A DNA stretch of 64,000 nucleotides from Azolla caroliniana (taxonomy: Eukaryota > Plantae > Polypodiophyta), in assembly GCA_043228905.1 (NCBI GenBank), contig JBHGNT010000006.1:18166001-18230000 (forward strand), in the 5' to 3' direction. Under the pieces are notes generated by a model. That model worked only from the letters and a program-made list of their open reading frames with translations, was not told the DNA's origin and did not search any database. This document shows, one piece after another, positions 1 through 64,000 of this stretch. A program made the translations under genes and the position numbers. Within the stretch, counting starts at the first letter, position 1. Each line of letters begins with the position of its first letter.

Positions 1-51
1 AAGTTCCTCACTTCATATTGCAAGAGTGCAATATTTTAAACTAGGGGAGTA

Positions 52-527
52 TGTTATGTACACATAACATTGGTGAGGGTAGGTCACTAATATTTACATT
101 AGTGAAGGGTATGTTCTCTGATGTTAAAAAAGGGGCTAATGTGATTGAATAGAAGGAATGATAGATGCATGCACTATCATGATTTGGGCAACCAATGAAT
201 GGAGACCATTTTAGAAAGGCGCATCTATTCAAGGGGCCTAGGGAAAGGTATAAATATGAGGCTTAGCTACCCTCATAAGCACATTACGTCGAAAGGCGGC
301 TATCTTAGAGACCGGTGGTGTAGGCTAGGCTTTCGTCTCGACGATCATGGTTATCTCTTGCAAGGTATTAGTCATCCTAATATCCGACGGTATGGGATGT
401 CACTGGTAGGTTGGCTATGTCTAGATCATAGCTTGCGGGGTGGTCGGGTGGAACAGGTTCTTCTATCCAATCTATTTTCCTTCTTTTACTTTACTTTGGT
501 CTATTTATTAGTAATAGACTCTTAACA
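52..527 (+). mobile_element. 3' LTR of a Gypsy/chromovirus (family D), preceded by a PPT (~38-51)
   Basis: TGTTA...TAACA termini; AAACTAGGGGAGTA immediately upstream; TATAAATA at ~249; clearly homologous to 19930-20416 and, in reverse, to 27520-27971 including the PPT-side flank. Confidence 0.8.
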
Positions 528-942
528 ATTTTCCATCCGGACAAAACTGTGATCTCCGGCTCTGTAGGATGAGAAACACTTCCAGTCGGGGGTTAGGTGG
601 AATGACGCTACGGAGTCTACCACCCATGTCGTTTCATCCCTAACAAGATGCAACTCACTCTCCTCGGTGATTAGCAGCAGTTCTTCCTCACTTGTTGTGA
701 TCGCCATCGTTTCTCTTCTCTCTGAAATCTTCTTTGGTTTTGGATCGTCGATTTTCCCTTTTGCTTTCCGGAATGTTGGCAATTCTTTTGGATGTTCCCC
801 TACTTTCTGCAATAAAAGCAAGTGCGCCTCCCCGTTGATTTCGACCTCGTCCCCGATTTGTCCCGGTTCTAGGGGCTACGGTTTCGGCCTCTTCCCCAAT
901 TATGATCTTCTTCAATAACCAAGTCCTTCGGATCGGTTCCAG

Positions 943-1737
943 TGTCGTGCCTTTCGGCACCGGATCGTTGCATGAGTCGGGTGGGAATTGCTGGGGTTTT
1001 GGACGAGGAGGAAGAATTTGAGATGAATCTAGTAATGAATAGATTTTAAGAAAGAGATATAAAAAACTTTGTGAATCCCACGAATATAATTTATTTTATT
1101 AGATTAATCAATATTAAGATAAGAATATGAATTTATATTGAAAGAGAGAGATATAGAAACCTCGTGAATCCCACGAGTATAGTTTATTTCGTGAATCCCA
1201 AAAATATAATTTATTAATTGGTGCTTTTAGAAATATATCCAATTTCCAAAAGATTTCACACTTATTACATTGTGCTCCTCATCCTTATATATGATGAGAG
1301 AGTCTGAGCAATCCATGCTTTTTCTATAACTATAAACTCCATGCTTTTTCTATCAATAGATTATATGCGTTCTCTAACATGCTTTTTCTAAACGTGATCA
1401 TGCTTTTTCTAACCTCGCGCATTTTTATTGACTATAGTTTTTATGCACGCTAAATGTGCATGTGTAGCTTTTTTCTATCATGCGTTTTTCTTTTAACTAA
1501 AGCTTTTTCCTAGAAAATATACGTGAAATAAACTTTCTATGTGGGATATTTACTTTCTTAAAGCTCATGACGTGTTAGTGTAATGGTAAGCCTTCAAATT
1601 ATTAACATGGAGGTACAAGGTTTGAATCTTGCCCTATGCATGTAAAATATATTTTACTATTTCTTTCTTTTTCTTCATATTTATTCAATCGATTATTTTA
1701 TATGTTTTTCACATAGTGTACGAAATACACTACGACA
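943..1737 (-). mobile_element. Solo LTR of a TGTCGTG-type Gypsy family inserted into Copia A-1 gag
   Basis: TGTCGT...ACGACA inverted termini; host gag sequence resumes on both sides (compare the uninterrupted homolog at ~16021-16050); internal subrepeats gtgaatcccacga x3 and catgctttttct; TSD not clean. Confidence 0.75.
1576..1640 (+). promoter_or_regulatory. tRNA-like Pol III A-box/B-box module within LTR U3
   Basis: A-box-like TAGTGTAATGGTAAG (1576) and B-box-like GGTTTGAATCT (1619); 43-nt spacing as in tRNA; T-rich sequence downstream. Confidence 0.55.
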
Positions 1738-2659
1738 CTGAACTCCCGGTCTTTCCGGCGTGCTTCTTCGTTTAAAAACCTTGACTTCACTCTCACTAGG
1801 GATAAGTTCTTTCCTTCCGGTCCGGCATTGTCTAGAGTGACAACCAACGTCTCTCAGCTATTTGGAAGGGACCCGAGCAATAACAATGCCAATACCTCGT
1901 CGGCTAACGATACTTCGAGTGAGGTAATATGGTTTATCATCCCTTGGAAGGTGTTCATATGCTCTACCATGTTGGCATTGTCTTGATACCGGAGCCTCAC
2001 TATCTTCCGGAATACCGAGACCCGATTTACGACGTTCTTGCTCATTAGCATCGTATCGATCTTCTCACAAAGCTCATTGTCCTTGTTCTCTTCATTAAAG
2101 TTGTCGACATGCTCATGCCGATGAAGCACTGAATGTATGTTGTTGTTGTCATGTGCATTAATTCCCATGTTGTGGCATCGATCTTGTCTGGTCTTTTATC
2201 TCCGAATTGTACCGATAACCAAAGACCTTTTTCCACTAACATGTCCCTCACCTTCGACTTCCACACTGGGTAGTTGGAGCCGGTGAGCTTGAACATGTCG
2301 CCGAATGGATCTTCCATGTTCTTTCTTTGTTTGAAGTTTACAACTTCGCTTTGATACCAGATTGAGTGAAATAGTGCTCGACCACAATTGAGTCTTAAAC
2401 ACTCAATGGAAGTGACAAATCAAAAATGAAGATTAGTGCACTTACACAGAATGAGATGACACTAGAGGTTAGCGTGGAAACCCTAATCGGTAAATACCAC
2501 GGGAGCCCCCAAACTCCAACTATCACTATGAGAGGAAGGATACAATGTGAGACTCAGAGGCAACAACCTCGAGCTCTATGTCTTCGCCAACCAGTGGTTA
2601 CAACAGAAAATACTTTTGTTTCTCTCTTACTCACTCTCTGTTCCATGTTATATACATGT

Positions 2660-2795
2660 TAGAGCCCATACCGTTATCTGTCATTCGAACCATTGCTTCC
2701 ATGCAACTTAGCTTACATGCATTGCGATGTGAGATAGGGCGTTGGGGCACAAGTGATGAGAGTACTCGGCTATGTACACTTTGCCCTAAACAAGT
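2660..2795 (+). mobile_element. Fragment of a non-LTR retrotransposon (LINE) ORF2 C-terminal region
   Basis: Translation IRTIASMQLSLHALRCEIGRWGTSDESTRLCTLCPKQV resembles the RLSxHxLxxExGRW...RxCxxC motif at LINE ORF2 ends. Confidence 0.6.
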
Positions 2796-4506
2796 CGCAT
2801 CCGGAGGGAACAATTTCTCAACAAGAACTTCTTTTGCTTCATCCCCAGCTTGCGTTGTCCTGTTCTGGTGTCCAATCCTTCTTCGGTTGGTTCGGTACTT
2901 TGTCCGAATCTAGCTGGTTCACTATGGTCTTCGGTTGACATCTGGCTTCCAACCGGATGGATCCTTGTATCTTCCAAACGATCTCCATCGGTCAACTCAG
3001 AGGATGCTATCTTCTGCTCCAATTTCCAGTCGGCAATGGTCTTGTCTTCCATGAAGAGTATATGCCTACTCCGGATCACTTTCTTTTCGGCTAGGCTCCA
3101 CAACCAGTAGCCGAACTCATCATCACCGTATGGTAGGAATATACATGGTTGAGTCTTCGAGCCTATTTTTCCCCGTTTCTCTTTTGCGATGTGCACTTAA
3201 GTGAGATAGCTGAACAGTTTTAGATGCCGGTAAGAAACATCTTTACCAGTCCATACTCTCTGTGGTATGTCTCCGTCCAAGGGCTTTGATAGTGATTTGT
3301 TTCTCACGTACGTTGTCGTCATCAACGCCTCAACCCAAAACAACTTGGAATGTGCAAGCATACACCAGACTCTCTCCATTAACGTCTGGTTCATTCTCTC
3401 GGCCAGTCTATTTAGCTCTGGTGTCTTCGGCACAGTGAATTTGAGCCAAATTCCCTTCGACCGGTACTACTCCTCGAACTACGCCTGGTATTCGCCTCCA
3501 TTCTCCGCTCGAACCACCTTTAGCTTCCAGCCGGTTTCTCTTTCTACTCTTGCATGGAACTCCTTGAAGACAAATAATACCTAGTCCTTCGTCTTTAGCA
3601 TGGCTACCCACAACTTTCAGTTCTGGTCGTCTATGATGGTTACGAAGTACTGTGATCCGGCATGTTACTTCATGTCCAATGAGTATACGTCGATATGCAC
3701 AAGTTCCAACGGTGGTCTCGACCGGAATGAGGTCCGGTTCTGCTTGCCGGCCAAGAAATCGGTGCACTTCGCAAGGTGCATGTTTTTCACCTCTGGAATG
3801 AGGTTATCTTCGTCGAGTCTCTGCATCCTCTTCTGGCTCATGTGACACAGTCTCTTGTGCCACAGCCCACCGGCAGTGTCAGAAGCTATGTTCACCTCCT
3901 CCCGGCATATGCGGGCATGCATTAGGTACAATGCATTGATCTTCCGGGCTCAGGCCACGATCAAGCTTCCACTGCAAAATTCATTGTGCCATTTTGGATG
4001 CTACCGATGTAGCCTTCATCATCTAGCGGACCGGTTGATATCAGGTTCAGTCGAACCTCCGAAATGTGTTAGACATCTTTCAACAACAGTTTGCACCCAG
4101 TTGACATTGTCAGCCACATATCTCCTATGCCAACAATTCGGCCTGCTCCTTCATTCCCCATCCTTACAATGCCATGATCTCCAGCTCTGTGGGATTAGAA
4201 GCACTTCTAGTCGGGGGTCAGATGAAATGACGCTCCGGAGTCGAGCACCCATGTTGCTTCCTTGATGACAAGGTGCAACTCACTCTCCTTGGTTATTAGC
4301 AGCAACTCCTCTTCACTTGTCACAATTGCCGACGTTCCTCTCCTTTCCAGAATCTTCTTCGGTTCTAGACCATCAGCTCCCCCTTTGGCTTTCTGGAAGT
4401 GTCGACATATATTCTGGAAGTGCCCTGACTTTCCGCAATAAAAGCAAGTGGGATTCCCCCTTGACTTCGACCCCATCCCCGACTTCTCCTGGTTCTTGGG
4501 ACTTCG

Positions 4507-4995
4507 TGTTGTTTGGCCGACAATCGACTATGTTGTTGACACAGTATAAGTTGAACGTTGCTTACCGAATGTTCTATCAATGAATTGTGGTTAGGCGAAT
4601 GAATATTAAGTTACTATAATACTATCGATGTTATACAGACATCGAGATCGTTACTTATGTAATATAGTTATATCAAGATGGAAATAGATTAACAAAAGAA
4701 TAAATAGTTGCACACCGAGATTTTCCTAAAACTAAACTTATATTACTAAAATAAACGACAGTTTTTACAATGCCTTCGATTCCTTTTATAGGCAACCGAA
4801 AAGACTTCCTCATCAAGAAAGCATACTGCAATATCGGCAAGAATTCCAAAATTTGTAACTAACTATATTTTCGGTTTTAATTATATTCGGCAAAATGCTA
4901 ACTCATCGATTCCCCTTATTGATCTGACTCCGACTCCGACATTTCCGTCTCTGACGCTTCTCCACTTGTCCGACTGCCGCTTTGTCCGGGAAACA
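4507..4995 (-). repeat. 3' LTR of Gypsy P
   Basis: High similarity to 15504-15969; TATA (ctataaaagg) on the minus strand. Confidence 0.9.
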
Positions 4996-4997
4996 CT

Positions 4998-5012
4998 TGG
5001 CACGCCCGTGGA
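4998..5012 (+). other. Inverted PBS-like tRNA-complementary site at the expected PPT position
   Basis: CA-ct-TGGCACGCCCGTGG; near-identical to the element's own PBS TGGCATGCCCGGTGG (minus strand, 15478-15492). Confidence 0.7.
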
Positions 5013-5479
5013 CCAGGGCCTTGCCCGGCGAACCCACGACACCCTTCTATTCCTGCTTTTCGGAAGGAAGGTCCTCGTCCAATTCGTCTTCAATGTCGTC
5101 CTACAAAATATCAAACAATGAAGGTTCAGGCTGTTGCACTTCTTCTTCATCGTCGTCTGATTCTTTCGATTGTTGTGTATCCTCAGTTGATGGTTGTGGT
5201 GATGGTGCTACAAGCTCTAGTGATTAAGGGCAGAAAATCGTTCAGCACGAATACATTTCTGTCTCTGTAATGAGACAGAAGAGGAAGGAATAGGTTTTAA
5301 GGAAATAACTCTTTGCATGATGCCTAGGGAATAGAGACAGTTACTATTAATGTAAGTAATAATGTATATTTAGCAATAATGGCTCCACTACTCATTTTTT
5401 AGAGTGTATGCAATACCCTTACTATATTTATAGTCTGACTTAGACTTCCCCAAGATTTCCTCTTCAGACAGTTAGTTAC

Positions 5480-6363
5480 TGTTGCTTTTGCCCAGAATAA
5501 TCTATAGTTAGTCTTCTTCTTCTTCTTTTACAGTTGTGTGATGTATGTCTCGTCACTTTGCGTCGGAATCCACTGTGAATGGGTTTTCTGGCATTGGCCC
5601 GTGATAAGGTTTGAGCTAAAAACCATTTACCCATTTCGATAAAATCTTGCCTGAGAGTGTGCCGACTTGATACGTCCCATTTTTGTTGTGAACGATCCAG
5701 ACTGGTCCTGTCCATCGAAACCGAAGCTTTCCAGGCATAGATCCCATTTTTGTTTGAAATACTAATACCAGTTTTTCGATCGCGAATTGTCTTTCTGTTT
5801 GTCGACAGTGCCGCTCCACAAATGCTTTCATTTGTCGCTGCATCCGCTCTAAATCTGTCATGGCTTGTATCCGACTTTCTTCTAACATCAACAAACCTTC
5901 TTTCCGAAATTGTTCTGACTGTAGCTCATCTAACCTTTCTGTTGCTTGAATTCGGAGTGTCAGAACTTGGAATTCTATTGGCATTACGGCTTCCAAGCCA
6001 AAAGTCATGCGAAAAGGAGTGAACTTGATAGATGTTTTATATGAAGTCCTATATGCCCATAAGGCACTATGGAGTTTTTTATCCCAATCTGTACGATTTT
6101 CATTAACTATCTTCTTAAGTATTGTCTGCAGTGTTTTATTTGTTGATTCCGCTAATCCATTTGCTTGTGGGTAGTACGAAGTGCTTTTCTTATGCACCAC
6201 TGCATAATATGTAGGTAACTTATGTACAATTTTATTAATGAAATGTGTACCTTGGTCACTTACCAATTCTATTTGACACTCAAACCGGCACCATATATTT
6301 TCGTATAAGAATTTGGCTGTTGAGGCTGCCGTATTGTCTTTTAGGGGTTTAGCTTCTACCCGT
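5480..6363 (-). pseudogene. pol: Gypsy P integrase core and C-terminus
   Basis: VSDQGTHF, YYPQANGLAESTNK, ALWAYRT and KLRFRWTGP motifs (ORF 5616-6266). Confidence 0.9.
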
Positions 6364-6736
6364 TGTCATGCAAAATCTGTCACTATGTGTGGATCGTGAG
6401 GCGGAAGGAATTAGGCTCACACGCTTAGCACAAGCAAGATGTACACATGAGAGAAGTAGGTCAAAGAAAATATTCGTTTATTGCAAAAGAAAATGGATTC
6501 TTTATAATTCTAGAATCATGTTACAATGGATTGCATATGAATATGAAAGATCATTCTTGAAAGAAAGGAGCCAACAACCATGTAAGGAGTGGTCCGCTAT
6601 GAATATGAGAGATTCTTCTTCCCCAAGGAATGGGAGAGAGAAGAAGAGAATGGGAAAAAAAATCTAGAGAAAAAAATGGAACATATACGGAGTTCCTTCT
6701 TGATCATAGCCTCCAATGTTCCTTTGCATATCTCCC

Positions 6737-6880
6737 CTTTTAGTTGCATGGCCTCCATTTTTAGCGGCTTGGCCTTTATTTTTAGTTGCATGGCCTCCTT
6801 TTTTAGTTGATTCGCCTTTACTTTTAGTTGCATGCCCTCCTTTTTTAGTTGTTTGACCTTTACTTTTAATTGCATGCGAC
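6737..6880. repeat. Short tandem subrepeat (ttttagttgcatggcctcc-like) within LTR B
   Basis: About four repeated units visible; they produce spurious repetitive ORFs at 6597-6915. Confidence 0.7.
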
Positions 6881-7502
6881 CGTTCGTATAATTCGGCCAC
6901 ATGATCCACAATCATCCATAAAGTTCAGCCTATGTGTAATCCATATGTGCGTCGCAACCAAACCGTAGACGCGTCCGCGCGTGCAAGTCCCGACCGCGTA
7001 GTGTACGCGTCCGCGCACACATGCGTCCCGACCACATTGTGTACGCATCCGCGCACGCACCCGTACACACACGCGTCCCGACCGCGCCGTACACAGTGAC
7101 CCAAAATCATTTGAGCCATTCATCCACACAGTTTAACCCAAGTCACCTTGAACATTCTGTGCTTCACACATAGACATAAAGTAATACATTCTGGTTCTCC
7201 TTATATAATATGGGATCCAATGTTGTCCTATCTCTATGGGATATCTCACAGTTTGGTTTTTCTTAATCTTCTCAAACTTCACACTCACATAACTTTGATA
7301 CTTGTTTATCCATTTCATGTGTAGTAAAATGCGTTCTGAAGCTCTTGAAGACTTCCATCTTTCGTACTAATCCATTTAAGCTAACCTAAAATAATTATTT
7401 CATTACTTTTCTTATTGTGTTTAAAAATGCACACGACATTCACCCTCACCAAACCTGCACATCCACCGGTATGTGCCAATTGTAGTGAGGTTCCTCTTTT
7501 GA

Positions 7503-8810
7503 TTATTGTTTTTCAATCTCAATGGCCGAGGCTACATCGTCTAGAGCTTCGATTTCAAGATTTGGGGCCTCTCTTCTCTTAAAGATCTTGATTCTCTTTC
7601 CTGCAATTGGCAAAGCAAGTGATGTACCATCCAGTTCTACTAAACGATATGTTGCATTATCTTCCACTTTCTTCACCACATATGGTCCAAACCATCGTTG
7701 TGAAAATTTTCGAGCCGTACTATGTTGGTTGTCTAGGCTACTCTCGTAGACCAGCACCCAATCTCCTTCAATGATTTTCCTTGGACGAAGTCGATGTCGT
7801 TTGTTGAAGTCAATGTCGTTTGTTGAAGTCTCTCTTGTTCTTCAGCCGCGCTTTAGCCACTTCAATATCTTCCAACTTCCGCTCCAACTGTCGAATCCTC
7901 AATGCTAGAAGATCTTCTCTACTTATCTCATCTTGCCATGGCAATGCAAACCATGAAACAATACTTTGTTCCACTGGCATTATCGGTTTCTGTCCGAATA
8001 TGAGCTATGCTAGCATGTATCCCATCACCATGCTATGAGTAGTCCTGTCAGCCCATAGTGCAAATCGCAATAAACGTGGTCATTCTCTTGTTTTCCCATG
8101 GCAAGCTTTCATTACAGCCTTCACAATCGGTCCATGTCCATGTTCCACTTTCCCATTTGCTTCCAGATTATATGCCGTGGTAAGAGATAATTTGATTCCC
8201 ATCCTAGATAAAAATTCTTTAGCTTCCTTGGCGTCCAACTCGCCTCTATCAACCACTATCTTGCCGACGCATCCATATCTACAAATAACATCTTCAAGAA
8301 GGAATATGCATACTGATGATGTCTCCTTAGTTCTCAATGCTCGCCCTTCAACTTGATTGGTAAGATCCTCTCTCGCGAGCACAAGATACTTCATCTACCA
8401 TCGCCCTATTGGCATCATTACGATGTCCACCATCCACTTGTAAGGCATAGCCAACGGGTAAGTCGGATGAAGTTCATCTCGATGACGAACATTTGACATT
8501 CCTTACATGTTTCCACATAAGCTGCTACATCTTTGTAGATGCCCGGCCACCAATATTTCTCCTTAAGCTTCGCGAACGTCGCCCATATTCCTCGATGGCC
8601 TGCAAAAACACTATCATGAAATTCGGACATTAGTTTTTGTCGGTCTTCCAGCTTGCAGACAACTCTCATCGGAGTCCCATTCTACTTTTTTGCATGCCTC
8701 CAAAGAGATCCATCCTTCTTCCAAATTCGGTGGAGGTCTTCTGTCGACCATGATTGATCTTTTTGGAGAGAACTCAACTATTTCCCGATCTCCACAAATT
8801 CGCCTTCGTA
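7503..8810 (-). pseudogene. pol: Gypsy integrase (zinc-binding domain, core, C-terminal GPY region), decayed
   Basis: EFHDSVFAGHRG...CKECQ, VVDRGE, AYNLEANGKVE and RKFSQRWFGPY motifs. Confidence 0.9.
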
Positions 8811-10451
8811 TCATCAAGGTATGTCGAGTCATCCTCGACAAATCTTCCGTCGCGAACTCCATTAATATTGATCTTTCAAACTCTGACCACGTTGTCTTGT
8901 CGTCTTGAAGCTCGATGACATGTCTTTGGATGTTGTTGGCAACAACTCTCTTGAAGCTTGCGATTTGACGTGCTTCGAACATGTCCCTTTGATTCTTCTC
9001 CTTTCTATATGCATCAAGGAACTTCGTAATGTTCCTTCCATCAAATTGACCCTCGAGCTCAACAACACAGTCGACAGCCTTCTCACACTCTCATCGTTGT
9101 CTCGAGATCTCATCATTTGTTCGACGATCAACATCATCCTTTCAAACTCTCCCGCTTGGTTGCTTGAGGATGCCATCTCCAAGTATCCGTTGATCCTCGA
9201 TTTGATCCTTCCTGCCGCCTCTTTCAAGTCGGGTTCACCACTTAATTATGTCGTGAAGATCCGTCACTACATGCGGATCGTGAGGCGGAACCGCCGGGGT
9301 TCTGGACCGGAAGGACTCAAATTTTGCACTAACTTTAGCGAGAAAGGAATTAAGATAGATTGAAAGAGAGAGAGAGAGATTTAAACGCTTGACTTTGGGT
9401 CGAGAGAGATTGATATGGCGTAAGAGAGATAGAGAGAGATTAAGATTGGACCCTTGACTTTAGATTTAAGAAACAAGATACACCATCAATTGGAGAACGA
9501 ATTTTCTTCTTCTTAAATTCTTGAATAATACATAGCACCCCATTTGATCTTTTTCATCCACCCTTTTATAGATGCTCCCATGCATATGATGCATGTGAGG
9601 GTATAAGACATGCATACTATGCATGGAATGCATGTGATGCATGTTTCCCATTTGGCGCTCATGCATCACATGTCACTCAATCAAGCTCTAATATGAGAAT
9701 TTACATGTAAAACTATAATGATAAGAAAAATATTTTTAATGAAATGTCATAGCCTAGTGGTAAGTCTATAGACTCTCAACATGGAGGTGCAAGGATCAAG
9801 TCTTCACTTGCACTCCTTTTTGAATATACATATATATGTTTTTTATTATTAATGTATTTTTACAAGGCGTTTCTCTGTCCGGTCATCGTCTCGCCGGCTC
9901 CGTCGGTCGCCGTCGCCGAATGATGCCGAATGCCAGATCCCGGTCGCTGCATGCCGATCTCGCCGGCTCCGTCGGTTTCCGGTTACCGTCGATTACCGTC
10001 TGATCCATCGCCGGATGCTGGATGCCGCCGACCGTCGTCGTCTGATCTGTCCAAAACTCATAGTTATATGCATTTGGCTACATCCATTCATTAAGTCATA
10101 CAACTTAACCTTTCTATGCTCCACACATAAACACAAAGATAATTGCTTTTGCGCTGCATTATATATGGTGGGATCCTTATTTGTCCTGTCTATGTGGGAT
10201 ATCACATTGTTTTATTTTTCTTTTCTTCTTTGCAAACTTCATACCCACATACCTTGACACTTAGATGTTTGTTTCCTACATAGTAACTGCATTCAGAAGC
10301 TCTTTAAGACTTCTATCTTTTTGTACCAAGATATTAAACTTATTTAAAATAGTATCTTTACTATTATTGTTTTATATTTCGTGAGAAGAACCACACTCGA
10401 TTTCGTATGTTCCTTACAAGTTTCACACTACCGCCGAAAATCTTCACGATA
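8811..10451 (-). mobile_element. Truncated TGTCGTG-type Gypsy element C (5' LTR 9249-10451, PBS 9228-9240, gag N-terminus) nested in B
   Basis: TGTCGTGAAGA / TCTTCACGATA termini; PBS TGGTGAACCCGAC; gag fragment (QIASFKRVV...WSEFERS) paralogous to 12079-12387. Confidence 0.8.
9750..9821 (+). promoter_or_regulatory. tRNA-like Pol III A-box/B-box module with a T-run in LTR C U3
   Basis: TAGCCTAGTGGTAAG (9750), GGATCAAGTCT (9793), TTTTT (9817-9821); homologous to 1576-1640. Confidence 0.6.
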
Positions 10452-10479
10452 GCGCAAAGGCTGCTCCATTATCCAACAC

Positions 10480-12526
10480 CTTGGTCTCCATCCGGGACGA
10501 TGTGATATACGGTTGTCCTAGGATGGCAGGATGCGAAGTCGAGTCTTGCACGAAAAACTGTTGATCCATCTCCACATCCCTAATCGTGACTTTAACATTG
10601 GGTCAAGCTCCGTACAAGTCCTCTGTGGCCTTCGTTGTCGCTCGAATCTTCCATCCATGGTTTGTATTAATCGGCCATCTTCCATTCTTGTAGAACTCGG
10701 TCGACATGAGGTTAATCTCCGAACCATCGTCAATCAAGGCTGCCACGGTCTCTTTCTTCTCCCCGATCTTCACCAGTGTCTCTTTTGTCGCTCTTGCCCA
10801 ATGAGGTCGAGAGTAATGGTTGTCCGCCATCACTCCTTCCTCCTTTTCCGATCTTGCCATGGTTATGGCACTTGTTTTCACCTCCTCTTCATCTGATTGT
10901 TGCCGCTTCCGCTTAATCAGGTCCACGATAGTATCATGGAATTCCTTCTAAGCGATCCCAAGCAGTTCTCTCAAAGTAAGGTCGACATGACTTTCTAAAA
11001 CCTTCTCTTCAAGGACCTTCCACAAGTCAATTGTTTGTTATATGTCTGACCTTAGCTTGTAAGTCGGTGTCGTTCGTTCTTTTCCTTTCTTCACAGATTC
11101 ATCGACTTCCATTCGAGAAGGTTGGCTTGATCCACCGGGCTTCATGCTTGTTTCTCCTATCTCTTTTCGTGGCATAGGTTGCACTTGCCCTTCTTTCCCT
11201 GTGTTTCTCATATTGTGATGCTTTGATGTGCCATCTTCTTCATTAGTTTTTTTCCTCTTCTCTTCGACAAGAGCTTCATAATTGTCACACACAACCTCCG
11301 CAAAGCTTGTGTTATCATCGACTGGATCCGACCATCCGGTAACTCGTCACACATTTCGATTAGCAAGTTTTAGATCCTCCAAATTGGTTTTGCCTTTCTT
11401 TTCACACTCGAAGACTGTTGGACAAAACCCAGCTCCTAGCTTTATCGTCTTTAGATTCTCTCTTCCAACTCGTATCCCGACCGATGTGGCATAGTGCATA
11501 ACTTCCACATGCCTTGCGTCTTCCTCCTCCACTATCTTTTTCAGCCCACCTCTTCCAAAGTTCACTCGTAGTGGCTTTTGGGTCTCGCTCGAATGAATCA
11601 TGTTGCCGTCCAAATAGATGACATTCTTACGAATCGCGTCTTGCAAGTCAGTGCACTCCCTTCGCGAGTGCTTGAAGTTGTCGCACCACACACATCTATA
11701 CGCTTCTTTTCCCTTGGGCCCACGTCGACCTAAGTTGGCCAGCGATACCGCTTCAAACTTCTTGGAGAGCTCTTCAATTATAGAGTCCTCCATCACTTTC
11801 TTGTCGAAATTGTTGATTGATTTGTTAGGCTCGATCGTCATAGGTGCCTTCCCTCTCCACGATTGTGGATTCTCCATATCAGTTTCCTCTGGCCATTGTC
11901 GACGCCTATCAAGACGGCTACAAGCCTTCTTCACCGCCGCCCAGTCCGCTACCAAACCATTTGGTTGCGTTTCGTCCTCCAAAAAACTGCCCAATTCTCG
12001 TTGGTCTTTCGTATCCACCGCCTTCAAAAATAGCAGGACTTTATCTCCATCGAGAACTCGTTGATCAGCACTCATAAGTCAATTGTACTTCTGGTCGAAT
12101 TCCGCATATACTCCTGACACACACTGATTCTTCCCTTTCTTATCGATCCAAATCATTAGCGTATGCCAAGTCATCCGTGACGAATCTTCAAGCATGTATT
12201 CAACAAGAAGCGCCTTTTCGAACTCCGCCCAAGTTGTATGCTCGTTCTGGATCTCCATGATGTGCTCGCGGATCCCTAGTTCCACCACACGTTTGAAGCT
12301 AGAAATTTGTTTGAGATCGTTGACATCCCTTTGCTGCATCTCGTTCCAATAGGTACCAAGGAAATCCGTGATGTTTCTTGCCACCAAATCGTCCAGCTAT
12401 CTTGACTGTTCGATCAACAGCTTTGTCGATTAAAGCCTCTCGATCTCTCACTTTCAGCATGTATTCCACAATAGACACCATGCCTTTCATTAATTCCTCT
12501 CCTTGAGTTCCACTTGTCGAAGCCAT
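10480..12526 (-). pseudogene. gag: Gypsy B gag and aspartic protease, decayed
   Basis: MASTSGTQGEEL start; CVWCDNFKHSRREC zinc knuckle; ALIDDGSEINLM protease. Confidence 0.85.
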
Positions 12527-13010
12527 CGTCGCACTTGATATCCTCCCTACCGCCTCTTCAGGTTCGGTTCACCACTTAGATATGTCGTGCAAAATCCGTC
12601 ACTATGTGCGGATCGTGAGGCGGAAGCATCGGGGTTATGGACCGGAAGGAATTAAGGCTCACACGCTTAGCACAAGCAAGATTACACATGAGACAAGTAG
12701 GTAAAAGAAAATATTCGTTTATTGCAAAAGAAAATGGATTCTTTATAATTCTAGAATCATGTTACAACAGATTGGATATGAATATGAAAGATCATTCTTG
12801 AAAGAAAAGAGCCAACAACCATGTAAGGAATGGTCCGATATGAATATGAGAGATTATTCTTCCCCAAGGAATGGGAAAGAGAAGAAGAGAATGGGAAAAA
12901 AAACTAGAGAAAAAAAGTGGAACATATATGGAGTTCCCTCTTGATCATAGCCTCCAATGTTCCTTTGCATGCATCCCCTTTTAGTTGCATGGCCTCCATT
13001 TTTTGCATGC

Positions 13011-15449
13011 ACGTTATCTTCTTATGCTAAATTTGTCTCCTCTAGTGCCAAAGCCTGAACTCGTTGAGATACCCTTATTTCCTTTTCGGTAGCCTCCTAT
13101 TGTAGTCGGATTTCTTTCATTGTTTGCTCATCCAGTGGTAAACTCTCCTGTGGATCAACATACAATGTTCGAGCTTGTAATATATCCACTTCGAACAAGG
13201 GAATAATTTTTGGGTTATCATTGAAATAATGATGCTCCTCCACTTCATCCAGTTCTTCCATCATATTCACAGCCTCTACATGAATTGACAAACATTGCTT
13301 ACTCATAGTAATCTTATTTTGAGTTGACACACGGATTTTAGTTTTCCCTTTTCGGAATGTCAATAAATTCTGATTCCAATTTTGCTTAATATTAGCAATT
13401 TTTAACCATGGCCACCCTAATAGCAAAGAATATGCTCCAGGAGCCTCCAGATGGAGCACAATTGCCGATATTTGAAAAGTGTGACCACCTAACACGACAT
13501 CTAATTGCCGCAGTAATCCGATTGGTCGCACCGTACTGGTATCGGCCATTCTCAACCAAAATGGACATGCTTCCCATTTGGTAATGCTGAGCTTATCACA
13601 AGTAGTCTTATTAATTACATTAACTCCTGTGCCACCATCGACAATAGCACCATCTATTTCTTGGCCATGAATTATGACATTAATGGACGGATTCTACTCA
13701 TCCATAATTGTCAGATTATTACTAGGCTAACTATAGTTAACAGGTACCTATTCGGTGTTGTTCTGGGCAATTAGAGTTGCCACTTTCTCAGTAAATTGTG
13801 GAACCAATTTGAGTAATCCCGTTAAAGGTAATGTTACTTGGCAATCAGCCAAGATTTTCTAAGCTTCCTCATGTTCCTGTATGGCCATTGCTTTGGGTAG
13901 CTCGTTAACTTGGTTTACCTCATTGTCTTGCAGCATCCTGCACACATTATTTTTATTTGCCTCTTCCACCCATTCCCTGGCTGCTTTTCTAACAGCGTCC
14001 TGGATCTCCCATTCTGATTGTTTTTCTTTTACTTCTGGTAATGACCTGCTAAATTTCCGGTATCACCATATTAACGACAAGTGCTTTTCCTTTGATTTTA
14101 GAGGGACATTGATTTGCATAATGTCCATCTTTCCTACAAATATAACAGTTAGGAGTGAATGATCCATTGCCTTCACCCTATTCATATTGGGAATCTTCAT
14201 TCGGATTTTCTTTCTGAGAATCATGTTGAAATTATTGTTACGCTTTTAGTTTATAGAATTTTTGGTTGTTGGGCCGATTGTGATAACAACTGCCTTGTTG
14301 CTGTTGACGATTGTTATCCGGCTGTGCTGAAAAATCTTGATCTCGATTCTGTCGATAATCATATTGTCTGACTTCCTCTGTCGAACCTTGATTATCATTT
14401 CTCCTATATTCATTCTAGTCATTGTGCAGTCTCCTTTCCGAATAATTCTGATTATCATACCGATCATTGAACCTATTACGGTTATCCTGGTAACCATTTT
14501 CTGGAAAAATTTGTTGTACCAGTGTTGTTGTTTTGTTAAGCAAATTATATTCACATTGTTCTACTGAATGGACCTTAGAGTGACAGATTGTGCAATGTGT
14601 TCGTAAACTACACTCTATTGTCGAATGTCCCATATTCAAACAAGTAGTACACTGTACTGCTTGGCGAAACTGTAATTCTTCCATAGTTGGCAAAGTATGA
14701 TGCAATGCCGACATATCCATACTTCTTACATTTTTTGGATTCTGACCCGTAGTAATGGCCTTATCAATCACTTGCTCAATTGACTGAGTTCAGAAATCGA
14801 ACACCGCTAGTGTTGTTTGTAGTGGTTCGCGAATTGCCTCGAGAAAGATATCCTTTAGTTCGTTATCCGGAATTGGCCTGGAAATTTGTAACTGCAGATT
14901 CTGAAAACGAATGACAAATTGTGACACCGTTTCATTGGGTTCTTGATATAATGCATAAAATTGAGCTATCAGATACTTCTGAGGAATCTGTCGATGAAAC
15001 AATTGAAGAAACTTCTTGGTTGATTGTTCGAATGTTTCGAACGCTCGGAAACTATTCTGAGCAAACCAATTGGCCAATTGGCCATCTAATGACAAAACAA
15101 ACTCAACTATTTTAGACCTATCCTCGGCTACCGCCGATAGTGGCTGAGCTCCATGGTTTATTTCCCATGTTATCAAGAATTCCCTAATATGAGCTTCTGC
15201 ATCAGCGCCTTCTCGAAATTTCGAGTAAGGGTAAGGCATATTGTCTTCACTCCAAATATCGTAAAATGAGACTTCTTTGGGCTGATCTCCATCTGCCTTA
15301 CTGTCAGTTAAGTCGGGAACTGAAGACCACCTCCGACTTGTTCCTTGTTGTACTTCCGCAGTAGAATCCTCTTCGAGTCGGATTGTAACCGAACGTGTAC
15401 GAGGACGTTTACGATCGACTGGTGTATCCGGACCAGACGACAATACCAT
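13011..15449 (-). pseudogene. gag: Gypsy P gag (two zinc knuckles) and protease, decayed
   Basis: Retrotrans_gag-like YQEPNETVSQFVIRF; CTTCLNMGHSTIEC and CTICHSKVHSVEQC; AIVDGGTGVNVI and LLLGWPWL protease motifs. Confidence 0.85.
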
Positions 15450-15473
15450 TCGACTTGTTCTCTGCTAATTGCA

Positions 15474-15492
15474 GATTCCACCGGGCATGCCA
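15474..15492 (-). other. PBS of Gypsy P (probably tRNA-Arg type)
   Basis: TGGCATGCCCGGTGGAATC, 11 nt inside the 5' LTR end; tRNA identity is from recall, not verified. Confidence 0.7.
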
Positions 15493-15503
15493 AAATTATA
15501 CTG

Positions 15504-15969
15504 TGTTGTTCGGCCGACAATCGACTATGTTGTTGACATAGTATAAGTCGAACGTTCTATCAATGAATTTGTGGTTGGGCGAATGAATATTAAGTTGTTG
15601 TAATACTATCGATGTTATACAGACATCGAGATCGTTACTTATGTAATATAGTTATATCAAGATGGAAATAGATTAACAAAAGAATAAATAGTTGCACACT
15701 GAGACTAAACTTATATTACTAAAATAAACAATAGTTTTTACAATGCCTTTGATTCCTTTTATAGGCAACCGAAAGAACTTCCTCATCAAGAAAACATATT
15801 GCCATATCGGCAAGAATTACAAAATTTGTAACTAACTATATTTTTGGTTTTTAATTATATTCGGCAAAATGCTGACTCATCGATCCTCTTTATTGATCCG
15901 ACTTCGACTCTGACATTTCCGTCTCTGACGCTTCTCCACTTGTCCGACCCCCCCTTTGTTCGGGTAACA
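15504..15969 (-). repeat. 5' LTR of Gypsy P
   Basis: Direct repeat of 4507-4995, followed by TSD CTTCG. Confidence 0.9.
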
Positions 15970-17098
15970 CTTCGACTCGGGCCTCTTCCCCGGTAATTGC
16001 CTTCTTCCGTAACCAAAACCTTTGGATCGGTTCCGAACTCCTGGTTCTTCCAGCGAGCTTCTTCATTTAGCAAACTCGACTTTACTCTCGCCAGGGATAA
16101 GTGCTTCCCTTCCGGTCCTGTGTTGGCCAAAGTGACGACCAGCGTCTCTCAGCTATCCGGAAAGGATACGAGCAACAACAAAGTAAGTACCTCGTCGTCC
16201 ATAGGTACTTCTAGTGAGTTCATTTGGTTTATCAAGACCTGGAAGGCATTCATATGTTCCGCCATGTTGGAGCCATCTTGATATTTGAGCCTCATTATCT
16301 TCCGAAATATTGAGACTTCATTTACGACATTCTTGTTTTCCAACATCGTGCCAATCTTCTCCCAGATCTCATTGGCGTTGTCCTCTTCATTGAAGGTATT
16401 GTATAGGCTCATGGAAGAAGCATCTTATGTATGTCTTCGTCTTCATATGCATCATCTCCCAGGTTGCGACATCAATCTTGTCCAGTCATTTATTACCAAA
16501 TTGTACCAGTAGTCAGAGATCTTTGAACACTAACATGTCCCTCATCTTCGACTTCCATATTGGGTAGTTGGAGCCGGTGAGCTTGAACATGCCACCGAAT
16601 GGGTCTTCCATTTTCTTTCTTTCGTTTGAAGTTTAGAACTTTGCTCTCATACCAAATTGTTGAGAATTGTACTCGACCACATCCGAGTTTCACACTAGAA
16701 ATGGAAGATTAAACAGAAAGTAACAATGCACTTCTCAAGATAAAAGAGATGACATCCGATGTTAACATGGAAAACTTTGAGAGACAAAACCACTGGAATT
16801 CTCAAACTCCAAATTGGATCACTATGGGGAGAGGTACTACACTATGAGATTCTGAGGCAAAAACCTCAACCTCTATCTTCGCCAAACCGGCGGTTACAAA
16901 AGAAATGCTTTCTCTCTCTCTCTCTCTGTACAACAATAACAACCACAACAAGAATAAATAACCCACCTCAACATTGTTGCCCTAGTTATATTTATACTTA
17001 TATAACTTTGGGGCTATTTACAAATGTGACCTCAACAGTCACATCGAAACATATTTACTGATATCTCCAGCTGGATACCTTCCAGATCCATCCGGTTC

Positions 17099-17303
17099 GT
17101 TGTCGTCATTAGGGGAGTTAGGGTCCCTCTCTGGGTCCCTCTCTGGGTCGACAACAACCGTTGGTTGAGTGGAGTGCGCGGGCACGGGCCTCGTCGAAAG
17201 TCATAAGTTGTCGTCATTAGGGGAGTTAGGGTCCCTCTCTGGGTCGACAACAACCGTTGGTTGAGTGGAGTGCGTGGGCACGGGCCTCGTCAAAAGTCAT
17301 AAG
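17099..17303. repeat. ~100-bp tandem duplication spanning the Copia A-2 LTR end and its flank
   Basis: gttgtcgtcattaggggag...gtcataa occurs at 17099-17206 and 17207-17303. Confidence 0.85.
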
Positions 17304-18043
17304 TTGGTACTCTCTAGAGATGTCAAGGTACTTGTGTAACTCATTGGTGTCCTCTTGAAGTTTGACATGCTAGTTCAATATGGAAGGTTCAATGCTGAAA
17401 ATGTCGGTGCGAATGCGAACATCCCAAGCATGTTTCCACGCTCAGACTAACCAAAGGAATCCGAAAGACGACACGTAGGCATCTTCACTCTCAAGAATGG
17501 CATGGGTAAGGTAACTTATGATTCGGTGTAGGCACATGAGCTTTGCGAAGAGTTGTGCTAGTTGTTCCTCGTTGACCTGCATTGTGTCGGAAACCTCTCC
17601 ATGGACGCCATTATATGTTTCAATAACACCAAAAATTGAGTGACTTCATAACCAATTATTTGTCAGGCTTCACTCGTTATATCTTTGGTGCCTGGGGAGG
17701 TTTTGGGTGCACCGCAGTGTGAAATGAGAATTAGGGTCTTCATTCTTCCCTATACACCATTTACTACAAATTTTGTAGTCTATCTCTCTATTTTTACTAG
17801 GGTTCCGAATGTTGGAGGAAACAATAGCAAAACCTCCATTACAACCCGTTTGGAGAAGAACAAGAAGAAGTTGTGTGAGTGTGCCACAAAGGATCACTTG
17901 TCGAACTTTGTGTGGTTGTTCGACGAGTGGTCACTCATCGAATTGTGTGGGGGTAGTGGAGTCAAGCCATGCTCCTTGACATGATCAAGAAGACGTGATT
18001 AAACAAAGGTTAGGACAACATAAATGTAGGGCAAAAGAAAACA

Positions 18044-18190
18044 ACAATCAGAGACATGATTAGAAACATTATTAAAAGAGACAATCAGAGACATGATTCT
18101 AATTAACCATGCGCAAAAAATTATTTAGTACATCAGAGACATGATTAGCAGCATTATTAAAAGATTCTAATTAACCATGCTCGAAAAATT
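18044..18190. repeat. Local AT-rich repeats (atcagagacatgatt x3)
   Basis: Visible direct repeats. Confidence 0.65.
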
Positions 18191-18835
18191 AAATTACATG
18201 GTTGAAAAATAAATACTCATGTAATTAGTAAAATGATTAGATCAGAAAAAAAACATAGGGGAAAAACAGGTGAAAATAAGAAAAGAAAGAAAAATTAGAA
18301 AATTAAAAATAAAAGGGAAAAAACCCTAAAATTTATAGCAAAAGGACACGTGAGTAAAAATAGCATTATGTTGTTCAATGAGTGTGAACTCGTCGAATTT
18401 TGGGGGACATGTTCGAAGAGGGTGAACTCATTGAATTGTGGGGGTCTATGCGAGTGACACTTAGGCTAGAAAATATTAACGTTTTTACAAATCTGAATAT
18501 TATATTTCATTTCCTATGAAAATTTAAAATCAGTGGAGATTTATTAATTGGATACATGTCATATGCTCATTATGTTATACAAATGAAATTTTACCAAATC
18601 TGAATATTTTACTTATCAACACTGATATTAAATTTATAAACAGCTACATATTTTCTCCTCAAATATATAGATTTTTTAAACAATATGAGTTATAGAAATG
18701 ACTCTAGCCATTTAACAAATCTGTATACCAAAAGCTTGTGTAATAATATTTCAATGTAGCTTTAATCAAAATAGGACAACCAATTCATGGGGATTCCAGA
18801 GGTAAATAAAATCATTGTGTGCAATCGTCAAACTA

Positions 18836-19325
18836 GGGGACTGCTCAACGAGTTCACACTCGTCAAACTTTGGGGGACTTGTTTGACGATTGTGCATTCG
18901 TCGAACTGTGGGGTCTTGTTCAACGAGTGTGAACTCATCGAATTGTGGGGTCTTGTTCAACGAGGGTAAACTACTCGAACCGTGGAGGACTTGTTTGACA
19001 AGTGAGCACTCGTTGAACTTTGGGGGACTTGTTCAACGATTGTGCACTCGTCGAACTGTGGGATCTTGTTCGACGAGGGTGAACTACTCAAACTGTGGGG
19101 GATTGTTCGATGAGTATGAACTCTTCAAACTTTGGGTTTCATTCGATGAGTGTGCACTCGTTGAACTGTAGGGGTCTGTTCGACGAGTTCATACTCATTG
19201 AAATTTGGGAGTCATTCGACAAGTCTGGACTCATCAAACTTTGGGTCTTTTCAATGAGTGTGAACTCGTCGAATTTTGCCTAGGTAGTTCGACAAGTCTG
19301 AACTCATCGAACTTTGGAGAATCTC
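18836..19325. repeat. Tandem array of ~13 units of ~37 bp, each an inverted repeat (consensus ~ggggactt-GTTCGACGAGTG-tg-CACTCGTCGAAC-tgt)
   Basis: Units read directly; isolated copies also at ~17903-17951 and ~18371-18445. Confidence 0.85.
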
Positions 19326-19929
19326 GGGACACATCATTCGAAATAGATATGTCCGAGGTGGCGATTAATGTGTACACGATGTGGGTTGGTGCGGGGTACG
19401 ATGGCGACTGAGGTCAATCGCTTTTTTAAGATTGCTTAAAGTGTGCGGCACTTCATCGGGGGTTGTTTGGGGTGGACTCAATTTTAGATCTTATTTGTAT
19501 GTCTAAACATAAGTAGTGATATAGTTTTAGAAGAATAGAAAAGTGAGGGCGTGGGTGGGGGTTAGGGGAGTGTAGCTTGTTGAAGTTATCAAAAGTATTT
19601 AAACCTAATCAAAGTTTTTAGAACATATTAAAGATCATTGGGATAACTTAAGTTATTAGACACCAATGAAGTACTATTAAAACACCAATATAGAGTATTA
19701 TTAAAACGGGACCACACGCTTAGATGAACGGGAGTTGTTTAAACACACGCTTAAGCAAACACTTAAAAGAAAGATTATTATAAAAAATAAAAATAAAAAT
19801 AAAAATAGAAAAGAGAGATTGAGATTAAAAAATGATTATGGTTAAGAAGGGATTATGATTAAGGGGGAAGGGGTTGCTAAACAAAGTACTTAAACCTATT
19901 CAGGAATGGGATTGGGGACACATCGTGGT

Positions 19930-20416
19930 TGTCACTAGTATTTACATAACGTAGGTGAGGGTAGGTCACCAATATTTACATAAGTGAATGGAATGTTCAC
20001 TAATGTTAGAAAGGGACTAATGTGATTGGATAGAAGGAATGATAGGTGCATGCACTATCATGATCTTCACAGCCAATGAACGGAGTCTGAGTCTTTTTAG
20101 AAAGGAACATCTATTCAAGGGGCCTAGGGAGAGGTATAAATATGAGACTTAGCTACCCTCATAAGGAAATTACGTCAGAAGGCTATTGTCTTAGATACCG
20201 GTGGTGTGGACTAGGCTTTTGTCACGACAATTGCGTTAATCTTTTCCAAGGTATTAGTCATCCTAATATATGGTGGTATGGGATGTCAGTGGTAGGATGG
20301 CTATGTCTAGATCATGGCTCGGGGGTGGTCGGGTGGAACGGGTTCTCCTATCCAATTTATTTACCTTGTTTTTACTTTACTTTGGTCTATTGATTAGTAA
20401 TATAGACCCTTTAACA
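19930..20416 (+). mobile_element. Solo LTR, family D
   Basis: Homologous along its length to 52-527; TG...TAACA; no matching TSD. Confidence 0.8.
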
Positions 20417-20527
20417 ATTCACCATCATTTATTTGGACGACACTCCAATCTTTTTTCAAGACTCCCAAGGAGCACGGTGTGCATGTCAACCAGTCTTGGA
20501 AGAAGTACGATAATATAATCTTTACAT

Positions 20528-20980
20528 TGTTGTAATGTGGGGATCTCACATGAGGAAATAAGCTCAACTATATCTATATATATAAAAGACTGAAGGACAA
20601 GGCAAAGTACAACAACAAGAGTACAAATGTGATGATGTTAAATTCAACAGAAAGACATAACTCAACTTATAAGAACTTAGTCCATGCGTCGAAGGTCAAG
20701 GGTGTGAGTCCTATTTAATGTATGGAGGATCAAGAAGACATTAGTAGGATGAACGAGTGGGATGGTCAGGATGATCAAGATTTTGCTCGCACCAGACGCT
20801 TGAGGAAAAGGAGTGTGCATCAAAAGTGGAAAAGTGAGGTGATGAAGAAAGGGTTGTGGAAGTCTGTTGAGGACCTCTATATAAGTGTGTATAGCAAACA
20901 ACACAGAAAGATCTAAGCAAGCAAGATAAGCAAGAAGCTCAGTTGAAGCTCTAATGGAGACTTGTATTTCTCTTTTGTAA
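20528..20980 (+). mobile_element. Probable truncated LTR of an unidentified family
   Basis: TG start, purine-rich U3-like sequence, CTATATAAG at ~20877; fuses abruptly with the Copia B LTR remnant. Confidence 0.35.
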
Positions 20981-23900
20981 ACTCAAGCCCTAACTTGAGA
21001 ATGTATTCACACTTAAGGATACAATTTGGAAGGAGTTGGCCTTTTATGCCAACAAACTCCCCCGTAAAAGGGCTACTCTTCCCTTGTATACAAACAATTG
21101 GGGTGATCTCCCCTGTGAGCCTAGATTACAAGTCTAATCTATAGTTACAAGTGTATACATGCAAGTCTGTTGGCATTCGGCCGAATTAACAAAGCTGTTA
21201 CAGTAGTAAGAATCTAGCCTATATTCGCTAGTCATCTAGATCGTAAGTTATCTGCGTTAGCCAGACTAGATCGAGTGGTTCAGATTGGCTTGCGTCTAAA
21301 TCAGCTCATTTGTTCGGATCAGCTCATGTCCAATTCCGACTCTCGGCCTCTAGTTGATCGTTTGCTCCTTGTATGCACTCGTTCGTATGCTCCGTGTTGG
21401 CTCATCGATCTAACTTCAGATTTGTTCGTCCCTTGATCATCTCCTCTCCAGTTGGATTTGGCATTTCGATTCTTGGGACTTTGCCTTTTCAGCTCATCCG
21501 ATCAGATCAGTCTTCTAACTTCCTTCTACTACTGCTCATTTGGCTCTTTTCTACTGAGTTTCTTGTTGTAGTTCCATCATCATGTTCCTCAGTGCTCCAA
21601 AGTGTTAGGAACGCCGTCTTCTAATGCAAAACAAGATCAACACTCTTCTAGAATAAGATCGTAAATGGATGGAAGATCATAGCTTTGATGACAGCCAAAG
21701 ACAGAAAGTAAAAGACATCTAGTTTTCAAGAGAGAGAGTCATAGTTCAATGAAGTTTATTACAACTTTTTACAAAATGAGCAACCAACCCGTAATTGGAT
21801 TACAAAGTCAATTTATATATACTGACTAACTTAGGGCAACTACCCTTCTCACTATTTACATAAATAGCCTAAGTCTAGTGTGTTCAAAAAAGGAGACAAT
21901 GTGAATACGTCCATGACAAACCCATATTCAACACTCCCCCGTAATGGGCGTATACATCCGAAACCTATAATCGAAATGAGTATATAATACAAATTGATAC
22001 AAAGTTCCGAACAACCGAAGTCTAGTGTTCGAAAAGCATCCTGAGTGTTTGATTTAATCAAATTGATTCTTCATTACGCCCATGTGTTGCCTAAGTTATC
22101 GAAATCAGTTATTGCGTTAATGTGTCCACGACATTGGTTCATGGGTCCGCGACATTATCGATTGTTGATATTTTCTCTAGACCGATTTTCCTGTCATGAT
22201 GCAGTCCCGAACGAAATGATATCGAATGTCAATATGCTTGGAGGCATTGTGATGAACCGGATTTTTCGACAGAGCAACAACACCCTGACTATCACTGTAA
22301 ACAATTGGAGCCGAGCCGATTTTGGCTTGTCGAAATGTGTAGGCCAGCCGACCGAGCCATAAGGCCTCTTTTGCCGCATCGGACACGGCTATGTATTCAA
22401 CCTCGGTTGTTGATGTGGAGGTGCACTCCTGCAGTTTCGATTTCCATTAGATCACTCCGTTGCCAAGTTCAAAACCATATCCAGTTGTCGATTTTTTGTT
22501 GTCTATGCAACCTGCAAATTCCGAGTCGATGTATCCGACTACACCTGAGATGTCGTTCAGGCCGAACAGAATACCAAGGTCTTTTGTGCCCACCAGATAT
22601 CTAAACACATGCTTGACTGCGTTCCAGTGCGATCGGCCGGGATTATGCATAAATATGCTGATGACTCCAACAGCGTGAGCGATATCAGGATGTGTCACGA
22701 CCATTGTGTACATTAGGGAGCCAACTACTAGTGCATACGGTACCGACTCCATAATTTCCCCCTCCGGACCGGATGTCGTGCAATCTAGCCGAGACACTCG
22801 AGTACTAATAGGAAGCGGGGTAGAGGAAGATCTTGCCCATTACATGTTGAAGTGTTCTAGGACACATCCAATGTAGTCAGATTGGGACAGAAACAATTGT
22901 GATTGATTACGATTCCGACTGATCTTCATACCAAGAATGTGACGTGCCGAACCGAGATCCTTCATGGCAAACTTCAACCACTGTTGCCGAACAAGTTCGG
23001 TGAGTTCGCCTGCATGGCGTCCAGAGATTAGCATGTCGTCCACGTAGATGATGGGGAAGATGGGTGATCCATCTCGAGTTGTCTTCGTGAAGAGACAATG
23101 GTCCTCGTCACTCTTTGAGAAGCCAATCGATTGGATGAAGTCGTCGAACTTCTTGTACCACTATCGCGGCGCCTGTTTCAGGCCATAAAGACTCTTCCTG
23201 AGTCGGCAAACTAGATGTTCTTGACCGGATACCACGAAACCTTTCGGCTGCCCCATATAAATTTCCTCCTCAAGATCACCATGGAGGAAAGCCGTTTTGA
23301 TATCTAGCTGAATCAACTCCAAATTTTCAGTTGCCACTACATCGAGCATGAAGCGAAGGGTTTTCATCTTCACCACTAGCAAAAATATTTCGTCGAAATC
23401 GACACCATGTTCCTGTCGATAACCCTTTGCTACAAATCTAGCTTTGAATTTTGGGTTGGCCAAATCGGACGTCTCCTTAATTCGATAGACCCACTTGCAC
23501 GGAACACCACGTCGATTTTTTGGTAATTCAACCAGGTCCCAAGTCTTGTTTGCATGAATGGAGTTCATTTTGGACTCCATTGCCAGATCCCAGGTGGCCG
23601 AATCAACTGACGTCGATGCTTCTTCGTATGACGTCGGTTCTCCGGCGTCCGTAAAGAAGATGCTAGGAGAGTATCTCTTTGGAGGTTGCAACAGTCTCTC
23701 GGATCTTCGAGGTATGACTGGATTAGTCGCATCAGGTGTCGTGGTCTGATGGTCCAAAGCCGAATCATTCAGTTGTGCCGAGTCGAAATTCTCTGAGTCG
23801 GTGTTTGAAGCCTCAGCTACCCGTGAAGTTGACCGTGTGTTGTGCGTTGGGCCTTCATGAAGGGTTGGTACATCGGAAAAAGTTACCCTTCGGACTTCGA

Positions 23901-26900
23901 TCGGCTTTTCGACTGATTGATGCATGGCCGACTCATTGAACACAACGTCCGAACTTCGGACGATCTGTCTGTGTTCAGGGTCCCAGAGTCAATATCCCAA
24001 TTCACCATTTGTTACATAACCGAGAAAAATACATTTCCTGGACCGTGGTGCAAGTTTGCGGCGATCATCTTTCAGGAAGAGGGCATACGCCTCACATCTG
24101 AAAATCCTTAGCTTGCTGTAATTCGGCTTACTGTCGGTCCATAATTCCTAAGTATTCCGAAGTCCCAGAGGCCTACTCGGCGACATATTGATTATGCGTA
24201 TTGTCGTAAGTTGGGCCTCTATCCAAAAACCATCCGACAATCGGGAGTGTTGGAGCATGGAAACTATCCATTCTTGAATTGTTTGATTCATTCGCTTGAC
24301 AATTCCATTCCGCTCCAGACTATGATGTGTCGTAAATTCACGTCGTATGCCGCATTGTCGGCAAGATTTGACGAATTCCTCAGATTTGAACTCTCCCCCG
24401 TTAGCAGACCGAAAGTTTTTCAGTTTTCCGTCAGACTGATTCTCAACCATGGCAAGCCAATCGGAAAAGATAGACAAAACACGATCTTTGGTTTTGATCG
24501 GATAAGCCCACACCTTCCAAGTCGAGTCGTCAATGAAGCTGAAGAAGTACAGAGCATCGTCAAGGGATTGATGTGGCATAGGACTACATATGTCCGAGTG
24601 GACCAAATCGAGCGGACTCGATTCTCTCGGGGCAGATGAAGGGTGTGTTACGGCTATCTACTTGCCGTATTGGCAATGCTCAAAGAACAGATGATCTGAG
24701 AAGGAGAGTTTGGAGATGTATCCCACTCTAGATAAACGTGTGATGCTGGCCTTGCTGAGGTGTCTGATTCGTCTGTGCTAGAGTGATGACATGGGAATGT
24801 CAACCAAAAACAGGTCACCCTCTCTGAGTGTGACGTGCAAAGGATACAATGAGTGTATCATCGGTCCTCGAGCAAGCTGGAGGTTCCCTCTATGGAGCGT
24901 CCACCTTCCTTATGAGAAGTCAACACGAATGCCATCTTCATCCAATTGTCCGACTAAGATCAGTGGTCTTGAGAGCTCAGGTACATGTTGGACATTTCGT
25001 AGTACTAATGTAGAGACACCCACAATGTTGAGCTCTACCGTGCCAACTCTAATTATGTCGCAGTGTTGCGAATTTCCTACTCGAACTAGTCAGAATGTTG
25101 GGTCGTGTATTGCCGAAATTGGAATGAGGAGTCACATGAAAGGACACACCCGAATCTAAGGGCCACGTGCTCGATTCTTCATTTGTAAGTAGAACTTCTT
25201 ATTCGACTGGGTTCTCAATTGATAGTATATTCGGGTCGTTTGTTAATACTTCAGCCAAAGAGTTGATATAGTTGATCTCCTCATGTCGGCCACTCTTCTG
25301 CTCAGCTCGATGAGCCTTATCGTTTTTGGCCTTGAGTGCACGGCAATTGGCTTTGATGTGCCTGGGTTTCTTGCAGTAGTTGCGGACTCAATTATCCCGG
25401 GACATGCTCCGACTTCGTTGATTATTCGGTTGTCGTGAAGAACTTCTTCCATGGTTGTTCGATCGGTCAGTCAAACCTTGTACTACGTAAGTGTTGTCGG
25501 CTGAGTCAGTAGCAAACGATTTTCTCCGAGCTGCTTCAGTCAAGATTGCACTGGTGACTAAGGATTACTTAACGACAGTTGTCGACGCATTCCACACGGT
25601 TGTAACGAAAGTTTCCCACGAGGGAGGGAGACTCCTCATGAGTAGTTTTGCTTTTAGTTCATCCTCGATAATTATCCCCTGGGTAGAGATTTGGGAGCTT
25701 AAGCTTTCGTACTCATTCAGGTGTGCCTCGACCCAGTTGGACTCTTTCATCCGAAGGTTATAAAGGCGCCGAATCAGGTATATCTTGGTGGCGGCGACCT
25801 TCTTTTCATAACTGTCCGAAAGTGTCTTCCATGGTTGGAAGGCAGTTGATACCGATTGCACCGTGAAGTACACAGACTCTGATAGGTGCATCCGAATGGT
25901 GTCTCAGACGATTCTGTCGAGATTTTCCCATTCAAGTGACTTGTATCCTTCTGGAGGGTCTTCATTCTCAATGGGGTCAATTTGGCCTTTGACTATTAGA
26001 TAGTCTTGCATTTGCTCCTTCCGACTAGTCCTCCCAAATGTCATTCATTTGAATGAAACACAGATTGGGGTTGCCCGTGGGGTCGTGCTTGCTTCAGGTG
26101 ACTACGGCGAGTAGGAGAGAAGTGACAGATGACCTATTCAATTTCCTCCTAGTCAAGTTAAGCAATGATTTGGCCTAGTCAAGATAGAAGTCTCACTCCG
26201 AGCGGCTATGATCACATAACCAAGAGTAACCTAGAACAATAGAGTGTAGACTTCATCACATTTCTCTTTGCATAAATGATCTTGTTGTAGGTTTCTTGTC
26301 GAGATCAACTAAGATCTTGAGGATACACAAAGGAGAGTTGTCGATGGAGACTACATAGAAGGCAGGACTTGGCTCTGATACCAAATGTTGGGAACTCCGT
26401 CTTCAAATGCGGAACAAGATCAACACTCTTCTAGGATAAGATTGTAAATGGATGCAAGATCATAGCTTTGATGACAGCCAAAGACAGAAAGTAAAAGACA
26501 TCTAGTTTTCAAGAGAGAGAGTCAAAGTTCAATGAAGTTTATTACAACTTTTTACAACATGAGCAACCAACCCGTAACTGGGTTACAAAGTCAGTTTATA
26601 TATATTGATTAACTTAGGGCAACTGCCCTTCTCACTATTTACATAAATAGCCTAAGTCTAGTGTGTTCAAAAAAGGAGACAGTGTGAATACGTCCATTGG
26701 AAACTCGTATTCAACACAAAGCATTGTTCCAGTAGTGGCTTTGTTACGCAATCGGTGATGCTCACCTTGATGTCGATCTTTTGGACATCAAGCTTCTTCT
26801 CTTTGACGAGTTTCTAGATATTATGAAACCACACCTCAATGTGTTTCTTCTTTTCATGGTAGACTGGGTTCTGAATGACGTGTATTGCGCTCTGTGAGTT

Positions 26901-27347
26901 GCAATAGGTGGTCGGCGTTGGGTGATCGACTCGTCTTGTCGCCGAAAAATCGTTCTATAGTCAATGCAGGCAGATTGCTTCCTTAGTTGCTTCCAACGTG
27001 GCTATGTATTTGGCCTTTGTGGTTGACAAGGCCATACACTCTTACAATTTCGAGCTCCATGATATGGCGTCGCTACCATAGGTGAATATATATAGCCTGA
27101 TGTCGACTTCCTATTGTCCGGATTGTTGCCGTAGGTGGAGTTGGTATAGCCTTCGACTTCAGTCTGATTAGCCAATCCAAATGTGAATTGTACATCTTTG
27201 GTTCTTCAGAGATACGTGAAGATGTGCTTGACAGCCTCCCAATGCTTCCATCATGGGTTCAACATGTACCAGCTGACGACCCCTACAACATATGCAAGGT
27301 CAGGTCGGGTCACCACTATTGCATACATGATACTTCCTATGATTGAT
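20981..27347 (-). mobile_element. Copia B-1 remnant (3' LTR piece to ~21054, PPT, 3' UTR, RNase H/RT C-terminus), split by Copia F
   Basis: ttatgccaaca-aactcccccgtaaaagg matches 28370-28397; RNase H motifs (YCNSQSAIH, KHIEV) at 26717-27347. Confidence 0.8.
21603..26716 (-). mobile_element. Full-length decayed Ty1/Copia element F (LTRs 21603-21933 and 26386-26716; TSD CAAAG)
   Basis: Paired LTRs; CAAAG on both sides; PBS TGGTATCAGAGC 26372-26383; PPT after 21933; gag, integrase (VHSDIC), RT (KARFVAKGY, YVDDMLI) and RNase H (KHIDIRYHFVR) with stops and frameshifts. Confidence 0.92.
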
Positions 27348-27519
27348 TGTTAGATAATAGGTTCCTCCCGATGGTAAGAAGAGCATGAACCAAATCGGAT
27401 GGAATCAATAGCTAAATAGTCTAGATGTGCCCATTGAGGCTATATTTGTAAATAATATGTTATGTATATGAGTATATATACACTTAGGGCAAGTAATTAT
27501 TAAAGGAAATAATCATTAT
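27348..27519. mobile_element. Probable LTR fragment interrupting Copia B-1 RT
   Basis: Copia RT stops abruptly at TGTTAG; AT-rich LTR-like sequence, itself interrupted by the next LTR. Confidence 0.4.
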
Positions 27520-28075
27520 TGTTAGAGCTAGCTACTAATGTAAGAATATGATAAGGATTTAATCAATAAATAGATAAGAGAGGAGAGAGAAAGAAGGGTG
27601 CCGATCCACCTAACCACCCTTGAGCGAAGGGATCGAGACGTACCCGAGCCTCGATAGGCCTCCTATACCACCGTTGTGGTGTTGAGTCGTACCTGGTACT
27701 GGTGAGCTTGTACAAGAGTTGATCCACCACAGGGACAAAGTCTCAACGTAGTCAAGAGATGTCAAATGAGGGCAGCTAAGCCTCATATTTATAGCCAGAC
27801 CTAAGGCCCCCAGGCAAGTTCTCACTTGGCCTAATGGGTTGTCCCAATCCCAAGGATTAAAAGTAATCCTTCCCTTCTTTACACTCTCGTTTAAGCCTCA
27901 CATTTTATCCACGTGTATAGAATAATACGGTAAAACTTACTACGGGATATTATATGGTAATGCCCATAACATACTCCCCCTTTTTAAAACATTGTACTCT
28001 TGCAATGGAAAGTTAGGGAAGTTAGTTCTAAGAGTATTTTCGCGTTCCTATGTGGCATCTTTGATAGACTTATCC

Positions 28076-31000
28076 TATAGAACAGATATGCACGATTGTA
28101 GAATAGATATGCGCAGTAGGTGTATGAAGACCTGTCAAGAAGTACTCAACAAACAACACAAAAAGAAAGAAGAGAAGAAGATGGACATGCTCTTGAGCTT
28201 TAATGGACGCTTTGTTATTTCTGTTGTCTCTCAATCTCTCTCAGAGACTCAAATTACAAGAATGATCAGCAGCACGTATTACAACGTTAGGTTAGGGCTT
28301 ATATACTCAAGCCCTAACTATTGGACATGTTCAGACTAGTAAGGATACAAAGTGGAAGGAGTCGTTCATTTATGCCAACAAACTCCCCCGTAAAAGGACT
28401 ACTCTTTCCTGCATGTGCAAGTAGTTGGGATTATATCACCTGTAAACTTAGATTATAAGGTTGATCTAAATTTATATTACAAGTCAATCAGCGTATAGTT
28501 GAGTCGGCAGACATAGAATAAATATCTAGCCTGATTCAACTAGTCATTCGGATCAGTTTGTCCGAAATGGCTAGATCACCTTATCTTCTGCTCTTTGCTC
28601 GGTCGCTTTTCGTAGTCCCATCTCTTGTCCTTAGTGCTCTAAAGCGTTGATCTAGGAGTGACTTCGTCAAGCAATCGGCGATGTTCACCTCAGTGTCGAT
28701 CTTCCGGACTTCAAGATTCTTCTCGGTTACTAGTTCCCGTATATGATGATACCGCACCTCAATGTGTTTTGTCTTTGCGTGGTATACTGGGTTCCGAATG
28801 AGGTGTATTGCGCTCTGTGAGTAGCAATAGATCGTCGGCGATGGGTTGTCGATTTAACTTGTCGCTGAGAAATCGGCTGACAATCGATGCAGCCAGATTG
28901 CTTCCTTAGCTACTTCTGATGCTGCTATGTACTCATCCTTTGTGGTGGACAAGGTTGTGCACTCTTGCAGGTTCAACCTCCTTGATATGGCACCACCGCC
29001 GTAGGTGAAGATGTAGCCTGATGTCGACTTCCAATTGTCCGGATTTCCGGCCTAGTTGGAGTCAGTGTAGCCTTCGACATCGATCGGGTTTGCCAATCCA
29101 AAGGTCAGTTGTGCATATTCAATTCGTTTTAGGTACCTCAAGATGTTCTTGAAGGCCTCTCAATGCTTCCATCATAGGTTTGACATGTACCGTCTTACGA
29201 CTCCTACGGCATATGCAAGGTCGGGTCGGGTTGCCATCATTGTGTACATGATACTTCTTATTGCCGATGAGTAGGGTATCTTTCCATTAAGCTCTCTCTC
29301 CTCGTCCGTCGAAAGAGAGTCTCTGTCCCATAGTTGGATCAATGTCGGAAGCAGTGTTGGTGTTGGTTTCGCATTCTCCATGTTGAAGCGCTTCAACACC
29401 TTGAGAATATAATCAGACTGGGGGAGTCTGAGAGTCTTTGTCGTCCAATTTCGCTCTATCCTCATGCCCTGTATGTGTCAGGCTAGCCCTAGTTCCTTCA
29501 TCACAAACTTGTCATGAAGGCTCCACTTTAATTTTCTGAGCTCTGCTCAATTGCTCCCTGCAATGAGCATGTCGTCGACATATAGGATCAGATAGATCTT
29601 GAACTCATCAGTCAATTGCTGCGTGTACATACATGGGTCGGAGTCGAATCGGTTGTATCCAAGCTGCTTGATGTAGGATCAGTTGGTAAAACTCTGTAGG
29701 CCTTCTGACTCGTTTGGATCTCCTGGGTGCCGATGTCGTTGGTTCGAACTCTTCAGTCGGCTCAATCGGCCAATCGTTATTACTTGAACCATTGTCAAGA
29801 GTCTTGTTAGATGACTCACCCCTGTAGTAGGATTGCGGTGATGTTATGGCATCCTCCCCTTCTTCTAGATCAGTCGACTTAGAGGTAGAAGACTTAGCCA
29901 ACTCGGTTCGGGTTTTCCCTTTGGCCTTGGGTGCATCGGTCGGGTTGACTCTGTCGTATTCGACTCTCTCCTTGTTGACTTTGCCTTTTGAGACTCTTTT
30001 CGATTCAGTTGTGTCTTTGATGGCTTTTTCTTCGAGTTCAACTAGTGGAACTCCTACTGATTCAGAGTTGGCAGGTGTATTGTCGGCTTGGTTAAGTTTG
30101 ACTATTGTCGAATCTCTAATTCGGTCCGATGGGCCGGTATTTCTACGACTTCTCTGTCGATTTCAAAAAAGACCTTTTTGCCCACTATTTTCTACTAGTT
30201 TCGTTTAGAGAGAATGGAGTCTTCATTAAAGACTACATGACTGCTCTGGATCAACTTCCGGTTCTCTGGGTCCCATAGCCTATAGCTAAATTCCCCATCA
30301 GTTCCATAACCGAGAAATATGCACTTAGTTGCATGGGGTGCCAACTTGGTTCCTTTGTCCTAGGGGATGAATGCATAGGCTTCGCATCCGAATATACAGA
30401 ACCTATCGTAGGTTAGTTGTTTGCTTGACCATCGTGCCTGTGGCACTTCCAGCCTAATTGCTTTTGACGACAACAGATTGATCTGATATATTGTCGTGTG
30501 CAATGCTTCGGCCCAGAACTCCAGCTTCAGTCCGACTTGTTGGAGCATTGCCATCACCCTCTCCAAGATCGTTCGATTGATCCGTTTAGCCACTCCATTC
30601 TACATGGGTGTGTATGGAATAGTCTTTTGATGCCAGATCCCTTTGTCGGATAGGTATTGTTTGAAGGCTCGGGAGGTGTATTCTCCTCTATTGTCGGATC
30701 GGAGTGTCTTCACTTTGTATCCTGACCTGTTCTCCACTTCAATTATCCACCGAATGAATACCTCGAGCACTTCGTCTTTTGTCGAATAGACCCATACTTT
30801 CTGTGTACATTCATCTACAAATGTGATAAAGTACCGAGATCCTCCTAGTGATTGCTATCATATCGTCTCATAGTGGAGAGAGTGCGGACTTCGGGTCTAT
30901 TTGCCGTATCGACAATGTTCACAGAAGTCCGTCTTCGTCTGAAGTTTTGGAATGTATCACAGATGCGGCCATCAGTCGATCTAGGCCGGCTTGTGACATA

Positions 31001-32702
31001 TGGCCGAGTCTTCCATGCCATAGTTTTGGGTTGGTCTTTTCGGCTACGTTTACGACTCCTTCTGGATTGATCGCCATCATTGGGTACAAGTTGTTGTACT
31101 TGTGCCCAATTCCTATCTTAAGGTTTCCACAGTTGATCACCCGTGTCGACTCACTCAGAGTCATTCTGTACCCGTCTTCGGCTAACATGCCGATGGAGAC
31201 CAACTCCTTTTTAGTGTGTTTACATGTCGAACTTGGTGCAGGATTATTGTGTTGCCATTTGATAGTTGAATTGGTACTCCACCAATTCCTGCGATTCTGC
31301 ACTCTTGCCTATTGCCTAGGTGGACTTTGCCGCTGGCTTCGGCTAAATAGGTCAAGAACCATTCAATGTTCGGGGTTACGTGAAATGTGGCACCGGAATC
31401 CAATAACCACATGTGTGCATCTTGTGCACTGTAGAGGACTTCTCCGATCATTGAGTCCTCTAAGGAGAGGAACTCTCCCAATCGGGGAGTGGTTGCCGAT
31501 TGGGGAGTGGTTCAAGTTGGATCGTCCTCGATTCCGCTCGGATCTCCAACCACTCTCTCTCCTCTTGATCGACCACCAGTCAGAAACATTGTGACCCGTT
31601 TTCTGCAATGGCAGTAGAATTCGCCTAATCTGCCCATTCTCGACTTCGACCGTTGTCGGTCTCCCCTCGTTTTCGACCGATTGTTGTTTCGATCGGTTCT
31701 ATCAACTTGTTCTTTCGATCAACTCAATCGGTCAACCGACTCGGTCTAGTGGTGGGTTTCTGCCGATTCGTCGATGGTGAGTCCCATCGATGGTGACTTG
31801 GCCGATCGTCTCATCTAGATTTAGGATCGAACGGCTATTGGAGAATGTCGTCCAGAATACCTCCCAACTCGCCAGCAAGCTTGATAGGAAGGCAAGGGCT
31901 TTCACTTTTTCTTCGAAGTTGATCCCTTGTGAGGAGAGTTCAGATAACACCCAGTTGAAAGTGTTGATGTGGGAAGTGGCTAGATTGCTCTGATTAATAT
32001 CAGTTTTCTTATCAATATCAGTTTTGAAGATGAGGACTTCTTCTCGTACACAGCTTGTAGCTTCTCCCATGGTGAGAACCTTGTCATCTCTTTTGCCATG
32101 CTAAAGTAGATGTTTTCGACTAGGTGCATTTGAATGGTGGAATGAGAAATTTCGTCTATTGATCTCCACTCTTCAGTTGTCATTGAAGCAGGTTTTTTGC
32201 TATGTCGAATGGCTTCGACCTGTCTTCGAATGATCAACGCGTCTTGCATCATCTCCTTCCATAGGGCAAAGTTTTTGCCATCGTACTTTCGGATCTCAAC
32301 TCCCGTACCGGATGTTGAAGCCATGTTCTTTATGGAAATGTGACTAACCAACCTGGTCTTTTATGTTTCAGCTTTTTCTGTTGTTCGTTGCCTCGGAACA
32401 GCAGGTCTCTCTGATACCAATTGTAGAACAGATATGCGCGGAAGTGTGTATGAGGACCTATCGAGAAGTACTCAGCAAACAACATAGAAAGAAAGAAGAG
32501 AAGAAGATGGACACGCTCTTGAGCTTTAATGGAAACTTTGTTGTTTATGTTGTCTCTCTCTCTCAGAGACTCAAATTACAAGAATTATCACCAACACTTA
32601 TTACAACGCTAGGTTAGGGCTTATATACTCAAGCCCTAACTATTGAACATGTTCACACTAGTAAGGAAACTAAGTAGAAGGAGTCGACCTTTTATGCCAA
32701 CA
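28076..32702 (-). mobile_element. Ty1/Copia element B-2 (LTRs 28076-28380 and 32422-32702; TSD TATCC), internally deleted
   Basis: TATCC at 28071-28075 and 32703-32707; PBS tggtatcaga; gag KYDGKNFALWK; WLLDSGATFH; first half of RT missing at ~29680. Confidence 0.9.
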
Positions 32703-34238
32703 TATCCATCCATTTTATTTTAAATTCTCAGATTATTTTACAACGCAAATTTTTCGTTTTAACATCGAGAATTCTTTCTAGTACTTGTGGTTTAGAAGAT
32801 AATTCTTCAGAAGTAGCCAGAGTTCTAGTTGTGACTATATTGTCGCCAGAACCAAGAAGTTCTTTTATACGACTTACATGAAAAACTGGATGGATTTCAA
32901 TACCATCAGGAAAAGCGAGACAATAGGTTGATGAACCAATGCGTTTGAGGACTGTAAAAGGTCCACAAAACCGTGGGACTAACTTAGGACACTTGCCCAT
33001 AGACAATGTCTTTGAATTGTGAGGTACACGTAAAAATACCTTTTGTCCAGGGTTGAATACACGAGATTGCCTATTATGATCGGCATAAAAACGCGCTCTA
33101 TCTTGAGCTGTTTTTATATTATCTGGTGCAATATGCAACATATCTTGCATATCACGAAGAAACTTTTGCATACTTCGTAACTCATCATGATGTATATTAA
33201 CATAAATCGAGGCTCGTGGTTGAAAACCATACATCAACATAAAAGAACTATATCTAGAACTATATCCCATTGATGTATGCTTGGAGTTGTTATAAGCAAA
33301 CTTCAAATTTGGGAGATAACGTTCCCATTTTGTTGGCTTTTCACCAACGTATGCCTGAGGCATGTCCTCAATAATTTGATTTACTCATTGTATCTGTCCA
33401 TCGAATTGAGGATGATACGTGGATCTCGTGCTCTATGTAATTTCTAACTTCTTAAAGACTTGCGTCTAGAAGTCACTAGTAAACTTTGGATCTCGATCAC
33501 TCACGGTATCCATCATTAACCCATAAAAACTAAATAACTGTCAACGAATTGGTAAGCCAATTCAGGAGCTATTACCATGGTTTTTGTGGCAATAAATCTG
33601 GCCATTTTAGTTAGTCTATCAACAATAACCCAGATGCCCTCATGGCCTTTTTGGGTGTGAGGAAGGCTAACAATAAAATCCAAACCTTCCCATTACGTTA
33701 GAGCACACCGTTTGCAATGTGGAAGGATTCCTTTGAGGATGTGGTGATGTCCATTCCAGACTCAACTCTTGCCTAGTATTTTCCAAAATAATTGTCGTCA
33801 GGATACTTTCCTCGAAGGTGATCATAAAGATCTGATATTATTTCAATTAAACTAAGCATGTTAACTTCACGGATGCGACTCAGCACATCAGCGACAGTGT
33901 TCATGGAACCTTTAGAATATCGTATGGAAAAATCAAAGTCCTGGATGACATCTTCCCATCGTGCCTTACAACCTTTAAGGTCTTGTTGGTCACAAAAATA
34001 TTTCAAGGACTTATGGTCCGTAGTTACCAAAAAACGATTTCCATAAAGATAATGGTGCCATGACTTTAGCACATGAATAACTTCAAATAATTCCTTTTCT
34101 TGAATGGTATACCGACATTGAGGAGAATCAAGTTTCTTACTCTCGAATGTTATTGGTTTACCATCTTGATATAAGACAACACCTATTGTCACGAATGAGT
34201 AGACGAGGCCACTTACAAGTAGACGAGGCTAAATACTA

Positions 34239-34241
<3 letters not shown>

Positions 34242-34289
<48 letters not shown>
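34242..34289. repeat. (GA)n microsatellite in LTR E
   Basis: Direct read. Confidence 0.95.
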
Positions 34290-34293
<4 letters not shown>

Positions 34294-35209
34294 AGACAAG
34301 AGGGTAGCTTCCGTAACTGGTGTTGTTCACCTTGATTGTAATCAAGGTGCACCCGAGTATTTATACAAGAATGTGGAGATCTGCATGTAAGCTAGGAAAC
34401 ATCTACAAAGTGCATGAAGATGCATTCTCTAGAAGTTTCTTGAAAGTTCTTGTGATTAACCTACAATGTAATTAGTTGAATCTTATACAATACAATAAGG
34501 TTGCCCAATAAGACCAAAAGGTCATGGGTTCAACCCTCTACATTCCATCGTGTCCATGACATTATCCTCCCTCTAAGGCCACCTCCCAAGACCCACAACA
34601 GGCTTATATGGGTATCGTTGATGAAAATTATGAATGGCCTCTAGAGCATTTTGTAAATGTGTTTTGGTTCCCATGTGGCATCCGAAATGGGGTAACCTTC
34701 CCATAACACCAAATATTGGAGTTGTCGACGATGATAGCAGGACTCAAGGATTTGGTCAACCTCATATTCTTCCCCCGTCGACAATTACATAAGAGGTAGT
34801 GGAGGAGGTTATCGTCCCGGAATTCGAGAAGGATGGTAGAGTTCGAGGAGGGAAACGTGAAAAACATCGTGAATCTTGAATGTTGGAGGAAGTGCTAACC
34901 GGATGGCGACTAGGTTGATCCGCTCGATGATACGGAAGGAGCCTAGTCTTTTGTAGTCCAATTTTGCACAAGGATGTGAGTGGTGATGTGGCGACATAAC
35001 AGCCAAACCATGTCCCTGATCGCAAATGTTAGTGCAGCCAAGCAATGTCGGTCCGCCTAATCTTTATATTGGTCGCCAGCAACATGGAGCTCCAGGGAGA
35101 TGTCACGATGGACATCGTGTAAAATGCAGGCACACATCTCTCCCGAAGGACTAACCGAAGTTGCAGGTATGGAAATGTTGAAACGAAGATGAAATCCATA
35201 GTTTGCAAA

Positions 35210-38200
35210 TGTAAAGAAATGGAGTTGGTGGTGTAATGCAGCAGAAAATGATTGAGTGTGTGTGTCTGTGTGTGTGTGCGTACAACAAAACAAAGAGAGA
35301 GAGAGAGAGAAAGAGAGAGCTCTTAACAAGAAAATTGTATAGTACTTCCAACAGTAACAAGTTTACAAAGGGTTGGTTTAAATACCAACTAAACTAGGGC
35401 AAGGGCCCTTTCGACTATTTACAAAACTAGCATGGTATGTCCATGAGCTAGTGTAAAACCTATTTCTATGGGAAGTTGAGTTCGACTCTCAACACGCCCC
35501 TTCGAACACAACTTCTATCTATCGAAAGGTTGTTCGGTTCATACTTCGACTCGTCTCGTCAGCTTCGATCAATTGCATATTACATACTTGCATATCATGC
35601 GTACGTTGTTCAATTCACTTTTTGTACTCCCCCTCAAGCTGGGCTAGTCAGGAAGAGATAAGCCAAGGTTCGACACGAACTACCGTAGCTTGTCAATACC
35701 AAGGGTTTTCGTGAAAATGTTAGCAACCTAGAGGTGTGTATTGATATGTTGTAAATCAATATCTCTGACTTGTACAGGCTCACGGATGAAATGATAGTGC
35801 ACTTCGATGTGCTTAGTCCGCGCATGGAATACGGGGTTCCGCGCCAAGTAGATACTGCTCATGTTGTCGCAGTATAGACAAGTTGGAACTTTGATGAGTA
35901 CACCCAACTCCTTCAGTATACGCTTGAGCCATATGGCTTCACATGCGGCGACCGCTGCGCCCCTGTATTCGGCCTCCGTGCTCGACAGTGCGACTATCGG
36001 TTGCTTCTTACTGCTCCAGGAGACTGCTCCGTTACCAAGAGAGAAGACGAATCCGGATGTGGATCATCTATCTGTTTTGTATCTTGCCCAGTCTGCGTCT
36101 GTGTACCCTTCGAGTCGAATGATCGTATTCGACTTATACATGATGTCGTAGTCCATTGTCGTGCTAACATACCGAAGTATCCACTTAGCGCAATCCAGAT
36201 GAAGATTTCGCGGATGTTGCATAAATTGACTAAGCAAGCCAACCGAATAGTTGAGGTCGGGTCTCGTGATGGTTAGATAAATTAAGCTACCGATCAGTTG
36301 ACGATACTGAGTTGGCTCACTCTCGGTCGTGCCGGAGTTAGCATCGATCTTGAAATTACCATCGAGATGGGTAGACACAAGTTTGCACTCCGTCATTCCG
36401 AACTGGTAGTGTAAGTTGAGAATGTAGTGCCGTTGTGATATCATTATTCCGACTGGTGTTCGAATTACCTCAATGCCTAAGAAGTAATGTAGCTCGTGCA
36501 GGTCTTTCATTTCGAATCTGCCGGAGAGAAATGATTTGACCTTGTTAATCTCGGCTAGATCTTTTCCTCCGATGACCAAATCATCCACGTAAAGGATGAT
36601 GACAATCGAGCTATCCGACTCATTTTGGATGTATAGAGAAGTGTTGGATTTTGACATTCGAAATCCGATGTGATGAAGATACTCTGTAATCTTCGAGTGC
36701 CACACACGTGGTGCTTGTTTCAGGCCGTAAAGTGGTTTCTTAAGTCAACATAAGGCGTGCGGATAGGTACACAATTCAAATTCGGGTGGTTGAACCATAT
36801 ACACTTCCTCTTCTAATTCTCCTTGGAGGAAGGCATTTTTCACATCCATCTGGTGGAGGTGCCACCCTTTCGCTACTACCAAGGCAATTACGGTTCGTAC
36901 AGTGGTCATCTTTGCCACTGGGGCAAAGGTCTCTTCGTAGTCTACGCCATGCGTTTGTGTCTATCCTTTCGCAACAAGTCGAGCTTTTTAACGGTTTACA
37001 GAGCCGTCGGCATTATACTTCACCTTATAGATCCATCTGCAGCCAATCGCCTTCTTGTGCGGTGAGTGGGGAACGAAATCCCATGTCTCGTTCTTGGATA
37101 GTGCTTGCATCTCCTCATTCATCGCTTCAACCCATCTGTGGTCCTTCGCGGCGTCAGAAAACGTTTCCGGCTCCCGTACTATTGCTACCTTCATCATAAA
37201 GGCATAATGATACGCCATGTACTCATTGTAGACATAACGGTTTACGGGGTTCTTCTCTCAGGTGGACCGGCGTAGCTTTTCGTTCGAAGATTCGAAAGCT
37301 TTCTTCACGCCGTCTGTCCGAATGTCAAGGCCTTTGAACTCACTATCAAGGGAGTGAGTCGATTCGAATTCGAACTGGTCTTCGTATTCCCGCATTTTCG
37401 CCTTCCCTTTGTCTAGCTTTGTACTCGGCCGAGATGTGCTTTGATCGCTCGGCGGCTCTGACGGCCCACTCAGTCATGTCGTAATTGGGCTTTCATCGAA
37501 CATGCGTGTAACTTGATCTTCAATGTCTGCCTCTATTTCGATGTATATCGGAGTCGAAGTCAAAGTTGTCTCTGGTGCGTACTAGTATGTGGACTCGTCG
37601 AAAACGACATCTCGACTCGTTCGAACTTTCCGGGTAGATGGATTGTAGCATTTGTACCCCTTCTGTTCGAGCGAGTACCCCACGAGGATACATTTCTCCG
37701 ACTTTGGGTCGAGCTTTTGTAGCGTATTGTCGGGAATATGTATGTAAGAGATTACGCCAAAGATGCGGACATGTGATAAGTCTGACTTGTTTCCAAAAAA
37801 CTTCTCATGAGGAGTTACGACGTGTACTCCCGAGGTTGTGCACCTATTCATGAGGTATACGTCCGTGTTTGCCGCTTATGCCCAGTACAATTTTGGCAAA
37901 TTCTTCTCATGCATCATAGCCCGAGCGACTCTACTATGTGCCGGTTTTTACGCACAGCTACGCCGTTTTGCTGAGGTGTGTGACGGCATGAAAATTCCCG
38001 TCGGATTCCTTCCTTTCGAAGATATGCCGTAAACTCATCCGAAAAATATTCTTTGCCTCCATCTAATCGAAGGCAGCGTACATGCCGATCCGTAGCTTTT
38101 TCGACTTCGGCTTTGAATCTCTGGAAGTATCCGAACACTTCACTCTTTTGTTTCATCGGGTAGATCCAGGTGTTCCTGGAGAAGTCATCGATGAACGTAA

Positions 38201-40028
38201 CGTAATATCGGCATCCACCAAGTGTGCTTGTCTGGGCCGGTCCCCATACATCTGAATGTACGACATCCAAGATCCCTTTGCTCACATTTTGCTCTTTTGG
38301 GAATGGATGTCGGCATTGCTTTCCGAACTAGCACGCTTCGCATACGCCCATAATCTCCTGCGCGGTAAAGTTTAGGAGTCCGAGTACGGCTCCTCTCGAT
38401 TGCATGTTCTGAAGTTTTTGGAGATTGATGTGACCAATTCTCTTGTGCCTCAAGTTTAGGTTGGTTTCAACTTTGAGGCCCCTTGTGAACATGGTTGACT
38501 TCACCTCGTTCGATTCGAGGATAAACATACAGCCTTCACGACGACCGTGAGCTACGACTTGACCGCCTGTTTGAAGAAGCACCCGTCGTTGTTGAATCGT
38601 ATTTGCATTCTTTGTTCGACAATCTAGCTAACTGAGACCAGGTTTTTCATGATGGTGGGGACATGCAGTACATTCTTGAGATAGGTTTGTTTGTCGTCAT
38701 TTCGGAATGGGACGTTCCCTATATGTTGTATTGGATGGGTCATGTCATTGCCTGTCTCGACATATCGAGGACGTTCGGGTTTTCGTAATTCCCGAAACCA
38801 ATCTTCATGAGACGTCATGTGGTTGGATGCTCTCGAGTCAACAAACCATACATTCTCTGAGGGTGTCGTGCGTGTTTCACCTTGAGTCGCCATTGAGTGC
38901 ACATTGTGCCTCATCATGAACATTCCGCAATGATCGTCGTAGTCGGAATTTGATGCGGAATTCGTGAGCATTCTGCTACGATTGTCGTAGTCAGAATTCG
39001 ATGCATAATTCGTGAACATTCGACTAGTCGAAGCAGAGTCTTGCTTCTTCTTTCGGCACTCCTCTTCGTAGTGTCCGAGTTTTCCACAGTATACGCATTT
39101 GATTGGGTTATTGCGATTGCTTGGTCCGGCATGATGACTCCCCCTTCTGCCGAACTCTCTAGAGTTGTTCCTGTCTATTTGCCATTGGTGGGAGTTGCAT
39201 ACTTAGATCCGCTTACCATGACAGCCTTGTCCGAATCGACCTCTATTTCCACGGCCGAAATTTCTTCTATCATTCGACTAGGAGTAGAGCATCTGACCCT
39301 CTAGTGCATTGCTCCTTTGTCGGGCATGATTTTCCTCGACCAGCAATATTGACTAGAGATCGAAAAAGGTGGGAGGATTCTCTCTTGCGAGGACGGCGGA
39401 CCTTATTGCATTGAATCGAGGTGCCAAGCCTCCAAGGCATATCTGCACCATTTCTTCATCGTCAATGCCAACATTGATTAACCCGAGGGCATTGCACAAC
39501 TCCTTCATCTTCAAGACGTAGTTGCCAATTGACATGACCCTTTGTTGAATGGCATTCAACTCCTGACGAAGCTGGAGTTTGCGGGCAGCCGTATTGGCCA
39601 CGAAGATTTTCTTGAGATTGCCCCATGCTTCTTCGGCATTTTCGCCTCTCGAATGCCAAGCATGTGATCATGTATGCATGATGCAAGGCAATACAACACA
39701 TGGCTTGCAGCCTGCTCCCATGTTGGGTAGTCAATGTGTGTCAGGTTGGGTTGCGTTTCGTGAGCTCCTTCAATATAGCTCCAGTATCCTTGTCCAACAA
39801 GGTACTGATGCATCTTGTACTCCCAAGATGCAAAATTTGCCCTGTCGAGCTTCTTTTAGGAAGAGCGCTTCCCATCTGAGTATTCATGGTGATTTCTTCT
39901 CTGTTAATAAGCCAGTTTTGTTGACCGTCAGCGTGTACCACAACACAGTCGAATGGATTCGATTAAGCAACCACACGTTCTGATACCATGTAAAGAAATG
40001 GAACTGGTGGTGTAATTCAACGGAAGAT

Positions 40029-40072
<44 letters not shown>

Positions 40073-40275
40073 AACAAAACAGAGAGAGAGAAAGAGAGAG
40101 CTCTTAACAAGAAAACTGTATAGTACTTCCAACAGTAACAAGTTTACAAAGGGTTGGTTTAAATACCAACTAAACTAGGGCAAGGGCCCTTTCTACTATT
40201 TACAAAACTAGCATGGTATGTCCATGAGCTAGTGTAAAACCTATTTCTATGGGAAGTTGAGTTCGACTTTCAACA
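35210..40275 (-). mobile_element. Full-length decayed Copia C-1 (LTRs 35210-35494 and 39989-40275; TSD GCAAA/ACAAA)
   Basis: Paired LTRs with (GT)n/(GA)n tracts; PBS TGGTATCAGAA; WFVDSRASNH, VHSDVWGP and YVDDLVI motifs. Confidence 0.92.
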
Positions 40276-40465
40276 ACAAAGAATGGGGAAAATTTAGTCG
40301 AAGCATGGATACTATTCTTGTAGGCAAATTCTGTCATTGCAAGGAAGTAAGCCCAATCCTCTTGTTGGTAGCTCACGGTACACCGGAGGTATTTTTCGAG
40401 GATTTGGTTGAGTCATTTGGTTTGTCCATCAGTTTGAGGATGGTATGCTGATGACAAGTTTATAG

Positions 40466-43400
40466 TGACAGGAACTGTTCGCTCCGATGAACAACGCTCG
40501 GCCACAACCGAGCTTAGAATAAAACACAAAAAACAGGGAATGAAATGCACGACACAGAGAAGAGAAGAGTACACAAGATGTTAACGTGGAAAACCCAAAC
40601 TCGGGAAAAAACCACGGCAGCCCACAGACCGCAAACTATCACTATATCAGAATGTACAATAAGAAAGCATTGAGGCCATGACCTCGGGATTGCTATCTTC
40701 GCCACAGGCGGCGGTTACAACAGAGGCAACGACCTCTTCCTCTCTCTCTCACTCTCTCTCTGTACACAGTTACGTGCTCTAATCTTGCACAAACAAGAAT
40801 GACAACAACTATATCAATAAGTTTGCCCTAAGTCATATTTATACTAATATGACTTTTCAGCTATTTACAAATATAGCCCCGATGGACTCTTAGAAGACAT
40901 ATTTACGAATATGTCCCTTCATCCGGTGAGCACTCCTCACCGGGCCTACATCATCCGGATCTTGCCGGGTACTCGTCATCCGGTTCTCACCGGGATCTTC
41001 CATGGCCGGGTAGTCCACATCCGGTTCCCACCGAGTCTTCACCATCCGGCTCTTGCCGGGTATTCGTCATCCGCTTCTCACCGGGTCTTCAACATCCGGC
41101 TCTTGCCGGGTACTTGTCATCCGGTGCTCACCGGGTCTTCCGTAGCCGGGTAGACAACATCCGGTTTCGGACTGGGCCTATCGGCCTCGGCTGAGTTTGC
41201 TCATCTGGACTGTTCTTCTCACTTCCCATCCAGAAGGACCTGTTTCCTAACAAACTCCCCCTTCACTCCAGCATGGGGTGTCGCACTAGTCCGATCCGCT
41301 TCCAGCATGCATCCAGCTTGTCGGGTATCAATACTTTGGTCAGCATATCTGATTCGTTATCGGCCGTGTGAATCTTTGTCAGCGCGAACTCCTAGTCATC
41401 TACTCTTTCCCAGATCCAGTGATACCTACGTTGGATATGCTTCATCCGGGAATGGTAGGCTGCATTCTTAGCAAGGTGGATGGCACTTTGACTGTCGCAA
41501 TAGAGCCAGTATTCGTCTTGCCGGATACCGAGCTCTCCAATGAAGTCCTTCATCCATAGTATTTCCTTGTCGGCTTCCACAGCCGCCATGTACTCCGCCT
41601 CCGTGGTTGACAACGCAACCGTCTTCTGCAGCCTCGACTGCCACAAAACAGCTCCCCCTGCATATGTCATTACATACCCGGATGTAGACCGGCTGGTATC
41701 CACATCAGCCGACATGTCCGAGTCAGTAAAACCGTCAAGTTGAGGTTTTCCAGAGCCGAATCGGAGACACATATTTGAAGTACCCTTCAGGTACCGGAGT
41801 ATCCATTTGACCGCGTTCCAGTGCTCCTTGCTAGGATTGCTCATAAACCGGCTCACCACTCCGACTGCGTATCCTATATCCAGTCGGGTACACACCATTG
41901 CGTACATTAAGCTCCCGACGGCAGAGGCATATGGTACCTTCATGATATCAGTCTTCTCTACTTTCGTCTTCGGGCTTTGCTTACCAGATAATCTACAGTT
42001 TTCCGGGAGTGTCGATCCGACCAGTTCCGCTTCTGTCATGTTGAACCGCTGAAGCACCTTTGTCACGTATTTCTCGTGTGACAGCCACAACTGCTTCGTT
42101 GGCCGGTTCCGGATGATACGCATCCCCAGCATCTGTCTTGCCGGACCCAAGTCATTCATTGAGAAGGTCCGGTTGAGAGCCTTCTTCGGCATCCGTATTT
42201 TGGCTTGGTCCCGTCCGACGATCAACATGTAATCCACGTACAGAAGGAGTATAAGGAAGTCGCCTCCTTCGAACTTCTTCACAAACACGCAGTGATCGGC
42301 CTACGTCTTGTGGTACCCTTGATCAGTCATGAAGGAGTCGAACTTCCGGTACCACTATCGGGGAGCCTACTTCAGTCCGTACAGGCTTTTCTTCAACCGG
42401 CATACCAAGTGCTCCTTCCCTTTCTCCACGAATCCTTCCGGTTGCTGCATGTAGATCTCCTCTTCGAGGTCGCCGTGAAGGAATGTCGTCTTCACGTCCA
42501 GCTATTCTACCTCGAGGTCCATGCTTGCCGCTATACTCAGCACCGTCCGGATGGAGGTCATCTTTACTACCGGGGCAAATATCTCGTCGAAGTCCACGCC
42601 CTTCTTTTGCTGGAACCCCTTCACCACGATCCTGGCTTTGTATCTCGGGGGGTTGCCGGCATCTCCCAGTTTCAACTTGTACACCCACTTGTTTCGGAGT
42701 GCCCGCTTTCCTTTCGGCAACTCCACCAATTCGTACGTATGGTTCTCATGCAGGGAATCCATCTCATCCTGCATGGCACTTAACCATTTGCGGTTGTAGG
42801 TGTCATCCTTCGCCTCTACGAAGCTTTTTGGCTCCCCCTCATCGGTTAGCAGCACATGCTCTGCATCCGGAAATCTCCGGGGGGCCTCCTCTCTCTAAGA
42901 GGATATCTCCGTCTTTGGGCTTCGGTAACCGGGTCCTCCATTTTCTCTTCATCTAAATCTGATTCGGGGTCTTGGCCGGTTCCGGTTTCAGCTTCATCTA
43001 CTTCTTCTTCTGCCGGTTCGGTATCCTCACCTTAACCGGCTGGTTCCTCGAGTGCTAACCGGTCTCTTATCGGTTGGGTCTGTTAATCGTAGAGTCGATC
43101 CTCACCGATTGACTCAGAGTTCAGTATCTTCTTCTCTGACTCCCAGTCAACGAGCGTCTTGTCCTCCATGAAGATAATATCTCGACTCCGGAATACCTTA
43201 TTGTCGACCAGGTCCCACACTCGGTAGCCGAACTCATCGTCGCCGTAACCGAGGAATATGCATGGCCGGGTCTTTGGATCTAACTTTCCTCTCCGGTCCT
43301 TAGCAACATGCACGTACACGAGACACCCGAACACCTTCAGATGCCGGTAGGACACTTCCTTACCGGTCCATACTCTCTATGGCGTGTCTCCGTCCAAGGG

Positions 43401-46036
43401 TACTGAGGGTGATCTGTTTATCACATATGTCGCCATCGACAGTGCCTCAGCCCAAAACGTCTTGGATAATTTTGCATGCGCGAGCATACTCCGAACCCTC
43501 TCCAATATGGTCTGGTTCATCCTCTCGGCCAGCCTGTTTAGTTCCGGCGTCTTCGGCACAATAAATTTGATTCGTATTCCCTTCGAGCAACAGTACTCCT
43601 TGAACTTCCCCCGGTATTCACCTCCGTTATCTGCTCGAACCGCCTTCAGCTTCCGACCGATTTCTCTTTCCACTCTCGCGTGGAGCTCTTTAAAGACGGA
43701 TAACACCTGATCCTTCTTCTTCAACGGTGTGGCCCACAACTTCCGGTTGTCGTCATCTATGAACATCACGAAGTATTGCGCTCCGACATGTGACTTCGTG
43801 TCCACTTGACACACATCAGTATGCACCAACTCTAGTGGTGCATTACGTCTCATCGGTGGCCTTGATCGGAAGGAGGTCCGGTTTTGTTTACCGGCCAGAC
43901 AATCAGTGCACTTCTCCAAGTGCACGTTCTTCACTGGAATGAGGTTGTCGTCTGCAAGCCTCTTCATCCCCTTCTCGCTCACGTGACACAACCTCTTGTG
44001 CCACAGCTCACCGGCAGTGTCAGATGCAACATTCACTTCCTCCGGACATAACCGGGCATTCATCAGGTACAACGTGTTTACCTTCTAGGCCCGAGCCACA
44101 ATCAGGCTCCCTTTGTTGAACTTCATAACACCGTTCCGGATGCTACCCGTGTAGCCTTCATCGTCTAGCCGACCGGTTGATATCAGGTTCAGACGAACCT
44201 CCGGAACGTGTCGGACATCCTTCAGCAGCAGCTTGCATCCGGTTGGTGTTGTCAACCACACGTCTCCTATGCCGACAATTCGGCATGTACCTTCATTCCC
44301 CATCCGGACACAACCATGATCACCGACTGTGTAGGATGAGAAGTATTTACGGTACGAGGTAAGGTGGAACGACGCTCCGGAGTTGACCACCCAGGTCATC
44401 TCGTCGCCGACAAGGTTTATCTCACTCTCCTCGGTGATGAACATCAACTCTTCTTCACTTCCTGCGATTGCCATTGTACCCTTCTGGTCCGTTCCCCTCC
44501 GGTCTTTACCAATCCGGTCCGGGGTCCGCTTCGAATCGGTGCCGTCGGATTCCTTGTCTTTTCGAAAATACTGACAATTCTTCTGGAAGTGTCCCGGCTT
44601 GCCGCAACAGAAGCAAGTAGGCCTCCCCCTTGACTTTGACCGTGTCCCCAACTTTTCCCGGTTCTAGGGACTCCGGTTCCTTTGTCTTCCGCGTTCCGAT
44701 TCGGTAAGGAGAGCTTTGGAGTCGGAGCTCGTATCCTTATCTTTTCGACGCGCCTCCTCATCTAGCAAGCTCGACTTCACTCTTGCTAGGGATAACCATT
44801 TCCCTTCCGGCCCAGCATTGCCCAAGGTGACAACCAATGTCTCCCAGTTATCTGGGAGGGAACCGAGCAGGAGTAGTGCTAGTACCTCATCAGCGAGAGG
44901 TACCTCCAATGATGTTGCCTGGTGGATCAGCCCCTGGAAGGCATTCATGTGCTCCGCCATGCTGGAGCCATCTTGGTACCAGAGTCTTACTAGCTTCCGA
45001 AATACCGAAACCTGATTAACAACATTTTTGTTTTGAAACATAATGTCGATCTTCTCCCAGAGCTCATGAGCCTTGCTCTCTTCATTGAAGTTGTTGTATA
45101 GGCTCATGTCGATGAAGCACCGTATGTACGTCGTTGTCTTCCTGTGCATCACCTCCCATATCGTGGCGCCGATTTTGTCCGGTCTCTTGTCCCCGAACTG
45201 AACCGGCAGCCAAAGATCTTTAACCACGAGCATGTCCCTCATCTTCGACTTCCACACCGAATAGTTGGAGCCGGTGAGCTTGAACATGCCTCCCAACGAA
45301 TCATCCATATTCTGTGTCGTTTTGCTCTGATACCAAATTTGACAAGAACTGTTCGCTCCGATGAACAACACTCGGCCACAACCGAGCTTAGAATAAAACA
45401 CAAAAAACAGGGAATGAAATGCATGACAAAGAGAAGAGAAGAGTACACAGGATGTTAACGTGGAAAACCCAAACTCGGGAAAAAACCACGGCAGCCCACA
45501 GACCACAAACTATCACTATATCAGAATGTACAATAAGAAAACACCGAGGCCACGACCTCGAGCTTGCTATCTTCGCCACAGGTGGCGGTTACAACAGAGG
45601 CAATGACCTCTTCCTCTCTCTCTCACTCTCTCTGTACACAGTTACGCGCTCTAATCTTGCACAAACAAGAATGACAACAACTATATCAATAAGTTTGCCC
45701 TATGTCATATTTATACTAATATGACTTTTCGGCTATATACAAATATAGCCCTGATGGACTCTCAGAAGACATATTTACGAATATGTCCCTTCATACGATG
45801 ATCACTCCTCACCGGGCCTGCATCATCCGGATCTTGCCAGGTACTCGTCATCCGGTTCTCACCGGGATCTTCCGTGGCCGGGTAGTCCACATCCGGTTCC
45901 CACCGGGTCTTCACCATCCGGCTCTTGCCAGGTACTTGTCATCCGGTTCTCACCGGGTCTTCCGTAACCGGGTAGTCAACATCCGGTTTCGGACTGTTCT
46001 TCTCACTTCCCATCCGGAGGGACCTGTTTCCTAACA
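40466..46036 (-). mobile_element. Full-length Copia A-3 (LTRs 40466-41252 and 45340-46036; TSD TATAG), few stop codons
   Basis: TATAG on both sides; PBS TGGTATCAGAGC 45324-45335; PPT GAAGGGGGAG; complete gag-PR-IN-RT-RH order. Confidence 0.95.
40920..41170. repeat. CCGG-rich tandem subrepeats in U3 of the Copia A-3 LTR (also 45800-45990)
   Basis: catccggttctcaccgggtctt-like units; copy number differs between the two LTRs. Confidence 0.8.
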
Positions 46037-47081
46037 TATAGAAGTCTCAAATTTCTGCAAAAGTTGTCGCCAAAAGTGGGAAATGAATTGAGAACCTCGA
46101 TCAGAGGTGATATCCTCGAGTAAGCCATGTAATCAGACAACATTTTTAAGAAAAATGTCAGTTGTCTCTTCTCCAGAAATGGTTTTGGAACATGGGACAA
46201 AGTGAGACATCTTCGAAATCCGATCAACGACCAGAGGGAGGTTGGTTATAAAGTCCATGGATAGAGAGGCCCTTGGTTAACCTGGAATTGGGAGTGGGTG
46301 GAGAAAACCATGTGGTTGATGGTGAGCCGTTTTGGACCAAGCAACATACATCACATGTCTTGATAAATTCCTTGACAAATTTCCAAGACTGGGGCCACCA
46401 AAACCCCCGAGATAGCAACGCCAGGGTTTTCGTGACCCCAAAGTGGCTCGCAAGAGGATCATCATGATAGTTTTATACGATATGATCCTTTGGGAACGTA
46501 CAGGAGATGATTACGATACCCGTTTATGATACGATCCTTCGGGAACGTACAAGAGATGATTATGATATAATAAACCATCATGGTTATAAATTGGTTGAGA
46601 TATGATCTTTTTATGTCCGGGGATGGTTCATTGATGCGGGCCATGATGTCTTTGGCGAATGGGTCTGACATGGTTGTTGTGGCGATCTCATTGAGCAAAG
46701 AATCATCATACAACATGTAGGTGGCGAAAATCTAAGGTTGATCGGGCCTGAACAAACAATGGGATTGTTGCGAATATGCGTCATCCCCTGGGCGCAATGC
46801 GAAATCAGTTCGTCGAGAGAGGGCATCAACTTTCCCATGTTGAACTACAGGTCGTAGAAAGATCTCAAAGTCATAGTCAGCGAGAAAAGATGACCGTCGG
46901 GCTTGCCTCTAATTCAATGTATGACTAGTGGTGAAGTAAATTAGATTTTTGTGGTCGGTCATCACCTGGATACGATGTTGGGCCCCAGCCAAATCAGGTT
47001 GCTATTCGGCGAAGGCAGAAATGATTGTTGCAAGCTCCTTGTCGTAGACCAGATAATTGATTTCCGGGGTTGTAAACTTCC

Positions 47082-50000
47082 TGAAGAAGATTATGTACGA
47101 AAGCAATAGAGAACTAAACACGGAAAATACACAGGTTTAATGGAGAGCTTGAATATACACAGTACGCGGGAGAGACAGAGAGAGAGAACACACAGAAACT
47201 CAATTCAAAAAATACTCACTCTATATATACACCATGCTCAGTGAGCACCTTTTATACAAGCCCTGACAATAGGGCTGACACAAGTACTGACAATACTTGA
47301 ATGCTCATAAATGAGCCTACTACACTAACTCCCAAAATTATTCCTTACGAGGAATATCATACTAACGGCCTTCCGGTTTATGCACCGATACGGCCATGTT
47401 ATGCGTACCGATTTACGCACCTAGTCTACACACTGGGTTACGCATCGTATTACGCATGAATGTTGAGCTTGTCTCTCAACACTCCCCCTCAAGCTCAACT
47501 TGAGGTTCCACCTACTCTGCCGGATCTACGCTCTGGTTCCTTCTGGCTTCACGCCTCGCAAACCCTAAACCCTAAACCGGGTCTGGAAGACGGGGTTCTT
47601 AGCTAGCTGGATGCTGCTAAGGTTGTCGCAGTAGATTGTCGTTGGATCAGATACCTCCACCTACAGATCCTTAGGTAGCCATTTCAACCATATGGCTTCG
47701 CATGTCGCGACAGCCGCTCCTCTATACTCGGCTTCGGTGCTCGATAGCGCAACTATCGGCTGCTTCTTGCTACACGCGATCGCGGCACTCCCGAGAGAGA
47801 ATGCGAAACCGGACGTGGATCGATGATTGGCAACGTTTTCGGCCCAATCAGCATCGGTGTAACCGACCAACTGCACGGCAGTATTGGTCCGATATAGTAG
47901 CCCCCGGTCCTTAGTGCCACTGACGTACCGGAGTACACGTTGTGCGCACTGAAGGTGCTCCTCGGTCGGTCGCGCCATGAACTGACTAATCACCCCGACC
48001 GGGTAGTTGAGATCTGGTCAGGTGATGGTCAAGTATATAAGGCTTCTGACTATTTGTCAGAACCTCATCGGGTCGCATACCTTTCCGGAATCGGAGTGAA
48101 GCTTGACGGTTCTATCCAGAAGAGTCGAGACGGACTTACAGTCGATCATCCCAAACTTGAAGAGCTCAGCACGTAATGATGTTGGCTAATCAATATGCCT
48201 TCGGGGGTACGGATCACTTCGATCCCGAGGAAGTAATGAAGGTCCCCCTGATCCTTCATGTCGAATGATGCCGCAAGTTGGAGCTTCACGCGGTCAATCT
48301 CACCTAGGTCGGCGCCGGTGATGACCAAGTCATCAACATAAAGTAAAATGCTAACTGGCTCGAGTCGTCCTTTCCGGATGAACAGTGAGGAGTCTGATTT
48401 TGACGTCACAAAGCCCATCCGACGCAATCGTTGTGTGATCTGCATGTTCCAGGCACACAGGGCTTGCTTTAGTCCGTAAAGGGACTTCTTCAATCGGCAC
48501 ACCGCCGAGGTGTTCGTTCCGAAGTGAAATCCAGGAGGTTGTACCATGTACACCTGTTCCTCAAGCTCACCTTGCAAGAATGCATTCTTTACATCCATCT
48601 GATGTAAGTGCCACCTCTTAGCCGCCGCTATGGCTAGTAGAACACGCACAGTAGTCATCTTCGTGACAAGCGCAAAGGTGTCGTCGTAGTCGATGTCGTG
48701 TTGTTGCACGTAGCCGTTCGCTACTAACCGGGCCTTGTATCGGTTGACCGAGCTGTCGGTGTTGTACTTGACCTTGTACACCCACCTACATCCAATCGGC
48801 TTCACTCCTTTCAGTGCATCAACCAGGTCCCAAGTTTCATTCTCCGCCAATGTGCGCATCTCTTCATCCATTGCGGCATGCCAATTCGCGTCCTTCGCCG
48901 CTTCTACGTAGCTCTTTGGCTCACACACTTCTGCGACACGCATCATGTACGCATAGTGATGCGCCATGTACTCATTGTAACTGAACCGCACCATAGGGTT
49001 CTCCTAGCGGGTTGATCGGTGTAATTGCTCATTAGCCGAAGTTGAGGCTTTCTTGGCCGGCGCGGACTTCGGTCTCAAAGACCCGTCGTCACTTCCCTCG
49101 AAGTCAGACTCGTGTTGATCCGACTCGTTCCTATCTGTATCGTAATACGACACCTTCTTCTTCCCTTTTTCTTTGCGCGTAAGCCGTCTCCTCGGCTTCC
49201 TGCGCGGGGAATGCACAGTCGAGTCTCCACTACTCGCCGGCTCTTCATCGGACTGGTCGAACCGACTCAGTCGTCCATTCGGTCCACTTAACCGAAACGA
49301 AATCGGACTCTCTTTGCGGGTTCCGTTTTCAGGCTCATCCGGAGGCATCTCGGCCTCGTTGAACTCATCGTCAGAACTCGGATTGGAGGTGAGGTCCGGA
49401 GTCGGAGGCAAGTACCAAGACGCGGACTCGTCAAACACAACGTCGCAGCTCACGCGCGCTTGTTTGGTGCGAGGGTTATAACAATTATAACCCTTCTATT
49501 CGTCCGAGTAGCCAACCAAGATACACTTCTCGGCTTTCGTGTCCAACTTCCTTCGTTTCTCCTTCGGCACATGCACATACACAATGCTACCGGAAACTCT
49601 CAAGTGTCGTAGATTCGGCTTCCTTCCGAAATACTGCTCATGCGCCGACACTTTGTCTCTGATCTGATTCTGGATGTATATCGCAGTCTGTACCGCCTCG
49701 GCCCAATAAAACTTGGGCAAGCTCTTTTCCTCCAGCATTGCTCGTGCTGCTTCCACAATCGACTGATTCTTCCTCTCAACCACGCCGTTTTGCTTTGGTG
49801 TGTATCTACAACTGAATTCGCGCCGAATTCCCATTTGTTGCAGATAGTCGTTGAATTGACCGGAAAAGTACTCTTTTCCGCCATCCGACCGCAAGCACTT
49901 AATCTTCCATCCTGTTTCTGTTTCCACGAACCCTTTGAGGTTCCGGAAACAATCGAAGACTTCACTCTTCTTCTCGATGAGATAGATCCACGTGTGCCGC

Positions 50001-52163
50001 GTATAGTCGTCGATGAAGGAGACAAAATATCAACTCCCACCAAGACTAACGTTCTGTGCCGGCCCCCATACATCGGAATGTATCAAGTCGAGCTTGTTTC
50101 GGCTCTGATTACGCTCGTTAGGGAAAAGAAGTTGGTGCTGCTTCCTGAGTTGGCAAGCTTCACAAATTTGTGCCTTCTGGCCACTAAATTTGGGCAATCC
50201 GAACACCACCTGTTTCGATTGCAGGTCTTGAAGCCGTTGATAGTTGACGTGGCCTATCCGCTTGTGCCATAAGTCGATATCCGACTCGACTTTTTGTCCT
50301 TTCGTGAACATTGCGGTGCCACCGTCACTAGAGTCAAGGATAAACATCCTCCCGTCTCTGCGCCCTTGTGCAATAACTCGACCTTCTTCTTCGATGAAGC
50401 ACCCGAGATGCGTGAACCTGACTTGCATCCCCTGGTCGACGATCTGCCCGACCGACACCAAATTCTTCGTGATTGTGGGGACGTGTAACACGTTCATGAG
50501 TTTCCCTTTCTGCTCGACATGGCTCAGGGGAACTTCACCGACATTCGCGATCGGATGCGGAGTGTCGTCTCCGGTTGCGACTACTCCCGGTTGCATCGGT
50601 TTCTCAAGGTATGAGAACCACTCCTCGTGGCACGTCATGTGGTTTGACGCACCGGAGTCGACGCACCACACCTTGTCCGATTTCGGGGTGGACATCTTCA
50701 TCGAGTTTGCTTTGTGTCTCGTCACGAAGGCTGACCCTTTTCCGGCTTTTCCGGACCCTGTGGCATAGTGCGATTGCTACCAATTTCCTTTGTTGGTTTG
50801 TTCGGAGCCTAATCCGGATCCGGTCCTCTCTGAATCGGTGCGCTTCTTCCAGCACTCGCTCTCCTTGTTGCCTTTCTTGCCACAGTACCAACATTCCGCA
50901 ACGGATTTCCCTTGCCGGTTCTCGTCGCCTCGACTCCCCCTGTTTTCGGAGGGTCTCGAATTGCTATCGGCATCACTTCGGTGCCTTCTTCCTTGATCCC
51001 GTCGGCCGCCTCCATTGTGCACCAACTCGCCTCGTCCGCCACGACCACGGGGCATATCTCCCTCCATGTACAACATCTTGTTGTCGACATGCATGCTCGT
51101 CGACGCACTCGCGTGGTTCTCCTCTATAAGGAGCATCAACTGTAGGTCGAAAAACGACGGCGTATTCTCTCGTGTACACAGAGCAGTTCAGAATGCTCCA
51201 AACTTCGACGCTAGTCCCCTTAGACAGATCTGCACCATCTCGCCTTCCTCAACGTTCACATCGATGGAGGTTAAGGAGTCACATATATCTTTGATCTTCG
51301 AGGTGTAATCAGCCACCGACAAAATGCGTTGTCGTAGGTTGCTCAACACTTGTTGGAGTTGAAGCTTTCTGGTTGTAGTGCTTGCGGCGAAAATCTTCTT
51401 CAAATTTCCCCAAGCATCTTTCGGCATTTTTGCATCCCAAATGTAGCTTAGGAGTTGTTCGCCCACACAAGACGCGAAGCAGTACAGTACTCTGTTCGCC
51501 GAATGTTCCCACGCTGGGAAATCTCTGTGTGTCAATTCAGGTGCTGTGTCATTTGCTCCATCGACATAGCTCCAGTAACCATGCCCGAGCAGGTACTAGT
51601 GCATCTTGTAGGACGAAGACGCGTAATTGTTTCTATCGAGTTTCTCGGTAGGAAGCGAGCTAGCCATGCCTCTATCCATTTTGTTTTTCCTGTTCTTCTT
51701 GGTTAGTTTTCTTTTCAAGCTATGTCGGCTGCAGAGGTTCTCAACCCTCGCACTTTGATACCATGAAGAAGATTATGTGTGGAACCAATAGAGAACTAAA
51801 CACGGAAAATACGCAGGTTTAACGGAGAGCTTGAATATACACAGTATGCGGGAGAGACAGAGAGAGAGAACACACAGAAACTCAATTCAAAAAATACTCA
51901 CTCTATATATACACCGTGCTCAGTGAGCACCTTTTATACAAGCCCTGACAATAGGGTTGACACAAGTATTGTCAATACTTGAATGCTCATAAATGAGCCT
52001 ACTACACTAACTCCCAAATTTATTCCTTACGAGGAATATCATACTAACGGCCTTTCGGTTTACACATCGATACGGCCATGTTATGTGTACCGATTTACGC
52101 ACCCAATCTACGCACTAGGTTACGCATCGTATTACGCACGAATGTTGAGCTTGTCTCTCAACA
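47082..52163 (-). mobile_element. Full-length decayed Copia C-2 (LTRs 47082-47481 and 51764-52163; TSD CTTCC)
   Basis: CTTCC on both sides; PBS TGGTATCAAAG; WCVDSGASNH, LWHKRIGH, KARLVANGY and YVDDLVI motifs; RNase H C-terminus deleted. Confidence 0.93.
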
Positions 52164-54884
52164 CTTCCGAGAGTATAAGACAACATGATGTAGTGTGTCC
52201 TCGTCATCTGGTTGGGATAGGACAACTCCAATGTCAAAGTCAAAGGCGTCAGTTTCAACTTGGAAGGGCCTTGTGGGTTTGGGGTGGACCAACACTTGGG
52301 TTGTGAGAAAATCTGCCTTGAGGGCATCAAAAGCACTTTGTGCCGTGGAGGTCCAAAGAAATGGAGTATCTTTTCTAGTAAGGATGATTAGAGGTTACAC
52401 TAAAGAGGAAAAACCATTGATAAATCGTCAATAGAAATTTGCAAAACCAAGAAATGATTGTACCTCTTTCAACCAAGTAGGGACAGGCCAATCGGTGATT
52501 GCCGCCACCTTGCATGCATCCATTGTGATCCCAAAAGGTGAAATCACGTAGTCGAGGAATTCGACAAAGGTCCGATCGAATTTACATTTCTCACTGTTGG
52601 CGTAAAGCTCATGTTCCTGAAGTTTGGATAGAACCAAGCGAACGGGTTGTGTGTGCTCCTCTATGTTGGAAGAAAAAACTAGAATGTCGTCAAGGTAGAT
52701 CACCACGAAGTGATCAAGATACTCCCGAAATATATTGTTCATCATATGTTGGAAGACTATGGGGGCGTTGGTAAGGCCGAAAGGCATCACCTTGTACTCG
52801 AAATGTCCATAGCGTGTCCGGAAGGCCATTTTTCACTCGTCTCCAGGCTTGATACGCACCAGATTGTAGGCTCCCCGAAGGTCAATTTTGGAGAAGATAC
52901 ACCTGGTTCGAAGTCGGTTGAGGAGTGTTGGAATTAAAGGCAAGAGATAACGATTACGTACCATAATATTTTTGAGACCCCGATAATCCACACATAGTTG
53001 TAATGAGCCGTCCTTCTTCTTGGCAAATACGATTGGGGCCCCAAGTGGTGATTTGGAGGGTTGAATGAAGCCCTTGGCGAGGTTTTCATCCAGATATGTG
53101 CAAAGAGCCTCAAGTTCGGGTTCAGATAGCCCATAGATGGGCCCAAATGGTGGATGTGCACCATCTCGGAGTTTGATTGGGCAATCATAGGGGCAATGTG
53201 CTGGTAACTAGTCTGCATTTCGCTTTTCGAACACATCCAAAAAGTCACTATATCTTGCAGGAAAATTGGTGACGGGAACAGAGACGTCCTGTGACACAAT
53301 GGGCACATTAGCGACCAAGCTAGAATCGGCCACAACAGAATCAACAGTGTCGGAGACTAAGTTGAAATTAGAAGAATGTGGACCCAAGCGGAAAGCATCC
53401 CTCACACAAGTAACAGGGTGGGGAGTTGTGACCCGTGCTGGTGTTTGTGGAAAAGTGATGGAGTGGCTGCACCAATCCACCATCGGATTGTGTGTTTCCA
53501 ACCAAGACATCCCTAAAAGAATCGGATGTTGAGGGGTTGCAATGAGGTAAAATGTTAATACCTCCTTCTGGAACCCAACTTGAAGTACCAACGGGACAGT
53601 GGCTTCAATAACCGCCCCCGAAGAGAGAACTTGTATGTCGATAGCTTCAACGGATATGGGTTGTGTTGTGTGGACGATGAGGATTTTATGTGCTCGGACG
53701 AACGCGATATCGATGAAACAAGTAGATGCACCAGAATTGAGCAAGGCATGGGATTGTATTGAAGTAGACCCAAAACAAAGACTTACTTGCAAAGTAAAAC
53801 CTCCTGATGGCGTGGCTGAATTGTAGGAGCACGAGGAAGTAGGGCAACTAAAAGTGTCCAGCAACATGGCTCCTACTACAACCAGACTTGGTCGTTTTCC
53901 TGTTGTCGAGAAACCTCTGCAAGATGTGCACGGTGGGATTGATGACAAGGGCCACAAAATTGGATAGTGGCAGATGACATGGCCGGAGGTACCACAATAG
54001 AGGCAGAGGCCATTGTCACATCAATGTTGTCATTGGCCATCCGTTAATGGTTGCAACCGAGCATGATCGATCTCCATTGGGGTATGGGGGTCGACTTCCA
54101 TCAGGGTATGAGTATCATTGGAGGATGGCAACCGTCGCGTGCTTGGCGAAACTGATATATATGGCCTTGTGAGTGGACCATTGTAGGAGGAAGACAGGAA
54201 ACATCGAATCCTCCCTTCCTCCGGTCGAAGCTCAAAAAGAAGATTATCACATTGAACATCTTGGGAGATTACCTGAGACAATGATGTGGGATCCAGAAAG
54301 TTTATGAGAAGAGTCTTGACATCATTTCGAAGGCCTCGACGAAACTAGTCGCATAAGGCTTGGTCATCCCAGCTGACATCGCACGCGATCTGACGAAACT
54401 CTGAAGCATAGACGGAAACTAGACGAGAGCCCTGTTCTAAGGAATAGAGCTTCGTCAATGTCGTTCGTCGTCGGTCTGTCTCTCTGAATGTGGCTTCAAT
54501 CTCCACAAGGAAGGCAAGAAAGTTTTCTAAGAGTGGGGATGAGGTCTCAATCAATGGTGCAAACCACGCTTGTGTCATCCTAGAGAGAAGGCTGCCAATG
54601 AGGCCGACCCAAGAGAAATCGATAGCATAACATTGGGGTTGTAAGCGGATGATAAGACAAATTTGATTGATGAAGCCGCGAAGATGCGCCCTCAAGCCAT
54701 TGAATTTGTCAAGTAGGTTGACGCTAGGTTCGAGGACATATGAAGGGGGAGAGGAAAGGGTTGGGCTAGGTGTTGACAGAGGGTGAGGCTCAACGAGTGG
54801 GGGGTTGTTGGATGTGCCATTTTGAATCTCTCGTAATGATTGAGGAAGGTTTTCATTTTCTAGTTGAAGTTGTTCCAAGATGGC

Positions 54885-54955
54885 ATGGATGTAGCTCAGT
54901 TGGTAAGGTTGCCCAATGGAGACTAGGTGGTCACGAGTTCAACCCCTACATTCCA
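54885..54955 (+). promoter_or_regulatory. tRNA-like Pol III module
   Basis: TAGCTCAGTTGGTAAG A box and AGTTCAACCCC B box; terminal stem ATGTAG/CTACAT; ends in TTCCA; homologous to the U3 tip of LTR E (34497-34550). Confidence 0.65.
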
Positions 54956-55009
54956 CAATGGCATCTAGAGAATTAAGAGTATGTGAAGTATATAATAGGG
55001 AGGTGAGGA

Positions 55010-55070
55010 TATTGGGTTTCGAACCCATGACGTAGTGCTTGTAGTGTTAATAACTTACCACTAGGGTAAG
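55010..55070 (-). promoter_or_regulatory. Second tRNA-like Pol III module, convergent with 54885-54955
   Basis: Minus strand TACCCTAGTGGTAAG ... TGGG-TTCGAAA-CCCA T-arm. Confidence 0.6.
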
Positions 55071-55079
55071 CTAATTACG

Positions 55080-55212
55080 AGGAGAGAGAGAACTGAATTA
55101 AGCTTTTGTAACTGTTGTTGTTCACCTTGATTGTAATCAAGGTGCACCCAAGTATTTGTACAAGAATGTGGAGATATGCATGTAAGCTAGGAAACTTCTA
55201 GAGTGCTTGAAG
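55080..55212 (-). repeat. Partial LTR of family E (TATA/R region)
   Basis: Homologous to 34280-34420, including the caccttgatt-gt-aatcaaggtg hairpin. Confidence 0.85.
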
Positions 55213-56159
55213 AACCAGGTCCTTGAGTTCCTTAAAGGTGAGGTCTAGTGTAGCATTCTATACAATAGGTTTTGTAGACTTACGTGTTTGACCTTTTAGA
55301 AGATCAATAAACGACGTCGTCAATTGGGAATAATTGCGAAGAGATTTTTGCAAAAACCCTACAAAACCAAGGAATGATCGAACTTCTTGAATATTCCGAA
55401 GAGTGGCCCAAAGTTTGACTTTCTCGATGCGAGAAGGATCAATTTAAACTCCTCGTTCGGTTATGAGATGTCTTAGATAAGTAAATCATTTCTTGCAGAA
55501 CTCACATTTTGAGATCTTCACGTAGAATTGTTTATCATGCAATGTTTGTAAAAAAAAGAGGACATGTTTAGCATGTTCTTCTAATGTACAACTATAAACT
55601 AGAATATCATCCAAGAAAATAACGGCAAATTTTCCAAGTTGATCTCCGAAAATGTCATTCATTTCTTGTTGAAATGTGGCCGGAGCATTGATCAAACCAA
55701 AATGCATGACCAAAAACTCACAATGGCCATAGCTCATATGAAATGTCATTTTAGGAACATCCTCCTCACTTATACAAATTTGATGGTAGCCTGTACGGAG
55801 ATCAAGTTTCGTAAAATATCGAGCTCTCGGGAGACGGTCAATTAGATCGTCAGCACGAGGCAATGGATATGAATTCTTGATCGTCACTTTATTCAAGCGT
55901 CAGTAATTAATACACATACACCATGTGCTCGCTTTATTTTTTTACCAAGAGAACATGTGCACACCATGGAGATTTACTATAACATATATAACCCATTAAT
56001 AATAGTCCTTGAGTTGCTTAGATACATCATCCTCTTCGAATAGACTTAAGCGATAGGGAGGTATACTTTTTGGTGCAACACCAAGTACAATATCTATACA
56101 ATGGTCTATATTACATTTAGGGGGTAACCCATGTGGTAGTTCACTCGGAAAAACATCAT

Positions 56160-56440
56160 GTGAAGAGAATAACGCGGAATATTGCTCGGCCACAACCGAG
56201 CCTTGAATCACAAAAATGGGAAGTGGAGAGTACACAAAGGAAATACACAGGATGTTTATGTGGAAAACCCTAATAGGGAAAAACCACGAGAGCCCACAAA
56301 CTCCAAACTATCTCTATATGAGAAAGGTATAATCAAAGACTCGAAGGCAATGGCCTCGAGCTCTGTTACTTCACCAGCCGGCGGTTACAACAGAGTATCA
56401 CTCTGTATCTCCTCTCTCTCTCTATCGCTCTCAGACCCTT
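56160..56440 (-). mobile_element. Copia A-family LTR fragment
   Basis: gctcggccacaaccgagc, gtggaaaacc...aaaaaccacg and ggcggttacaacaga are shared with the A-3 LTR. Confidence 0.75.
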
Positions 56441-56863
56441 GTCAATCAGTGCAGAAATGGACAATAGATTCTTCTTGAGATCTGGCACGTACAACACTTG
56501 AGAGAGATGCTTTGTCCTGCCAGTCGTTGCTTTGAGGGAGACGGTTCCGGTTCCTTTGGTTGGACATCAAGCCTTGTTCCCAACCACAACATTGATAGGC
56601 TCTTGTAGAGGTATCCAAGAGTTGTACCAGTCACGATTACTGGTCATATGTCGGGATGCTCCACTATCGAGAATCCAAGAGTCGTCGACAACTTGAGTGT
56701 CAACTGAAGAACAAACTTCTTCAGTTGCGACCCATAACTCAAGCTCATCTTAGATGAAGAGGTTCGAGTCACATCCTAGATGTGACAGTAACTAGCAAAA
56801 GATGAAGACATTGCCGAACCAGATTGGGAAGCCACCCAGGAACTCTGACATGCCTAGGAGGCA

Positions 56864-57427
56864 TTGGATAAGGAACTAGCAATATCCCAGCATGTGAAGG
56901 CGTCCACACTCGAGGAAGTGAATTTAGGAACGGATGAGGAACCGCAGCCAGTGAGCGTGGCCAAAGAAATGCAACCAGAGGAGAAGATGGCAATGGTCGA
57001 ATTGCTAAAAGAATATAAGGATGTCTTCACCTATTTATATGAAGACATGAAGGTGATGGATCCTCAATTTTATCAGCACCAAATACATTTGAGCAAGGAT
57101 GCCAAACTAGTAGCACAACGACACTACCGGATGAACCCTAATTACGCAGTCAAGGTGAAAGAGGAAATTGGCAAGTTACTAAGGGTCAGATTCATCAGAC
57201 CAGTCAAGCAAGCTACGTGGATCAACCCAATCGTCGTCGTGCCGAAAAAGAATGGGAAAATTAGAGTATGCGTCGATTATAGAAAACTAAACACAGCAAC
57301 AGTTATGGATGCCTTCCCACTTCCATTTACGGATGGGGTACTAGATGCGGTTGCAGGACATGCAATATATAGTTTTCTGGACGGCTTTAACAGGTATAAT
57401 CAAATTCAAATGCACCTAAACGACTAA
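56864..57427 (+). pseudogene. pol: Non-chromovirus Gypsy reverse transcriptase N-terminal fragment
   Basis: LEEVNLG, VVVPKKNGKIRVCVDYRKLN, FPLPF and YSFLDGFNRYNQI motifs. Confidence 0.9.
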
Positions 57428-57429
57428 CC

Positions 57430-59680
57430 TCGTAGGATACTCACTAGAGCAAAAGTGGTACACGTGTTATAACCCCTCTACTCGGAAGGTTCGTGTAAGT
57501 CGAGACGTCGTCTTTGACGAATCAGCATCATGGTACGAACATGAGGCGACTCCTTTCGAACCATTTATGAACAACCTCGACAACACAGAAGACGAAGATC
57601 AACTGAGGCATATGTTCGAAGAAAGTCCAATTACAATAAGGCTCAATGGGCCACAAGAGCCCCCGAACGACCAAAACACATCTCGGCCAACTCCGAAGAT
57701 GGACAAAGGCAAGGCCAAAATGTCGGAATACGAAGACGATCAATTCGACGGCAACGAAGCGACTCACTCACTCGATAGTGAGTTCCCTAGCTTTGATGTG
57801 CTTCTTATGAGGTCACCCGGAGTTAAGAAAGCACTCACATTGGCAAATGAGAAACTCCATCGCTCCACCCATGAGAAGAATCCAGTTAGCCAATTCAGCT
57901 ACAACGACTACATGTCATATCACTATGCCTTTATGATGAAGGTGGCAACAGTTCGTGAACCGAAAAAAAATTCTGAGGCAACCAAGGATACACGATGGGT
58001 CGAAGCAATGAATGAGGATATGCATGCACTATGCAAAAACGAGACACGGGATCTCGTCCCCCACTCACTGCACAAGAAGGCAATCAACTGCAGACGGATA
58101 TACAAAGTGAAGTATAATGCCAACGTTTCCGTCAATTGCTACAAAGCTCGACTCGTAGCAAAAGGATACACACAAACACATGGAGTTGACTATGAAGAGA
58201 TGTTTGCCCCGGTGGCAAAGATGACAACCGTGTGGACCATGATAGCACTTGCTGCAGTGAAAGGGTGGCACCTCCATCAGATGGACATCAAGAACACCTT
58301 TCTTCAAGGCGAATTAGAAGAGGAGGTGGACATGGTACAACCACATGGCTTCGAATCCAACATTCATTCGAAAGTCGTCTACCGACTCAAGAAGCATCTC
58401 TATGGCCTTAAGCAAGCACCACGTGCTTGGCATTCGAATATAACACAATATCTTCATCAAATTGGCTTCCAAATATCAAAATCCGACAACTTCCTCTACA
58501 CAAGAAGCAATTCAGGAAGTCCAATTGTCATCATTCTATATGTGGATGATCTGGTCATTGGAGGTGAAAGTCTAGTCGACATCAACAAGGTCAAGTTCCT
58601 CCTCTCCAGCAAATTCGAGATGACGAACATGAAGGAGCTTCATTACTTCCTTGGCATCGAGGTAATTCAGACTCCAGCCAGCATTATGATCTCTCAACAA
58701 CACTAAATCATTAACTTGTTATACAAGTTCGGGATGACTGAGTGTAAACCTGTGGCAACCCCTCTCGATCGACATCTCAAACTTGATGCTAACTCCGGCA
58801 CAAAAGAGTGCAAGCCGAATCAGTATCGACAACTGATCGTGAGCCTCATCTATCTCATGATCACTCGACCCAACCTTAGCTACCCGATCGGTCCCCTCAG
58901 GAAATTCATGCAAAAACCACGAGACATTCACTTGGATTGTGCTAAGCAAGCATTACGATACCTGAGCAGCACAATGGATTGTGGTATTCTCTACGAATCG
59001 GCCACACCAATTCGACTCTAAGGGTACATAGATGCCGACTGGGCCGGCTACAGAGCCGATCGACGATCGACCTCTGGATTTGTTTTCTCGCTCGACAACG
59101 GAGGAATTTCATGGAGTAGCAAGAAGCAGTCGACTATTGCACTTTCAAGCACAGAGGCTGAATACAGGTGTGCAGTTGTGGCTGCATGTGAAGTTGTATG
59201 GCTTAAGAGGATTTTGAAGGATCTGGTTGTTCCCATCAAGGATCCGAATCCCCTTAATTGCGATAGCATGAGCAGTATTTATCTGGCTCAGAACTCAGTG
59301 TTCCACGCACGCACGAAGCATATTGAAGTGCACTATGACTTCATTCGAGATCATGTTCAGGATGGAGATGTCGACCTTCAACACATCAACACGAATCTTC
59401 AGACAATCGACATCTTCACCAAAGCCCTAGGAGTCAACAAGCTTCGGCAATTCATGTCAGACCTTGGATTGACGATCCTTGACTTGCCAGGCTTGAGGGG
59501 GAGTACAAGAGTGAACCGGATACCATCCAAACCGGGTACCAACTGAAGCAGACACTGTATATCGTCTGAACCGGATATTAGCCGAAGCGAAAATCGACCA
59601 AAAGGAACAGACCCTAAGTTGAGCTTGAGGGGGCGTGCGTGTTGAGAATCAAGCTCAAACCTTGCATTGTGTGTGAACAC
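57430..59680 (+). mobile_element. 3' half of a Copia C-family element (integrase tail, RT, RNase H, PPT, start of 3' LTR at 59640)
   Basis: ORF 57567-58706 with KARLVAKGY and YVDDLVI; HARTKHIEVHY; GAGGGGGCG then TGTTGAGA. Confidence 0.9.
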
Positions 59681-59986
59681 TGTTGTAGGATTTTAGGGTT
59701 AGGGTTAATGAGAATGAGAATGATAATGATTGATGATGAACATAGACATGGTGTAATGGTGGAGATGATGAATGGTATGATGGTGAGAGATCATGAGGAT
59801 GTTGAGAAGCATTGTGGGGTGGGGGGTGGTGGCTAGAATGGCTCCACCCCCCTCCCAAGGGGGTTCAACGTTAAGGGGAGAGAGAGAGAGATTGAGAGAG
59901 AAAGAGAGAAATGGTTATTCATGTTTCATTCATTCCCCATAAGGGGTTAAATAGTACAAGAGGGGGTAGATACATAGGGGTATAAG
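59681..59986. mobile_element. Probable LTR fragment of an unidentified family
   Basis: TG start interrupts the Copia LTR; GA-rich; telo-box-like ttttagggttagggtt. Confidence 0.4.
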
Positions 59987-60056
59987 TGTCATAACTAGAC
60001 TCGAACCCATAACCTTTTGTTACACGGGTCGAGACTTTACCATTAGGTTATGAGTT
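59987..60056 (-). promoter_or_regulatory. tRNA-like Pol III module at the U3 tip of LTR G, antisense
   Basis: Minus strand TAACCTAATGGTAAAG ... GGGTTCGAGTCT, enclosed by a 7-bp stem TCATAAC/GTTATGA. Confidence 0.6.
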
Positions 60057-60443
60057 GTAATTTGAAGGATATTATTTTCATTTAGGTTTTATTAGGAAAT
60101 TGATGTATATTCCAGATTTCTCTGGAACATTCTAGAAACTTCAGGAGTATTCCTGAAGACACTATAAAAGGAGGCGCAAGGCATTAGTTCGAACCAAATC
60201 GGTTCAACGCCAGTCTTAAGCCTTCTAACTACTGTTGTATATCTTCCGTCATATAATACATATATCTTTCGCATCATCATTCTCTCTCTCTCTCTCTCTC
60301 TCTCACTCACTCATTCCTTCTCTCAAAGTTCGACACCTCTCATAGTACTAATCCTTCTCTGTCTTAGTACTATTCCCCAACAATAGTACTAATCCTTCTT
60401 TTAGTACTAATTCCTTCTCTGCCTTAATAGAGTTCCTGACAGT

Positions 60444-60455
60444 TTGAACCGATTT
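60444..60455 (+). other. Self-priming site (Tf1-type PBS) complementary to the predicted transcript 5' end (60196-60207)
   Basis: TTGAACCGATTT is the exact reverse complement of AAATCGGTTCAA, which lies ~33 nt after the TATA box; it starts 2 nt after the LTR-terminal CA. Confidence 0.8.
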
Positions 60456-60529
60456 TCCCTACTAGTCTCCCTCTTCCTTCTGTCTCTCTCCTTTCCTACT
60501 AGTCTCTTATTTCCCTTTTCCTTCATCCC

Positions 60530-61699
60530 ATGGCCACCGTTAGTGCTGAAGAGTATCAATCTGTTTTCTCGGAATTTCAATGCTTGAAAGAGAAGTTTCA
60601 TGCTTTGGAACAAGAAAATCAACGCTTGTTGGGGGATCTTCAGCAAATTTCCTTAGAAAAGCAGCAAACGCAACAACAGCATGGGGAACTTGCGTTACGC
60701 GTGCAACAACTCGAAGCAACCATCGTAGCAATGCAACAACAAGGGCACGGAGCACAAGGGATTCATAAAGAACCCAAGATTGGCCTTCCCACGAAGTTCG
60801 ATGGAACGCGATCGCAGTTTAGAGGGTTTCTTAACCAGGTACGGTTAGTTATTCAAATGCATCCGTCCCGATATCCCACCGATGCATCACGAGTGGGTTT
60901 AGTAGGCACGTTGTTAAATGGCTCAGCATTAGCATGGTTCGCTCCGCTACTAGAAAAGGAATCTCCAGTACTAAATAATTTTGAAGAATTCATAAGTGAG
61001 TTTAAAGCATGTTTTGGAGATACTGACAGCATAAGGACTGCAATCAACAAAATCCGGCGATTACGCCAAGGTGACCGTCCAGCCTCCGCATATGCTGCAG
61101 ATTTCCGCCTACTCGCCGCCGATATCCCCTGGGATGATCAAGCATTGATGGAGCAGTTCCGCTATGGTCTACGCAACGATGTCAAGGATTTACTCTTGAC
61201 TTTCCCTGAAGAGCCAAAATCATTAACAGAAGCAATCAGTCGAGCGGTCAGATGTGACAACCGCCTCTTCGAGCGACGTTCGGAACGACAATTTCAGATG
61301 CCGAGGGCAAGATCCGAGCCTACCTATGCCTCAGTGGTAGCGAAACCTTTTCAAAGGGAGTCACATAATGCGCCTCCAGTAAGTACTCCAACTCCAATGG
61401 AAATTGACACTACACGTCGTCGTGGGCCGCTATCGGAGGAGGAAAAGCAACGACGCCGAACAAACCGATTATGCCTTTATTGCGGTGGACCAGGGCATAT
61501 CGCGATAAACTGTCCCCATAGACCAAGAAGGCAGGTAAACCAAGTCATTGTTAGTTCTGACTATACTAAACCCGAGTCTATGTCAGTAGGAATCTCTGAT
61601 AATCCTCATAGTCATAATAGTCCTAATAGTACTAATAGTCCGAATCTCGCAAACAAATTTGATGTCCTTAGCCAATTAGAAGAAGAGTTAAACGACTAA
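60530..61699 (+). CDS. gag: Gag (coiled-coil N-terminus, capsid-like domain, CCHC zinc knuckle), 389 aa
   Basis: PTKFDGTRSQFRGFL, LRQG, PMEID and CLYCGGPGHIAINC motifs. Confidence 0.93.
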   Translation: MATVSAEEYQSVFSEFQCLKEKFHALEQENQRLLGDLQQISLEKQQTQQQHGELALRVQQLEATIVAMQQQGHGAQGIHKEPKIGLPTKFDGTRSQFRGFLNQVRLVIQMHPSRYPTDASRVGLVGTLLNGSALAWFAPLLEKESPVLNNFEEFISEFKACFGDTDSIRTAINKIRRLRQGDRPASAYAADFRLLAADIPWDDQALMEQFRYGLRNDVKDLLLTFPEEPKSLTEAISRAVRCDNRLFERRSERQFQMPRARSEPTYASVVAKPFQRESHNAPPVSTPTPMEIDTTRRRGPLSEEEKQRRRTNRLCLYCGGPGHIAINCPHRPRRQVNQVIVSSDYTKPESMSVGISDNPHSHNSPNSTNSPNLANKFDVLSQLEEELND

Positions 61700-64000
61700 G
61701 TCCAGCCAAAATAGGAGCCGTTTGGTTGGACAGCCCTAGATCTGTGCAGCCCATTAGTGGTTCCATTCCCTCTAAGCAAGTTAGTGATGTGTTCGTAGTC
61801 CAAGTAGCAGTTAGTACTAAAAGTACCCCTCCAGTACATACCTTAGCCCTTCTAGATTCTGGAGCTAATTCTTGCTTCATGGATAGGAATTTTGCCCGAG
61901 CTCATCAGATATCTCTCAGAAAGCTCCCATGTCCAGCCTCAGTAGTAGTCATTGATGGTCGTCCCATTGCTTCTGGTAATATCATAGAAGAGTCGGAACC
62001 CGTTAATATTGTCCTAGATAACTTAACATGTGTAGTATCATTTAATATTATTAGTATTCCAGAACATCCCATAGTTTTAGGATTACCATGGTTCGAGTTA
62101 CATGACCCAGACATAGATTGGAGGACAAGGGAAATCCGGTTGCGACAAACCCAAGGATCTACCCAGAAGGTTGCAACCATTTCGCTACGCCAGTTGCGTG
62201 AGGAAGGGCGCAAGGAGGAAATGTTTCTCTTTGCAATATCAGTACAACCCTCCAGCACCACCAAAGAGGAGTCCACCGTTCAACTTCCCGAGAAGTATCG
62301 TCAGTATGCTGATGTGTTCGATAAAGTACAAGCCAACACACTTCCGCATCATCGGCCGTACGACTGCGCCATCGACTTACAACCGGGAAAAGAGCCGCCA
62401 TGGGGGCCGATCTACAATTTGTCACCAACCGAGCTAGAAGTCCTTCGAGCCTATATAGAGGAGAATTTGGAGAACGGTTTCATTCGGCATTCGAAATCTC
62501 CAGCCGGCGCACCCATTTTCTTCGTCAAGAAAAAAGATGGCTCGCTTCGACTCGTTGTAGATTACCGTGGCTTGAATAAGGTCACAGTAAGAAATAGGTA
62601 TGCTCTTCCCCTTATCTCAAGTCTTTTAGAACGGATCAACGGTGCCAGGTTCTTCACGAAGATCGACTTACGAGGAGCCTATAACCTCGTACGGATCCGA
62701 CCAGGAGATGAATGGAAGACCGCGTTTCGCACCAGATATGGGCACTTCGAGTATACGGTCATGCCGTTCGGACTCACTAATGCGCCGGCAGTCTTCCAGC
62801 ACATGGCGAATGATATATTTCGAGATCTCTTGGATGATTTTTTGATCATCTATTTGGATGATCTACTGGTTTATTCAAAGACCCAAGAAGAACATGATTC
62901 TCATGTACTATTAGTACTAAAACGACTTCGAGAACATGGTCTGTATGCAAAGTTAGAGAAATGTAGTTTCGGGTGCAACCAAGTGGAGTTTCTCGGCTAT
63001 GTCATCTCCTCAGAAGGCATATCTATGGATCCAGCCAAGGTCAAAACGGTGATAGAATGGCACACTCCGCGTTCGGTGCGGGATGTGCAATGCTTCCTAG
63101 GCTTTGCAAATTTCTACCGGAAGTTCATACAAAATTACTCAAAAATTGTGCTGCCTCTCACACAGCTCACCAGGAAGGGACAATCATTCATTTGGTCTAA
63201 AGAGACGGACATGGCTTTCGAGAGTCTTAAGAAGGCGTTTACATCAGCTCCAATTTTAGGTCATGTGGATCCGGAAAAACCATTCATTATCGAAGCTGAT
63301 GCATCGGATTTCGCATTGGGGAGCATTCTGTCACAACAGGGTAACGACGAGAAGCTACATCCTGTGGCTTTCCACTCCCGTAAGTTTGACGCCGCCGAAA
63401 TCAACTACGAAATTCATGATAAAGAGCTATTAGCAATAGTTGATTCTTTTATGCAATGGAGGCATTTCCTAGAGGGATCTCCTCATCAGGTCACTGTATT
63501 CAGTGACCACAAGAACCTTGCCTACTTTCAAGATGCTCGTGTACTGAATCGACGTCAAGCTCGGTGGGCCCACTTCCTCACACGCTTCGACTTCAAAATT
63601 ACATATCGTCCGGGGAAGCACCAAGGGAAGGCAGATGCATTATCACGGCGTTCGTATCTAACACCACGTCCCGGTGAGCCAGCTTTCGATAACCAGAAGC
63701 AAGTAATCTTGGGTCCAGCACGACTGCAAGCAGCACAGATCTTTGACATGCCCGTGGATTCCGACATTACCAATACTATACGTGAGGACTTGAAGACTGA
63801 CGCTTTCGCCCAAGCTATACTAGCACAAATTGACCCCTCTCGAGCGTCATGTTCACAATCACAATCACCAGGTACGGATTATCGGCAATTCAAATACTGT
63901 GATGGATTACTCTTCTTTAAAGAACTTTTGTATGTTCCTAATGGTTCTTGCCGCCTTCGAGTAGTACAAAACTGCCATGACACATATACAGCAGGACATT
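61672..64000 (+). CDS. pol: Pol (protease, RT, RNase H, start of integrase) in the -1 frame relative to gag; open to the window end
   Basis: Manual translation found no stop codon: ALLDSGA, LVVDYRGLN, YLDD, EADASDFALG, YEIHDKELL, DHKNL, KADALSR, HDTYTAGH. Absent from the ORF track, presumably because no stop lies in the window. Confidence 0.92.
61687..61731 (+). promoter_or_regulatory. -1 programmed ribosomal frameshift signal
   Basis: G-TTA-AAC in the gag frame, 6-nt spacer, 11-bp stem GTCCAGCCAAA/TTTGGTTGGAC. Confidence 0.75.

What the first reader, a model, noticed from the sequence alone, without database searches (positions are those of the whole stretch)
4996..5015. Gypsy element with a second, inverted tRNA primer-binding site instead of a PPT (possible dual-tRNA-primed reverse transcription)
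Seen: element 4507-15969 has a perfect CTTCG TSD and is on the minus strand by ORF order and TATA. Its normal PBS is TGGCATGCCCGGTGG by the 5' LTR. Next to the 3' LTR there is no purine run; the sense strand reads ...CCACGGGCGTGCCA-AG-TGTTT, i.e. a tRNA 3'-end copy ending in CCA exactly 2 nt before the LTR's TG. The opposite strand therefore has textbook PBS geometry (CA-nn-TGG). Known: LTR elements prime plus-strand DNA from an RNase H-resistant PPT, and integrase trims a short terminal extension. Inference: the same tRNA (probably Arg) anneals to first-strand cDNA and primes the second strand, or antisense transcripts can also be reverse-transcribed. I do not know this mechanism from plant retrotransposons.
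Basis: partly seen in the sequence, partly recalled or inferred. Interest (0 to 1): 0.85.

Follow-up and report, generated by a model that had tools for sequence, protein, structure and literature searches.

The report
Mirror tRNA site replaces polypurine tract
An abundant group of plant jumping genes lacks the purine-rich patch that normally starts their second DNA strand and carries, two bases from that spot, a conserved 40-base copy of a tRNA's 3' arm, so a host tRNA likely primes both DNA strands.

Summary
Element 4507-15969 (CTTCG TSD, minus-strand gag-PR-INT; RT/RNase H lost, another element nested) has no polypurine tract in either orientation. At 4998-5037 lies a 40-nt cassette: tRNA positions 59-76 (one C missing), a 13-nt hairpin, and positions 49-58, ending in CCA 2 nt from the 3' LTR. 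Relatives fetched by integrase homology carry it in 11 of 12 informative loci (five subfamilies, 66-71% identity). In four organisms it is a sharp conservation island, with no indel at 3% or more. A stand-in tRNA-Arg(UCU) pairs better with its antisense strand than with the normal PBS, looping the hairpin out between 58 and 59. Relatives' acceptor-side substitutions are all G-to-A, i.e. wobble on that strand. Best reading (0.55): the tRNA anneals to minus-strand cDNA and primes the plus strand. Rivals: a cis RNA remnant, an antisense template. No priming data and no host tRNA were obtained; one locus (L049) has neither signal. My searches found no description in print. This scan noted the same feature three times on other DNA of this genome.

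The parts
4502..4506 (.). Target-site duplication CTTCG, left
4507..4995 (-). 3' LTR (489 bp); TATA-like box at 4783-4791 on the minus strand
4996..4997 (+). 2-nt spacer between the LTR end and the tRNA site; the base next to the LTR is invariant in 11 of 11 aligned cassettes
4998..5014 (+). Inverted PBS: complement of tRNA positions 76-59 with one position bulged; this copy has two mismatches (5012, 5013)
   Evidence: 96-99% of depth carries the tRNA-matching base at 5012
5015..5027 (.). 13-nt insert with a 4-bp hairpin (5016-5019 with 5023-5026), looped out between tRNA positions 58 and 59
   Evidence: G5018A and C5024T occur at matching shares in four runs
5028..5037 (+). Complement of the 5' strand of the tRNA T arm and T loop (positions 58-49)
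   Evidence: the conservation island ends at 5037-5038
5577..6386 (-). Integrase core and C-terminus, N-terminally truncated
   Evidence: 77-81% identity to P0002 and P0001
6364..13011 (-). Nested, unrelated LTR element; flanks do not form a matching TSD; it sits where RT-RNase H of the outer element is missing
13025..15428 (-). gag and protease of the outer element, with frameshifts and stops
15478..15492 (-). Normal 5' PBS (TGGCATGCCCGGTGG)
15493..15503 (-). 11-nt spacer between the 5' LTR and the PBS
15504..15969 (-). 5' LTR (466 bp)
15970..15974 (.). Target-site duplication CTTCG, right

Best explanation
This clade of non-chromovirus Ty3/Gypsy elements has no polypurine tract and carries a conserved tRNA-3'-arm cassette two bases from the 3' LTR, whose complement on the minus-strand cDNA likely binds the same host tRNA that primes the first strand, so that this tRNA would also prime the plus strand. 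Inferred steps: (1) the tRNA primes minus-strand DNA at the 5' PBS as usual; (2) after strand transfer, RT copies U3 and the cassette, and RNase H clears the RNA; (3) the exposed DNA pairs with tRNA positions 76-59 and 58-49, the hairpin looping out at the m1A58 position; (4) RT extends from CCA through the 2-nt spacer into U3; (5) RNase H removes the tRNA and integrase trims to the CA. The primer may be a second packaged tRNA (about 0.35) or the first primer handed over in cis and cut at the tRNA-DNA junction (about 0.2).
For: Shown: no purine run over 4 nt in the 30 nt before the LTR in the window or in 11 cassette loci. The cassette is present in 11 of 12 informative loci picked by protein homology alone, spanning five integrase groups at 90% nucleotide identity plus the window. 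The LTR start is fixed independently of the motif in the window (TSD), in L026 and in the L032 family. In four runs from four coded organisms, depth peaks over 5000-5014 (13,000-21,000) and drops to 76-660 at 4955-4979 and under 1,900 from 5040, so many otherwise divergent copies share only this stretch; no indel at 3% or more is listed before 5040. A stand-in tRNA 3' arm pairs with the 11 antisense cassettes tested at -42.9 to -51.8 kcal/mol (shuffle means -24 to -27; at most 1 of 300 shuffles as good), against -28.8 to -38.0 for nine 5' PBSs. All 8 substitutions in positions 59-76 of 10 relatives are G-to-A (about three or four independent events): wobble-compatible only if the antisense strand is the one that pairs. 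Three G-to-A changes in the T-stem columns break or weaken the sense-strand stem without compensation. RNase H catalytic motifs are intact in L026. From papers (passages): m1A58 blocks Watson-Crick pairing and HIV-1 pairs its PAS with the T arm (PMC13191261); Ty3 RT cuts the tRNA at or near the DNA junction and plus-strand transfer uses R-U5 (PMC5371799).
Against: No primer junction, cDNA end or RNA was observed. The tRNA used is bacterial (L111) and was found with a pattern modelled on the cassette, so the match is partly circular; energies use RNA-RNA parameters, not RNA-DNA. A tRNA on DNA is an RNase H substrate, and HIV-1 RNase H and NC suppress non-PPT RNA primers (PMC2665208, abstract and passages). 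G-to-A bias can also come from cytosine deamination on the antisense strand. Not all variation fits: the window's base at 5013 mismatches the stand-in in 36-85% of depth, A5032T (9-47%) breaks a T-loop pair, C5025A (9-68%) has no listed partner change, and position 55 or 56 mismatches in several relatives. L049 has a related LTR preceded by neither PPT nor cassette. The 80 loci come from one series of assemblies and may represent few hosts.
Confidence: 0.55

Rival explanations
1. The cassette works in cis as a non-purine PPT: the element's own RNA, folded like a tRNA T arm, resists RNase H, is cut after CCA and primes the plus strand.
For: Same position and 2-nt geometry as a PPT; needs no second tRNA; the sense strand can form a T-stem plus inner hairpin (96% and 85% of cells paired).
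Against: A cis primer always matches its template, so it does not explain why the sequence tracks a tRNA and changes only by G-to-A in positions 59-76. The T-stem shows no compensatory change. The five sense strands folded were no more stable than shuffles (z from 0.24 to -0.90).
Confidence: 0.2
2. An antisense transcript carrying the site is co-packaged; tRNA primes on that RNA and makes plus-strand LTR DNA, which then jumps to the minus strand.
For: It uses the same antisense pairing and avoids RNase H attack on the primer, since the duplex is RNA-RNA.
Against: The TATA-like motif was found only in the sense direction; it needs an extra transcript and an extra jump.
Confidence: 0.12
3. The cassette has another job (pairing with the element's own PBS for circularisation, dimerisation or control), and the plus strand is primed by a signal not recognised here.
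For: Sense cassette and own PBS are complementary (-20.6 to -28.8 kcal/mol in 8 pairs); Ty3 and Drosophila Gypsy use 3' tRNA-related sites for other purposes (PMC5371799, PMC1635307).
Against: The G68A subfamilies put a mismatch or bulge into that pairing; the T-arm half has no partner at the PBS; the exact 2-nt register at the U3 end is then unexplained.
Confidence: 0.1
4. A chance match or a one-off rearrangement in this decayed copy.
For: This copy is old and broken; a nested inverted element can mimic the pattern, as in L043.
Against: 0 of 100 shuffles give the motif; it is conserved in five other subfamilies and four organisms.
Confidence: 0.02

Closest known systems
Canonical LTR retroelement priming (HIV-1, Ty3): tRNA at the PBS, RNase H-resistant PPT
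   Same: 5' PBS, LTRs with TG...CA ends, 5-bp TSD, RT-RNase H-integrase order, short extension outside the LTR.
   Different: No PPT; a tRNA-identical cassette ending in CCA takes its place. Reviews describe plus-strand priming from a PPT (PMC12789967, PMC5371799, passages).
Ty3 bipartite PBS and Drosophila Gypsy second tRNA-Lys site
   Same: A tRNA-related sequence near the 3' end, involving the T arm.
   Different: Those sites are complementary to the tRNA on the genomic RNA, serve minus-strand initiation, and coexist with a PPT (PMC5371799 passages; PMC1635307 abstract and passages). Here the polarity is opposite, the CCA end is included, and the PPT is absent.
Athila (non-chromovirus, OTA superclade)
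   Same: No chromodomain or extra RNase H among the Pfam hits, 5-bp TSD, long 3' extra ORF in relatives, short spacer before the PBS (ATHILAfinder preprint, passages).
   Different: Athila uses tRNA-Asp/Asn (Neumann 2019, supplementary file 3) and has a highly conserved PPT junction (preprint passages). RT-RH identity to angiosperm proteins is only about 44%, and they fall in a separate clade of the quick tree.
Phygy and Selgy (moss and spikemoss non-chromoviruses)
   Same: Non-seed-plant non-chromoviruses without an extra RNase H.
   Different: 4-bp TSDs and Trp/Thr or Ala primers (Neumann 2019, supplementary file 3), against a 5-bp TSD and an Arg-like site here. No labelled reference sequence was available for a tree.
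Helenus TRIMs
   Same: A tRNA-derived sequence inside an LTR element.
   Different: There it lies within the LTR as a promoter, and PBS and PPT are ordinary (PMC10886601, passages).
Hepadnavirus primer translocation (recalled, no call)
   Same: Analogy for the primer hand-over variant: one RNA primer moved to a second site to start the plus strand.
   Different: That primer is a capped remnant of viral RNA, not a tRNA.

Membership tests
Ty3/Gypsy LTR retrotransposon | Direct LTRs with TG...CA ends and a TSD | tested here: met
Ty3/Gypsy LTR retrotransposon | gag-PR-RT-RH-INT order | tested here: met
   L026 and P0002 in full; the window keeps gag-PR...INT and lacks RT-RH
Ty3/Gypsy LTR retrotransposon | tRNA PBS after the 5' LTR | tested here: met
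   host tRNA not fetched
Ty3/Gypsy LTR retrotransposon | PPT before the 3' LTR (usual, not universal) | tested here: not met
Chromovirus | Chromodomain after the integrase | tested here: not met
   no chromodomain hit in L026 pol or P0002
Tat (TatI-III, Ogre, Retand) | Additional archaeal-type RNase H domain | tested here: not met
   no such Pfam hit in L026 pol or P0002
Athila | tRNA-Asp/Asn PBS TGGCGCCGTTGCC and conserved PPT junction | tested here: not met
Athila | RT-RH groups with Athila references | tested here: inconclusive
   quick tree without labelled references; separate from the angiosperm clade
Phygy / Selgy | 4-bp TSD; Trp/Thr or Ala PBS | tested here: not met
   5-bp TSD in one copy; table
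Phygy / Selgy | Phylogenetic grouping | not testable with these tools
   no labelled reference sequences retrieved
Bipartite PBS (Ty3 / Drosophila Gypsy type) | 3' site complementary to the tRNA on the genomic RNA | tested here: not met
   sense strands pair no better than shuffles; only antisense strands pair

The most novel reading that the evidence does not exclude
A whole clade of plant LTR retrotransposons has abandoned the polypurine tract and primes both cDNA strands with host tRNA, possibly by handing one tRNA from the RNA PBS to a stronger, m1A58-shaped site on the new minus strand.
Probability: 0.55. Interest if true: 0.92.

Novelty: new variant of a known kind. Interest (0 to 1): 0.8.

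Why it matters
PPT priming of the plus strand is presented as the rule for retroviruses and LTR retrotransposons in the reviews read here. A successful, high-copy clade without it would show that a Gypsy RT can start DNA synthesis from a tRNA annealed to DNA without destroying it. That makes the question of how RT chooses its plus-strand primer testable with short substrates. Even under the main rival, a pyrimidine-rich tRNA mimic acting as the PPT would be unusual. In practice, PPT- and PBS-based annotation would miss these elements or call the wrong strand.

Tried and rejected
No whole genome is held for this window, so copies could not be counted or aligned one by one. ARAGORN found no tRNA gene in the window or in the 80 element loci, and Rfam gave no tRNA match over 4900-5150. 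The host tRNA was not found: 0 hits in viral contigs, no relevant title in two motif searches of papers (listings only), 0 occurrences in the supplements of two plant tRNA-fragment papers (one file unreadable). No RNA holder listed. L043 first looked like a short cassette but is the inverted 5' LTR-PBS junction of another element and was dropped from the count. L205 and L206 match the pattern but show no retroelement protein or LTR. L001-L003 (about 30% identity) were not examined. Folding gave no support for special stability of the sense cassette or the 5' leader. The careful tree did not finish; only the quick tree is used. The opposite orientation (4998 as the true PBS, antisense ORFs) was rejected: it has no PPT either, the TATA box and ORFs agree, and relatives have a normal PBS before gag. 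The 11-nt 5' spacer was not tested across copies.

Full report
THE ELEMENT. The window is a stack of plant LTR retrotransposons; no whole genome is held. The element spans 4507-15969 between identical CTTCG repeats, with LTRs of 489 and 466 bp that differ at 30 of 464 aligned columns. gag, protease and integrase are on the minus strand, as is the one TATA-like match in the left LTR. Against a full-length relative, P0002, residues 889-1555 (RT, RNase H, start of integrase) have no match inside the outer element, and an unrelated LTR element fills about 6364-13011. This copy is dead, so the question is about its family.

THE OBSERVATION. TGGCAYGCCCG occurs twice in 64 kb: on the plus strand at 4998, two bases after the left LTR, and on the minus strand at 15492, eleven bases from the right LTR; 0 of 100 shuffles gave a match. 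The longest purine run in the 30 nt before an LTR is 4 in either orientation, while four other LTR pairs in the window give 6, 9, 7 and 9. Both ends carry an inward-facing PBS-like site and neither carries a PPT.

RELATIVES, CHOSEN BLIND TO THE MOTIF. An integrase alignment returned the best 80 of 220 confirmed metagenome loci. Thirty-eight have 1000 nt or more after the integrase match and 14 have 2950 nt or more. Of those 14, eleven carry the cassette, their LTR starting 2979-3913 nt after the match. L017 ends before the expected place and L019 leaves the element early. L049 has a related LTR preceded by neither a PPT nor a cassette; it is a low-coverage, decayed copy and may be a nested or deleted junction, but I count it as an exception. 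That gives 11 of 12 informative loci. L043 was dropped because its match is the inverted 5' junction of another element. The eleven fall into five integrase groups at 90% nucleotide identity, 66-71% identical in protein to the window. They come from one series of assemblies, so host diversity is unknown. The LTR start was fixed without the motif in L026, whose 5' LTR begins beside unrelated DNA, and in the L032 family; both times it lies two bases after CCA. L026 has an open 1797-residue gag-pol frame with intact RT, RNase H and integrase motifs and a 1194-residue 3' ORF without a Pfam hit. Eight loci show a normal PBS 4-5 nt after the 5' LTR.

COPIES IN THE HOST AND ITS KIN. I laid 4 of 11 listed runs on 4400-5700 and 4 on 4955-5085 (coded organisms A-D). 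Summed depth is 76-660 at 4955-4979, 13,000-21,000 at 5000-5014 and under 1,900 from 5040, with loose ends piling up at 4982-4992 and 5037-5038: many divergent subfamilies share just the cassette and the LTR tip. No indel at 3% or more is listed before 5040. Within 4996-5011 the only listed changes are C5006T and C5007T (1-8%); 12 weaker rows were not shown, but the per-run tallies show that every G-to-A place in X1, X7 and X9 is among the shown rows, so G5004A and G5008A are under 3% there. Contigs drop rare variants, and depth is not a copy number.

WHAT THE CASSETTE IS. Aligned, it reads in the sense direction as a tRNA T-stem 5' strand and T loop, a 13-nt insert, then the T-stem 3' strand, acceptor strand and CCA with one C missing. 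A pattern made of the two arms found 121 prokaryotic loci, 105 of them inside ARAGORN tRNAs at exactly that place. These are mostly Leu (42), Lys (30) and Arg (22); the single one that ends exactly like the cassette is tRNA-Arg(UCU) (L111). That a plant tRNA-Arg(UCU) ends this way is my recall; tRNA-Arg primers are known for Ogre, TatIII and Retand (PMC6317226, supplementary file 3). With L111 as stand-in, the antisense strands of ten relatives and the window pair at -42.9 to -51.8 kcal/mol, stronger than nine 5' PBSs (-28.8 to -38.0) and than shuffles; sense strands do not beat shuffles. In the ten relatives the insert loops out at or next to the step between positions 58 and 59 (counted back from A76). 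m1A58 cannot form a Watson-Crick pair and marks the end of the 18-nt copied stretch, and HIV-1 pairs a separate signal with the T arm (PMC13191261, passages). The insert is a 4-bp hairpin with two pairs changed on both sides (the L032 group pairs in a register shifted by one), and G5018A tracks C5024T in all four runs (42/49, 53/67, 61/65, 25/26%). Against a strict hairpin, C5025A reaches 51% and 68% in two runs with no listed partner.

WHICH STRAND PAIRS. In positions 59-76 the ten relatives differ from the stand-in by 8 substitutions, all G-to-A on the sense strand, about three or four independent events. On the antisense strand these give G-T wobble; on the sense strand they break the T stem or the pairing with the element's own PBS. 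This favours an outside partner binding the antisense strand. It is suggestive only: deamination can give the same bias, and mismatches exist at positions 54-56 and 60.

MECHANISM. Shown: no PPT, a conserved tRNA-arm cassette, a fixed register, intact enzymes in a relative. Inferred: the tRNA binds the new minus-strand DNA and primes the plus strand (0.55). It may be a second tRNA, or the first primer moving in cis from the shorter RNA PBS to the stronger DNA site and being cut at the junction; Ty3 RT makes such a cut, and its plus-strand transfer does not need a tRNA copy (PMC5371799, passages). The main difficulty is that RNase H and nucleocapsid suppress non-PPT RNA primers in HIV-1 (PMC2665208, abstract and passages). 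Rivals: a cis RNA remnant (0.2), an antisense RNA template (0.12), another role (0.1), chance (0.02).

PLACEMENT. The closest named proteins are from the liverwort Riccia (RT-RH 50-55%) and the fern Adiantum (integrase 42-58%); angiosperm RT-RH proteins reach about 44%. In a quick tree of 55 RT-RH rows, the loci form a clade with P0001, P0002 and P0006 (support 100) inside a looser group with Riccia and Adiantum rows (85), apart from the angiosperm clade (L057 and L081 did not enter; the careful search was unfinished). A non-seed-plant host is inferred. The clade fails defining features of chromoviruses, Tat, Athila, Phygy and Selgy, so it is left unassigned among non-chromoviruses.

NOVELTY. 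Seven topic searches (listings, two with no hit) and passages of the papers cited showed no PPT-less, doubly tRNA-primed LTR element. The known second tRNA sites (Ty3; Drosophila Gypsy, PMC1635307 abstract and passages) have the opposite polarity and coexist with a PPT; Helenus keeps PBS and PPT (PMC10886601, passages). Limits: subscription journals and Repbase are not searched, the per-element file of Neumann 2019 was not among what I read, and bioRxiv supplements are closed. A yeast review mentions unexplained priming in Tcn2-5 (PMC7175516, passage), which I did not follow. This scan reported the same feature three times in this genome and mirror PBS sites in two fungal copies; these are unchecked notes, and I had seen the 40-base wording before running.

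VERDICT. A real, conserved and unusual feature; a new variant of LTR retroelement replication if the inference holds. Interest 0.8.

Noticed in passing
window 6364-13011: Nested LTR element with 21-bp tandem repeats at its left LTR; no purine run is evident beside that LTR either, its flanks do not match as a TSD, and a third partial copy of its LTR start lies at 9205-9315. Recombination between two inserts may have deleted the host element's RT-RNase H.
   Followed up: partly
L026 7515-11099: 1194-residue forward 3' ORF with no Pfam hit; the window copy has only 621 nt between the integrase ORF and the LTR, against about 3.0-3.9 kb in relatives.
   Followed up: partly
window 15493-15503 and 4540-4549: The long 5' spacer is complementary to a stretch about 35 nt inside the LTR and could form a U5-leader stem; folding gave no support (z 0.09).
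   Followed up: partly
window 4995-4996 and 15503-15504; L011, L016, L026, L032: Both LTR ends read ACA followed by C outside the LTR, in the window and in the relatives, suggesting a symmetric integrase attachment site one base longer than the LTR.
   Followed up: partly
window 56816-57424: Plus-strand RT fragment of the same clade (64-74% identity to P0001, P0002, P0006).
   Followed up: no
L014, L015, L019, L020, L026, L027, about 940-970 nt after the integrase match: A looser internal look-alike of the cassette's 3' end, not beside an LTR; may be chance within the 3' ORF.
   Followed up: no
window 62-20426: The element is itself nested in a Copia element whose LTR-like repeats lie at 62-537 and 19944-20426.
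   Followed up: no
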